DNA of 64,000 nt from Phyllosticta citribraziliensis (taxonomy: Eukaryota), in assembly GCF_038025025.1 (NCBI RefSeq), contig NW_027117351.1, forward strand, positions 620,001 through 684,000, read 5' to 3'. Positions 1 through 64,000 of the stretch are shown piece by piece; the stretch's first letter is position 1; every line of letters begins with the position of its first letter. A model generated the notes under the pieces. The model was not told the DNA's origin. It saw only the letters and a program-made list of their open reading frames with translations, and did not search any database. A program made the translations under genes and the position numbers.

Positions 1-98
1 AGGGCTGTGATGGTGAGTGGGAGTGGCAGATGAAGTTGGTGGATGGTGCGTGTTGGCTGGGTGGTTGGCGGAGTGGTGGCGGCATCAAAAACCATCAT
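1..98 (-). CDS. Possible start or exon of a minus-strand gene running off the window edge (MMVFDAATTPPTTQPTRTIHQ...)
   Basis: GCC-ATG at 98 is open to the window edge, with a branch-like ACTGAAC and CAG acceptor near 123-125 just upstream. No recognisable homology, and a second frame (ATG at 85) is also open. Confidence 0.2.
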   Translation of the reverse strand, partial: MMVFDAATTPPTTQPTRTIHQLHLPLPLTITA

Positions 99-950
99 GG
101 CGAGTCGACTGGCTGCTCTAAGCTGCATTGGCGTGGTTCAGTATGCATTGATGAGATTTACGATCGTGGCCAGCACTCTCACGCGCGAGTCCAGTCGTTG
201 GAAGGCAAGACAGCTTGAACTGTGCAGGCTAGAAGACGAATGACGTCGAAAAGACTGACACGCTTCTCTTCCTTTGTTTTGGATTTCTGGATACTTCCAT
301 TGTTGTCCATGTCTCCTTGTCCAGAGCAGAGAAGCCAAAAGAAAGGCATTGATCGGCGTGGGCTACGGTACACTTTTCACATATCATTCAGAAGTAGCGT
401 CAAGACTTGTGATCACGATGTGCCAACCTCGTCACTTCCAAAACACAACATCAACACTCAAAGCCTGCCTCCTCATGATAGTACAATCGATGGTACCACA
501 CCAAAACAACGGCCCATAACTCTATCTTTCTTTTCCTCCCCATATCTCCAGCCCTCTCCTACTCCTCTCCTTTCGCGGATGAACACCGCGACACCAGCAT
601 CACCTCACCCAAGCACGCAGACACGAGGTGCATGGCGCGAGAAAAAGCATATTGATTCCACTCCATCCACATCCACATCCACACATCTCGACAGTGCGTG
701 CGGTGTGGAGACAGCAGAAGGAGGGTGTCTGGCTATCTCGACTGGCTGAGACTACTACCGGAGGAGCAGACCAAGGGGCAAAGACGACAAGCAAAACTGC
801 AGAGGCGAGCACCCATGCAGATATCCCGCGGCCCTCCGCAGACGCAGTGGCCGCTGGCGCGGCGAACCGCTTCGAGATGCTGTACTTGAGGGAGGAGAGA
901 GCGTGATGGGCGTGGGCGTGACGCAGAGCAAGGGACCGTTGGCGCCAGAG

Positions 951-1037
951 AGACAGGCAGACAGACAGGGAGGTAGACAGACAGACAGACAGACAGGGAG
1001 GTAGACAGACAGACAGACAGACAGACAGGCAAGCAGG
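951..1037. repeat. Compound (CAGA)n microsatellite with a duplicated GGGAGGTA interruption
   Basis: Read directly: agacagacagggaggtagacagacagacagacagacagggaggtagacagac... Confidence 0.9.
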
Positions 1038-3715
1038 TCGTTGGTAGACAGCAGGGATGGCTCTTCCGCGAAAGAACTTCGGCTTTTCTAGAAACTTATT
1101 ATTTCCTTTTCTTGCGTTGCTTGTTCTTCTCCTATGCTGAGGGGGGAGGAGTGTGTGGCGCAATGGACGGACGGCCTGATGGCTGCCTGCGTACATGCAC
1201 GCATGCATGCATGTATGGCACGAGCAGCAGCGAGCGCGAGCGCTTCGTGATGTGTGAGAAGAGTGGCTGCGTCTGATCTGCTCCTGGGAAGGATTCGAGT
1301 ATGGTGGTGGTAGGGCAAGTGATGGTCGGCGTGATTGATGGAATGATGGACAGGAAGTGCATGCAGGTGTCTTAGCAGGACGAACCGGCACATCTGAGCT
1401 TGTTGGATTGGACGGTCTCAAGAAGTACTCGATATTCAAACGTCGTTGTTGTCATTTTCTTGACTGTAGTCGCTCAGCTTGTCTCTGTATAGAGCCAGTG
1501 TAGATACGAAAGTGTCTTCATTTTTCCAACTGACGCCGCGTAAAGCGAGCCATGCGATTGGATATAGACTAGGCGAATCCTAAATCTGCCATCCTGCGTA
1601 CCAGTCACATTTTCTCCAACGATCAACGCAAGACCCAGAAGGGGGGGCGGGTACCTTACAGCCCGTCCGCATTGCAGCTGCGCCTAAGAAGCGCTACTGT
1701 GTAGAATGCAAGGCGACGAGTTTTCCCCTTGCTTGATGGCATTCCCAGGGCAACGTCCGCTCAATCTGGCGTGCCAACACAACCCCGGGAGCGTGACAAT
1801 ATGCGTCCCGCGGCGGTCGAATAGGCAGTAGGCTAAGCATTTGCCGCCGTGGGGTTTGCGGGAGGGTAGCTGTCAATTAGGGTTTGGTAAGTAGATTAAT
1901 GGGTTCCCCATGCGGAGACCTCGACGCGATTCGGCTGCGCTGCATTGCGTCAGCGGCGCAGACAGGTAGCGGAAACACTCTTTTTTCGAAGGGACGGAAG
2001 AAGGGGATGTGATAGACGCTCGGGACAAGCGTTGAGAGAGCAGTGGGTCTGGTCGTGATGTGAAATGCAAAGGGATTGTGGCGCTCGCAACGGGGGCAAG
2101 CAAGTGGAAGCGAGTTTTCCGGGCGCACTGGCGTAGGGCTGGACAGCTTGACTTTGGTGGCTGCTTGGTTGTGGCGACGCGCAGGATGTGGGTGTACAGA
2201 CAGTGCTTCCCGTACGACACCAACGAAAAGGGGGCGTTGTTCTCGAAGGCGCCGGGAAGCACTTGGCCTTGTTTTCCGTCTCTACGGGCTGTCGTTATCG
2301 CGCTCGGTGCTTCTTTTTTGTCATGCATGCTCCGGGGTGGTTGATGAACGCTGGAATAGGCGTCCAATGGTGTTCTTTTTCTCGCTTGTTGGTTTCGCGC
2401 GTAGACGTTGTTTCTCTTCACCTCTGATTCCTTGCTTCTCTGCGCCGTTGCTTTTGGCTTCGAAACGGTGTGATGCTTGAGCCGATCATTGACCAAAAGT
2501 GTTCTTTGCTCGCTTCGATATGCGTCGTGGTGAGACAGACCTACGTATTTGACCAGGCGAGGTGTGAACGACCTTGGCTGCATGGATTTCTTTGGAGGCT
2601 TGCTATAGCGACCGACTCACAACCTGATTGTCATGGAGCCCGGTACTAAAGTCCAAACAGTCCTTTGCCGGATACTAGAAGGGCTGAAGTGCCAGGTTCG
2701 AGCTGCGCTGTGCTTGTGGAAACCGGAACGCTTCGCGTATCATCACGTGCATCAGCCATGCATCAGCCAGTCGGGCGAGTGCACGCTTGCTCTAGAGTTC
2801 GACCTTGGATTGCCTTTTGGATGGTGTTGCAAGTACGGCATTGCGGTCTCGGGGCTTTGGCCCAAATAGGTAGCGCGACTTGGGTTGGCCGAGACTTTTT
2901 CACTTTTTATCGTTTTATCTTTTTGCCGTTTTTTTTAACCTTTAATTTTGTCGAGCTGCTTACCTCGTATGGCATCGACAGCACATGTGGCTTGGGTTTG
3001 GTCGGACATTGCGGTTTGTCTTCTTATAAAGACTCTTCAAGCACAGCGGCGGGAGCACAAAAGGGTAGGACGACCACGCGAAACACGACAAACTTGCTGT
3101 TGTGCCAGCGAGGAACGCAGCGCTAGTTGCATGGCCCCAGGCGGCAACGAAATGCGGTGCAGGCCCGTATTCAAATATCCCTTGTTCTGGAATTCTTTCA
3201 CTCTTTGGGACGACAGCACCGCCCCTTGGTCGCGCAAAGATCGGAGCTGTGCAAGCTTGCGAAGTAAGCACTCGGGGGCTGCGCAAAATGTTTGTCGCGA
3301 GCATCACGTTTTCAGCGGCGGAGCGTTGACGCGCCCATGGCCAAGGAGCGGGTCGGAAGGGCCGGCGGCAGGGCGCAGAAGCGTGGGGTTAATTGACGGG
3401 AAAGTAATGGAAGCTTGCCCGGATTGTCAATTAGCTGTTCAGCCAAAAGGGCGGCGGTCCAGCCTAGACTTGGTTAGCCAGGCGTTGGAAGGGCGGGGAT
3501 GTTCGCTGGGAGGGAGAGCCACGGCAGGAAAATTGCAAGAATTTTGCAGCGGCGGACAAAGCTTGGCTCTCAGCGAGCAGGCAAAGAGTGGTACGGTAGA
3601 GAGAGAACCGAAGCTGCCCGTGGTGCATGGAGTGACGGGAGTCGATGGGATGATGTAAGCACCGGCAGACTGGGTGCATGTGCGTCTTGGAGATGGTTGG
3701 AACTGGAGCCTCATG

Positions 3716-3838
3716 GGTTGACGTCAACCGCGTGGGGTGTTGACGTCCGCCAAAAAACGGTGCATGTCGGCCTTCAGCCTGCCATGGTAGTCGTACGGCG
3801 TAGGTCGGGCACATGTACTGTAAGCAGGCCGTGACTCA
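3716..3838. promoter_or_regulatory. bZIP site cluster: CRE palindrome GGTTGACGTCAACC and Gcn4/CpcA-AP-1 site TGACTCA
   Basis: Perfect 14-bp palindrome at 3716-3729 containing TGACGTCA, TTGACGTC at about 3740, and TGACTCA at 3832-3838. Confidence 0.4.
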
Positions 3839-3936
3839 TGCAATGGTACATGGTGGGTGATGGTGCCCAGTGAGGCGGCCAAGACTGGGGTCGAGAGGGG
3901 TGTTGGGTAAGGTAGTCGGTGGCGAGTCGAGAGTGG

Positions 3937-3952
3937 GAGAGAGAGAGAGAGA
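3937..3952. repeat. (GA)n microsatellite
   Basis: Read directly. Confidence 0.85.
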
Positions 3953-4856
3953 GCGAGAGTGGAGTGGAGATGGGGTTTGCTGTCGACGTTTTGTTTCGAG
4001 CAGTAGGAATGAACGCGGGGACAATGCCAGACGAGACGGGATCAAAGTCGACGGTTATTAGCAGAGACTGGAGTAAGGTATTGTACCGGGATGGCGGGAG
4101 AGAGGCGTTGCGAGCGAGCGTGTGGGTGTGGGTGAGGGTGAGGCGGGGAGAGTACCCATGAGGGAGGGGAGGGCATTGTTGAATCAAAGAGAGAAGGAGA
4201 TGGAAGTAGAAGATTGTTGGAGAACAAGTGCCGTGGTCATGGTGGTGAGGACCTGAGTGAGGCCTGGTCTGGTGGTGGTGGTGGTGGTGCTGCTGCTGCC
4301 GTGGGCGTCGTCTGATGAGTGTGCAGTGCAGTGCAGCCAGGTGGGTGCTAGCCGAGAAGCCGGAGATGCTCAAAAACTTTCGTCGACCGAACGCCCTTTC
4401 ATCATCACCACCCTCTTCATTCTACGAAGAACCCAACCACCCTCTCCTCGCCGCGACGGTCCTTCTGCCCCTGCACGAAGAGACCGCCCCAGACATTTCG
4501 ATCAGCCCTTCGTCTGTCGAAATCGTCCCTCCGCCACTTCGGCAGTCCGCGCGCTGAGCACGTCGCCCGCGTCCCACACACGTCGGTCCAGCCCATTCGT
4601 GCGCTCCGAATTTCCATCACCCAGGTGTCGACCAAGGTCCACGCCCGTCCCTCTCTTCATCGTCCGTTTAGCGCCCTGCTTTTCGTCGCTACCCTCTCCG
4701 CTCCGCTGTGCTGTGACGGCCTTTGCTCCTCGCTGCCGCTGGTTCGACCGCATTTTTGCGCATTCGACCCGACCCTCGCCCTCAACCTCACCTCGTCACC
4801 ATCTCGCACCTCGACCACCCACTCCTCTCTCCCCGCAACAACCGCCAAACGGATAA

Positions 4857-7800
4857 ATGACAAGCCCTAATCCAAAGTCGGTTCCCACAAACAACGCCGC
4901 GCAGACCGCCAACGCCGCTTCCAACAACCCTTCCGGAACGACGTCGCCCTCTGTCGCTGGCGCCGCTCAGCCCATCGCCAAGTCCTACGCAAGTGCTGCG
5001 ACAAAGAAGGCCGCTTCGCCTCCCGCGATCGCCTCTAGCAGTCCTCAGGTGGCGGTGGGTAGCAATGCGGCAAACGTGAACGGCAAGGCTCAGAACCCGT
5101 CTGCCGGTCCCCCGCCCATCGCCAATGGAGCACCGTCCCACGGACGCAAATCCTCAACCATGACCATCAGCGCCGCTGGTACCACGGGTCCTATGTCCAA
5201 CAATGGCAACGCTCGCCCCAACATTGCATTCGGTGCCATCAATGCTGGCGGTTCTCCTGCCATCGCTCACAGCGCCCCCCACGCTCCTCAGAACAACGCG
5301 ACTCCCAACCCGAGGATCACATCTCCTGCGACATCCCCCTCGCCCATCCCTCAACCTGCTGCCAGCGGTGGTCGTCCTCCCTCCGGCTTGCAAGGCCAAG
5401 GAAACGGCCTGAGCTTCGGTTCCATGGGCGGTGAAAACGTCGGCGCAAACGTAAGTCGTAACCCTCTTTTTTTTTTTTTTTTTTTTTTCTCTTGCAGCCT
5501 CGCTCGTGTAATCGCACACGCTGACACCCAATCCTCGCAGCCTCGACCCGTCTCAATGCCCCCGCAGGGCCCTCCTATCCCGCAACCGAACCACTTGCGC
5601 CGCGAGTCTTCGCAGTCTGCTCACAGTGACATGAGTAACGCAGCTAGAAACTTTGTTCCTCAAGCTGGCCGTGGACGAGGCTACAGCCAGGGCTACAACG
5701 CACCTTCGCCTGGCCCACGGTTCAGTCAACCGATGCGCGGCCCCATGCCTGGCCAGTTCCAGGGTGGTGGTCCCATGGGATCACCCTACCGCCAGAACCG
5801 CAGTCCTGCCATGACTCCGGCAACCATGACCTCTCAGGCCCAGTTTGCCAACCAGCCGCAAATGCCGCATCCTTATTACCCGGGACAGTTCCAGCCAAAT
5901 GTAACTATGCCACTTTCCTCAAACGTCTCTGAAGTCAGCGTTTTTCAAGCCGCGGTCGATTCGACGCCGGCTAGTCACCAGTCTCAAAACTCAACCATTT
6001 CAACTTCAAGTCTCTCAGCAAAGTCTGCTTCCTTCAACTCAAGTCAACGTCAAAACCAACTTGAGCAAGAGCTTTCGACTAGACTTGATTCTGTTCCCGA
6101 CTTTCTTCCAGAAAACGGCGGTTTCGAAGACTTTCTGACAGTGTTAAAGGCGCAGAACTACTACGGTATGCACCCACCAGCGCATCTTGACCCGACGTCG
6201 TTCGGCCCCTACTATCAAGGCGGCTACACCATGCACCCGGGCATGGCCTACCCAGGCGCTCCCGCTCCTCCCAGCCCGCGTCCGATGAACCACCCGACGC
6301 CCCACGGGCAGCCGTTTGTCCCCGGCGCCCAGTACGCGCCGCCACACGCACCTGTCATGTCTCGCAACAGCTCGCAGGTTTCTGAACGCCCTCCTTCGAC
6401 TCTTGGCCAGCCTCAGACGCCCTCGATGGCGCCCGCCAGCCACTCATCGCACACTCCGACTCAGAGCTCTTCCTCCCCCGCACCCTCTTCCTCGAACTTT
6501 ACGATACCCGCGCGGACCAAGAGCAAGGGGATTGTCATCAAGAACCCCGAAGGTGAGGTTGTGACGTTTGAGAAGAAGACTTCATCTCCTGCACCTCCGG
6601 CTCCGTCCAAGTCGCCCGTCGTCGTTTCTTCCACCCCTACTCCTCCGCCGCGCGCCCCTAGCGCCTCCGACTCGAGCAAGTCTCAGCAAAAGACTGAGGC
6701 AGAGAGGCGGGCCGAATTCCAAAAGGGCTTCCAAGAGCAAATGCGCAAGACGATGGTCGCCGACGAGGCAGCGGAGAAGGCCGAAAAGGCCAAGGCTGAA
6801 GCCGAGACGGCAAAGGCCACCAAGGAGAAGGAAGAGGCCGATGCAAAGGCTGCTCAGGAGGCCAAGGACAAGGAGGCCGCTGAGATCGCTGCAAAGGAGG
6901 CCGCTGCAAAGGAGGCTGCAGCAAAGGAAGAGGCCAAGAAGGCCGAGGAGGAGCAGAAGAAGCAGGAAGAGGAGAAGAAGCAAGCCGAAGAGAAGGTCAA
7001 GGAGGAGGAGTCCAAGAAGGCTGCTGACGACAAGGCCGCCGAAGACAAGAAGGCCGAGGAAGAGCGCAAAGCCAAGGAGGAGGAAGAGCGCTGGATTGCA
7101 GAGCTCGAGGCCGCCGAGCGCGCAGAGGAGGAGCGTGAGAAGGCGTACCAGGAGAAGAAGAACAAGGCAGCCGAGGAGGCCAAGGCAAAGGAGGCTGAAA
7201 AGGCCGCCATGGCCGACGAGGAAATGAAGCGTCTCGAGCGCGAGGCCGAAGAGCGTGAACTCGCCAAAGAAAAGGGCACCGCGTCCAAGGACGAAGAGGA
7301 GGCCAAGGCCGAGGCGCAAAAGCTGTTTGCCTCCCTCAAGAAGCCATCTCTCGGTCCCGCAGCCGATGCTGCTGCCGCCGCCGAGTCGCAGACAGCCACT
7401 CCTGTGTCTGAGACAGCTTCCATGCCACCTCCAGCCCAGCCTGCGTCAAAGGTGGCTGCCGCCATCAAGTCCAAGCCTGCTGCCCTCAAGCTCGAGACCC
7501 GCAAGCCCATTGAACCCCCTGCTCCAACTCCAGGTATGCAGGCTCTCAAGTCGGCTCGCTTTTTGCAGGTCCAGAGCCAGGATATCAAGTACCCCGATGG
7601 AATCAAGTCTCCCAACCCGGCTCTGAACCAGAGCACCAAGGGCGGCCGCGGCTTGAAGTACGACAAGGACTTTTTGCTCCAATTCCAGGAGGTGTTCAAG
7701 GAGAAGCCCTCGGTCGACTGGGACACCAAAGTCAGGGAAACGGTCGGCGACGGCTCCGACTCGGCCCGTCCTCAGTCTGCGCGCACCCCCTCCGGCATGG

Positions 7801-9613
7801 GCGGCAGGGCAAACTCTCGCCCCATGGGCATGCCCTCTGGTCTTGGAGGACCTATGGGCAGCTTTGCACAGGGAGGTCGCACTCTTCCACCGGGCACCTC
7901 CTCGCAGCAGCGGTTCGAAATGTCTCAGGGCATGGGAACTTCTCGCCCGCCTGCTGTTGCCAACCCTCTCGCCGGCTTTCCTGGTCGTCCTGGAAGCTTC
8001 CCCATGGGTGGCCCCGTGCGCTCTGCATCTTCATACAACCCTGCAGCTAGCTCGCCTCGCTCTGGAAGCGGCCGTAAGAACGCCAGTCGTGCGGGCGGTC
8101 GTGGCCCGAGCAGGCGCGACGAAGAGCAAGCCGCAAAGAACATGCCGCTCACTGCTGGTTTGGATCTGAAGCCTCTGCAGAGGTCCCAGTCTGGCTGGGT
8201 GCCAACTAGCCTTACGCAGCCCAACACCACAGTCAACCCCGGAAACTTGGCTCCTGATGTTGTCCAGAGGAAGGTCAAGGCTGCTTTGAACAAGATGACG
8301 CCTGAGAAGTTCGACAAGATCGCCGACCAAATCCTTGAGATTGCAAAGCAGTCTGAGAATGAGAGCGACGGCCGTACGCTGCGTCAAGTCATTCAGTTAA
8401 CCTTCGAGAAGGCCTGTGACGAAGCGCACTGGGCATCCATGTACGCCAAATTCTGCAAGCGCATGTTGGAGACGATGTCTTCCAACATCAAGGACGAGAA
8501 CGTCCGCGACAAGAATGGTAACCCCGTCGTCGGCGGCAACCTGTTCCGCAAGTACCTCCTGAACAGGTGCCAGGAAGACTTTGAGCAGGGTTGGGAGTCC
8601 AATCTGCCCATGAACAAGAAGGAGGGCGAGACCGAAGAGGTCGCCATGCTCAGCGACGAATATTACGTTGCTGCCGCCGCCAAGAGAAAGGGTCTCGGTC
8701 TCATCCAGTTCATCGGTGAACTCTACAAGCTTGGCATGCTTACTGTCAGGATCATGCACGAGTGTGTCATGAGACTTCTCAACTTTGAAGGCATGCCCGA
8801 CGAGTCCAACGTCGAGTCTCTTGTCAAGCTGCTGAAGACTGTCGGTGCCAACATGGAGGCCAACGAAGCTGGTTCACAGATGATCCGCGCCTACTTTGAG
8901 CGCATCGAAAAGGTCAAGGACATGTCTGGTCTGCCCAGCCGTCTTCACTTCATGTTGCTCGACCTTGTTGAATTGCGGAGGAAGGGCTGGAGATCGAAGG
9001 ACGACGCCAAGGGCCCGAAGACGCTCCAGGAGATTCACGCAGAGGCCGTGGCCGCTCAGCACGCTGCCGAGCTGGAAAGGATGCGCAACCCCCCGCGAGG
9101 CGGCGGTGGCCGCCCTCCTGTGGGCCGCGGCGATGCTCGTTCGTTCTCGGGCGCTGGCAACATGCCTCCGCCGGACTACAAGCACAACACCCTCGGCATG
9201 GACGATCTGAGGAAGCTGTCCAAGAACGCTTCTGGCCGCACTGCCAGCTCCGGTCCCAGCTCCTTTGGCCCGTCCTCTTTGTTTGCCGGCCGTAGCAGCA
9301 GCGGTCGCAGGAACCTGGGCCCTGGTGGTGGACTCAACAGGACTGGCGATGAATCTGGTGGCTCCTCTCGTACCGGAACTCCTCCTGTGAAGGACAAGGA
9401 ACCCGCTTCCACGCACCACGTCAACTCGTTCAGGTAAGCTTGACACCATCCAAATTTCCAACATATAGCTGACATGTCAATAGTGCGCTCGCAGCTCTCG
9501 AAGGCGGTGAAGATATCGCCAACGAAGCCGCCTCTCCGGAGCCAGCCAAGGTCCAGTTGGCGACCGATGCTGAGAAGAAGGAAGCTGGCCAGGCTTCCGC
9601 CAACCAGTCTTAA
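4857..9613 (+). CDS. eIF4G: Eukaryotic translation initiation factor 4G; exons about 4857-5450, 5541-5900, 6150 or 6156-9433, 9484-9613
   Basis: eIF4E-binding motif YDKDFLL and MIF4G domain (VQRKVKAALNKMTPEKFDKI...FEKACDEAHWASMYAKFC...GLGLIQFIGELYKL). Introns are GTAAGT..CTGAC..CAG (5451-5540), GTAACT..CTGAC..AAG/CAG (5901-6149 or 6155) and GTAAGC..CTGAC..TAG (9434-9483). The last exon reads SALAALEG...ANQS*. Confidence 0.96.
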
Positions 9614-9842
9614 GTTCTTCATTCGATTCAGCATCCGCTCTTCTACGGAACGGCGGCATTCGTGTCTGGTAACTCGATTCCCTATTCTGTTGCATAGACC
9701 GGCTTGCGCATCTGACGGGCTGCATTTCCTGGGGTCTCCTTCAATTCGATGTGTTTCCAAGAAAAAGTTTCTTCCCTTTTTTCGGCACGGGCTGGGGTAA
9801 AAAGATTGGTCGCTGGTTTTCTACACCTTTCATGCACCTTTT

Positions 9843-9864
9843 TCTCTCTCTCTCTCTCTCTCTC
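9843..9864. repeat. (TC)n microsatellite in the eIF4G 3' region
   Basis: Read directly. Confidence 0.85.
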
Positions 9865-11787
9865 TTCCTCTCTGCGATGAATTCATGTACGATGGGCTCC
9901 TTGGGGGCGTTAATGGCGGGTTGGTTTCTCTGCAGCTTCTTTTCTCTACACCCTTTGCCAATAATCATGGTTTCTGATTGATTTTGCTTGCTTGCTTGTT
10001 TGCCTGTTTTTTTCTCATCATGCAGAGGTGGGCAGTCGTCTTGAGCGGTCAGTGTATCAGACGACGACCCGAGAAGCAAGCGCTGGCCCACCAACTAACG
10101 TGGTGGTTTGCCACTGTCTTCTTCTTCTGTTTTTTCTCTCTCAGACCTGACACGCATGCCAAATCTTGTCTTGTCTGACTCGAAGACCGCACACGTTCCG
10201 TTCATATGTAGGTAGCTGCCGCAGACACAACAACAACAACACCACATCCCCGGTCACCCATCTTGCATTCGCATCAGCATCAGCTGCACACCCCCCACCC
10301 ATGGCGCGCCGCATTCTTCTGATGCACTGCACGGTCTGGAGCTTTTGCAATTGGCTTTCTCTCAACCACGCCGGTTCTCCCTCGCCAGCCAGCCAGCCGG
10401 CGACTGACCCGCGCTCTGCCTGGCTCCTGGCTGCGTGTTTGCCGGCAGCAACTGGCCACGTTTCCTTCCTGGCCCCCTTTCCTCAGCCGCCCCTTTGGTA
10501 CGCTCCTCACCCACCTACCCATCTCACAACCTCCAACCGACTTTTCGTCGCGTTGGGCGCGGGTGGGCGGGCCCGTGGATACGTTAACCAGTCTACTCCC
10601 GCCCTTTTTTCCGTTACCGCTTTTCGCGTTCCAAGATCAAAATGCAGTGTTCGACCGTTCCATCCCCGGCTCGTCGTTTCCTTACTTGCTTGCTTGGGCC
10701 TGTGTGCCTGTGTGCCTGTCTTCCGCTGTATAAGGCTCTTGTCTTCGTTGCTCCTGTGTTCTCCTGTTGTCCCTTTTTTTTGTCTAGTTGTTGGGCTGGT
10801 TAGCTATTACGCATATATATGCATGTATGTATGAGATGTTTGTCTGCCATGATGCGTGGGCTCTTGGTTTGTTGGTGTGGCGGTGTGTGGTGAAATGACG
10901 ATGAAATGATAATGACGATGCCTTGTCTTTACTGCATCATGAGCAGCAACCCACGTAGCAGGCAACAGGCAGACAAAAGTCAACTCCACAGACTGCTACA
11001 AGTAGCGGTCGACGCAAAGTAGACCGACGTCACTGTCGCCACGATACACGTCTGACGTCCGCCCGGCACACACGCACTAGCTCCGTCTCATCAACCTCCC
11101 TCCTCCTGTCTGCCCTCCCCCTCCTATCGCGCCTCCCCTGCCTTTTCGAGGTACGTCACACAGTAGCAGCCTGGTCATTGCCGTGTTTCGCCTCGGATGA
11201 CAACGTCATTATTGTACGTTACCGCTGCACCTAGCAGGTAGGTAGGTAGTCGCCGATGACACCAGACGTTTGCCTGGATGCATCACCACGCACGCAGTCA
11301 CTCACTCATTGCTTCGATCGATTGTTTCGTGTTTGAAAACCAGGCCAGGCTACGAAAGAGTGTCTAGTATACGAGAGGGTACGAGCGAGGAGAGTGTGCC
11401 AGGCAGGCAGGCAGACGAGCTAGAATGACGGCAGAAGAAACAGAGAGCCAGAAACCGGAAGCAGGGCTGATGACGCTGCCTGCTGCTGCTGCCGCCGCTG
11501 CTCCAAGGTGTCAGTTTAGTCGATGCTGAGTGTATAAAGTGGTGTGCGGAGCCGCGAAACGTGTTTATCTCACTCCTGCCTGTCTCCTCTTCTGTGTGCT
11601 GTCTACCTTACCTACGTATCTACCTACCTACTTTGCATACTTTGCATACCATTGGCTCAAAAATTTTATTCGACTACGATTCACAAACGAATTGCGAACC
11701 TCAGAGCATCATTGCGAGCCTCAACAGCGGCTTTATTTTGACTCGATTCGACCAAAAACAACGAATTCATTTGTCCAGTAAACGAAA

Positions 11788-11993
11788 ATGAGCCTGACGC
11801 AACAACCCAACGTCAACAAGAAACACCACCACGGTAGGCTGCTCCCTTGTCCCTCCCTCCATCTCTCCGACGAATACATCGAACGTTTCAATTTTCTACA
11901 TGTGCCTAGCTAACACCACCAGTGCCGTCGGTCATCGCCGTCGCCGTGGGCGATGCAGTCACCGTCGTGTCGAAGGGCAGGAAGAGTGCGTGA
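11788..11993 (+). CDS. Putative spliced 38-aa microprotein MSLTQQPNVNKKHHHVPSVIAVAVGDAVTVVSKGRKSA; exons 11788-11833 and 11923-11993
   Basis: TATAAA at about 11534, an ATG-free leader, AAAATGA start context, and an intron GTAGGC...GCTAAC-ACCACCAG with canonical branch point and acceptor. Splicing gives an ORF ending at TGA 11991-11993. Confidence 0.55.
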
Positions 11994-12324
11994 TATCCCC
12001 TTTCACGGTCTGCATTTCCTCGCTCTTGCGGCGCTGCTGCCATGGGCGAGCGAGGCGTGCGGAATGGCGATGATGACTGACGATGTGTAGGTGTGGAACA
12101 TGCGACGACCAAAGCTGGTTCGAGAGTCGTGAGAGGGGGTGTGAGGGAAAGGGGGCATGCGGTGGGAGTGTGGATGGACAAGTTAGAGTGGAGGGACTAC
12201 GCATAGGGCGTGAATGTGCTGCGGTGGCTGGCTTGATTGAGCATTCCTGGAGCGCATGGTTTTCCAGCGGGATGTCTTGGAGTTAATGGATTTTTAATTG
12301 ATGCTGATGAAGTGTTTAAGCGCT

Positions 12325-13305
12325 TTATTCGTGCGACCACTGCGGCTTCTCCTTGTTCGCAAATGCCGTCATGCCTACCAAGCCACAAGTCAGCAAACGA
12401 CAAGCCGCCCAGCTGCCTTGAAGTAGACTCACCAATCTTCTGGTCCTTGCTGCCAAACAGCCCGTGGAAGAGCGTCCGCTCGTGGTCATAGCCGTCCCGC
12501 AGCCCCAACTCCTGGCTCTTATTCACAGCCTCCTTTGCCGCCTTGACCGCGATGCGGCTATAGCTAGCAATCTTCTCCGCCGTGGCAATGGCACCGTCGA
12601 CGCACTCGGCGGGGGTTTCGAACACCTTGGCCGCCAGCCCCCACTGCTCGGCCTGCGCGCCGGTGAAGTTGTCGCCGGTCAGGACCAGCTCCATAGCCTT
12701 TGCCTTGCCGATGGCGCGCGTCAGGCGCTGCGAGCCGCCCATGCCGGGCAGCACGCCGAGCTTGATCTCGGGCTGGCCGAAGCGGGCGCCCTTGGAGCAG
12801 TACAGGATGTCGCCCATCATGGCCAGCTCGCAGCCGCCGCCCAGCGCGTAGCCGTTGACGGCCGTGATGACGGGCTTCTTGGTCGCGTGGACGAAGTCGG
12901 TCCACATCTGGATGAAGTCGCGGCCGTAGGCGTCGGCGAAGCTCTTGTCCTTCATCTCCTTGATGTCGGCGCCCGCTGCGAAGGCCTTCTCCGAGCCTGT
13001 GATTACGGTTGCCCCGATGCTGTCGTCTTTTTCGAAGCGCCGGAGCGCGTCGCCCAGCTCGAGGCCGAGGGGGGTGAAGAGGGCATTGAGGGCTTTGGGG
13101 CGGTTGAGCGTTACTGGAACTTGTCAGAATTTTGATATTTCTGGGTGGATTATGGTTCAGTACTTAATCCAACACCTGGCTTGGGCGTGGAGACGGTTAT
13201 GTGCTCGAAAGATGGAGCTGCAGAAGAGTATGGGCGAGCCACTCGCGGCAGGGATGCGGGGATGAGCGTGTAGCCGGCGCGAGTGGAGATTCGAAAGGCA
13301 GACAT
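12325..13305 (-). CDS. echA: Mitochondrial short-chain enoyl-CoA hydratase (crotonase family); exons 13305-13164, 13113-12433, 12374-12325
   Basis: ITLNRPKALNAL, AFAAGADIKEM, AVNGYALGGGCELAM and FGQPEIKLG motifs; Arg/Ser-rich mitochondrial presequence; two canonical introns. Confidence 0.95.
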
Positions 13306-13872
13306 GTTGCAAAAGCGACAGAGAAGCGTGAACAGAGGTGGACCCAGAATGAATTGAGGACTAGCTAAGGTAAGATACGTGAGAGCTCGGGAACGGCCAA
13401 GCTGGAGCTTGTGAAGCTCAGGTCTCGAAGGAATCCCGAGGCAAGCCGACGTGCACTGGCTTGCGTCATGGTGCCGGGGCCCGTTTGGCCGCCCCGGGCA
13501 CCAGACTGCCTTAGTCAGCCGTCGGGGATGCAAACACTGCAAACTTGGCGATCCATGCCCCAGGCACTCAGGCACTCAGGCCAGGGTCGCTTGTGCTGCG
13601 ACTGGCGACCTGGCAAAGTTGGGGGGCAGCTCCAACCAAATCTCTCTGCTGTAAACGCGTTCGCATCTCATCCCCTCGGTCGTGCTTGCGGGAGTAACGG
13701 TCTATTCTTCTTGTCCAACCTTTTTGGACGCTCGTCTCCGCCGTCACATCCAGTCCTCCCTCTCGCCCGCCGTCCGACGAATCAACTACCGCACGCTGTT
13801 CCAAACCCGGCGCAGTCTCGATCCATCCGCCCCCCCAGTCGGTCGTCGACGATTTTTCCCACTCGCGCGACC

Positions 13873-14615
13873 ATGATGGATGCGCCTGAGCCCGACACGC
13901 CCTTTGCGGCTGTGAGCGCGCAGACGACCAAGTTTGGCCAGGTAAGAATGGCTTTGTTCCCGACGCTGCTCGGCGCGCGCTGACGGGTCGGGTCGCCCAA
14001 CAGATTTATCAAGCCTATCTCGACAAGTCGACGCCCTTCATCGTGCAAAGATGGGTGGGCACCGCCGTGCTATTCCTCGTCTTCGGCCTGAGAATCATCT
14101 TTGCTCAGGGATGGTACATTGGTAAGGACGCGCGCATGGTCGCTTTTGTAACTGGAGGGCGCGTGGCTGACGTCAAGCGCAACAGTTGCCTACTCGCTCG
14201 GAATCTACCTGCTGAACCTCTTCCTCGCCTTCATCTCGCCCAAATTCGACCCCGCGCTGGAACAGGATGAGGGCATGGAGGACGGCACGGCTGGCGGACT
14301 GCCGACCAAGGAAGAAGACGAGTTCAGGCCGTTTGTGAGACGGCTGCCCGAGTTCAAGTTCTGGTACTCGGCGACCAAGGCCATTGCCATTGGGTTCCTC
14401 TGCACCTGGTTCGAGATGTTTGACCTGCCCGTCTTCTGGCCTGTGCTCGTCGTCTACTGGTTGATTCTCTTCCTCTTGACAAGTAAGTGCACCGGGGGAC
14501 TAATCTTTGACATGTCTTTTCTAACCATGTCACAGTGAGGAGGCAAATTCAGCACATGATCAAGTACCGCTACGTGCCGTTCACGGTGGGCAAGAGGCAG
14601 TTCCGCGGCAAATAG
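13873..14615 (+). CDS. RER1: Golgi-to-ER retrieval receptor Rer1; exons 13873-13941, 14004-14121, 14186-14482, 14536-14615
   Basis: [54 protein letters not shown] and [14 protein letters not shown] motifs; three canonical introns. Confidence 0.97.
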
Positions 14616-15326
14616 GCGCGTGGCGCAGGAGCCGAGCTGGTCGAGTGGAGTGGTCCCAAAAGCGTAATTGACGGAGTCGAGTTGGGGCTACCATGGAGGG
14701 AGCACGGCAGCGTTGACGAATTTCCGACTTCCCCCGAGGCATGGCACGGAGTAATTGGAGTGTACAACAAGCTAAGAGCCGGACAGTGGGAGGTGTAGGT
14801 ACGACAATTTATTCTGCGGAAAAAGAGACGCGAGGATAATTTTGCTACTTCTAGGATGGTGCGATGCGATGCAAGAGATGTTCGTCAACAAAATGACGGG
14901 CGCACAATTGGCCGTTGGGCGGGTACAAAAGTCAGTCAGTAGATGAAGAGCCGCAGGGACTTTCAACGTCCGGTCGTGGGTGGTCCAAGTCGTGCTCTGG
15001 CCGCACGTCCTCATTGGCTCGCGTGGCAGACGATCCCCCGCCAGGCTGCCCCTCAACACCAGGCGGTCGTGCACATGGCATCTGCGCTTGCTTTGACAGG
15101 CCCGAAGCCCTGGAGCAGGTGGCCTTCTCGCCGTCTGTCCCCAGCCCCAGCAGAGCCTCTCCATGTGCTGCCGATGATAGGCCCTCGACTCAACCGCTGC
15201 CCATCATGTCCTGTGATCTTCTGAAGATTCGTCCTCCACGCGCCTGCCGACCATGTCAAATATATCTGCCTCCGCCTCCGCCTCCGGGCCCTCTTGATAC
15301 TCTCTCCTGCATCGCTCTTCAACAAC

Positions 15327-18131
15327 ATGGCGTCCACCTCCGTGCCCTTCTTCCCCGGGCTCAGCCTCCCCATCGACCCCGTCACCCACCTTCCCTTCAT
15401 TCTTCTTGCTCTGGTCCTTTTTGTTCTTCTCGTTTTCCTTTATGCCTTGAGAGATACCCAAGATACCCGTCAAAAGCCTTCCAACTCCCTCCACGCCTAC
15501 ATCAGGTTTGTCTGGGGCTGCTTCCTCAAGCCCCACACCGGAGACGGCACCCGCAACCAGCAGGACGCCCTCGAGAGCTTCTACCAGGCCCAGGCCTCCG
15601 TCTACGATGCCACTCGCGCCAGGCTGCTCAGCGGCCGCGACGACATGCTCGCCCTGGTCGCTGCTCAGCTCAAATACAAGGTCGATGCTGGCATCCTCCC
15701 GGGAAAGCCAATATGGATCGATGTAAACACTTGCTTGCCCCTCCCCCATCCCACCTTTTTTTTTTTTTTTACTGACAAGCCCCCCAGATTGGCGGCGGCA
15801 CTGGCTGGAACATTGAGCAAATGGCCAAGTTCCTCGACGTCCCCGAATTCTTCCGCTCCGTCTACGTCGTCGATCTTTCCCCCTCGCTGTGCGAGATTGC
15901 CCGCAACCGCTTCGCTCGCCTGGGCTGGAAAAACGTCAAGGTGGTATGCCAGGACGCGCGCTCGTTCCGCGTCGAAGACCACGAGGTCGTGCCGTCGGAC
16001 GAGCGGTCATTGGTGCGAGTCAATTCGGGCGAGTACGCTGCCGACGGCAGGAAGAAGACGCTCGGCGCCGAACTCGTAACCATAAGCTACGCCCTGTCCA
16101 TGATTCCCGAGTACTACTCGGCCATCGACTCCATCTCGTCGCAGCTGTCTCCCAACGGCATCGTCGGCGTCATTGACTTTTACGTCCAGAGCCGCGTCGA
16201 GTTCCAGAGCCGCAACTATGTCGGCGGCGTCATCGATAGGCACTGCATGTGGCTGTCGCGCGTCTTTTGGCGGACTTGGTTTGAGATTGACCGCGTGAAT
16301 CTCGAGCCGGCCAGGAGGGTATGTTTTTGAAGCCAGTCTGACGGACATTTCTGACTCGGCCAGGACTATCTCGAGTACAAGTTCGGCACCATCCTCAACA
16401 TCAACGCCCGCAACCATCTCCTCGGTGTGCGCATCCCCTACTACGTGTGGATCGGCTGCTCCAAGGACAGCGGCACCTCGCCGTCCAAGCTAGCCGAAGT
16501 CGACGCTGCTGCCACCGAGTCCCCCTTCCTGTCCGCTCTGGACCTCCAAGCACGCACCTCGGGTCGGCTCGACAGTGGCGTGGAGCTTCACTCCAAGGCG
16601 TACGAATCGGCCATTGTCAACTTGGCCGCAAGTCTTCCCCTGCCCGCTAGCTGGTACCAGAACCACCACTGGAGAATATACTACGACGCCCAGCTGCCGA
16701 AGCACAGGCAGTTCAAGGATCAGTACATCTACGCATTCACGTGGGAGGACAGCCGCGAGGACGCCAAGCTGCTCCAGGTCAAGTCCAGCGACGTCATTCT
16801 GGCCATTACCAGCGCCGGCGACAACATCCTGTCCTTTGCTCTGGAGAAGCCCAAGCGTATCCACGCAGTCGACCTCAAGTGAGCCTCGATTCTCCTGCAC
16901 TCCTTGATTTCTTGCTGACCCCTCCCCCTAGTCCCACCCAAAACCACCTGCTCGAACTCAAGGTCGCCGCCTTCACGGCCCTCGGCTACGCCGACGTGTG
17001 GAAGATATTCGGCGAGGGCAAGCACGAAGCCTTCCGCGACCTGCTCATCAACAAGCTCAGCCCGCACATGTCGAGCCTGGCGTTCGAGTACTGGCTGCGC
17101 AACGGGCCGGGGGCGTTCGCGGCGGCGGGCAAGGGGCTGTACGCGACGGGCGGGTCCGGGCAGGCGCTGCAGCTGGTGGGCTGGATCCTGCGGCTGATGG
17201 GGCTCAGCGAGGAAGTCAAGAAGCTGTGCGCGGCCGGCACGCTCAACGAGCAGCGCGAGATCTGGAATCGCAGCGTGCGCAAGGTGCTGCTGTCGCGGCT
17301 GCTCAGCTGGGGCGTCATCAGCAACGAGAAGTGGCTGTGGAAGGCGCTGGGCGTGCCGCCGAACCAGCGCAACCTGATCGAGCAGGACTTTGTGCGGCTC
17401 AACAGCAACGAGCACCCCAACCCCAACAGCACGGCGAGCTCGACGCAGCACCGCAAGGACGACCACAGCATCCCCAGCGGCGTGCGCTCCGGCCACGCCA
17501 TCTGGGAGTACGCCGTCAACACGCTCGACCCGCTGGTGCAGCACACGCTGCTCAGCAGCGACAACCACTACTATCTGCTCACGCTCCTTGGACACTACAC
17601 GCAGCGCAGCCACCCCACCTACCTCTCGCCGAAAGCGCACATCAAGCTCAGCAAGCCGGGCGCCTTCGACGGCCTGCGCATCCACACGGACGAGCTCAAC
17701 GAAGTCTTCGCGCGCATGTCGCCCGGCACCCTCACCATCGCCGTCGTCATGGACTCGATGGACTGGTTCGACGAGGCGTCCGACGCCGCGGCTGATCAGG
17801 TGCGTGCCCTCAACCGCGCGCTGCGCATGGGCGGCCGCGTCATGCTGCGCAGCGCGGCGCTGGCGCCGTGGTATGTGCGCGTCTTCGAGGCCAACGGCTT
17901 CCGCGGCAAGAGGGTGTCGGCGCGCATGCCGGGCGCGTGTGTCGATAGGTCTGTTTCTCCTCTCCCTCTTCCTACTTCTCCTCGTTCTGTGGCGCATTCG
18001 CTGACTTGCGCGAAAGGGTTAACATGTACGCGTCGACGTGGATATGCACCAAGGTTGCGTCGATTGATCCTGCGGCGGAGCCGGAGAATGTCGATGGCAT
18101 GGGTAATCCGATGGAGAGGCTGAAAATCTGA
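15327..18131 (+). CDS. BTA1: Betaine lipid (DGTS) synthase with fused BtaB-like methyltransferase and BtaA-like domains; exons 15327-15722, 15788-16318, 16364-16878, 16932-17948, 18017-18131
   Basis: N-terminal TM segment, QQDALESFY..QA.VYDATR, SAM motif WIDIGGGTG, YIYAFTWED, LAITSAGDN, VDLNPTQNHLLELK, VMDSMDWF and DRVNMYASTW. Confidence 0.93.
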
Positions 18132-19246
18132 TGACCGTACTATTTGGTCTCTCTCTTAGCGTTGTCTTTTACGTTTTTGGTTTGAAGGTTTGAAGATTGG
18201 GAGGGGGTTGGATAGGTAGGTATGAGAGATAGAGAGACAGAGGAGGGAAGCAAAGAGGAAGGACTGTGAGATGAGATATGAGACATGCTGCCTCGTTGCC
18301 TTGTTGCGTTTAGATTTAGAGTCGTATACCACGCCGCTGCTACTCTTCGTAGTGCCATAGCTTGAATTGGATCAGTACAATGCTTTACTGCAGGCGTGTG
18401 TGATGGTGCTTCAAAACGGAGGGGAGGGGAGGGGCGGGGTCGGGGTGTGGGTTGCGTTGGTTGATGCTGACCCGCGACTGTGTTGTGCTGGGAGCTGAGG
18501 CGTGTGGTGTGCAAAAGGGGAAGTTGGAAAAAGAAGTATATGGTCTAGTCTCCCGCGTAAAGACAATGAAGGCAGCAGTGTTGTTGCGGACCCGCAACTG
18601 GGCCTTGCTAGGGAGGGCTGCATGTTCAACATTAGCATTGAATCTGGTAGTGGCCATGCTGTTGCGGTACGGTGTTGGTAAGGCATAAGTACAGTGCGGA
18701 CACGGTATCTGTGCAAGTCACGTCCAGACGAGCGGCACGGAGGGTGCGCGAGTTTGCTGGAGTTGCTGATCCGCTGGGTTGCGTTGGGCAGTTTGGGTGT
18801 TGGCTCGTAGAAAGCGAGAACGGCGAGGACCGCGATTTTTTTGATGCAAAATGGAACCGTGATATCGTTGAATTGGAGGAATCCTGATCATTGGACTGCG
18901 GTGTGGATGTGGAATCTGTTTGACTGCCGTTTGCTCGACTGATTCGGCGGCTGTCCACCATTCCCGAAAACACTCGCGGAGACGGACGACTCCGGTGCTG
19001 GGGCTCTCCTCGTCTCTCGTGCTCGGACGAGGTCACGCAGTGCACGCACCTTCAATCCCAAATCTTGAACTGGAAAAGCCACAAGGTACTTTTTGCAGAC
19101 ATGCGAATCATTTTTGTCTTATCAAACGATTCCCCGAAAAACCCAGAAACCTGAGGGTGTTGTAGCGCCCCAGCACCTGAAAGGCCACCACCACCACCGC
19201 CATGACCAACGATCCATGCATCCCTTTCCCCTCGTCTGCCGCCGCT

Positions 19247-19846
19247 TTAACGGTACGACTTTTGGTATCTCGCGCGGGCACCGGGACCGCCGAACTTCTT
19301 GGGCTCGCACCTCCTGTTGTCGGCGACGAGGAGGGTCCTGTCGTACTGGGCGAGGGCCTGCTTGAGCTGGTTCTTGGAGTGCTCGTCGACGTACTTCTGG
19401 TAGTAGGCGATCTGTTGTGCCGCGAGTTAGTCATTTCGATGCTTCGAGGTCTTGGGCCGCTTTGATTCCCTATGTCTTTTTTTGGGAAGCGACGAGAGAG
19501 AAAGAGAGAGACGTACGATCGACTTGGCGATGGCCTGGCGGATGGCGTAGACCTGGGAGGTGTGACCACCACCGGAGACGCGGACGCGGATGTCAACGTT
19601 GGCTGTATCGGGCTGTCAGTTCCTCTGCGCCTTGGTTGATTGTTGGCGCCTGGAGATGAACGCACCGAACTTGTCGAGGCCGAGGATCAGGACGGGCTCG
19701 TAGACCTTGAAGCGCAGGACCTGGGGCTCAACGAGCGAGAGGGGCTTGCCGTTGACCTTGATGAGGCCCTTGCCGGCCTTGCAGTGGGCGACAGCGGTAG
19801 CCGTCTTCTTCTTGCCGAAGCATTGCACACTCTGGGTGGAGGCCAT
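19247..19846 (-). CDS. RPS16: 40S ribosomal protein S16 (uS9); exons 19846-19666, 19602-19517, 19411-19247
   Basis: [31 protein letters not shown] and [22 protein letters not shown]. Confidence 0.98.
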
Positions 19847-20137
19847 GTTGGTTGGATGGATGGCGCGGTAACGGTGTGCTGAGGTCGTCTCGTCGTCGTC
19901 GTCGGTCGGTGTCGCGGGCGGCGCTGAGCGAAGGTCAGTTTTTTCGGAGTCGCTAACGGATTGTGCGCGGAACCACCCGGGGCCCGATCTTATCTAATCT
20001 CGACATCAGCGCCCTCACCTCCGCCTCGCCGTCCGCATCAAGCACCGGAACACTACATCGGGTATCTTGCACAGAGCCTGCATCACCACAACTGCGGACT
20101 CCTTCAAGACACCAATTTCATCACCAAATATTGACCA

Positions 20138-21178
20138 ATGCTCTTTGCTTTTGGGTCCAACGGGTCAGGTCAGCTTGGCATTGGGCATGACGAGGACGTC
20201 CACACGCCTTCAGCAACCAGTATTCAAGCAGAGTCTGCCCTCACTGAACCCTTGCGCATCGACGCCGGAGGAAATCACACTCTGATTCTCACCAAAGACG
20301 GCGCCGTCTTTGCCGCCGGAGACAATGCCAACGGTCGCTGTGCATTCGGATCATCAATAGAAAGCTCATCGAAATTTCGACCATGTCTGCCATGCGGTCC
20401 CACCCCTCAAGCTCGATTCCAGACGTGTGCCGCAACGTGGGAGGCTTCCGTATTTGCCTCAGACCGCCAAGTTCTAAGCTGCGGCTCCGGAGTCAAAGGA
20501 GAGCTTGGACAAGGAGAGAACATTGTCGAGTCGGCCCAAGCGCAGCCCATTCCTGGCTTTCCTCCTCCAGACACGCACGTTATTGACATGGCGGCAGGTA
20601 TGAACCATGTCGTCGCCGTCCTCGATAATGGAGACGTCTATGGATGGGGCAACGGCCGCAAGGGTCAACTTGGTGAGGCGACGAGCATCGTTTGGTCTCC
20701 TCGCAAAATCTCGAGCATCTCCTTTCCCGTGCGCCGCGTTGCCTGTGGGCGTGAGTTCACCTTTGTCATCGGAGATTCCTCACGAGGACAGTGTGCTCTC
20801 CTGGGTGCCGACAAGTGGTCCATTGCATCTGCAGCACCGCAGAGCGTGCCAGGCTACATCGACGTCGGAGCTGGGTGGAGCAACATCTACATTCTGCAGC
20901 GTGATGGCACCATTCTGGCCTGGGGCCGCAACAATCACGGTCAACTCCCTCCCAGCAAACTGCCTCCCGTTGAAGCCATGGCTGCAGGTAGCGAGCATGT
21001 CCTGGCCAAGACTCGCGATGGAAAGGTGCTAGCCTGGGGATGGGGCGAGCATGGCAACTGCGGACTGCCTACAGATGACACTGGCAATGTTGCTGGAACG
21101 TGGAATGAGGTGCAGACTTCAGGGTCTGTCCAATTTATAGCCGCAGGATGCGCGACCAGCTTCGTTTTCGCATCATAG
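20138..21178 (+). CDS. ATS1: RCC1-repeat protein, Ats1/Kti13-like (Elongator-associated)
   Basis: Single exon of 346 aa; MLFAFGSNGSGQLG and repeated GxNH/GWGNGRKGQLG/WGRNNHGQL/WGWGEHGNCG blades; ends GCATSF. Confidence 0.85.
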   Translation: MLFAFGSNGSGQLGIGHDEDVHTPSATSIQAESALTEPLRIDAGGNHTLILTKDGAVFAAGDNANGRCAFGSSIESSSKFRPCLPCGPTPQARFQTCAATWEASVFASDRQVLSCGSGVKGELGQGENIVESAQAQPIPGFPPPDTHVIDMAAGMNHVVAVLDNGDVYGWGNGRKGQLGEATSIVWSPRKISSISFPVRRVACGREFTFVIGDSSRGQCALLGADKWSIASAAPQSVPGYIDVGAGWSNIYILQRDGTILAWGRNNHGQLPPSKLPPVEAMAAGSEHVLAKTRDGKVLAWGWGEHGNCGLPTDDTGNVAGTWNEVQTSGSVQFIAAGCATSFVFAS

Positions 21179-21813
21179 CCTCCAGGGGATCGCCGAGGCA
21201 TACACCATTCCGTTATATTAAGGAGTAAACAGCTCAAGACGACATATTCATAGCCAAAAGGGGTACCATCTTGGCCGCATGTCAGCTGCAACGAGCGATG
21301 GAGCCCTAGGCGCTAGCCCTGCCTTGGCGCCTTGCACGACGATGGCATCCTCGGCTCCAGGTCAGATGCAGAAGTGGTTATCATTGCTGTCTGCGTGCTT
21401 CGAGTTGGTATCCTGAGTCAGCAGGTCATCACGTGGAGTGAGTGCAGAGGAGGTGAAGTGGAAACCTCAGGAAGCACCAGCACTTGACTTGTGAGTCGTG
21501 ACAGTGTCGCTTGGGTTTGGGCCGAGTCTCAGGCCCTTGACGTTGGGTCTGAAACATGGGTCGGGGGTGACTGTAGGGACAAGGCGGAGGGTGTTTTAAG
21601 CGCGCGAGGGAAATGATATTATCAAAGGCAGAGCCAGGAGGGAGCAGTCCGAGTGCATGTCGAGTAGCGTAAGATGGGGACGAGGGACTGTCAGCCAGCC
21701 CAGCGTGGGGTCGCACACGTCAAACCGAAAGTCTCCTGTCGCTCTTGGCGCCTCTTTTAGTCGTTGCCGAACGACACTACACCCGTCCACCATCGTTCCC
21801 GGTCAATGACCCC

Positions 21814-23311
21814 ATGCCGAACAAGGTGAATACCCTCTCCTCTCCAGCCCAGCGCCTCCAACTGACGTCTGCTACCGGTGCGGCTCAATCCTGGCCACCA
21901 TCCCAAGCGGTCAACCCCGAGGAGGAGGCAGCCGACCAGCAATGGCCAGGCAGCGTACGCGGAGCAGCAGCCTTTCGTTAGCCCACAGGTGCATGCCATG
22001 TTGCCCGCCAACGCGTATCAACCCATCCCAGCGACGTCTACAATGCCCGCGGGGGCATCCACCTACCCTCCAGCGCATGCCCCACACGTCCCTCCTCCTC
22101 TACAACATATGCCACCGCCGCCGCAGCCTCCTCCTCCGCAAGATGTAGTCGACACCCAGGACCCCTCTCACCATCACCACCACGGCCGAGCCCCCCACCA
22201 GTATCACCAAGACCACCACAACCATAACCAGCACGCGCCCCCGGACCTCGACGTCGACACGCCCCGCGAGGGCAGCACCTACCCAGACTTCGAGGCCTTG
22301 CGCTTCGCCGTCAACAGCTGGGCTCTCCGAGACAAATTCCTCACCAGGATCCACAAAAAGGATCAGACCCGCGCCATATACCAGTGCCGTCACTTTGCCC
22401 AAGGATGTCCGTGGAAGCTTCGCGCTACCATCAACAAGGACACGGGCGTCCTGACCGTCTCCTCGGTCATACCAGAACACACATGTAGCAGGGACGTCTA
22501 CGAAGACGCAGACGGCAAGCCGAAATACGCCAAGCGCGGCGTTCAGTACACTCAAAGATGGGTCAAGGACGCCATCCAGAGGGCTGGCTTCACAGTCACC
22601 ATGGACACCGAGGCGCGCCAGATAGTGGACCTGATACGCGAACGCTTTGGCGAGGACATTAGCGAACGCCTCGCCGCAAAGTCAAAGCAGTCTCTGCTGG
22701 AAGCCCGAGGAGAAGCGATGCCACGCCGACCGAGCCACAAGCCCGGAAGGCCCAGCAACGCGGCAGTCGAAGAGCGCCAGCGCGACATGCAAGTCGCCAT
22801 GGCAGAGTCTCGACACGTAGACCGCATGACGCGGGAATCGCAGGCCCTGGGTTTCGACATCAACGGGCACGACATCAACGGAGACCCTCTTCCATCACAG
22901 CCGCAACCTCCGCCGCAAGACCGGCCCTTCGTCTTCGAGTCGGGCGTACGCGTCATAGGGCCGGCCAGCCCTCCTCGGTCGACTCAGCGGCGGCAAACGT
23001 TGCCCACGACGCTCACCGACTACTCCTACAACAGCGGCTTCGGCGGCCCCACCTCAGCCACATCCAGTACGACCCGGGCGTCGGCCATGCCGGTGTCACC
23101 AGCCATGGAGACACGAACGTGTCCCAAGTGCTCCGGCAGCGGCCTCGTCCGCGCCCCTCCCAACAGCAACGGCACCAGCACCGTCAACGGAGCCGACGGC
23201 AACAACGACGACGACGAGCTGACCCTGCTGCAGAAGCAAGTGCAGCTCATTTCCAAGCAGATTTCGCTGATGCAGCGCAAACGACAGCAGCAGCAGAATG
23301 GAGCTGGATGA
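21814..23311 (+). CDS. Protein with a Mutator/MuDR-type (WRKY-GCM1 fold) zinc-finger DNA-binding domain and no transposase catalytic domain; probable domesticated transcription factor. Possible exon 1 at 21814-21825 and intron 21826-21907
   Basis: GSTYPDFEALRFAV..WAL..KF...YQCRHFAQGCPWKLRA...SVIPEHTC (C-x6-C-x23-H-x-C), then an HTH-like segment (ARQIVDLIRERFGEDIS), a KPGRP AT-hook-like motif and a C-terminal coiled coil. The start is uncertain; the alternative ATG is at 21998. Confidence 0.75.
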
Positions 23312-23880
23312 GGTCATTTGTCTCTTGGGGCTCGTTTTCTCGATTGCTTGACCGATCTCTTGAGCACCCTGGCTGGCCGCGCGCGCCCGAAAGCTACATC
23401 TGGCAAGCAGCAGATCAGACATGTGAATCTGAATGGGAGGGAGGGATGTGGGAGCTGGTTCGATGTGGCGGCGGCGCCGGAGACCAGGGCCCCTTTTGCG
23501 CGTGGGGAGAGGACGCGGGAGGTGGAGAGCGCACAGCAAGCAGCACGGGAAGGGAGGGAAGGAGTAGGGGCAAAGTAACGAGGACGAGTATTCCCCTGTG
23601 CTGCAAAAAAACAACACTTTCCAAAGACTTTGGGAACCAAAACTAGTTGCGGGCGCCAGGGGTTTTGGCCGAGCTGCCACGCGCTGGCCGGCGGGTGGAT
23701 GGACTACCGCAGAGCAGCGCGTGTATGGGCGGGGCATGAGACTGCTGCTGACCAGACAAACCAAGCGACCGACCCACGTCACTATCGTCATCGGCAGCAG
23801 GAGCAGCAATGAACAAGGCGCGGGTGGTCGGGTCGGGTGTGGTGATGGGACATGCATGAGGAGACGGAGGAGGACGTCGA

Positions 23881-23917
23881 CTACCTACCTACCTACCTAC
23901 CTTACCTACTTACGGCC

Positions 23918-23947
<30 letters not shown>
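23881..23947. repeat. Compound (CTAC)n/(TCTG)n microsatellite
   Basis: Read directly. Confidence 0.85.
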
Positions 23948-23948
<1 letters not shown>

Positions 23949-24722
23949 AGTTCGTGTGTGCAAGCGCGTCGTTTTTGGTTGGTTGGCTGCAAGGAGGCAA
24001 AAGGGAGGGAGGGAGGGAGCACACAACACCACTCGCGAAGGTTTTATATCACATCATCACTTTCTCAACATCCTCACCATCACATCGTCATCATCTTGCT
24101 CTCCCTTTCCCCTTCCCTGCTCTCAGACGTCTAGCTGTAGCTGTTCTTTTCTTTTCCACTTTTTCTCCCTTTTCTCTCAATCAATCTATATGTCCATCCA
24201 GCCATACATCTTCTCTAGGAATGAGACAAAGCCTGCTTGATCGAATGTGTGTTTTTGCGGAGAGTGTGAGGTGTGCTTTGAACAATCGGAGAGGCAAGGT
24301 AAGGGAAGGAAGGTAATGAAGTCACTGGGCAGGTACATGTAGGTATATCATGACCAAGCACCCAATCTGCCAACAAATCCACAATGTCATAAGCAACAGA
24401 CTCTATCATTTCAAGCAAGAGCATGGAGAGGAAAAGGAAAGGAAGGAGGGGGTGAACCACGAATGATGGGGACTCGGTTGTCTGAATAAATGAGAACTCC
24501 GTGTATCAATGCTTCTATGAACCTCTTTCTACTGCGCCAGTCTGCTCCGCTCCATGAGAAATAAGAAAGGGGGTATCAATCGATCCGAGGCGGGCAAGCG
24601 CGGAGCTACGTAGCATAGCTCGGATACTCGCTCGCGCTCGCGCTCCCGCCTCTACTCGTCGTATGCACATACATATGTACCGTACCGTACGTACCACACA
24701 AGCCCGTCAGCCAGCACCTCAC

Positions 24723-27134
24723 TCACGAGCTATCAAACGGATCATCCTCCATGCGCCACTTCTTCGCCTTGAGCACTCTCGTCTTGCGCACGGGCAGCGT
24801 CTGCGTCTTCGACGGGCTGACGGCCTGCTGCGCCGCGCGCTCGAGCAGCGCAACCTGCCGCCTCAGCGCGTCGTTGTCGTCCTCCAGCACGTCGATGCGG
24901 GAAGCGAGCTCGCTCTCCCTCTCCCTCGCCCCGTTGCCATCCGGCGCGGTTCCGGTGGTCGACGATTGCGCCAGCAGTTCGATCTTGCGGTCGACGCGCT
25001 CGTCGTTGCGGTCGGCTTCTTCGTCCCATGCGCCGCGGTAGGTGCGCTGCAGCGCGGAGAGGCGCTCTTCGAACTCTGCGCATAGCTCGTCGCGCAGTTG
25101 CAGTTCCATGTCGACGAGGTAGTCCTCGGCAGCGCGCCACGACTTCTCGGCCGCACGGCGGCGCGAGCGCTCTTCGCGGAGTTGCAGCTGCAGCACGTCG
25201 ACGCTTTCGTGGAGGCGGTTGATTTCGTCGAGGGCGGCAGTGAGCTCCTCGTTGGTTGCCGAGGGGAGGGGCGTTTCGCTGCGGTTGTTTGTCGTCGAAG
25301 GGCCCTGCGGATGGCGCTCGCTGGCGCTGGTTCCCGGGCGGGCATGGACGATCGTGTTGCCAACCTGGATGGCACCGGTGGCGGATGGGATGCGCGGGAC
25401 TGTGACTTCGCGGGCAAGAGCCGAGTAGCGAAGGATCTGAGAGGTGGCGTTGAAGTCGCCGTGCGGGTCGGCCGTGACAATCATGATTGCCTTTTGAGGA
25501 CGGCGAGGATGCTGGTGGTGGCTATGCGCATGGTGCGAAGAGGAGGGAAACGAGTTGGAGAAGAGGAGTTCGGTGAGCTTGCACTGCCGGAACGGTACCA
25601 CGTTCTGCTTGCTGCCTTCTTGGTTGTCGGCCTGCATCTGCATACACTGGCCGAGATACATGAGGCTCTCGTTGATCTTGCCAGCTTCGGCCAACGTCTC
25701 GCCGGCTGTTTTGGCATTTCGTGCGCGCTCGGAGCCTGTTCCAAGTTAGTACCTCGAGACTCTAATATCACGACTACCTTACCAGCAAGGTCGCAGATAG
25801 TAAAGGTGCTGCTAGCCCAAGGCCCCTTGGTAGCTCTATGACGCTTCTTCACTTCGATGCAAAAGAAGCCGTGGCTCCTTGAACTCACAGCGTTGCTGCC
25901 GGTACCCGTGACCTTCCTCTCCATCAAACCAGTCTCCAAAACCATGAGCGCCTCTTCAATGTTTCCACAGATAATCTTCTTAAGCCCAGCAACCTGCTTC
26001 CTATCGGGAGACTGCTCGGTCGGTTTGAAAAGGAGGGCTCGGCGGCGGTTCGCGGTCGATTTGGAGTTTTGGGATGCGCCGGTAAGGAGGTCGTAGATTC
26101 GGTCGTTGTAGACTTCGAACATGGAGACTACGATTGCGTACTCGGCCGTCTGGTCGACGCCTACCGCGAGATCCTCGACAGATGGATGGCTCGGCATGGT
26201 GGATACTCTTGGGAGGTGGCGCGACTTGACGCTGAGAAAAGAGGTTCCGTCCTTTACAACAGGCGATCTGATTTTAGCAGCTGCGCTTTTGGTGATACGA
26301 GCTATTCCAGAAGCAACGGGCCTGATGGCCCAAAGAAATTTTGAAGGAGATACAGGAGGAGCGGCGTCTTCCGCAGACAAAGGAACGTGGTGGTCATCAT
26401 CTTTTTCATTCTTGAAAGTGTCGTTGGGGTGGTGGTGGGAAAGAGAAGGATAGAGTCCTGAAGAGGAAGGATGATGAGTAGGAGATTTTGGAGAGCATAC
26501 CAGTGCAGGTGTTTGAGCCCGTGAGTTGGCTTGAGCTCCATCTCCATGCACAGAATCAAGATACAGCGGCGCGGGAAACATCTTGGCTTCTGAGGCGTCT
26601 GCGGCTGCAATCGATGGAAATACTGACGACGAGTCCGTTGTGTCGACCATGAGATCGCCAATATTCTGAAAGAGAACGTCTAGGGACATTTGCGTTAGGC
26701 CGCGCTGACTTTTCGATCCTAGAATCGTGTGGCTCTGGAATGGGGTCAGAATCATTCGAATGTCAGACAGGTTCCAATCGAGACGTGTGTCAGACCTTTC
26801 CGGAGCCAGTCATTCCCAGGGTCGCCAGAAGACCATCGCGACCTTCCTTGCCTTCATCACCCAAAACGCCTTCAATCAGCGGCATCACTTGGGTGCCCTT
26901 GAAGATATCCAGCTGGCCACAATCCTCCTCAAAAACGCGCGTAAAAGCAAAGCGCTCTACAGCACGTTTGCGACGATCATTTTCCGGCGGTTTGATGGTG
27001 ATGTGGTTGGGGCAGCCATCCAGCTGTTCCGACTCTTCGACATCCAGAAAACGGTCTCCTGCGCTGGTGGCAGCGGGGCGCAGGCGGAGGTACACCTCGA
27101 ACAGGGAGGACGATTGCTTCGTGAGAGGATCCAT
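24723..27134 (-). CDS. Kinesin motor protein, kinesin-6 (Klp9/MKLP)-like; introns 26795-26735 and 25782-25736, probably also 26500-26252
   Basis: EVYLRLRP, P-loop GMTGSGKSHT, FEVYND.IYDLL, switch I NAVSSRSH, switch II DLAGSER (split by an intron), INESL and VPFRQCKLTELL; large loop-6 insertion; coiled-coil tail. Confidence 0.92.
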
Positions 27135-27230
27135 TTTGGTCGTGGATGGTGCGAAGGTGTCGTGACGTTGTCTTGGTGGAAGCAAGTCGTCATGGAAGAA
27201 GTTCGATAGGTTGGCCGTGATTCGGTGGTG

Positions 27231-27254
27231 GTAAATACGGGTTGCCATGGCAAC
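27231..27254. promoter_or_regulatory. Forkhead site GTAAATA next to a perfect RFX X-box GTTGCCATGGCAAC in the kinesin promoter
   Basis: GTAAATA at 27231-27237 and the 14-bp palindrome at 27241-27254, about 100 bp upstream of the kinesin ATG; MCB-like ACGCGT at 27318-27323. Confidence 0.7.
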
Positions 27255-28264
27255 GACATGGTCCTGGCGCTGGCGCTGCTTGCAGACCGCCTACGTCAAC
27301 TTCACCTACCTACCTTAACGCGTGTCGCGCATCCTAGACTCAAACCACATCGAAGATCCTTGGAAAAGACGCCATCACCAAAATCCATCGAGTCACCATC
27401 TCCGATGACGATTACACCCTTCTGCGTTGTCACTGGGCCGAAAACATGTCCGCAGGTTGGGCTCGAATCGGACCTCGCATGCCAATGCCTTCTTCGCGGA
27501 CTTTGGTCCGAGAGGCAAGCCTGACCTCTTGGTCTCGGTCCGTTTACAACATGGCAACACATCCATCTCACAGGATGGAGCACACACTCCGAAGCTTTTC
27601 GTAAACACTGCATTACTAGAAGTAACACGCGTCGAATGCCTCGGGTCCAATCCACCACTTTGCCCGTCCCATCTTATGCTCGCCATTTCCGACCTCCCTG
27701 GTGATTGACCTCATGCCCATGTGCTTGATCCCAAACTCCTTTTGCTTTTCCGATGCGCGAATTTTGTGCTGCTCTATGAAACAAGATGAATACTCAATGG
27801 ACTGGTCTGTTTCCCGCGATGGAAAAGCAGACTTGAAAGACTGGAATGCACCAGCGAAAACAACCAGTGCTGAAAACAAGAACTCCAGGACATGTCCTAA
27901 CTGTGCAGCGGCTTTAGCTTCGTCCGAGTCTCGTATAATACTTTTCCTAAATGTGACGCGGTATACATTGGCGACGGGCTCCAGAATGAACGATTAAGTG
28001 TCGGGTTTGTGTCGAGGCTTTGCAGGCCGCTTTTGGGAGGAGTTGCGAGACAACTTCGAGAATCAAAAAACTGAACGATTTGTTTTGAGTTGTCGACATG
28101 GTTCAATAGCGCTCGGACATCCGAACAGGGCAGAAGAACATTTTGGCGTGTGAATGTTGCAAACAATGGGCTGGTGAGGATTTGGCCAGTAAGATACCAA
28201 GATGATGGACAAGCTGAACCGCCGGAGTGTCGTCGTCACGTTTGCGCAGGGCATCACACTGCGG

Positions 28265-29730
28265 CTATACATCCTCTTCGCTGCTTGCGCAGTCCTCGTC
28301 CAGAGCCAGGACGCTGTAGATGTTGTTGCACCTAGGCAGTGTATTGTCCTTGGCCGGGGAGACAGTGAATCCAGGATGAACAGTCGGGTCTTGTGCACAT
28401 CCGTCGGGGAAATTTTCAATTCTAAAGTCCCGATACGGAATCCGGGACATCATGCATGTGCGCGCGAATTCGGCCGCCAAAATGGAGGAGCACTCAACAA
28501 ATATGTCATGGCCGCATGACTTGATGTTGACGATGAAGAGGTTGTGGATGTGCTCCATGTCGTCGCGGATGCGCTGCTCGTTGATAAAACCTACGGCGTT
28601 TCGAAGGCAGAGGACGCGGGTGGCTCCGAACTTGATTTTCTTCGCAAGAGCTCCGTAGATATGAAACTGGGTTTCTGCCCAGTCCACACTGACCTATTCA
28701 AAGGTAAGCAAGCAAGACGTGTGTTTTGGAGCGTCCAGATATTACCCGTTGTCCTTTGACGTAAAGGCCAAACTGCTGGGCATAATTTTTGAAAGCAGCA
28801 GCGTTCGACCCGTGAATGTACGAGACCCGGGCCGAACGATTTTGCCAGCGAACATGTACATCCACCAAGGGGCCACCCCGTATTGCGTCTACAATGTCCT
28901 GATGCTTGATGAAACGAGGAAGGCCGGAAAGTTGTAGGCTGCGCCTTTGTCTACATTTGATCTCGTCATGCTGAAGATTTGTGTTTGGTTGCAGTCGTTC
29001 CTTGAAAGGAGGAGTCGGGAACTGTGGCTCTCCCTCTGGATCTGGCGAATTGGTAGGACAGTCGTCTCCGACGGAGCTTGTTGAAGAGGGCGTGGTGAAA
29101 CCAAAGCTTGCTGTGAGTGGAGTGCTGTCCTGAGGTGGAGCTGAGCTTGCGGCTGTCAGGCTGTCGGAGTGCGTGGGACTGGGCTGAGCTTGCTGTGATG
29201 GATCCAGAGTTGCATGATGGGTGCCACGAAGAACCGGGTAGCCCGACAGAATCAGGGTCTCAAGGGTCTTGAGGGCCACGCCGCAATCCAACAGGTGTCG
29301 CCGCAGAGTTACTGAGGATTGTTGGCTGTGATCCAGAGATGGGAGGCATGTATGCTTACTATATTCATGCACACTCTTGACCTGTAATGGTTTGCGAGTC
29401 AGTACGAAAGGAGGCTTTTGTAGGGGTAAACGGACAACGAACTAGGCTTTGATGCTCTTCCCTGGTTATCTTGACCATGGGAATGGGCGTCCCTCGAGGA
29501 GCTGTCTCGTCCAGAGGCGCATACTACGTGGCGTATTAGCTATCCTTGAAGGGCTATGGCCCAGAGCACGTCCTACTCACGTAATCGGAACTGAAGCCAG
29601 AGTTAGCAGCTGTTCGAGAGAGACGCGTCATGGAGCATAACGAAGCTTACCGGATTAGTAGGTGATTGTAGTAGTTGCGTCCAATGGTGACCTGGTCATA
29701 AGCCACAGCGGGCGCAACGGGCTCGTCCAT
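28265..29730 (-). CDS. RRM-domain RNA-binding protein resembling 'negative regulator of differentiation 1' proteins, about 395 aa; exons 29730-29651, 29590-29581, 29523-29443, 29381-29360, 29311-28746, 28693-28265
   Basis: Two degenerate RRMs (RSLQLSGLP..DIVDAIRGGPLVDV..ARVSY and GATRVLCL..IRDDMEHIHNL..ARTCMMSR). Five introns with GT/AG ends join into one continuous frame. Confidence 0.8.
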
Positions 29731-29996
29731 GATGGCATTGACAGGACGGAATGTCGTGGAGAGAGAAGTGCCGGTGAAGTTGAAGTGTCAAGTCGCGTTG
29801 ACATTTCCTTGCAGGGTTTCCGCGTCGAAGCAGAAGCTATGGCCAGGGGCTAAGCCTTTTCGGAAAGAGGGCAGACCTGTGGGGGAGTGACAGGGCAGCG
29901 GATCGGCGCGCGTCATCGCCGGCGCGGGCTTCCCGTCCGTCGCTTTTTTCTCCGACTCCGCTTGTCCACCATCCACCACGGTCCATCGCAAGACGG

Positions 29997-31597
29997 ATGA
30001 ATGTTCCTGCAATCCAGTCCAAAGCGCCCCAGGATCAGCAGCAGTCGCTTGCCACTGAGCTCGCTGCTGGTGCCCCCGATGGCGCTGGAGGCTCGCTCTT
30101 TGCCCAGCTGACGGGCAACCCCTACTTTACTGCTGTGCGATTCACCTGCTCTGCCTTCTCCGCCTCCAATCGCTGACGACGCAATCTCAGGGCTTTGGTC
30201 TCGCAGGTCTCGCGACTGTAGGTCGCCTCGGACAAAAAGGACTCACGCGCGCCGCCTATTACGTTCGTCGGCGCATGCTCGTCGAGCTCGAAGTCACCCG
30301 CCGCGACAGATCTTATCCGTGGCTGCTGCGATGGATGAGCAACCACCACCGGGCAGAAATGCAAAAGATACAAGGAGGTGTCGAGAGTGCAGGGTAAGCA
30401 GTGTCCAAGGCGATCAATGCATACATGTTTGACAATCATTCCAGGCAGAAACCGTCCAAGGGCGCATTCGAGTCGCTCGTTCGCAGATTTGCTCCACGCA
30501 TCCACGAATTCCAGATTGAAACGGGAGAAGTGACACGGCCCGATGGCAGGCAACACACGCAGTTTTCGGTCGTGCCGGGTCTGGGCAAACACATAATCCG
30601 CTACGAGAATGCCTGGATACTTGTCAACAGGGAGCGACAAGGCCAACACTTGGACTATGAGGGACAATTCTTCGAGACCATCAGGTTTACCACCTTGTAC
30701 GCCCACAGGAGCATCTTTGAGCGGATATTCCTGGAAGCCAACAAGCTCAAAGAAGAAGCCGAAGAGGGCAAGACCATCATTTACCACTCGAGGGGCATGG
30801 ATTGGGAGAGGTTTGGCGAACCCAAGCGCAAGCGACCGCTCGATTCGGTGGTCCTCGAGGATGGCGTCAAGGAACGCATGGTCGAAGACATGCAAGAGTT
30901 TATCGACAAACGAGAGTGGTACTCGGACCGGGGCATTCCGTACAGGAGAGGCTATCTTCTGTATGGACCGCCGGGTACCGGCAAGAGCTCCTTTATTGAA
31001 GCGCTCGCAGGGCATCTGGAGTTCAACATTGCCATGCTCAACGTGAGCCAACGAGGGCTTACGGACGACAAGCTGGCATATCTGTTGACCAGAGTGCCGG
31101 CGAGGACGATTGTGCTGCTGGAAGACGCGGATGCGGCGTGGGTGAACCGGCGGTCGGTGGGGGAGGACGGGTACGCGGGAGCGTCGGTTACGTTTTCCGG
31201 GCTGCTCAACGCGCTGGACGGCGTGGGCAGTGCTGAAGAGCGTATAATCTTCCTCACGACCAACCACGTCGAGCGGCTGGACGAAGCACTGATTCGGCCC
31301 GGGCGGGTGGATCTGACTCTGCGGATTGGAAACGCGACGGAGTACCAGATTGGGAAGCTTTGGGATCGCTTCTACGGTGAAATGGACCCGAAGGGCGCGG
31401 GCCGGGAGAGGTTCATGGCGAAGGTGAGCAGTCTGGGGTTGGTGGACGCGATCAGCCCTGCCGAGCTACAAGGGTTGTTTTTGTACAACAAGGACAAGGT
31501 CGAGGGAGCGATAGCGAGTCTGGATGAGCTGGCGGCGATGCATGCGCACGTCGCACGCAAGATGACGAGGGGGGCGGATGAAGATGTTCGGGAGTAG
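29997..31597 (+). CDS. BCS1: Mitochondrial AAA chaperone Bcs1; exons 29997-30134, 30191-30393, 30445-31597
   Basis: NPYFTAGFGLAG TM segment, SYPWLL.W, RPLDSVVL, WY.DRGIPYRRGYLLYGPPGTGKSS, VTFSGLLNALDGV and LIRPGRVD. Confidence 0.97.
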
Positions 31598-32076
31598 TTC
31601 CGCTTGGTAATGGGCGAGGAGCCATTGGCAGAGGCGGTGACAATGACAGCGGGTTAGATGCGAGGGACTTTTTCTCAGTCGAAACAACGGTCACGCGCAA
31701 GGCCGAAAAAGAAAGAAAAGCCCACAACGACCGACACGGCGCAATGCATCATGCCACGGCCATGCCCAGCAATTACATAGCACCTTGGTTATGGATTAAG
31801 AAGCGCAGAAACAGTTGCATCCCGCGTTTGCCGCTCGGCAGCCCCACGTCAACCGACGCATCCTATCCTTGAAACCCAATTCTCGCCCTCAACCGTGGTG
31901 GATAGATCCGCTCTATCTCGCTGCTTTATCTGATTCAATGCCCGACATTTCCCACTCGCCGGGTTCTCCGTTGGACTGTCGTCACGTTCCCTTCTCGGAT
32001 GGCTGCCGGTGCTGCTGGCATTCCTGACGGCGCGCCCCAGGCCCTCCAGCTCCGACTCACACCCACGCCCACGTCC

Positions 32077-32118
32077 GCCCACCTGAACGCCCACCTGAAC
32101 GCCCACCTGAACGCCCAC
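32077..32118. repeat. 12-bp tandem repeat (GCCCACCTGAAC)x3.5
   Basis: Read directly; it would encode AHLN repeats in frame with the OPT gene. Confidence 0.85.
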
Positions 32119-32298
32119 GCTTCTTTAGCCGCCGCCGCTTACTACCTAAATAATCTTCCTCCCTCCGATCCACTCCAAAAAGCAATCATCGCCCGCCCTG
32201 ATGCTGCCCCTCCTGCTCCCCACGAGCCCCGGAGTCCTCCTCTCCGTCCGCGCTCGCGCTCCTCGCCCTCTTCTCGCCGTGTCACTCACCACTCCGCC

Positions 32299-35200
32299 AT
32301 GTCGTCAAAACTCCCCCTGCTGATGCGCTCCTCGCCAGCCCAGGGCACAGGGTCCTACGGAGCCATGCCCGTCCACTTGATGAGCGCCAGCAACAGCAGC
32401 TCAGACAATGACGACACCACCAACATCGACCAAGTCTTGCGTCCGGCCAAGCGAAAATCAAAGAGCAAACTCGCCGCGGCCGACTCATCTCCCGAGGATG
32501 ACGACAGTACCGCCGCTCAGCGCTCCGCCTCGACCGGTAACATGCTCTCAGGAAATGGCACTCAAAGAAGCCGGAGAAGAAGCCTTCCTGCGGTCGACTT
32601 GCCAGATCAACACACGACTGCCGTTGACGCGTGGGTCGGCAGTCTGGACGGGGAAATGGACTCTGGTGACGACCAGGCCGCATTTGCGGCGCGGGCAACC
32701 AAAGGCTCGTCCAAATCGGAGAGCACCACGGATTCTGTCGACTCCGACAGCTCAGAAGTCATAGACATTGATGCCTCCGACGATGATGGAGAGCTCCGAA
32801 CCAAGTCCAACGAAGAGAGTCCTCCAGATGACTCGCCCTATGCTCAAGTGCGCGCCTCAGTACGGCCAATTGACGATACTTCCCTTTCCATCAATACCCC
32901 GCGCATGTGGACGCTTTCTCTGATATTTTCTTTTCTCGGCTCTGCCACAAACCTCTTCTTTTCCCTGAGATACCCTAGCGTTAGCATTACCCCTGTCATA
33001 GCTCTTCTCCTCGTCCACCCGCTCGGTCTCCTGTGGGACGGCATATTCAAACGCCCTGACGACCCCATCGAAGTCTTTTCCAACGGATCTATTGTCCGGA
33101 GAGTAGAGCAAGAATGCCATGAGGACCTTGCCAACGGCGCCTCAGAGTCCAATGGCAGCGCTTCTATGCCCCTCCCACGCGAAAAGCGTAAGACTAGTTG
33201 GCGGCGTAGCTTGCGGCTTTGGCTTGGACAGGGGCAGTGGAACGAGAAAGAGCACGGCTGCGTTTATATCAGCAGCAATGTGTCTTTTGGATTTGCCTTT
33301 GCAACCGACGTAAGTCGCCAATTTCTTGTTGCGCATACATAAATACTCATCATTTCTTTCAGGTTATCGTCGAGCAGTCGCAATTCTACGGGCAAAAACT
33401 GGGCATCACTTACCAAATCTTGCTCACAATTTCCACTCAAGTACTTGGCTATGCTCTAGCTGGTATCACACGACGCTTCCTCGTGCGCCCCAGCGGCATG
33501 ATATGGCCTGGAACTCTTATTTCTACGTCCATGTTTTCGACGCTGCACAAACAGGACAACAAGCCGGCAAACGGCTGGTACGTATCGCGCATGAGATTCT
33601 TCCTCTACGTTTTCCTAGGATCCGCTGCCTTTTATTTTCTGCCTGGGCTTTTGTTCCCAGCCTTGAGCTACTTTAGCGTCATTACTTGGTTTGCACCCAA
33701 AAACGTCGTAGTCGCCAACTTGGTAAGTCCGTCACGTGGTGTGGATGTGATGAATCAACCACTGACTGCGCTAGTTTGGCATTGCCTCTGGGCTCGGACT
33801 CTTTCCGTTGACATTCGACTGGTCCCAAATCGCTTACATTGGCTCCCCGCTTGTTGTACCGTTCTGGGCCGCTTTGAACATCATCGGTGGACTATTGGTC
33901 GTGATGTGGATCATAGCCCCGATCATGTGTACGTTTTTGCTTGCCCGAGATGCGAACTCAAGACTAACACGTCTAGACTACTGCAACGTGATGTATTCGT
34001 CATACATGCCAATTTTGTCCACGGCCGTTTTCGACAACACGGGTCGCCCCTACAATGTTAGCAAGATTCTTACCGACAAGTTCTTGTTTGACGAGAATTC
34101 GTACAAGAGTTATAGCCGAGTGTTCCTCCCCATCACCTATGTTCTTAGCTACGCGCTGCAATTTGCTGCGCTCACTGCTCTCTTATCACACACGGCATGC
34201 TGGCATGGAAAAGACATTCTGCGCCAGTGGAAAGCGTCTTGGAAAGAAATCAAAGGCCAGAGTGACAATCAGTATCGTCCGATCCCGCAAGAAGAACGTC
34301 CGCTCCGTCACGCGCGATCTACTCGGAGTATGACGGCGTCCATGCCCGACTTGGACAACATGATGGGCGTGGAAGATGTGCACAACAGGTTGATGAGGCG
34401 ATACAACGATGTCCCCATGTCCTGGTATTTGTTCACAGGCGCTGCGATGACAGCCATCGGGATGTTTGTGGTCGAATAGTAAGTTGCGCCTCGACTTAAT
34501 CAGAATTATGCGCTCACATCAAGCAGCTATCCCATTCATTTGCCTTGGTATGGGCTCTTGCTTGCATTGGGTATTTGTGCGCTGCTATTCATCCCAATCG
34601 GCATAGTCATGGCCATCACAAATCAGCAGAGCAGTTTGTACCTCATCTGCCAGCTGATTTGCGGTGCCGTGTTTCCAGGCCGACCAGTCGCCAACATGGT
34701 CTTTGTGACTTATGGCTATGTACGTGCTGTATATCCATGTTCAATGTCTCCTGCTGATACAGAGTTGTCAGATTACATCAACACAAGGCCTCAAGTTTTC
34801 TTCGGATCTCAAGCTCGGCCACTACATGAAAATTCCACCTCGCCTCCTATTCATGCTGCAGCTTGTCGCTACACTTGTCTCAAGTCTGACCCAGATTGGT
34901 GTCCTGAATTGGATGCTCGCAAACATCCCAGGAATCTGCACCCCTGAGGCCCTCAACGGTTTCACGTGCCCCATTGCTCGAGTGCACTTCAACGGCAGCA
35001 TTCTATGGGGTGTCGTGGGTCCAGCGCGCTTCTTTGGAGATGGAGCTCTCTATCGCCCGCTTGTTTGGGCATTCCTGATTGGTGCCATTGCTCCTATCGG
35101 CGTCTTCCTCCTTGGACGTCACCAGAAGCGCAGCGTCTGGCGCAAGGTCAACCTGCCAGTCTTGTTTGGTAGTCTCAGCTGGATTCCCCCTGCGACAGGC

Positions 35201-35535
35201 CTCAATTTCTCGGTCTGGGCCTTGGTATGCTGGCTGTTCAATGACGTTATCAGAAGGAAAAAGAGCCAATGGTGGAAGAAGTACAATATGACCCTTTCCG
35301 CGGCGCTGGACTCTGGAGTGGCAGTCGGCGTGGTGGTGGTGTTTTTCGGTGTGATCTACCCTGGATGGATGAAGGGATTCAGCTGGTGGGGTACTGAAGT
35401 GTACAAGCAGGTATGTTTGTCGACACGGAATCATTTGAAAAGACGGCGCTAATTCTCATCTAGGGCTGCGATTGGGTTGCCTGCTCATATCGAAATGTGG
35501 CACCTGGCGAGCACTTCGGGCCAAGCACGTGGTGA
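32299..35535 (+). CDS. OPT-family oligopeptide transporter, 7 exons (introns 33310-33362, 33723-33774, 33929-33976, 34479-34526, 34720-34771, 35411-35463)
   Basis: SPYAQVRASV, WNEKEH, LVRPSGMIWP, TFDWSQI, DLKLGHYMKIPPR and WWKKYN..LSAALDSG motifs. An in-frame upstream ATG exists at 31999. Confidence 0.95.
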
Positions 35536-36361
35536 TTGCGAGGCCATGAACGGATCAGAATGCTGCATTTCGAAAGACTTTTGACGGGAACGGCTGAATC
35601 TGACTTTCTGGTGTGATGATACCCCCGTTTGGACAAGAAACCCTCTATAGACTATTGCATCTTCCCTTCGAAGTTTGGAGCGCAGTCATCACATCTCAAC
35701 GATGGACTGTCACGCTTTCGGATCGGTCTTCTCGGGCATTTCAGCGCTGTATAGACGTTTGCTTTTTTCCCGCGATTGGCAGGCATCAAGGTGATGACGC
35801 GGCATCTGCATGGCTTGAGTGGCGGAGCATTTCCTTGTCGGCATGCTGAGTTTGGGCGTGGACGCGGGCACACCTAGTTCTACCTATACACATTGCTTTT
35901 TCAATCCTCGTGTTCTTCGGCAGTCCTCCACGAACCGGGGGAAAACTGCCAGCTCCGTCATATCGCGTCTGATTGGATGCGGAAAATGTGCGCTGCCTAG
36001 ATGGGTTTCTCGCCATGATTCATGTTTGATGGCTTGTTCTGAGAGTTACAGCATCGTACTGATTAGATAGAAGATACAAAGTTTCAGTCTGTAGCTTTTC
36101 TCCCTATTGGTATTGGTAAAATAAGTGATGGGGCTTCGGTGGATGCTTGCTGAAGGGGAGCTTATGAAACCACGTGACCACCCGAAGCGGCCACTTCGAC
36201 GTTCGAGCTGTAGCAACTCGAACCACACCAAGCTTCCACAGGAACGCCAACACGACTCAAATCAACGCTTGACTGCGTGATCAATCCTTCTCCAAAGCCC
36301 CTATCCATCAACCGAACGAAATTCTACCTGCGCGCGCCGCAAACGCTCCTTGACGGCCACG

Positions 36362-37426
36362 ATGGCCAATTACTACCAGCAGCCCGCCGCCGGCTATGGC
36401 GCTCCCGCCGCTCAAAACCTCAACTTCTACCAATCCTCGTACAGCACGCAACCCGTGTCTGGCCACTCGACTCCATTCCAAGCATACAACGGCGCCTCCT
36501 CGTCCGGCACGTACGCGTCAAACAGCTATGGCGCGGGCTTCGGCAGCGCAGTGCCCGGCGTGAGCGGGCGCATGGGCGAGCAGGGCGGACTCAGGACAGG
36601 CTGGCTTGCAGCATTTGGCACCGAAGGATACGACGGAGAGCCTCCGTTGCTGGAGGAGTTGGGAGTCAACTTTGCACACATCAAGATGAAGGTATGTTGT
36701 GCGAGAGGGGCTGGCATTTGGATCTGGTCTACACGGAAGCAACGGCTTGGGGCATTGCGAAGCTAATCATTTGCGTTGGCAGACATTCTCGGTGCTGAAT
36801 CCGCTTGCGAGGATAGACCAACACATCATGGACGACTCGGACCTCGCTGGACCCATCATCTTCTTCCTCGCATACGGCACATTCCTACTCTTCGTAAGTC
36901 GACTTACAGGATGTTTCCATGTATTGGGTATCGGTCTGCGAGCACCCAGCTGACAGAGCAGCAGTCGGGTAAGGTGCACTTTGGCTACATCTATGGCCTT
37001 GCGCTGCTAGGCAGCGTGTCCCTCCACTGGATCCTCTCTCTAATGGCTCCCCCTATCGACCCGGCAGCCGTCGTTGGCGCTCACGACCACCCCGGTGTAC
37101 ATCCCAGCTCGTCCTCACACTTCAACTCCGCCCTCACATTCCCCCGTTCGACCTCTGTACTCGGCTACTGCCTTCTCCCGCTCGTCCTTACGTCCCTGTT
37201 CGGTGTTCTCGTCCCCATGGACGGCATGTTTGGCTACCTCGTCACCACGCTGGCAATATTGTGGTGCACATACAGCAGCAGCGCCATGTTCTGCGCGGTC
37301 GGACGGATGAGCAGCATGAGAGGCTTGGTGGCATACCCCTTGGCGCTCTTCTACGTTGGCTTTGGCATCATGGGAATTTTCAGCAGTCGGGGTTCGGGGA
37401 ACTTGGCGAAGGCGACGGGGGTCTAA
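36362..37426 (+). CDS. YIP1: Yip1 ER-Golgi transport membrane protein; introns 36692-36782 and 36894-36961 or 36964
   Basis: EPPLLEELGVNF.HI, MDDSDLAGP, GKVHFGYIYG, SVLGYCLLP and LVAYPLALFY. Confidence 0.96.
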
Positions 37427-38071
37427 GATGGGTGGTCGATGGGCCAAGTGAAGGCGCAGACATCTAAGCTCGAGGTTTTAGGATTTGCATACGTCACGGA
37501 TCCGTGGCCAGTTTGAAGGACGACGTGTAAAAGAGGAGTAAGGCGGAGTCGAGAGGGATTCGGCGAAAAGGCATAGCGGATCACCCGCCACCGGGTCCGG
37601 TTTGACAGATGATGATGATGGAAAAGCACGTTAGAATTAATTGATACCAGACGGCTTGGACGCCGTGGATTTGCAAACTGGGCGTTTGGGAAAATGTTTT
37701 GATTCAAAGTCAATCAAGACCACAGCAGACGGCCTTCTTTACATTTGTAAAAGCAAAGGACAAACGACACCCATCCTCTTACTGGTACTTTGTCCTCGCA
37801 ATTTCCTATATCAGTCACATGCAGTCTTCTCAGCGCACTATCGGAGCGGATTATCTTACACAGCCTTGTTGGTCATCTTGTCTTTTGTTTATCGCGCGGC
37901 AGCAATCACTCTTTACCACCCTCTTCGCATTTGATTTCTCACAACATCTCAACCTCTGGATCAAGTCTCCTCAGAAAAGGCCCTCATCTGTCTTTTTGCG
38001 CTTACTATTACGCCCGTCTCAGGTGGAATTGAGCGTCTCTCACTCACAGCTTCTGCTCATACAACTCCGTC

Positions 38072-39269
38072 ATGGCATCTTCCAGTATCAGTAAACGCGA
38101 GTGGATGTGCTGGGTACGTGCATTCCCAAACCTTGACATCACAACACTTCCACCACACGCACTCTTGCTTGCTTGCGCCATGTTAAGAAGGGACCCCCAC
38201 GAAACCTAGCCTTCCCTATTCTACTCTTACTGTCATTCGAATCGATCCCGCTGACCAATCTATCAGGCCGGCGAATACGCGCGCGAGGATACCAGCACGC
38301 TTGTGCTCAGCGCACCTAGTTCAGCCTTCGTCGACCTACGCATCCTTCTTCCAAGCGTGCCCTCTCCTTCGCAGCCGCCCGTGGACTCAACAAATCCCGG
38401 CTCACGACAGCCGGACGCAACAGCAGCGCTTGCTCCTCCTTCGCCACTATTGCCCAACACCGGCGGCCCCGCGTCCCGGCTCGAGTGGGCTTTTGCAGGC
38501 TTCTCTGAAAGCGGCCCCAGTCCTGTCGGCGTCCCTAATGTCGTGCACAAGAAGTGGGTTCACGTGATCGATTCGCGGTGTGGCTTTGACGAGGAGGGCA
38601 CGGCGGATGAGGGCGACTTGTGGGATAGGCCGGGCGGCTATTCGCTGGAGACTGGCATCATGAGGCATCCCGTCAAGGGTGTGGATGTGGCGTACCAGGA
38701 GATGTGGAAGGAAGTTGATATCAAGGTGAGTTGTCTGAGTTTTCTTCCCTTCAGTCAACTATTTTCAGAAGACTTCTGTTCTGACACAGCCTTCCGCGCC
38801 TCAGGCTGTCAACCGCGAGCCTCTGCGCTACGCCGTCGTTCTATCCCACCACAACCCACAGCTCAAGTCTCGTGGCATGATTGTGCGCGTGGGGCAGTAC
38901 TGCCAGAGCATCTACATGCTGGACCGCGAAGTCACGGTCGAGCGGTGGCAGTGTGGAGTCGATGACGAAGATAACACCGCAGCCCGCGGTCCTTCCGCAC
39001 AACGCCAGTTTTACTATCAGCAACAGCAACTGACTTGGTCGCGTCCGCCGTCACCGTTGAAGCTGTCGATGGTGCCGGAGGATGTGGAGGAAGACGAATC
39101 GAAGGAGAAGAGGCCAAATGACTTGTGGAGGCGGACTGTCAAGCTTGGATCGCGGTTTTTGCCTTGCCTGTGGACGTTCGAGCCCGAGAAGTTGACAGTG
39201 GGTGCCAAGCTGATGGTACCGGGCGAGGAGGACGATGTCTGGGAGGTCAAAGAGCTGGGCGCTTGGTGA
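38072..39269 (+). CDS. HRI1: Hri1-family protein; exons 38072-38113, 38267-38725, 38805-39269
   Basis: SISKREW...EDTSTLVLS....FVDLRI, LEWAFAG, W.H.IDSR, DEGD, LETG.M, YQEMW and GMIVRVGQYCQ. Confidence 0.85.
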
Positions 39270-39443
39270 GGGGGCCTCGCGTGGCAGCTTGGCTGCTGCG
39301 AGAGGGTGGAAGCCACAGCCTCTTGGGAGGGAAAGCACGAAGCACATTCCGAATTGACCTTGGCTTTTGGATCTTGAGCAAGCAAGTAACCCACCAGTCT
39401 CTAACCTTATTATGACCCTATCAAACGTCTCCCTACGATCACG

Positions 39444-41071
39444 ATGACAGGGGTGGCATACATTCCAGTTCAGACGCCCGACCAGACGGCCTTCACCTCC
39501 GATGTTGCCGCCCTCTCCTCTCCTATCCGCATCCTCCTACGCGACATCGTGCTCCTCTGTAAAAACCTGAAATGCGCACCCCTCGCTTTCCAGCCCCGGG
39601 TCCCACTCAAAGAACTACCGCAGCTAGAATGCCAGGATCACGTCACGCCTCATCGGGATGTCGTCCTTGTGGCTTTTGCTACGGCACTTGAGGCGGTTCT
39701 GGGACTCATTGCAGGACCACTGGTGCTGTTCATGAGCGGATGGGTGGTCCTGTTGTTCGCCAGCCTGGCATTTGGCGTACTGTTGGCCCTGTTGGAGGCA
39801 GTCCGCGGGCCCCTGATAGTTGCTAGTCGGGTCGACATGACGCCGTTCAAGGCGCTTGACAAGGAGAAGTGGTATTTCGTCAACGGCGTTGGCACAAGGT
39901 ATCCCCCTTTCTCTTTCACGATCAAGGGACGGTTGCTGAACAACGTGGCTGACGAATCCTGACCAAAGCCATCGCGCCCTCCAACACACGGTCGACCGTC
40001 TCGCAATCACGTTCCAGCGCCCCATCACCGGCATACACAACCGAACTTATGGCGTACTCGGCGACGTCGTCGTGTGTTTGTTCCAGCGGTCCTTCAGGTA
40101 CAACACGGCAGACGTGCGCTGTGCATACGAGATGCTCAAGCTGCAAATCCTCGAGCCGAGTGTCGAAAAGGTCGTCCTGCTCGCACACGGGCAGGGCGCT
40201 TGCGTCGCCAGTCTGGCGCTGGATCGAATGCTGCTCGAATTGCCGAGCAAGAGTTTGGGGAAATTGGTAATCAGGGGTTTCTTGCTCACGCCCCCTTCTT
40301 GATCCCAGACTTACTATTTGCCCTTCTCGAATACTGACGATGATCATGAAGGAAATCTTCACCTTCGGCTGCGCAGCCTCTCACTTCAACAACCCGCTCT
40401 CGCACTCATACCTGACGATCCTCCTGCAAAACTCGTCGCTCAATCCGAGGCTGTCGTCGCGCCCTCGCCACGTCGTCCCCATCATCGAGCACTACGCCAA
40501 CGAAAACGACCCGTTTGCGCGCTGGGGCGTCCTCAACTCAACGCGCAACTGCCCCGGCCAGCGCTTTGCCGGCCAAGTCTTCATCAACAAGGACGCCTCC
40601 GGCCACCTCTTCAACCAGCACTACCTCGACACCATGTTCGCACTCCCACCTGCCCGCATCGCTGAGCTCGCCATCATCAGCGGGGGCAGACACTCTCCCG
40701 GCGAGTCCTCCGACCGCTCAACCGAAGCCACCCTGCCGAGCCCGCCGCTGCTCCCGATGATGAACCCCTTCCTCGACCGCATGGTCGACGTCGACTACGG
40801 CACGGCAGCGCGGCGCGCAGAGACGGTCGACGCGGCGCGCGTCCTGGGCTTCGGCGTCATGCCGGCAGCGGACGAGGCGCAGGCGGGAGCGAGAGCGGCC
40901 AAGGGCACGGCCAGAGGGCGCAGGACCAGCGTCGTCGATGAGACGCAGTTTGCGCTGGGCGAGGGGGCGGGCCGGACCGTCAGGCAGTTGAGTCGGCTGT
41001 GGCTGTATGTCGGTGGGGGCGAGTCGAAGAAGAGCCCTGCTGATGTGCATCGGTGCCGTGGTGTTGCTTGA
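39444..41071 (+). CDS. Conserved fungal membrane-anchored protein with an alpha/beta-hydrolase-like domain; exons 39444-39898, 39969-40266, 40352-41071
   Basis: Two TM segments, WYFVNGV, IHNRTYG.LGD..CL.QR, VVLLAHGQG, EIFTFGCAA.HFNNP, IEHYAN..D.FARWGVL and GHLFNQHYL; canonical introns. Confidence 0.75.
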
Positions 41072-41689
41072 GATTGGGTTGGTTGTTGGTTGGTGGATGT
41101 GATGGGTGAGTGGGGAGAGGGAGGTAATTGGTTCGCTTAGACGGACTGCTTGACGTCTTTTCTTTATTGTCCTGTCCAGTCCTTCCAACATCACTTTTCT
41201 GCAACTCATCCGTTGTCTGCCAATGAGTCTTCGATTTCCTACTCATCCAAATATCTGTAAAGCACGTCCACAACGTCTTCCCCATCGTCGACCCACGGAT
41301 CGGCAAACCACAGACAAACGCGGGCCAAGTCCTCGGCGGCCGCTCCCCATGGGGCAGCGTTGCAGCCCCCAACCCATCCTTTGGGCGTTTTCCGCGCGTG
41401 AAACGAGTCGTTGCATGGCAGATCGGCTCTGGCCAGCTTGGCAGCATAGAGCGGAAGCGTTGGATGGGTGAAATTCTCCGCGATCTACACTTGTACGTGC
41501 TACTTCCGCCGTGCGTAATACACACGGGGCAAATGGTGTGCCCATCAAAGTCAGGGTCTGTCTGTTTATTTTGTGGAGCTTTTTCTCTCGCGGTTGTCTG
41601 GGGAGAAAGCGTAAATGGGTGGGGTGGCCCGCCGGTGCTCTTTTCTCTCTCTCTTGCGTCTGTTGTTCGTTGTGGACTTTTTGGGAGCC

Positions 41690-43614
41690 ATGGCTGGCTC
41701 TATGTCGTTTGGCACGCGTGTTCGGATGCTCCTCGTTCCCCTTTTGCTGTGGCAGATACCTGCTGCCGTTGCCAGTTCCTCGTCGACGGCGGCGGAGACT
41801 TATGATTATGTACTGTCCATCCCGCTGGAGCCTCTCCAGTTATTATCCTCAGAGTCCGTCTTCTAACCTCGCACACACAGATCGTAGTCGGCGGCGGCAC
41901 AGCCGGGCTCGCCCTCTCAACACGGCTCTCGCAGCTCCTCCCCAACCGCAGCATCGCGGTCCTCGAAGCCGGCCCCGCCGCGCCGCATTCGACCAACATC
42001 CTCATCCCGGGGCTCAAGGGCTCCAACCTGCAGGGGCCGCACGACTGGAACCTGACGACGGTGCCGCAGGCGCGGCTGGACGGGCGCAGCGTGACGCAGC
42101 CGCGCGGCCGCGTGCTCGGCGGCAGCACGGCGCTGAACCTCATGGTGTGGGACCGCGCCGCCGCCGCCGAGTACGACGTCTGGGCGCAGCCGGCGTTTGG
42201 CGACGACGCCGGATGGGGCTGGGAAAGCCTGTACGATGCCATGCTCCGGGCTGAAAACTTTACGCGGCCGGAGGAGGCGGGCGTGTATGGTGATGAGGGC
42301 GTCGCGTATGGCGGCCCCGTACAGACGGTCATCAATCGCTACGTTCCGGAGCAGCAGTTGGCGTTTGTGCCGACCATGGTCAACTTGGGCGCGCCGCTGA
42401 ATCTCGAGTCGCTGGACGGCAATCCGTTGGGCGCTGGGAGGCAGCCGAGTACGCTCAGGCCGAGCGATTATAGTCGTAGCTACGCGACGGCGTATCTGCC
42501 GCTGGCTGGAAGCAATGTCGACGTCTTGACTGAAGCGACGGTTGCGACGGTGCTGTTCGAAGACGAGAAAAACTCGGACGGAGAGCTTGTGGCCAGCGGC
42601 GTCACGCTGGCCGACGGCTCCGTCATCAAAGCCAGAGCAGAAGTCATTCTGAGCGCCGGCAGTCTGAAGTCGCCGCAGATACTCGAGAGCTCGGGGATTG
42701 GCAACAGCAGCATTCTGTCTGCTGCTGGCATCCAAACGCTCCTTGAGCTGCCGGGCGTCGGCGAGAACCTCCAGGACCACGTCAAGGTACAGAGCGTGTA
42801 CCGGCTCAAGGCGAACTACTCGTCGTTCGACCGCATCCGCTACGACGCCGCCTACGCCGCGCAGCAGCTCGACCTGTGGTACCTGAACGAGACGAGCGCG
42901 TACGACTACACGGGCAGCACCATTGCGTTCCTGACGTGGTCGCAAGTCGCGGGGGCAAACACGTCGTTTGTGCCATCTCTTCTCAACAGCACCGCGGTAC
43001 ACTCGGCCATCGACAAGGCCAAGCTCAGCTTCCTGAACGAATCGACCAACGCGCCGGCACTCGAGCTGCTCTTCTCCGACGGCTACTTCGGCGCCGCCAG
43101 CTACCCGGCGGCCAACAGCTCGCTGTACGGCGCCAACTTTTTCACCCTGATTGCCGGCGTGCAGCACCTCTTTTCGACGGGCAGCGTGCACGTCGACGCC
43201 GCGGCGCCGTCGCCGGCCACCGCCGCGCCCCGCATCGACCCGCGCTACCTCGAGCATCCGTACGACGCCGCGGCGTTGCGCGAGGCGGCAAAGTACCTTC
43301 GCCGTGTCGCTGCCACGCCCCCGCTGAACACCTTCGTCGAGGCTGAGTACGAGCCTGGCCTCGAGGTGCAGACGGACGAGCAGTGGGACGAGTATGTGCG
43401 CCAGGCGGTCTCTACGCTGTTTCATCCGACGGGCACGTGTGCCATGATGGATCGAGCCATTGGTGGCGTTGTGGATGGCAGGCTGAGGGTGCATGGCACG
43501 GCGAATCTGAGGGTCGTTGATGCGAGTGTCATCCCTGTGCAGATTAGCGCGCATATTCAGACGGCGGTGTACGGGATTGCGGAGAGAGCGGCGCGTTTGG
43601 TTGCGGGGTCGTAG
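41690..43614 (+). CDS. Secreted GMC oxidoreductase (AA3; glucose dehydrogenase/aryl-alcohol oxidase-like); intron 41810-41880
   Basis: Signal-like N-terminus, FAD motif YDYIVVGGGTAG, RGRVLGGSTALN, SAGSLKSPQILESSGIG, LPGVGENLQDH, catalytic FHPTGT and SAHIQ. The start could be 41690, 41702 or 41726. Confidence 0.95.
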
Positions 43615-43919
43615 GTAGTTGCCGGTGGCAAACTGATGTCGTGTTGGAAGTAGATGTCTTGTTGTGATTCTCCAGTGACCCGCTGCCGGCCAGGTTGCGT
43701 ATAAACGAATCCTGTCCTCGATATGGTTGCACTCAAAATCCACGAATCTGGTATCACTCATTCTTCACATGCACGTTCGAAGGTAAAACTCGACCGGGGG
43801 TATCTGGAAATTCGGCCATTCCTAATTCTTGATTGCTACCATGATGCAGGCTTGAAGCTCGTTCCATTCCATTTTCAGGCACAAGCCAACAACGCCAACC
43901 CAGCACTTTTAGAAACCGT

Positions 43920-44857
43920 TTACTGCTTCTTCTCGGCAGCGGCCTCGGCGGCGGCCTTGACCCTCTTCTCACGGACACCGACAAGGCGGGCGTCGGAGCG
44001 AGCGACACGGAGGGTCCTGAAGGCGTTCTCGGTGGCGGGGTAGGCGGAGAGGGAGCCCTCGGTGACACCCTTGGCCTGGGTGATGGGAAGGACGGAGTTG
44101 ATGTCGCGGGTGACGTTCTCGCCGGCCTTGGCGGCCTTGACCTCCTCGACGGAAGAGTCGCCCTTCTTGGTGGCCTTGGTGCCGGTGCGGCGGGGGAAGA
44201 CGATGAGGCGCTCACGGTACTCCTTGAGGCGCTGGACGTTGGCCTTCAGGGACTCCTCGGAGAGGTTCTGGCGGCGGGGGTCGACCGAGATACCGATGGT
44301 GGGCGCAAGCTTGCGGGGGATGCCAGCCTCCTGTTGAGAATGTCAGCGTCTATCCCTTGTGTCGGGTTCCTCGAAATGCTTACCTTCAGCTCAGCGAGGG
44401 AGAAACCACGGCCAGCACGAACGCGGCGGTTGTACTTGATCGTGGGGCAGCGAACGACGGGGCGGAGCTTGTCGGTCGGGCGAGGAGCGACAGCAGCGGC
44501 CTTGGCGATGCGGGCATCGCGACGGCTCTTCTTCTTGCCGGCCTGTTGAGAGAGGTATTAGGGACTGTCCGCTCGATCGGCGCCACTGCTCTCAGCCGAG
44601 TGAGAGGGGAATTACCTGATCGAAGTGAACGCGGACGCGGCGCTGCCAGTCCTTGCGGAAATCTGCAGTCGCATGTCAGCGCCTGATCGAAGAAAGGCTC
44701 GGCTCGACAAAACTTACGGTTGTGCGCGATCTGCTGGTTGTGCTTGATGGCCTGTACAGATTCTCAATTAGCGGCTGTCCTGGCGCAACTCAATTTCGCG
44801 CGCCATCGCTTGCACGTGGCAATCGGACGGCGTGCATCCTGGGTTTTGGCGTACCAT
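43920..44857 (-). CDS. RPL13: 60S ribosomal protein L13 (eL13), multi-exon; the first coding exon is the ATG alone
   Basis: [50 protein letters not shown] and VDPRRQN.SEESL.ANVQRL. Confidence 0.98.
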
Positions 44858-45177
44858 TTTGAAGGACTGAGGGTGGGCCTGCGGTTAGCTGGAGGTTGTC
44901 GTCGCTGTCGAAGAGCAAAATGGAAAAGTTCTGTGGGGAGTACGCTTAGGCGCCAAGGAGCTTCGTAGAATTGTTTGGCCGAATCCGAATCTTCCCGCCC
45001 GCGCTAACCCCAAACAGGCACCAGGGCAGCGGCGGTGCCTGACAGGTGCTGACCTCAGATCCCCCAGCCACCATTGCATACCCGACCTACCTTGATGTCT
45101 CCACCCTTGACTCCCGTCGACTTCATCCCTTCCATCGCAACTGGTGACGAATGCTCCTCTCACTCGTCACGTTCGCC

Positions 45178-47094
45178 ATGGTCGTCAAGCTAGCATTTCC
45201 GGTCTTCTTTGCTACCGTTGTCCTTTCCGCCCAACCCTCGGCGCCGTCGCCCAAAGCGGCGCCGATTCGGGAACTGCCCTGGGCCCACCTCAACTTCTTG
45301 CACACGACCGACACCCACGGCTGGCTCGGGGGTCATTTGCAAGAGTCGGTTTCCCAGCTGCTCTATGAAACATGAAACTAAACATGAAACAGATCTTCAT
45401 ATTCCGCCGACTGGGGCGACTACATCTCGTTTGCAAAGCACCTGAAAGACCGTGCTGACAACGAAGGTGTCGATCTGGTGACCGTCGATACAGGTGATCG
45501 GATAGAAGGCAACGGTCTTTACGATGCCTCTGAGCCCAAAGGCAAATACATTTTTGACATCTTCAAGCAACAAACTATTGACGTCATTTGTTCCGGCAAC
45601 CACGAGCTCTATCAAAGAAACTCGTCGGAGAATGAGTTGAACCACACGGTTCCAAATTTCAAGGACAACTACCTGGCCTCCAACTTGGATATTCGCAATC
45701 CCGAGACTGGGAAATTCGAGCCACTTGCGCCACGCTTCAAAAAGTTCACCACCAAGAACAAAGGCATCCGGATTCTGGCCTTTGGATTCCTCTTCAACTT
45801 TGCCGGAAATGCCAACAACACCATCGTAACGCCCGTAGAAGATGCCGTCAAGCAAAAGTGGTTCCAGGAGGCTATTCGTGACAAAGACGTTGATTTGATC
45901 CTCGTCATTGGCCATGCGCCGGTCCGCTCGCAGGAATTCGCCCACATCTTCAAGACCATCCGGTCTGTCAACTGGGATATTCCCATCCAATTCTTTGGCG
46001 GACATGCTCATGTCCGCGATTACAAGAAATTCGACGAGAACTCGGTGGCTCTAGCCAGTGGACGCTACATGGAGACGATCGGGTTCCAATCGATCGACGG
46101 ATTGAATGGCGGTGGGAAACCCGACGTCGTCCCTCAAGCCAAGTTGTCCTTTGCGCGGCGATACATTGACAACAATCTCTTCTCGTTGCACCACCACAGC
46201 GGGACCAACAGCTCCACCTTTCCAACCGAGCACGGCAAGAATGTCACCAAAATGATCACCAAGGCCCGTCAAGAGTTGAAGCTCGATCGACGCCACGGCT
46301 GTGCTCCGAAGACACTCTGGGTCAACCGGGCTCCTTACCCTGCCAACAACAGCATCTTCTCATGGCTGGAGAAGCGTGTGTTGCCAGAACAGCTGACAAG
46401 CGCCTCTCGCGTTGCAGAGGGCAAGAAGGCCATCGTTATCACCAACACCGGGGCGCTGCGGTTCGACATCTTCGAAGGCCCATTTACCAGAGACAGCACG
46501 TATCTCGTCTCGCCCTTTACCAGTGGCTTCAGATACGTGTCGGATGTCGCATACTCTGACGCAAAAAAAGTCCTCCAGCTTCTCAACAATGAAGGCCGAA
46601 TCCTGGAAATCGCCTCGGCGGGTGCCTTGGACGCGTCCTCGCTAGCCCCTCCGGAGCAATGGAGTGGCCGACTTCGTCTTTCAAATGAGGTTGATGAGGT
46701 CAATCATGCCCAACATGACGGTCTCCAAGCGCCTCTGGGAGGATCAGACGACAAGCCATCCCGTATCCCAGGCTACACCACCGTGGACGACGCTGGAAAC
46801 GATGGCGACGATACGATCCATTCGCAGATTGACTTCTACGACGTGCCAAATTGTATTCAAGCCAGCATCGGGTTCAGCGAGACCTCTGACGAGGATAAGC
46901 CCAAGGAAGTCGATCTCGTGTACAATGAGTTTGTGCAGCCGTGGATTCTCCTGGCGCTCAGGTACCTTGGAGAGGAGTACAACATTACAGACACCAAGCC
47001 TTACATGGAAGGCAGGAGTCTGACCAGTGTCCTTACTGACTGGATTACTGAGCACTGGTCGAGCGACGAGGAGCTTTGCTCGACTCGGGAATGA
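45178..47094 (+). CDS. Secreted or vacuolar calcineurin-like metallophosphoesterase, 5'-nucleotidase-like (resembles yeast YHR202W); intron 45345-45392
   Basis: Signal peptide, [39 protein letters not shown] and SGRYMETIG. An alternative in-frame ATG is at 45151. Confidence 0.9.
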
Positions 47095-47425
47095 AGCGTA
47101 GGATCAGTGGGGAAAGGAGTTAGAAGGGCGTTCCAGGGACATGTTATGGCAGGAATGATGGACTCGAGTGATGCATGATAATCAATGTAAATAGGCTCGA
47201 ATTGGTAGATTAGGCGGTCGCAAACCCGCGTAGGTCATGGATGGTCATCAACTTATCGTATCTGATGCATCAAGAGCCCAATGAAGACGATGATTCCAGA
47301 TGATCCCAGAGGTGATCGAGGCTTGTGCCAGCTTCTCAGTTGCGGGTTTGTCGTCAGAGGCAAGGCGGAGTGGGGAAGCTCACGGACCAGCATTCAGCAA
47401 TGATGAGGTAGCCAGACCAGGAGGG

Positions 47426-47484
47426 AGGGGTACAGTAACTGAACCGGCGAGGGACTGGAGACTGACGTTATGCCAGTGACGTCA
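47426..47484. promoter_or_regulatory. STRE (AGGGG) plus CRE sites upstream of the 70-aa protein gene
   Basis: AGGGG at about 47426-47430, TGACGTTA at 47463-47470 and perfect TGACGTCA at 47477-47484. Confidence 0.5.
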
Positions 47485-47839
47485 TCGCGGGGCAGCTTTC
47501 GTGGCACTCCCTCACTTTAAAGAACCACGGCCAGCTCTTGCACCCTCTCCTCCGACATCACCACCATCCACAACAAGCACAACTCAACCGCTCTCAATCC
47601 TCGCTTCTAAACGTGAGTTAATTCTTGCAATCAAACTACGAATAGCTGCTAACCCATCAAACAGAACCTCTCTACCTTTAAACAAAGTACGACCACCTCA
47701 CCCTCAACACCACCACCACGTGTCCTCGAACGAGACGCATTCCACCACACCACCTTCTATCCAACAAATTCCACCACCAAAAGACCGCCGGCTAACGCAA
47801 AAACCAGCCAACCTCCAACAACACCCGACAACCACAAAC

Positions 47840-48052
47840 ATGTCTGCCCCCAACGCCGGCCGCCAGTCCCCCGAGCCCGAGCGCCAGACGGGCGCGCAGC
47901 AGCAAGACGCACAGGCGGCGCCCAACGACCAGGGCGGCGCGCCCGCACAGGGCTCCAAGAAGGCGTCGGACGACCAGAAGGCCAACCTCAGCTCCAACCC
48001 GTCGCACCCGCTCGAGAAGCACAGCGAGGAGACGACGAGCAAGACCAAGTAA
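47840..48052 (+). CDS. Small hydrophilic 70-aa fungal protein (MSAPNAGRQSPEPERQTGAQQQD...LSSNPSHPLEKHSEETTSKTK) with two 5'-UTR introns
   Basis: AAACATG start context, strong codon bias, and UTR introns 47613-47664 and 47687-47807, both with GCTAAC branch sites. Confidence 0.85.
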   Translation: MSAPNAGRQSPEPERQTGAQQQDAQAAPNDQGGAPAQGSKKASDDQKANLSSNPSHPLEKHSEETTSKTK

Positions 48053-48494
48053 ACCAACATCGAAGGAAGGAAGGAAGGAATGATGACGCGATGATGATGC
48101 TATGGGTTTCCCCTTTTTTCTTTTGAGATGGGAGAATTGACGTAGAACGTGTTTAATGAGCAATGGTTCTGAAAGTCATATGTTGTGCCACTTGAGTGTG
48201 TTCTGCTGCTGTATGTCGACTTGCAGTTACTTGAGACATGCCCAATTGAACGCATGAAATCAGTCGACAGACATCAGTACCATTAAATGTGGATGATCAG
48301 AAAAGAGTGAGGTCAGCAACACGGTCAAGACACGATCCGCCGACACCGGTCTTCTAAGGGGTTCATCTTCGTTCTATCCATGGTATAGTGCGTCGAGCCG
48401 TTTTCAGCAAAGCCAACCAACCCTCCCTTCTCTCTACCCCAAACTCCCACGACGACATTTTTCCAAACTACGCTCACAAAACGATAAAAGCAGC

Positions 48495-50617
48495 TCAAGC
48501 AAAGTACCGGTGCTTAACGACATCACTTCCGGCAACCAAGCCCTCCTCGCGCTCCTCGCGCTCAATCCGCGAATTCAACCACCAATACTGCACATTGGTC
48601 CAAACAGCAAAGAACAAGCCGGCGCTAGTGAGGGCGACAATGGCAGTCCAGCCCTTGATGTAGTTGGGCCCGTCGCTGGACTGGAAGAGCTGCGAGCCGA
48701 TGATGCCCGACGCGTTTGCGGCCATGATGAACAGAGCCATGGTGATGCTGCGCTCGCTGGCCGACCGCGCGTTCAGCGCCATCCACGACCCGTTGACCGG
48801 GTGGTAGAACAGCTGCGTCGCCAGCGCCATGGTGAGCAGCGCGTACCGCGCGTGCTCGTTCGAGCTGCCCGCCAGCACCCGGTTGCCGATGGTGAAGACC
48901 CAGAAGAGCGCCACGCCGCCGGCAACCCAGGGCCCGCGCACGCCCGTGCGGTCGCTGTTCAGGTGTTAGTTCGGGGGTTGCTGTGATGGGCGAGATGTGA
49001 GACTTACGAGCACCAGCCCAGGCCTACGTTGAGCACCAGCGATATCCACCCGCCGACCGAGACGAGCGCATTGGCTGTGAGCCGCTCGTACCCGAATGAC
49101 TGAACCAGCTTGGGCGCGTACGATGTCATTGTGCTGTTTGGCGCGACGGCCGTCAGCGTCAGGAGGAGGTGCGGGTACATGCGCCAATTGGCCAACTATT
49201 CTGGTCGTCAGTCCTCGACTCGCCTCTTTTGACAGAAGGGGCACTTACTGCGCTGCCCAACTCGCTCCAGTTGATCCACTTCTTCTTCGCCAGCTTGCGC
49301 GGGTCGTCGACGATGATGCGGCGGTGCAGGATCTCGGCTTCACGATCCGTAAAGTACTGCAGGCCGAGGATGCTGGTGGGCCGCAGCGGGCTTTGCGGGA
49401 AGAAGAGGACAAAAAGCACCGATATGACGATTGTGAACATGCCTTCAATCTGTCATCGAGGTTTAGCGCGGTGGGCCAGGAAGAAGACTACATGGGAGCT
49501 TACCAGGAAAAGCCATTGCCAGCCGGCGAGGTTGGCCACACCTCGCATGTGCAAGCTGGATAAGTCGTCAGGGTTTGCTCCAACACCTTGACCGCGATTC
49601 AACTTACATTCCATAACTAATCAGACCCTAGATATCAGTCAGACTTGTGCGTTGATCTACAGTGACGGGATTGACATACCGTCGTTGCAACGGCAGTAAG
49701 GTTGCCCAGGAAGAAGATCGAGAAGCGCTTGCTCGTTTCCTCCTTCTTGTAAAAGATCGAAATCGTGTAGAGCGACGCGGGGATAAATCCGGCTTCACAC
49801 AGTCCGAGGAGCAGCCTGGTGCTCAGATAGGCACCGTAGCCCTTTTGGAATGCCTGGAACGTCGCCACGAGCCCCCTATATCCAAAGTATAAGCGAATTG
49901 TGTGTCTGATTTGAAAAGAGAGGACAGTCCAAGAGCAAGGAGCATACATACCACGCCATCATCTGACCACCAATCCAGCGCTGAGGCCCTATCCGATAGA
50001 GGATTATGTTGGACGGAATCTCGAGCAGCACGATGCCCACAGAGAGCAACTGCTGGCCGACGTTATACTGGAACTGCGTGATACCGACATCTTCGAGGAA
50101 GTAATCCGTCAAGGCATTACCACTTTGGGACCGTCAGACCAGGAACAGGTACTCGACCCAAAGGACCACTCCGAAGCGAAGGCAAGCACTTACATGTTGC
50201 CTCTGTCTAATTGCAGAGCATAAAAGCCCGTGACCAGGAGCGGCAGCACGATCAAGTCCAGCCTATGCCCAATCAGTTCCGCTCGCAATGGCGCATGGCA
50301 GGGGGTCGGTGTCGACAGGAGCCACTCACTTGCGCAAGACGCGCTTCTCCTCGTCGGCGGACCAATCAACCGCCAGATACGCCTCGTCCCCAGGCGACGA
50401 TGATGCAAAGCCGTCGACGGCGACTGTACTCTTGTCAAGCTCGGCCACGTCGGCGCCAAGCGGCGCGGTAGTAGCAACAGAGGGAGGATAAGACGAGGCA
50501 GTGAGAGAAGCGGGAGCGTGTACCATTTTCGACGTAGGATTCGTCGGCCAAGCGGGCGTAGGACGGCTCCTTGTTAGATGACGATGATGGCAGCAGCGAC
50601 GACCACGGCTGCAGCAT
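48495..50617 (-). CDS. MFS transporter of the anion:cation symporter (Dal5/Soa1/AstA-like) family; many exons, including a 20-nt microexon at 49608-49627
   Basis: W..DEEKRVLRKLD, LQLDRGN, EIPSNIILYRIGP, RLLLGLCEAGFIP, YKKEETSKR, LAGWQWLF.IEG and IIGSQLF..DGP.Y. The start is 50617 or 50656 if spliced, or 50526. Confidence 0.9.
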
Positions 50618-52104
50618 GATGGCCACTTCGCCCGCGACGGCCTTTATTACTGACATATTTGGCAGCCCACGCACGCAAAACCCCCCGCGGGCGCCGCTGC
50701 TCTCAGCCCAACGGTACCAGCACGCGTCCTATGATGTTGCTGGCTGGCGCTGCTGCGACTCGCTCGGGGTGCCTGCGCGCCCCACTGTTTGGTGCAATTC
50801 GGCTCGCGAGCACGCAATCTGTACGATGCTGCTACTTCGAGATTGGGGATGCGTGGATTGAATCGCCCACCGACCCCCGAATCCCGACACAGGCAGCTGA
50901 GAGATCTCCGGGTCCCTTGCCTGGCAGAGAATGTGCTGGGCAACGGCAGCGATCAAGGAGCCACGCCTTGCATGCTTTTTCGCTGTCTGTCTGTCTGTGG
51001 TCGTCGGCGGTTCGTTTGGTCTGATGGGGATTGATTGGCTTGAACGCAGATCTGGGTAGGTGGTTACGTCGCTACAGTGGTAGAAGTGCGAGCGTGCATG
51101 GATGCTGGCGGCGGCCCGCGGGCGCGTGCTGCGTGTTGCGGCTTGTCTTGAAACATTGAAGCTTGTCGCTGATTTGACGCCGCCCGCTTGATGCCATCTG
51201 CGCATCAATTGACGTGAGGACGACGATCAGGTCGGTGGCCGCGCGGGATGGTCTATCTATATAAGGCAGGCTAGATAGACACATTTAACGTCACTCAATT
51301 ATCACCTGCTTTTGCTTCCCTCAGTGACAGGTCCGTCAGCTATGAAGTTGGTCAGTGGTTTGCTTAAGCGTGGCTGCTAAAAGACAGGTGATTGGCAGAA
51401 TCTAAATATCAGATGCTAATCTCAGGATTACTTTCATTAAGCTGGCCGAGTAATCTGTCGATAGAAAAAGTCTTAGAATCACTGTTGTTCCTGAAATCCC
51501 TGTGAATATTCGACAGTTCGCGTTATCAAACCAGCGTGACATGAATCAGTCCCCTCAAAACACATGGAATGATAGATCTGGGGTAGATAAGCATTGATCG
51601 AGACGGGAGAGTTCTCGCAGACCAAACCCGGTGTCCGGTAAAGCTTGACACAAGCTTGTCGCATGGCATCTGCGGTACAAGAGTGTACCTGGCAGCGTCA
51701 CTGACAAGAGAAGCTGTATGTGTAGGTATGACAGACGTCGAGTGCTACGTCATCGTCTTCTTGCAGAATTGCCGAAAATGACCGATTGTTGGTCGCAATT
51801 TTGAACACGCGTGGGACATGATCAAGAGGACTGGATCAGTTTCAGCTCCCCAGAATCAGCTGGATCCATTAGCTTCACATCGAGTTGTGCAGGGCGAAGT
51901 GCAGTTCTCGCAAAAGAAACCATTGGATTACGCGGACAACCGAGAGCCGAGAATACCGTTGTAGGGGAATGTACAAGAAATATACCGCAAAGCAAGACTC
52001 CCAAAGCAATACAATCAAGGACCGAAACGGATCTGTCAGGCAACGACGCCCAGTAATGTTGCCTCCCCATGTAAAACGCCATCAAAATGCTCGCTGTTCA
52101 CCTA

Positions 52105-53175
52105 TCATTTCTTACTCGTCTTGGCCTCAACGGCGGCCTCTGCTGCCGCCTTTTGCGCTGCCATTTGCTCCCCAATGCTGCCTCCGACGGCCCGCCACCA
52201 GACGTCACGTCCCCATCTGATGGTCCTCTCTGCGGCTTGAGATGGGGTGTCGATCGCTGGCCGCACATCGAGGAAGAAGACCGGCATGCCGTGCTCGGGC
52301 TCGCCCTCGTAGTAATCAATCACGTACCTCCTCTCGACGCTGGATCCGTCGGGCAAGTTCCTCTGAACGTACCAGTCGTGTCTGTCAAAGGGCGGCTCGG
52401 TGTGGAACTTGCTCGGCCAGATTTGTCCGAGGAACTGGAACATGCGCGCCTTGGGAGTCAGCTCGCCGGGGCGGCCCATGAACCTGGTGAGCTGAGGAGG
52501 AGGAGCTTCCTTGACTGGCCAGGGCGTTGAGAGCAGCTCACTCGTCTGGCTTGCCTCCTCGCCCTCCCTGCTCTCCTTCCAGCCGTGCAGAATGCCGGGC
52601 CCAAATCGCCGCTCCCACTCGAGGATCTCGGCCCAGGCGCCTTCGTTCAGAAAGTTGTGGACAGCCACCATGCTCTCAACAGCATCTTGAGGGGTGTCGG
52701 TGTATCCCTTGCGCAACATGGCGTTGTACATTTGCTGCGGGGACGGGTACTCCCAGTTGCCGCCACCATCGCCGCGAGGAATGGAGGATGGCTCTCGTTC
52801 GGTCGGCAGGTCAACGGTCTGGTTGGCGGCACGTTCTTGAGACAGGTTGGAGGGCATGTAGTTCAACGGATTGAGTTTCTCGAGAAAACCAGACTTGGGA
52901 GCAGGCGCGTCGGCGGGCGGGGCTGCCGTCTTTTGGTCTGGAGGAACGTAGGGACAGGCGCCGGCGGGGACAGAAGACGGCGTAGAGGGAGCTGGCGCTG
53001 GCAAGTTGTTGCCCGAGGAGGATTTGTGCATAGGGCATCCAGGCTGAGACTTGTCAACAAATGGTCGCGGTAGAGGCGAATGCACACGTACTGGTGGAGA
53101 GGCATCAGAGCCTCGGGGAAGAGGGTGAGGGGCGACAGCGCCCTTGGGTTCAGCGTCAGCCCAAAACCAACCCAT
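52105..53175 (-). CDS. CYC3: Cytochrome c heme lyase (holocytochrome c synthase); in-frame 48-nt intron 53091-53044
   Basis: MGWFWAD start, CPM/CPY heme-regulatory motifs, SSIPR, WEYPSPQQMYNAMLRKG, VHNFLNEGAW, PFDRHDW, YVIDYY and LDVRPA. Confidence 0.96.
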   Translation of the reverse strand: MGWFWADAEPKGAVAPHPLPRGSDASPPVRVHSPLPRPFVDKSQPGCPMHKSSSGNNLPAPAPSTPSSVPAGACPYVPPDQKTAAPPADAPAPKSGFLEKLNPLNYMPSNLSQERAANQTVDLPTEREPSSIPRGDGGGNWEYPSPQQMYNAMLRKGYTDTPQDAVESMVAVHNFLNEGAWAEILEWERRFGPGILHGWKESREGEEASQTSELLSTPWPVKEAPPPQLTRFMGRPGELTPKARMFQFLGQIWPSKFHTEPPFDRHDWYVQRNLPDGSSVERRYVIDYYEGEPEHGMPVFFLDVRPAIDTPSQAAERTIRWGRDVWWRAVGGSIGEQMAAQKAAAEAAVEAKTSKK

Positions 53176-53596
53176 GATGCAGAGTGAGAGGAGGAGTTTG
53201 TCGTAGAGGGATGGAAAAGTGGAGAGGATATGGACGAGAGAGTAATTGCAAAGGATTTGACTTGGTAGAAAGTTGCGGCGAGCATTGACCACGACGCCGG
53301 GAGATCAGCCTTTTGAACGCCCGAACGGCTCCGCGCCACCTCTGCTCCTCTCCGCTTGTCGCCGACCACGGTAGCTACTGGACTTCGTGGCACCACCCTG
53401 CCTCGGCGCCCTCTACGTCATCTATTCGTGTTTGGATACCAACAGTCATTCTGCAGCAAGGCTGTCGAATAGGATCAAGTCTATTTGTCTGTCTACATGC
53501 ATCTGAATCCCCCGCCATGTCGCTGCCGAAAATGCTCGCTTGGTCAACTCCAAGAAAATGCTTCGTCAATCCCACCCAACAACGCCATTCACATGT

Positions 53597-55975
53597 CTAA
53601 CGGGCTTCAGTTCGCTGAGGAGCCCATCCCTTTAACCACTGTCTTGCCCTGTCTAAATCTCCTCCTTCTGCTTCGAGTGCGGCAACGCACCATTCCAGTC
53701 CGTAGCCACCCCTTCCGCTAACATCGCTCTCTGCTGCCAGCATGTCTGCGAGTTTCCGCCTTTGTTGGCTGGATTCATCAGTGCAAAAGTGCAATGGACC
53801 TGCCGGAGTTTCTCCTCCTCTGACTGGCAGATTTTCCAACAAAGGCTTGATCAGAGGCAGTGCATCTTTGGTCGACACCGAAGCAGGCTGGATTCCCACA
53901 TTGGTGCGCCCTGTCTTGCAGTATTCATTGCGACAGGATGATTTTCCGCACCCAGTGAGGAGCTGCGTGAGATAGCGTCTTTCCACGCGGCGCCTGAGGG
54001 CTTTGCCGTCCGGATCGTTCATGCTGACGTAGAGAGGGCCAAAGCAAACACTGCAAAGCCCAATGTCGTTTCCTGGTCCACGCCCTAGCCGGGTTCCAGC
54101 TCGAGTGTCACCTGAACTGTTTGCTCCGTCCAAAGTGCGGCCGCAATTCAGGTTCCTGCACATTCGGGGAGAGGGACGGCTCAACCTTTCCAGGTCGTGG
54201 TGCTTCATGTGTATGTCCATTTCTCTTAGTCGTACGATTTTGTTGCAAAGATGGCACTCGGTCGTGCGTCCGCCATCGGCAAGCTCGTGAACCGTGAGAC
54301 CTGAAAGTAAGGCTTCCGCGTTTGGCTCGTCAGGATCTCCTTCTTGTGGAACGACAAGGTGGCAAAATTGACACAGAATCAACTTTTGCGGGCAGACGCT
54401 CGTCTTGTGTTGAGCTAATTGAGCCAGGGATGTGAAAGTGCGATCACAATTCTCGCATGTATGCGAGGCATGAAACAGGTCATCATGTTTCGCTCGGCTC
54501 AGCGGTGTGTTTCCCCAGAACGTATCGTGGGGGCAGTGCCAATGATTCTGGAATGCCTCTGAACGTTTTTGAAAGACCTGCCCACATCCCTTCGGGCATG
54601 CCGCATTGTTCCGAAGACAGAAGTTTTCGTGAAGAAACAAGGTGCGCTGAGGAACCCATTGCTGACAGTTTTTACACTGAACGTCGTCTGGATTCGGAGG
54701 AGCCTCGTAAGACGACACGCTACTGGGCAATTCCAAAGTGTCCTTGGGGTCGTATGGAGCCACCTTGATCTGAAACTTTCGAGGAACTTTCGTACTCTCC
54801 TCAATGCCAGGCCCCGCGTAGGCGTGGGCTGCTACCATCAAAGACTCGGCGTCCTCCAGCTCCACGTTTGTGGGCGACAATTTGATTCGTTTCGGATATG
54901 TGCTCAAAGTGTCGCCGAAGACAAACTCGTCCGCTCGTGGTTTAGCTCTTTGCCGGGGTCCGAATGGATTGACATACAAGTCCACTTCATCTTCCGGGTC
55001 GACTGCACTGAGCTCAATCTCAAGTCCTTGAGAACGTATCCATGATGGTATTTCGTAGTCGACATATTCTCCATCGAGAACTTGGCCCTCTACAACCGTC
55101 GTCAAGTCTAGCCTGCCTCCAGGCGAACTGCCAGCTGATGTTCCAGGGGCTCTTTGCTTCTTCTCTAGGATTTTCTTCAACGTTTCCTTAGCCTGCTCTT
55201 CGTTCAAAGGTTCAATGTCAACCTCCAAGTCGGTGTCGACGACGCATATGCCTTCTCCTTCTGGTTGGAAACCGTCCACAAGGAACCGAAAGACCTCTTT
55301 CTTTTGGCCGTTACGCCGACCCGTGGGTATCTCGATAATTTCGCCATTTGTTAGTGTCGTGAAGTTGGAGCGCAGGCGCTGTTCAAGCAGCGCTTTCCAG
55401 TCCTCAGGGTCGTAGCCCGCCTCAAGCGGTCTTAATTTCACGTAGGTGCCTTTTGGGAGCTGTCTCGAATGGATTGTAATCTTTTGGCGCTCGTGGCCAT
55501 TTCTTGACGCGTGCTCTGTGTCATCTGAATTCTTGTCCTCGTCCTCGTCGCTATTGTTTTCGCTTGAGCCAGGGGTTTCCTCGGCGACCAGGCCAAGTGA
55601 CTCTCTGAGAAATTTACTCAAGACGGCCTGGCCATCCTCTGCTGAGAATTCCCTTATCCCCGCATAGACGACCTTTCCATTGTCCGGATTCACCAGCCGA
55701 AAGGTAAGCGGGTGTGGTAACTGGTGATGGCGATCGCGGAGCTGCGACTCAGCTAGGCGTGCGTCTCTTTCGGCGGCGAACGAGTAGGGGTTGTAAGGGT
55801 CGAAGGTCGAGGTTAGCGCGTGATTCGAGGAAGACTCGGTGGTCACAAGCGGCGCGGCGGCCAGTAGTTGCTCGAGGGCCGAGGGCGGCAGAAGTAGCTT
55901 GTCGCCGGCGAGATGATGCGAGGCGGGCGCGACGTCGAATTGAGCGGACCATTCGAGGGTGGGCTGTTCGTCCAT
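53597..55975 (-). CDS. Long Ufd1-domain protein (792 aa) with multiple zinc fingers, an AZUL-like motif and a C-terminal UBA-like domain
   Basis: Ufd1 motifs GDKLLLPPSAL, YAGIREFSA, LPKGTYVKLRP, NFTTLT and VDTDLEVDI; CxxC..H..C fingers; RRYLTQLLTGCGKSSCRNEYC; GYGLEWCVAALEAEGGDLDRARQWL. Confidence 0.9.
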   Translation of the reverse strand: MDEQPTLEWSAQFDVAPASHHLAGDKLLLPPSALEQLLAAAPLVTTESSSNHALTSTFDPYNPYSFAAERDARLAESQLRDRHHQLPHPLTFRLVNPDNGKVVYAGIREFSAEDGQAVLSKFLRESLGLVAEETPGSSENNSDEDEDKNSDDTEHASRNGHERQKITIHSRQLPKGTYVKLRPLEAGYDPEDWKALLEQRLRSNFTTLTNGEIIEIPTGRRNGQKKEVFRFLVDGFQPEGEGICVVDTDLEVDIEPLNEEQAKETLKKILEKKQRAPGTSAGSSPGGRLDLTTVVEGQVLDGEYVDYEIPSWIRSQGLEIELSAVDPEDEVDLYVNPFGPRQRAKPRADEFVFGDTLSTYPKRIKLSPTNVELEDAESLMVAAHAYAGPGIEESTKVPRKFQIKVAPYDPKDTLELPSSVSSYEAPPNPDDVQCKNCQQWVPQRTLFLHENFCLRNNAACPKGCGQVFQKRSEAFQNHWHCPHDTFWGNTPLSRAKHDDLFHASHTCENCDRTFTSLAQLAQHKTSVCPQKLILCQFCHLVVPQEGDPDEPNAEALLSGLTVHELADGGRTTECHLCNKIVRLREMDIHMKHHDLERLSRPSPRMCRNLNCGRTLDGANSSGDTRAGTRLGRGPGNDIGLCSVCFGPLYVSMNDPDGKALRRRVERRYLTQLLTGCGKSSCRNEYCKTGRTNVGIQPASVSTKDALPLIKPLLENLPVRGGETPAGPLHFCTDESSQQRRKLADMLAAESDVSGRGGYGLEWCVAALEAEGGDLDRARQWLKGWAPQRTEAR

Positions 55976-56101
55976 GGCGTTGTGGTTCTGGCAAGAGAAC
56001 GACTGGACGGGGGTGTCGTGAACGAGAGGCGAGATGTAAATAAGGCAAAGGTGAAGGAAGCGTCGAATGCTGACAGAGAGATTCTGGAAGGTCCCACGTC
56101 A

Positions 56102-56140
56102 TCGGCTCTTGGCAGCCGAGTGATAAGGTAAGTACTTACC
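56102..56140. promoter_or_regulatory. Palindromic elements in the bidirectional promoter: CGG-N10-CCG inverted repeat and perfect GGTAAGTACTTACC
   Basis: tcggct..agccga at 56102-56119 and a 14-bp palindrome at 56127-56140, between ATGs at 55975 (-) and 56359 (+). Confidence 0.4.
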
Positions 56141-56358
56141 CCAGATTTCGCAGATCAGGAAGCTGTGGCGTGAGCTCCTGGTCCTGGTGGACAGTCAGAC
56201 TCCGCTGCCGCTACCGCTACTTCACTCACTGTTTTTTTCGCGCCCAACGGCCTCCCATCCTTCAACCACCCTCAACCACCCTCACTCTCTGCCAAACTCC
56301 GCCTCTTTTCCCTCGACCATCCCGACGATACCGCCGCCCTGATCTGAGACATCGTTCA

Positions 56359-58375
56359 ATGGCTTCGTCGTCGAATGACGCTACACCAACAACGCTATTC
56401 GACCTGCTGAACAACTCACTGCTGCTGCGCACTATTACACCCCATCTGCCCGTTGCCTCTCTTTTTGCCCTCGCCCGCGTTTCCAAATCTTTCTTCGACC
56501 TCATCACCAACTCTCCTGATGCCTTTCGCTACCTCGACCTCTCAGCCGTCAGGTCAGCCGCGGCCCCGTCGCACAAGCCACTCGATTCCGGCGCCATCAC
56601 ATGGCGCGCCGAACGTATGGACGAGGCCTTGACCGAAGATGAGTTCTATTCAGGTCCACTGAGAGGCATCTTCTCCAAGCTTCAAAGAAGGAACCTCCTG
56701 AAAAATGTCTATACTCTGGTTCTGGACGGCCTCAGCGTTCCTGCCGACCTGGTTCGCGAAATCATTGCCGAAGACCGGTTCAACGTCCGCATCCTCTCAA
56801 TCCGCGAGTGCACCCACCTCAATGAGAGAAAGTTGATGCAGGTCCTGAAATATGCTGTGCGGCCAACACGACCATCAGGCTCGCCTAGGTTGAAGGGACT
56901 TTATGTGTTTGGCTCCAAGGACCCGTCACCCTTCACGGACGCCATCCCGAAGCCGCAGAGGTCACCTCCTCGCACGCCAGAGAATATCGGGGGTGTCATG
57001 GCATCACAGGGCGCCCAGATTGGGGCAGAGTGGAACCAGAAGTCCTCAGAGGCCCTCAACACCGCTCTGGCCCGCTCTGAGCACAAGTGGTATCAAACTG
57101 CTGGGCGGGTCCTCCATAGACGCCCATCCCCCGAGTGGGCTGAGACGCTCAAGGCCTGCGAAGGGATCATCTATTTTGATGCCGTTTTATGTCGCGGCCC
57201 GCGGCACGACATTGAAACTGCATACACGCAGGGGTCTACGCCGCATCCTAAATCGTTTTTGGGTCCAGCAGTCGCAAACGTCGCGCTGGGGCCCACCGGC
57301 TGTCAGAGTTGCCACTCATGCCCTGAGGGTCCAGCCATTTTTGGAAAATCGCCGGCAACCCATCTCCCACTGCTGAGTCCTCCACCGCTGTGCTCTTCAA
57401 CAGTCCAGGCCGCGCAGAGGCCTTCTTCCGTCCCAGGCTCGCCCCCGCCCATCCTGATTGCGCGGTGCGAAGAATGTCTACGCGGCCGTTGGTGCGAACG
57501 ATGCAACAAATGGTGGGACGAAGACTGCTATTTTGGGTCTACAAGCAGCAATGCCGCAGCCATGACTTTGACCGCCATGCAGCAAGCCGAGCAGCTTCAG
57601 TCCATTACAAATGAGAATGGACAGCCGTCCAAGAACATCAAGGTACATATGGGTCTCTGTACTGCACAATGCCTCGTCGGTGAGATGATGGCCGGGGCCG
57701 GGAGCGCGGGCATGTGGGGATGAGTACCGCCATTGTCATCCCAAGACGAAACGACTCAAAAACCTCAAAAGCGTTGAACTGGCGCGGAGATGTGAGGATC
57801 ACCCATCACCCAGCAGAGCCCACCTGTCCAGCCTGGCACACAGAGCCTCTGGATCAACGTCTCATAATGCTGTTTGCGCGATTCAACGAATTCTGCCCCG
57901 CGGGAGCGCTCTCATTACCGCCCCGGCCCATCATTTCCTCAAAAATACACCTAGTCTATTCCAAACCGGAGCACCAGGGGGGCAGAGGTATGTCCCAGGA
58001 TTTTTGGCGAGCGCAGAAACGGCTGACAGGGGCTCGTCGCACTTTTCAGGGACATCGACCGTCTTCAACACTTGCGGGTGTCAAGCGCGACTGCTTTGGA
58101 TGCGGTCCCACATGCGTTGACTGCAAGACCTTGTACATTCGCGCGTGCCACAGGTGCCGCAACGAGTACTGCATCCTGGACAATGATGGCTCGTCGGCCA
58201 TTGCTGTAAGTGGCATTGTCTTCGCTCTCGATTTCCCATTTCCTCCATCCCTAGTTCGACGTGACTCCACCGTACATATGGCACAGCTGAAGAGTTCTGG
58301 ACTGATCTGTGGTCATCTTGGGAACAGTGCGATTGGTGCAACTTCAGTGGACGACGGACTGTCGAGCTCTATTGA
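56359..58375 (+). CDS. F-box-like/LRR-like protein with a Cys-rich C-terminus. Unspliced form ends at 57723 (454 aa); spliced form uses exons 56359-57642, 58050-58205, 58328-58375 (495 aa)
   Basis: F-box-like N-terminus (LFDLLNNSLLLRTITPHLPVASLFALARVSKSF), LRR-like strands (TLVLDGL, ILSIREC, LKGLYVF) and CxxC clusters; canonical splice signals around the downstream Cys-rich exons. Confidence 0.8.
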
Positions 58376-59784
58376 GTTCAAGCTGGTGCGCAACAACCGC
58401 GGACTTTTGGCTCGCCCCCTGTTCGTCCCCCTCCCTGCCACCCCAAAAAGCTTGATCTTTTGAAAGACGAAAGTCAAGATGATACCAGTCAGAAGAAGAA
58501 AAGACCAAACACCACACGACTCTCGGCATCCTAAAAGCTTCGGTTTCTTTCGGCCTTGTATTGGATAGCTGCGCCTCATGAATTTGCATCACGACACGGC
58601 GCGGGTCAGCTGCATTGGGTGAAACCAAAGAAACTCCCGCGAAAAAAAGAAAACCGAACCAAAAAATCTTTCCTACTCCGACAGAAGCATCTCCCAATCC
58701 GGACTTGGGATGGATGGGCAGAGATTGGCCTTGGGTATTGCTGCAGTTGGCATTGGCGACCACGAACCCTTTCTGGCTTGGTTTCCCATCACGAGATGAC
58801 GTTCTCCTCTACTCTCCTCCAATTCAGTCCTCTTTTGATTTTGCTCTCTTGAATCGTTTCTCATAATGGGCGACACCTCTCCACACTCACCCAGCTCTTG
58901 TGCGCGCTTTGTACAGAGATACCCTTCCTCCTCTTGCTGCTCCTCACCACGACCTCTTTCATCATCCGACAGACTCAATCGTCTTTGCCATGTGCGACTT
59001 TCACATCTCTCTCCCCTCCCTCACCTGTGTATATAGAAGTCGTCCGTCCGTCCATTCGGTTGCCCGCAATCCCCTACCCAACCAACCATTCAAAGCGCGT
59101 GCTGCGTGCATAGTGGCATGCAGGCATGCCTTGGCGGGCCCGGGCTGGCTCAGCTCAGCATGAGAAAGGCTAAACTGGGGATCGATGGATGAATGTATTG
59201 TAATCGTTAAGCTTATTATTTGTCGCCATTCGTCAGCTGCTGCGGGCGCGTATATGCGCTTTGCCCTGTCTACCTGGTACGTAGGCATGACGCTCGCTGC
59301 CTGGCCAGTGATGATGAGCCTAATAGGACTTGGGTGTGGTTGTCTTGTTTGTAGTCTGCTGCCAGGCGTGTAGGCAATTGGCGCTTTGATTTGTTGTTGG
59401 CCTTGACGATCTACATCTACAGACATGCATGTACTGCTGCTATGTACCTGTACTGTACTTGGCTCACTCAGCCTCCGGCCTTCTCCAAGCGCCGGCGGCG
59501 GCAGCGTCTACATACATATGTAGCATTACATCACATCAGGCAACAACCAACTCTAAAGTAAAACACACGACGCCACATCTTATGTATCTTGTCTTGTCTT
59601 GACTTACCGGCTTGCTTGCTTGCTTATCGTATCATGCACGCAGAGCACGCACCCATGGCAAAGCAAAGCATGCACGTACGCGCGTGTAGGCTCCACTCCA
59701 CACCACTCCACTCCACGCACTCGCCCACACCCAGTGGCAGTGGCCTCGACGCGTGGCTCCCTGGCTCACCACGCCAAAGGCTCA

Positions 59785-59807
59785 CTACCTACCTACCTAC
59801 CTACCTA
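59785..59807. repeat. (CTAC)n microsatellite
   Basis: Read directly. Confidence 0.85.
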
Positions 59808-61363
59808 TGCTATGTAAGCTATGCTTTGCCAATCTCTGAGTACCAGCTTGCGTGCTTGATCAGCGGCGGCGGTTGGTTGACTGGTCATCTGGTAATCTGG
59901 AGTGGTATGCACGTCGTTGTCGGCGCATGGCAAGCAAGCAAGGCTGAGACGAAATGCGACGAAATGGTTGGCTCTATGCACGCGCGCACGCGCGCTCTGT
60001 TGTACGACCATCATTGATGCGTGCAGGTTGATAGGCGGTGGTTAGGGAGGTGGAGGTGGAGGTGGAGATGGGGGTGGAGAGCCGAGAGATGTGGAGGGGG
60101 AGGGGGACTCAGGGAGAGAGAGAGGGGCATGTAGCACAGCCGCTGGCTATTCTGGTGATTCACTCATCTGCCGAATGAACAGATGGCGCGAGCAGAAGAC
60201 ATGCGTTGGACAAGGCGCAGACTGCAGTCAAGACCGCGCAAACGTATGGATTAACATCTTGCCTACTCGTAGGAAGCCTCGCGGCACAGCGGCGGCGCTT
60301 AGCACGACCACAGAAGGCACCGGCACAGCACTCTCGAGACCCGCACGTGTTGCGCCAACATGGCTCAATTTGATTTTTGTTTGCTTTGTTTGATTTAACT
60401 CCACCTGATCCCATATACGCAGCAGGCGGGGGGCGCCGAAGATACAGAAAGCACCCGTCATGCCACGAACGACAGACAATTCGCACGACGCAGAGAGAAG
60501 CGCCATAGATAGCAAGACGGACAGGAAAGGAAAGTAAAGGAACACAATTCATTATATCGGACCGTACCGAGCGGTGATGTGCCACAGCCGTTCCCGTAGC
60601 CGCGTGGCTGGCTGACGGCCTGTCTCTATCAGGAGAAAAATGCAACAACCATCGACGACAAAAGTAAACATGACGGAAAACAAAAGGTCGAGAAGACAAA
60701 AGGGTCAATTTGTGGTGGTGGTGTAGATCTTCAATTTCGAAGATTGAGAGACTTGTTTTTTGGTGACACTCCGAGGACGGGGCATCCTGTTAACAAGATG
60801 CGGAGTCTGCATGTCCGTTTGTCGAGAAAAAAATTTGAAGCCAGAGAAACAAACAAGCCAAAATGAAGAGGTACGTTGGTAGCCCTCAGAACGCGTCTAA
60901 ATCATGCATGCAGTCTTGCTTTCCTCCCAAACGAGAACGAGAACGACAGAACGACAAAACAGCAGAAGCAGCGCAGCCCGAAATGAATCTGCGGGGTCTG
61001 CTGAGTGTGTGCATCGACCATTGCTGGACAAACCGCAACAACGGACTGCTTGTTGGGGTAATTGGAAAATGAAATGGCCGTCTATTAGGGAAAAAAAAAA
61101 AAAAAAAGACCCTCCCGAAAAGCAGATATCATCCATCCCGAGCGCCGTGCTATGCCAAATTCAATTCAAGGAAACAAATCTCAGACTATTTTTAGTTCCG
61201 GTGTGGGGCTTTTCGTTCGATGTGATCGACAGAGTCCCGGGTATCTTTTTCGTGGTGCTATTTGCAAAGGTTTCGACCGAGGCAGTTTGTGATTTTTGGC
61301 GGGAGTCGGTAGAGTGGGTGGATGTCGAGTTGGATTGGTTGAGTTGTCCAGAGTCCAGGACGC

Positions 61364-62434
61364 TTAGGCTGTGGGAAGCTTGTCGACCAAGAGTCCCTTG
61401 GCCTTGACCCATTCGGGATCGAGGAGCTTGTCCTTGTCGCCGTAGAGAAGCTTGTAGGCGGTGCGGATGGTTCCGTCGCTGACGCCAGCTACGGGGGCGA
61501 TCTCCTTTGGGGTCTTGGGCTTTCCGATCAAGTGGCTGATCATGTAGATGCAAGCAGCGCAAGCGGACAAAGGCGAGCGGCCTGCCAAGCAACCGTTCCT
61601 GACCATTTCCTCCGCAAGTTTCTGCGCCAACATCTGCTCGCGAGTGTCGAAACCGAGGATGCTGGAGAAACGAGCGCAGAGTTCCGGGGGTGAAGTCGCC
61701 TCCTTGTGTTGATAGGTGTCTCCGGCCATGACCATGCCTCCAGAGGTCATGCGCGTGCCCTGCTTGTTTTGCTTGTTGAAGAACTGGTCCAGTAGCTTGA
61801 AGATGCGGCCGATTTCCTTCTTGGAGACGCCCGTCAACTCTTGCAGTTCGCGGAACGATCGGACCTTGGAGGTTTGGCGACATGCTAGGAATAGGCAGCC
61901 GGCGACGACGTGTTCGAGTTGCTTGCCCTTGAAAATCTTGGCGTCGTCCGTCATCTTGAACATGTGTTTGGCGGTGTCGGCGACGTCGCCGCTCAATTGC
62001 CAGCGATCGGTCCATTGTCCGATGAGCTTGTAGGCTGACATGAGGGATTTGTTGCTCTTGTCGGCGTTGGTTTTGCTCTGGGCGCGGTTGAGCTCGCGGC
62101 TGCGGAGGCCGCCGTCGTTGAAGGAGATGTTGGTTTGCAGCTGGGAGCCGTTCAAGAGCGGGTTTGCAGCGTCACCGACACGGGAGGGGTCGTCGCCGTT
62201 TTGATCGTCGTTGGAAAAAGTGCGCCATTCTGAGCGAGTGTCGACGACGCGGGCCGAAAGCACGAGGCCGCAGGATCCGCAGACGGTGTCGCCGTTGGAG
62301 AACTCTTCGATGAGATTGGGAGGCGTTTCTTTGCAGTCCGGGCAGATGAGGTGAATGTTGAAGTTGTCGACATACTCGTCGTCGTGTGCGCTTGCGATGG
62401 GAGCCTGGCGCACCTCACCGGGGGAGAGAGCCAT
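61364..62434 (-). CDS. SUA7: General transcription factor TFIIB
   Basis: Zinc ribbon CPDC...GDTVCGSCGLVL, B-reader VDTRSEWRTFSND..DPSRVG, and two cyclin folds (GRSPLS..AACIY, GVSDGTIRTAYK). Confidence 0.97.
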   Translation of the reverse strand: MALSPGEVRQAPIASAHDDEYVDNFNIHLICPDCKETPPNLIEEFSNGDTVCGSCGLVLSARVVDTRSEWRTFSNDDQNGDDPSRVGDAANPLLNGSQLQTNISFNDGGLRSRELNRAQSKTNADKSNKSLMSAYKLIGQWTDRWQLSGDVADTAKHMFKMTDDAKIFKGKQLEHVVAGCLFLACRQTSKVRSFRELQELTGVSKKEIGRIFKLLDQFFNKQNKQGTRMTSGGMVMAGDTYQHKEATSPPELCARFSSILGFDTREQMLAQKLAEEMVRNGCLAGRSPLSACAACIYMISHLIGKPKTPKEIAPVAGVSDGTIRTAYKLLYGDKDKLLDPEWVKAKGLLVDKLPTA

Positions 62435-62707
62435 TTCGAAGAGGGTGTTGAGAAGCGGATTTGAGGGTAGGCTGAGAGTACCGGTGCTGGTACGAAGAGT
62501 CGTGAGAGGCTTTCGCTGGAGGTCGGCGGCGACTCGAGGAGAGCAGAAGCGTAAAGAGCGTGGCTGACAACAAGTGTCGAGCAGTAGCGGGAAGGTTGGA
62601 GGCGTTGAGCACCGGGTGGAGGTGGTCAGTGGAGGGTGGTGAAGAGGGTAAGGGACAAAGAGATGGGACGGTGCCTGGCGCTGAAGAGAAGCGCTGTCGA
62701 CGGCGCG

Positions 62708-62744
62708 GCTGAGTCAGCGGACGGTAAGGCTGGATTCACGTGAC
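62708..62744. promoter_or_regulatory. AP-1/Gcn4 site (GCTGAGTCAGC) and E-box/Cbf1-type site (TCACGTGAC) in the TFIIB-ATP14 divergent promoter
   Basis: TGAGTCA at 62710-62716 and TCACGTGA at 62736-62743. Confidence 0.45.
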
Positions 62745-63074
62745 TTGGAACCGCCCAACTTTCCATTACGACCACAAAGCGAGTGGTTGAGGAGCATGAG
62801 CCTAGGCGTCTTGACCAAACAATTGCTTCCAGTCATAACGACAACCAGAGTTGGACTTTGTGTTGGCAAACAGAGCACCCCTGCGGTTTCGGAGCGTCAG
62901 GTTGAGGTCGGTACCGGCGGTCCAACCGAAGCCAAGGCAGCGCGCTTCAGCTTCGGTTCTCGGGTCCGTGCTGTTGCGGGCTTGCGGCTCAAACTCGCAA
63001 CTTCGTTCACCTCACTACCCACGGCAGCGAAGGAGACCCTGCACCTCGAGAAGCATCACCACCCCCACGTCATC

Positions 63075-63562
63075 ATGCTTGCTCAGACAATCCGGGCCTC
63101 GGTGAGATGGCAATCTGTCGAATTGTGATGGCATCAACTGACAGCTGCTTGCAGAGCCGTTCCCTCGGCCGTGTCGCCGTCAACGTCAGCGCGCGCCGTA
63201 CCTTGTTGACTCCCACGGCCGTCCGTCAAGGTACATCACATGGCTAGCCTCCAGCGCATTGCAAACGACCCAATGATTAATCAATTGCAGCCGACCTCGT
63301 CCAGGACATGTACCTGCGCGAGCTCAAGAACTACAAGCCCACGCCCGTCAAGCCCCAGGACGCCGAGGGCCACGTCCAGAAGTTTTCCATTCCCGCCGCG
63401 CCCAAGTCGCCCGAGGAGACGGACCTCGCGAACGAGTTGAAGGCGTACGAGACGCAGCAGGTCGAGGTTGAGGGCCAGGCATCCTCGGGCGAGGCTGCCC
63501 CGGTCGAGCAGGACTGGTTTGAGGAGGAGGAGGAGGAGGAGCCGGCTGCCGCCCACCACTAG
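63075..63562 (+). CDS. ATP14: Mitochondrial ATP synthase subunit h; exons 63075-63101, 63155-63230, 63291-63562
   Basis: Mitochondrial presequence, ADLVQDMYLRELKNYKP, DAEGHVQKF..P..PKSPEE and acidic DWFEEE tail. Confidence 0.95.
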
Positions 63563-64000
63563 AGGGTCGGACAGGAAACGGAAACGGGCGGGCAACATCG
63601 TTCTGGACGACTTGCTGCGTGATTGGGGCGGGCCGTCAGACCAAGAGACTCTCCAGCGCCAGGTCAGGGCAGGTTAGCTAGACGATGGAGCTTCTATGCT
63701 TCCTACAAGAATCCTGTGGACGGCACGGGCCGACGTCAGAGTGCACGTTGGTGTGAGAGGAGGAGAGATAGTTTTAGGTCATGTGTTGTGTGCGAGCAAT
63801 TTTTGCGGTTTGCAGCAAGCAATGGATGCATGATTGGGGCGTTTACACCGTGAGCCACACGTCGTTTGCATCGGTTTGAGTGCCCAAGGTCGGATTGCAA
63901 AGTCCCAAGCGGATGATGTACACGGCTTTGATGATGAGAGGGGTTTGCTTTATGGAACGGGGGCAGGGGGCAAGGGGTGGCAGCAGCAGCAGCGGCGGCG

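Follow-up and report, generated by a model that had tools for sequence, protein, structure and literature searches.

The window, i.e. the whole 64,000-nt stretch of the Phyllosticta citribraziliensis genome analyzed here, carries a gene for an F-box-like protein in which two 5′ splice sites precede a single acceptor, and the choice between them sets which of two C-terminal tails the protein receives (Table 1). Read-through of the proximal donor yields tail A, VHMGLCTAQCLVGEMMAGAGSAGMWG, with a stop codon at 57721-57723 and a protein of 454 aa (form A), and splicing from this donor continues in frame into a 67-aa tail B with four CxxC pairs plus C469, giving a protein of 495 aa (form B). Both translations, proposed in an earlier note on this DNA as a 26-aa read-through tail and a cysteine-rich spliced tail, were reproduced, as were all of its coordinates (AAG/GTACAT at 57642/57643, GCTGAC at 58022, TTTTCAG to 58049, and intron 2 at 58206-58327). 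The annotated P. citribraziliensis protein P0001 has the same length as the 495-aa form, ends in tail B and matches the shared part with 100% identity. Since the query used had only one genomic match, i.e. the F-box gene is single-copy in its own genome, the idea that tails A and B are paralogues was rejected. Long RNA contigs of the gene terminate at 59184 and 59213.

Table 1. Features of the F-box gene and its divergent neighbor (positions within the window)
Feature	Position	Strand	Remarks
UFD1-domain/XAF1-zinc-finger/AZUL gene	53597..55975	-	Divergent neighbor, often linked to orthologues; outside the switch
Shared exon 1, coding part	56359..57642	+	428 aa: F-box-like motif, short LRR-like solenoid, Cys cluster
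Cys cluster of exon 1			C315/C318, C370/C373, C379/C382, C390
Proximal 5′ donor AAG/GTACAT (form B)	57643..57648	+	Overlaps Lys-Val-His codons of tail A; RNA joint in 4/4 runs; GTA at 40/43 Val junction codons
Tail A, 26 codons + TGA	57643..57723	+	Contains C434, C438, GMWG
Predicted hairpin inside retained stretch	57773..57887	+	Modest stability, z -2.2
Predicted 9-bp stem	57891..57988	+	3′ arm ends on distal donor; alone not above chance, z -1.15
Distal donor GAG/GTATGT + 62-nt intron (form A)	57988..58049	+	Joint in run X2; X1 contig stops at 57988
Shared branch-like GCTGAC and acceptor TTTTCAG	58022; ending 58049	+	Common to forms A and B
Exon 2	58050..58205	+	Form B: tail B residues 429-480; form A: 3′ UTR
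Intron 2, 122 nt	58206..58327	+	Removed in contigs spanning it; joint in 3/4 runs
Exon 3	58328..59213	+	End of tail B (stop 58373-58375) + shared 3′ UTR

Among the 56 loci having 1 kb or more of upstream sequence, 30 show the neighboring gene head-to-head with the F-box gene; other arrangements are seen in 6. Such linkage is probably why orthologues of the F-box gene carry “ubiquitin fusion degradation” names and why there is a fused model, P0140, and it hints at a shared ubiquitin pathway.

Two splice forms in RNA contigs

The RNA evidence consists of assembled contigs from four runs, one recorded as RNA and three presumed to be RNA; such contigs give neither expression levels nor RNA 3′ ends. 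The 407-nt joint of form B, 57642>58050, is present in all four runs (X1, X2, X3 and X6), and the 62-nt joint of form A, 57987>58050, which connects GAG/GTATGT to CAG, was found in run X2 alone. In X2 the depth at the form A joint is 965 versus 1294 at the form B joint, and the same run holds a contig, with a depth of 937, that reads through the 62-nt intron. A contig from X1 spans 57614-57988 and ends exactly at the distal-donor branch, and one from X6 spans 57614-57969, ending short of the distal donor. For intron 2, the fourth run yields loose contig ends consistent with its joint. Forms A and B are both readily found in RNA contigs, with two donors joined to one acceptor, as in an alternative 5′ splice-site event. 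The tail-A mRNA arises either from the donor at 57988 or by retention of the 62-nt intron, and exons 2 and 3 become its 3′ UTR. The mutually exclusive C-termini that the earlier note had derived from one splice choice are therefore both present in RNA; its alternative terminal exons, however, give way to a second donor, GAG/GTATGT at 57988, which it had overlooked.

Binned depth is zero over intron 2 and over the divergent intergenic gap in X1 and X2, and X1 lacks cover over both the 62-nt intron and intron 2, a weak hint in itself. The lack of cover over intron 2 and the intergenic gap argues against a DNA origin of the contigs, though holes of this kind are weak evidence. We discarded an isoform ratio for X1, because the depth of 568 there averages across the shared 3′ part and is strongly biased toward the 3′ end. 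Run X2 also contains a 62-nt CT..AC joint at 59211-59274, corresponding to a spliced minus-strand transcript that overlaps the 3′ UTR end of the F-box gene.

Conservation of both tails and selection on tail A

A pattern-based call of tail type among the best 120 protein homologues assigned 94 to tail A, 22 to tail B and 4 to other endings, a split that cannot be taken as a ratio, since single-ORF callers produced most of the tail-A records; one model, P0008 from Lasiodiplodia, extends across both tails. Among 27 named records from a Leotiomycete search, whose query contained tail A, 19 were read by eye as A and 8 as B (20 A, 4 B and 3 other by script), and Lachnellula and Monilinia each show both tail types. 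The Sordariomycete search (120 records, by script) gave 90 B, 12 A and 18 other, with both types in each of Fusarium, Trichoderma, Metarhizium and Tolypocladium; tail A is reduced there to K-V-R-x-G-x-C-x-x-C, without GMWG.

At the DNA level we scored the best 80 of 120 metagenome loci, picked by the core motif alone, with tail profiles at thresholds of 12 and 11 bits, chosen after the scores were seen. Both tails occur in order in 61 of these 80 loci, in line with the proposal that the two are kept together at one locus; tail A alone is present in 9, tail B alone in 7 and neither in 3. Eight of the nine A-only contigs end 26-451 nt past the junction, and the ninth, L024, has a decayed tail B. 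Three of the B-only contigs resemble spliced cDNA, and four have a short intron and no tail A; cDNA-like contigs of another clade, L043 and L076, join the core to tail B. Two of the contigs with neither tail end early, and L044 has lost both. In a quick tree, the two-tail loci fall with named Dothideomycetes and Leotiomycetes and in three further, deeper groups; no locus of the set, in which Sordariomycete and Eurotiomycete genomic sequences are few or absent, grouped with Sordariomycetes. In all 50 non-duplicate rows with an identified acceptor (window included), acceptor and junction are in phase, which, together with the RNA joints, places the downstream exons in the same gene, as had been assumed, rather than in a separate one. 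Both products are conserved at one locus across distant taxa, as in conserved productive splicing.

Several loci depart from this layout. L048, L049, L050 and L058 have lost tail A and have a short intron, so that form B alone is possible. In L012 (4119-4200) and L013, tail A frameshifts after its second cysteine, C438, with a G-A-G-S..W-G-stop remnant in another frame, and P0075, from a 27-member cluster, has the same ending. In many related loci the tail-B exon is interrupted by an additional intron after its first CxxC pair; the window and other loci lack it.

Selection was assessed on 45 loci less than 90% identical, window included; these loci are related, and the counts are not independent. 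At the junction, 40 of them have GTA, 3 have GTC and 2 an Ile codon, so that GTA accounts for 40/43 Val codons there versus 115/676 (17%) upstream and 5/80 later in tail A. Across the 28 loci whose tail A has 26 codons, pN and pS are 0.22 and 0.74, compared with 0.20 and 1.0 for the core Cys cluster (27 loci). Modal identity in tail A by codon position is 0.84/0.88/0.59, falling to about 0.4 beyond the stop, and the stop codon itself is TGA in 36 loci, TAA in 6 and TAG in 3. C434 and C438 are invariant across 70 A-type rows. Judged by these alignments, tail A is under purifying coding selection, and the view that both tails are selected protein sequence, both being kept across loci, holds up. 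The GTA bias at the junction combined with the codon constraint on tail A indicates that the same bases are selected both as a donor and as a peptide.

The consensus distal donor is present in 27/42 loci versus 22/312 coding control windows, with a pattern fixed after inspection, and was not found in the other 15/42. In six loci of one clade, from two species groups (L026, L027, L028, L029, L069 and L072), the proximal donor has shifted upstream while staying in phase 0, the Val codon has become Ile, and the distal donor lies within the last Met codon of tail A. In all six, splicing to the shared acceptor is predicted to rebuild M-W-G-stop from the tail-B exon read in another frame. That MWG-stop survived such a rearrangement would be difficult to account for if the tail-A peptide were of no importance.

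The F-box/LRR-like core, its tails and the RNA between the donors

The F-box-like motif occupies approximately residues 13-55, with a Pfam PF12937 match at 23-52 (E 0.01, 16 bits versus a cut-off of 24.3); PF12937 is found at E≤0.1 in 25/50 aligned relatives, with a best value of 6.9e-05. Of the structure predictions suggested for both isoforms, that of the tail-B form is fairly confident (mean pLDDT 78.6, pTM 0.77, with 88-96 at residues 311-390 and 71-85 at 441-480), but that of the tail-A form is uninformative (mean pLDDT 56.6, and 33-40 over tail A), and its fold search returned nothing at E≤0.001. A predicted complex of the core with tail A and zinc scored 0.02 with no alignment used, and is not evidence either way. 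The best folds for the tail-B model are Skp2 (E 0.005), KDM2B (0.006) and FBXL5 (0.025), none of them at E≤0.001, and a wide fold search returned LRR proteins with Z up to 7.3. Like these FBXL-type SCF receptors, which it matches weakly in fold, the protein has N-terminal F-box-like helices followed by LRR-like repeats, but the repeats are fewer and we found no solved relative of its Cys-rich C-terminal domain. In FBXL5, C-terminal cysteines hold a metal cluster. Plant F-box proteins of the At3g27290 type (PF28114) also combine an F-box with a C-terminal domain and gave an ESM Atlas feature match of 0.85 with 136 shared features; this likeness, by features and not by alignment, is a lead only, and the C-terminal part alone gave no named match. 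On these models the protein looks like an FBXL-type receptor, and its gene product probably helps to tag proteins for destruction.

Profile, structure and feature searches connected the Cys-rich C-terminal part to no named family and no solved relative, and the best family matches of tail B are weak (IFT122 zinc ribbon, E 0.097; UHRF1 PHD region, E 0.14). The cysteines of the two tails lie at about equal spacing from the junction Lys, C434/C438 in tail A and C443/C446 in tail B, which continues with three more pairs and a Cys-x-x-His/Asp. Where tail A erodes, as in Sordariomycetes, L012 and L035, its Cys pair survives. It is plausible that the tails complete different zinc sites, as the earlier note had supposed, and the pattern of conserved cysteines agrees with this. 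Most non-Dothideomycete rows have Cys at position 387, and 114/120 rows of the first search have Asp there. In the Dothideomycete-like set, Asp stands at both positions where other classes have Cys387 and His472 (114/120 and 22/22, respectively), possibly reflecting a coupled change or the loss of a metal site.

Between the donors, 13 Pleosporales-Mytilinidiales loci and L011 carry an inverted repeat with its 3′ arm ending on the distal donor. Folding z-scores are -4.0 to -6.2 in 11 of those loci, -2.7 in L011 and -1.6 in L012, compared with -1.3 to +0.9 in 11 other loci. In the Pleosporales element the arms are 87% identical and the linkers 54%; L014 and L074 have lost the inner part and kept the closing stem, and the changed arms of L011 still pair. 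In the element columns 93.5% of cells are paired, with double changes in 3/38 pairs and values as high in 16/500 shuffles, i.e. weak covariation, computed on 9/13 loci after L010 was dropped as a near copy and L011, L014 and L074 for large gaps. In the window, the hairpin has arms similar to those of the Pleosporales element (TTGGCGCG/TTGCGCG), and the donor stem has a pairing probability of 0.89. No Rfam match at E≤1, TPP included, was obtained for window positions 56000-59500 and six loci. Leotiomycete loci have only about 20 nt from the stop to the distal donor, without such a stem, so that the hairpin appears to be a lineage-specific add-on; most simply, it would let an intron of 210-410 nt compete with one of 50-60 nt. 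The inner stems of the Pleosporales element (L005:4395-4450 and relatives; 85% identity) are as conserved in sequence as the closing stem, despite a deletion in two loci, and may represent a protein- or ligand-binding part.

Competing explanations and precedents

An ancient, productive alternative 5′ splice-site event, with two donors competing for one acceptor, is probably the explanation of the locus as a whole. A weak proximal donor overlapping the first codons of tail A would be set against a consensus distal donor past the tail-A stop, and both proteins would be made, as SCF receptors with the same F-box/LRR core. This core would end in an unpaired W-C/D-x-x-C half site that either tail could complete: the Cys pair of tail A would provide one metal site followed by the GMWG end, while the first pair of tail B would complete the half site and its further pairs would form extra sites. 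The likely outcome would be two SCF receptors differing in their C-terminal binding surface. In Pleosporales and relatives, the hairpin would pair the exon side of the distal donor, shorten the long intron and tune the A:B ratio. Against this reading, either tail can be lost: A is missing from four loci, B is decayed in L024, L044 retains neither tail, and in L012/L013 tail A is cut short after C438.

Form A bears features of an NMD target: two introns follow its stop codon, and its 3′ UTR extends over about 1.3 kb. In Neurospora, the EJC takes part in NMD (PMC6173133), and NMD may limit form A. If form A were an off switch destroyed by NMD, with tail A conserved only as an RNA signal or degron, the locus would be a case of regulated unproductive splicing, consistent with these features and with the arrangement in which a stop lies between two donors, the layout of the predicted unproductive “Type III” TPP riboswitches in PMC5882874. 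We consider this unlikely, since codon position 3 varies where positions 1 and 2 are fixed, stop codons are swapped, and MWG-stop is rebuilt in another frame, all of which points to selection on the peptide and not on the RNA; moreover, form A contigs are easily found. NMD could lower form A and yet not abolish its function.

Productive splicing might also be placed under the control of the RNA between the donors, acting as a non-TPP switch that responds to a ligand, metal, temperature, protein or possibly the gene's own product, and toggles the SCF receptor between two functional metal-binding tails. We hold out little hope for this idea; if true, a responsive RNA switch would change which proteins the fungus degrades. 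The 15 motifs of PMC5640933 are tied to other genes.

Production of tail A by polyadenylation inside the intron, i.e. by alternative terminal exons, is very improbable. The X6 contig that ends at 57969, before the distal donor, would agree with it, as would the 15/42 loci with no consensus distal donor, in view of which some lineages may use retention or polyadenylation. However, X2 contains the direct 57987>58050 joint and a contig through the 62-nt intron, the X1 contig ends exactly at the branch at 57988, no loose contig ends occur at the distal donor (contigs cannot show RNA ends), and no AATAAA-like hexamer was found downstream of the tail-A stop. Of the two outcomes that RNA had been expected to separate, the 57642/58050 junction was seen, but there was no sign of intronic polyadenylation. 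The notion that there is a single genuine tail, the second being a micro-gene of its own or an artefact of annotation, which could draw on public models mostly giving a single tail per record, is scarcely credible and largely refuted by the presence of both joints in RNA, the in-phase acceptors, the L043/L076 contigs and the selection on tail A.

The closest precedent for the productive two-donor event is, by analogy, SKI7/HBS1, described in PMC3597508 as an ancient fungal splice-site choice that gives two conserved proteins per gene, with lineages altering the mechanism or losing a form. SKI7/HBS1, however, uses alternative 3′ sites that add an N-terminal region, and both of its proteins have been shown (PMC3597508), whereas the F-box gene uses alternative 5′ sites with exclusive C-termini, its first donor overlaps coding sequence, and it is known from RNA and sequence. 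Fungal Type III TPP riboswitches resemble it in having an internal intron of 200-400 nt, two donors separated by an in-frame stop, and an RNA structure by a donor (PMC5882874), but the F-box locus has no TPP or other Rfam match, and instead of a dysfunctional product its retained stretch specifies a 26-aa tail under selection. Deeply conserved splicing that produces two functional proteins is uncommon among fungi (PMC3597508), and alternative 5′ sites make up about 13% of fungal events (PMC3925392). Our literature search found no paper on this F-box gene, though supplements, subscription papers or mentions by gene id could escape it; “F-box” is absent from the main text of PMC11694984 and PMC3925392, whose supplementary event tables could list an orthologue.

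The two-tail gene is real and conserved and has apparently gone undescribed, as one variant of a phenomenon that is known, though rare. It offers a test case in which two selected tails are carried by a likely ubiquitin-ligase receptor, a donor lies within codons and a hairpin sits on the competing donor, along with a clade reading one exon in two frames and natural A-only and B-only lineages. As annotation usually gives one form per genome, half the product is hidden in databases.
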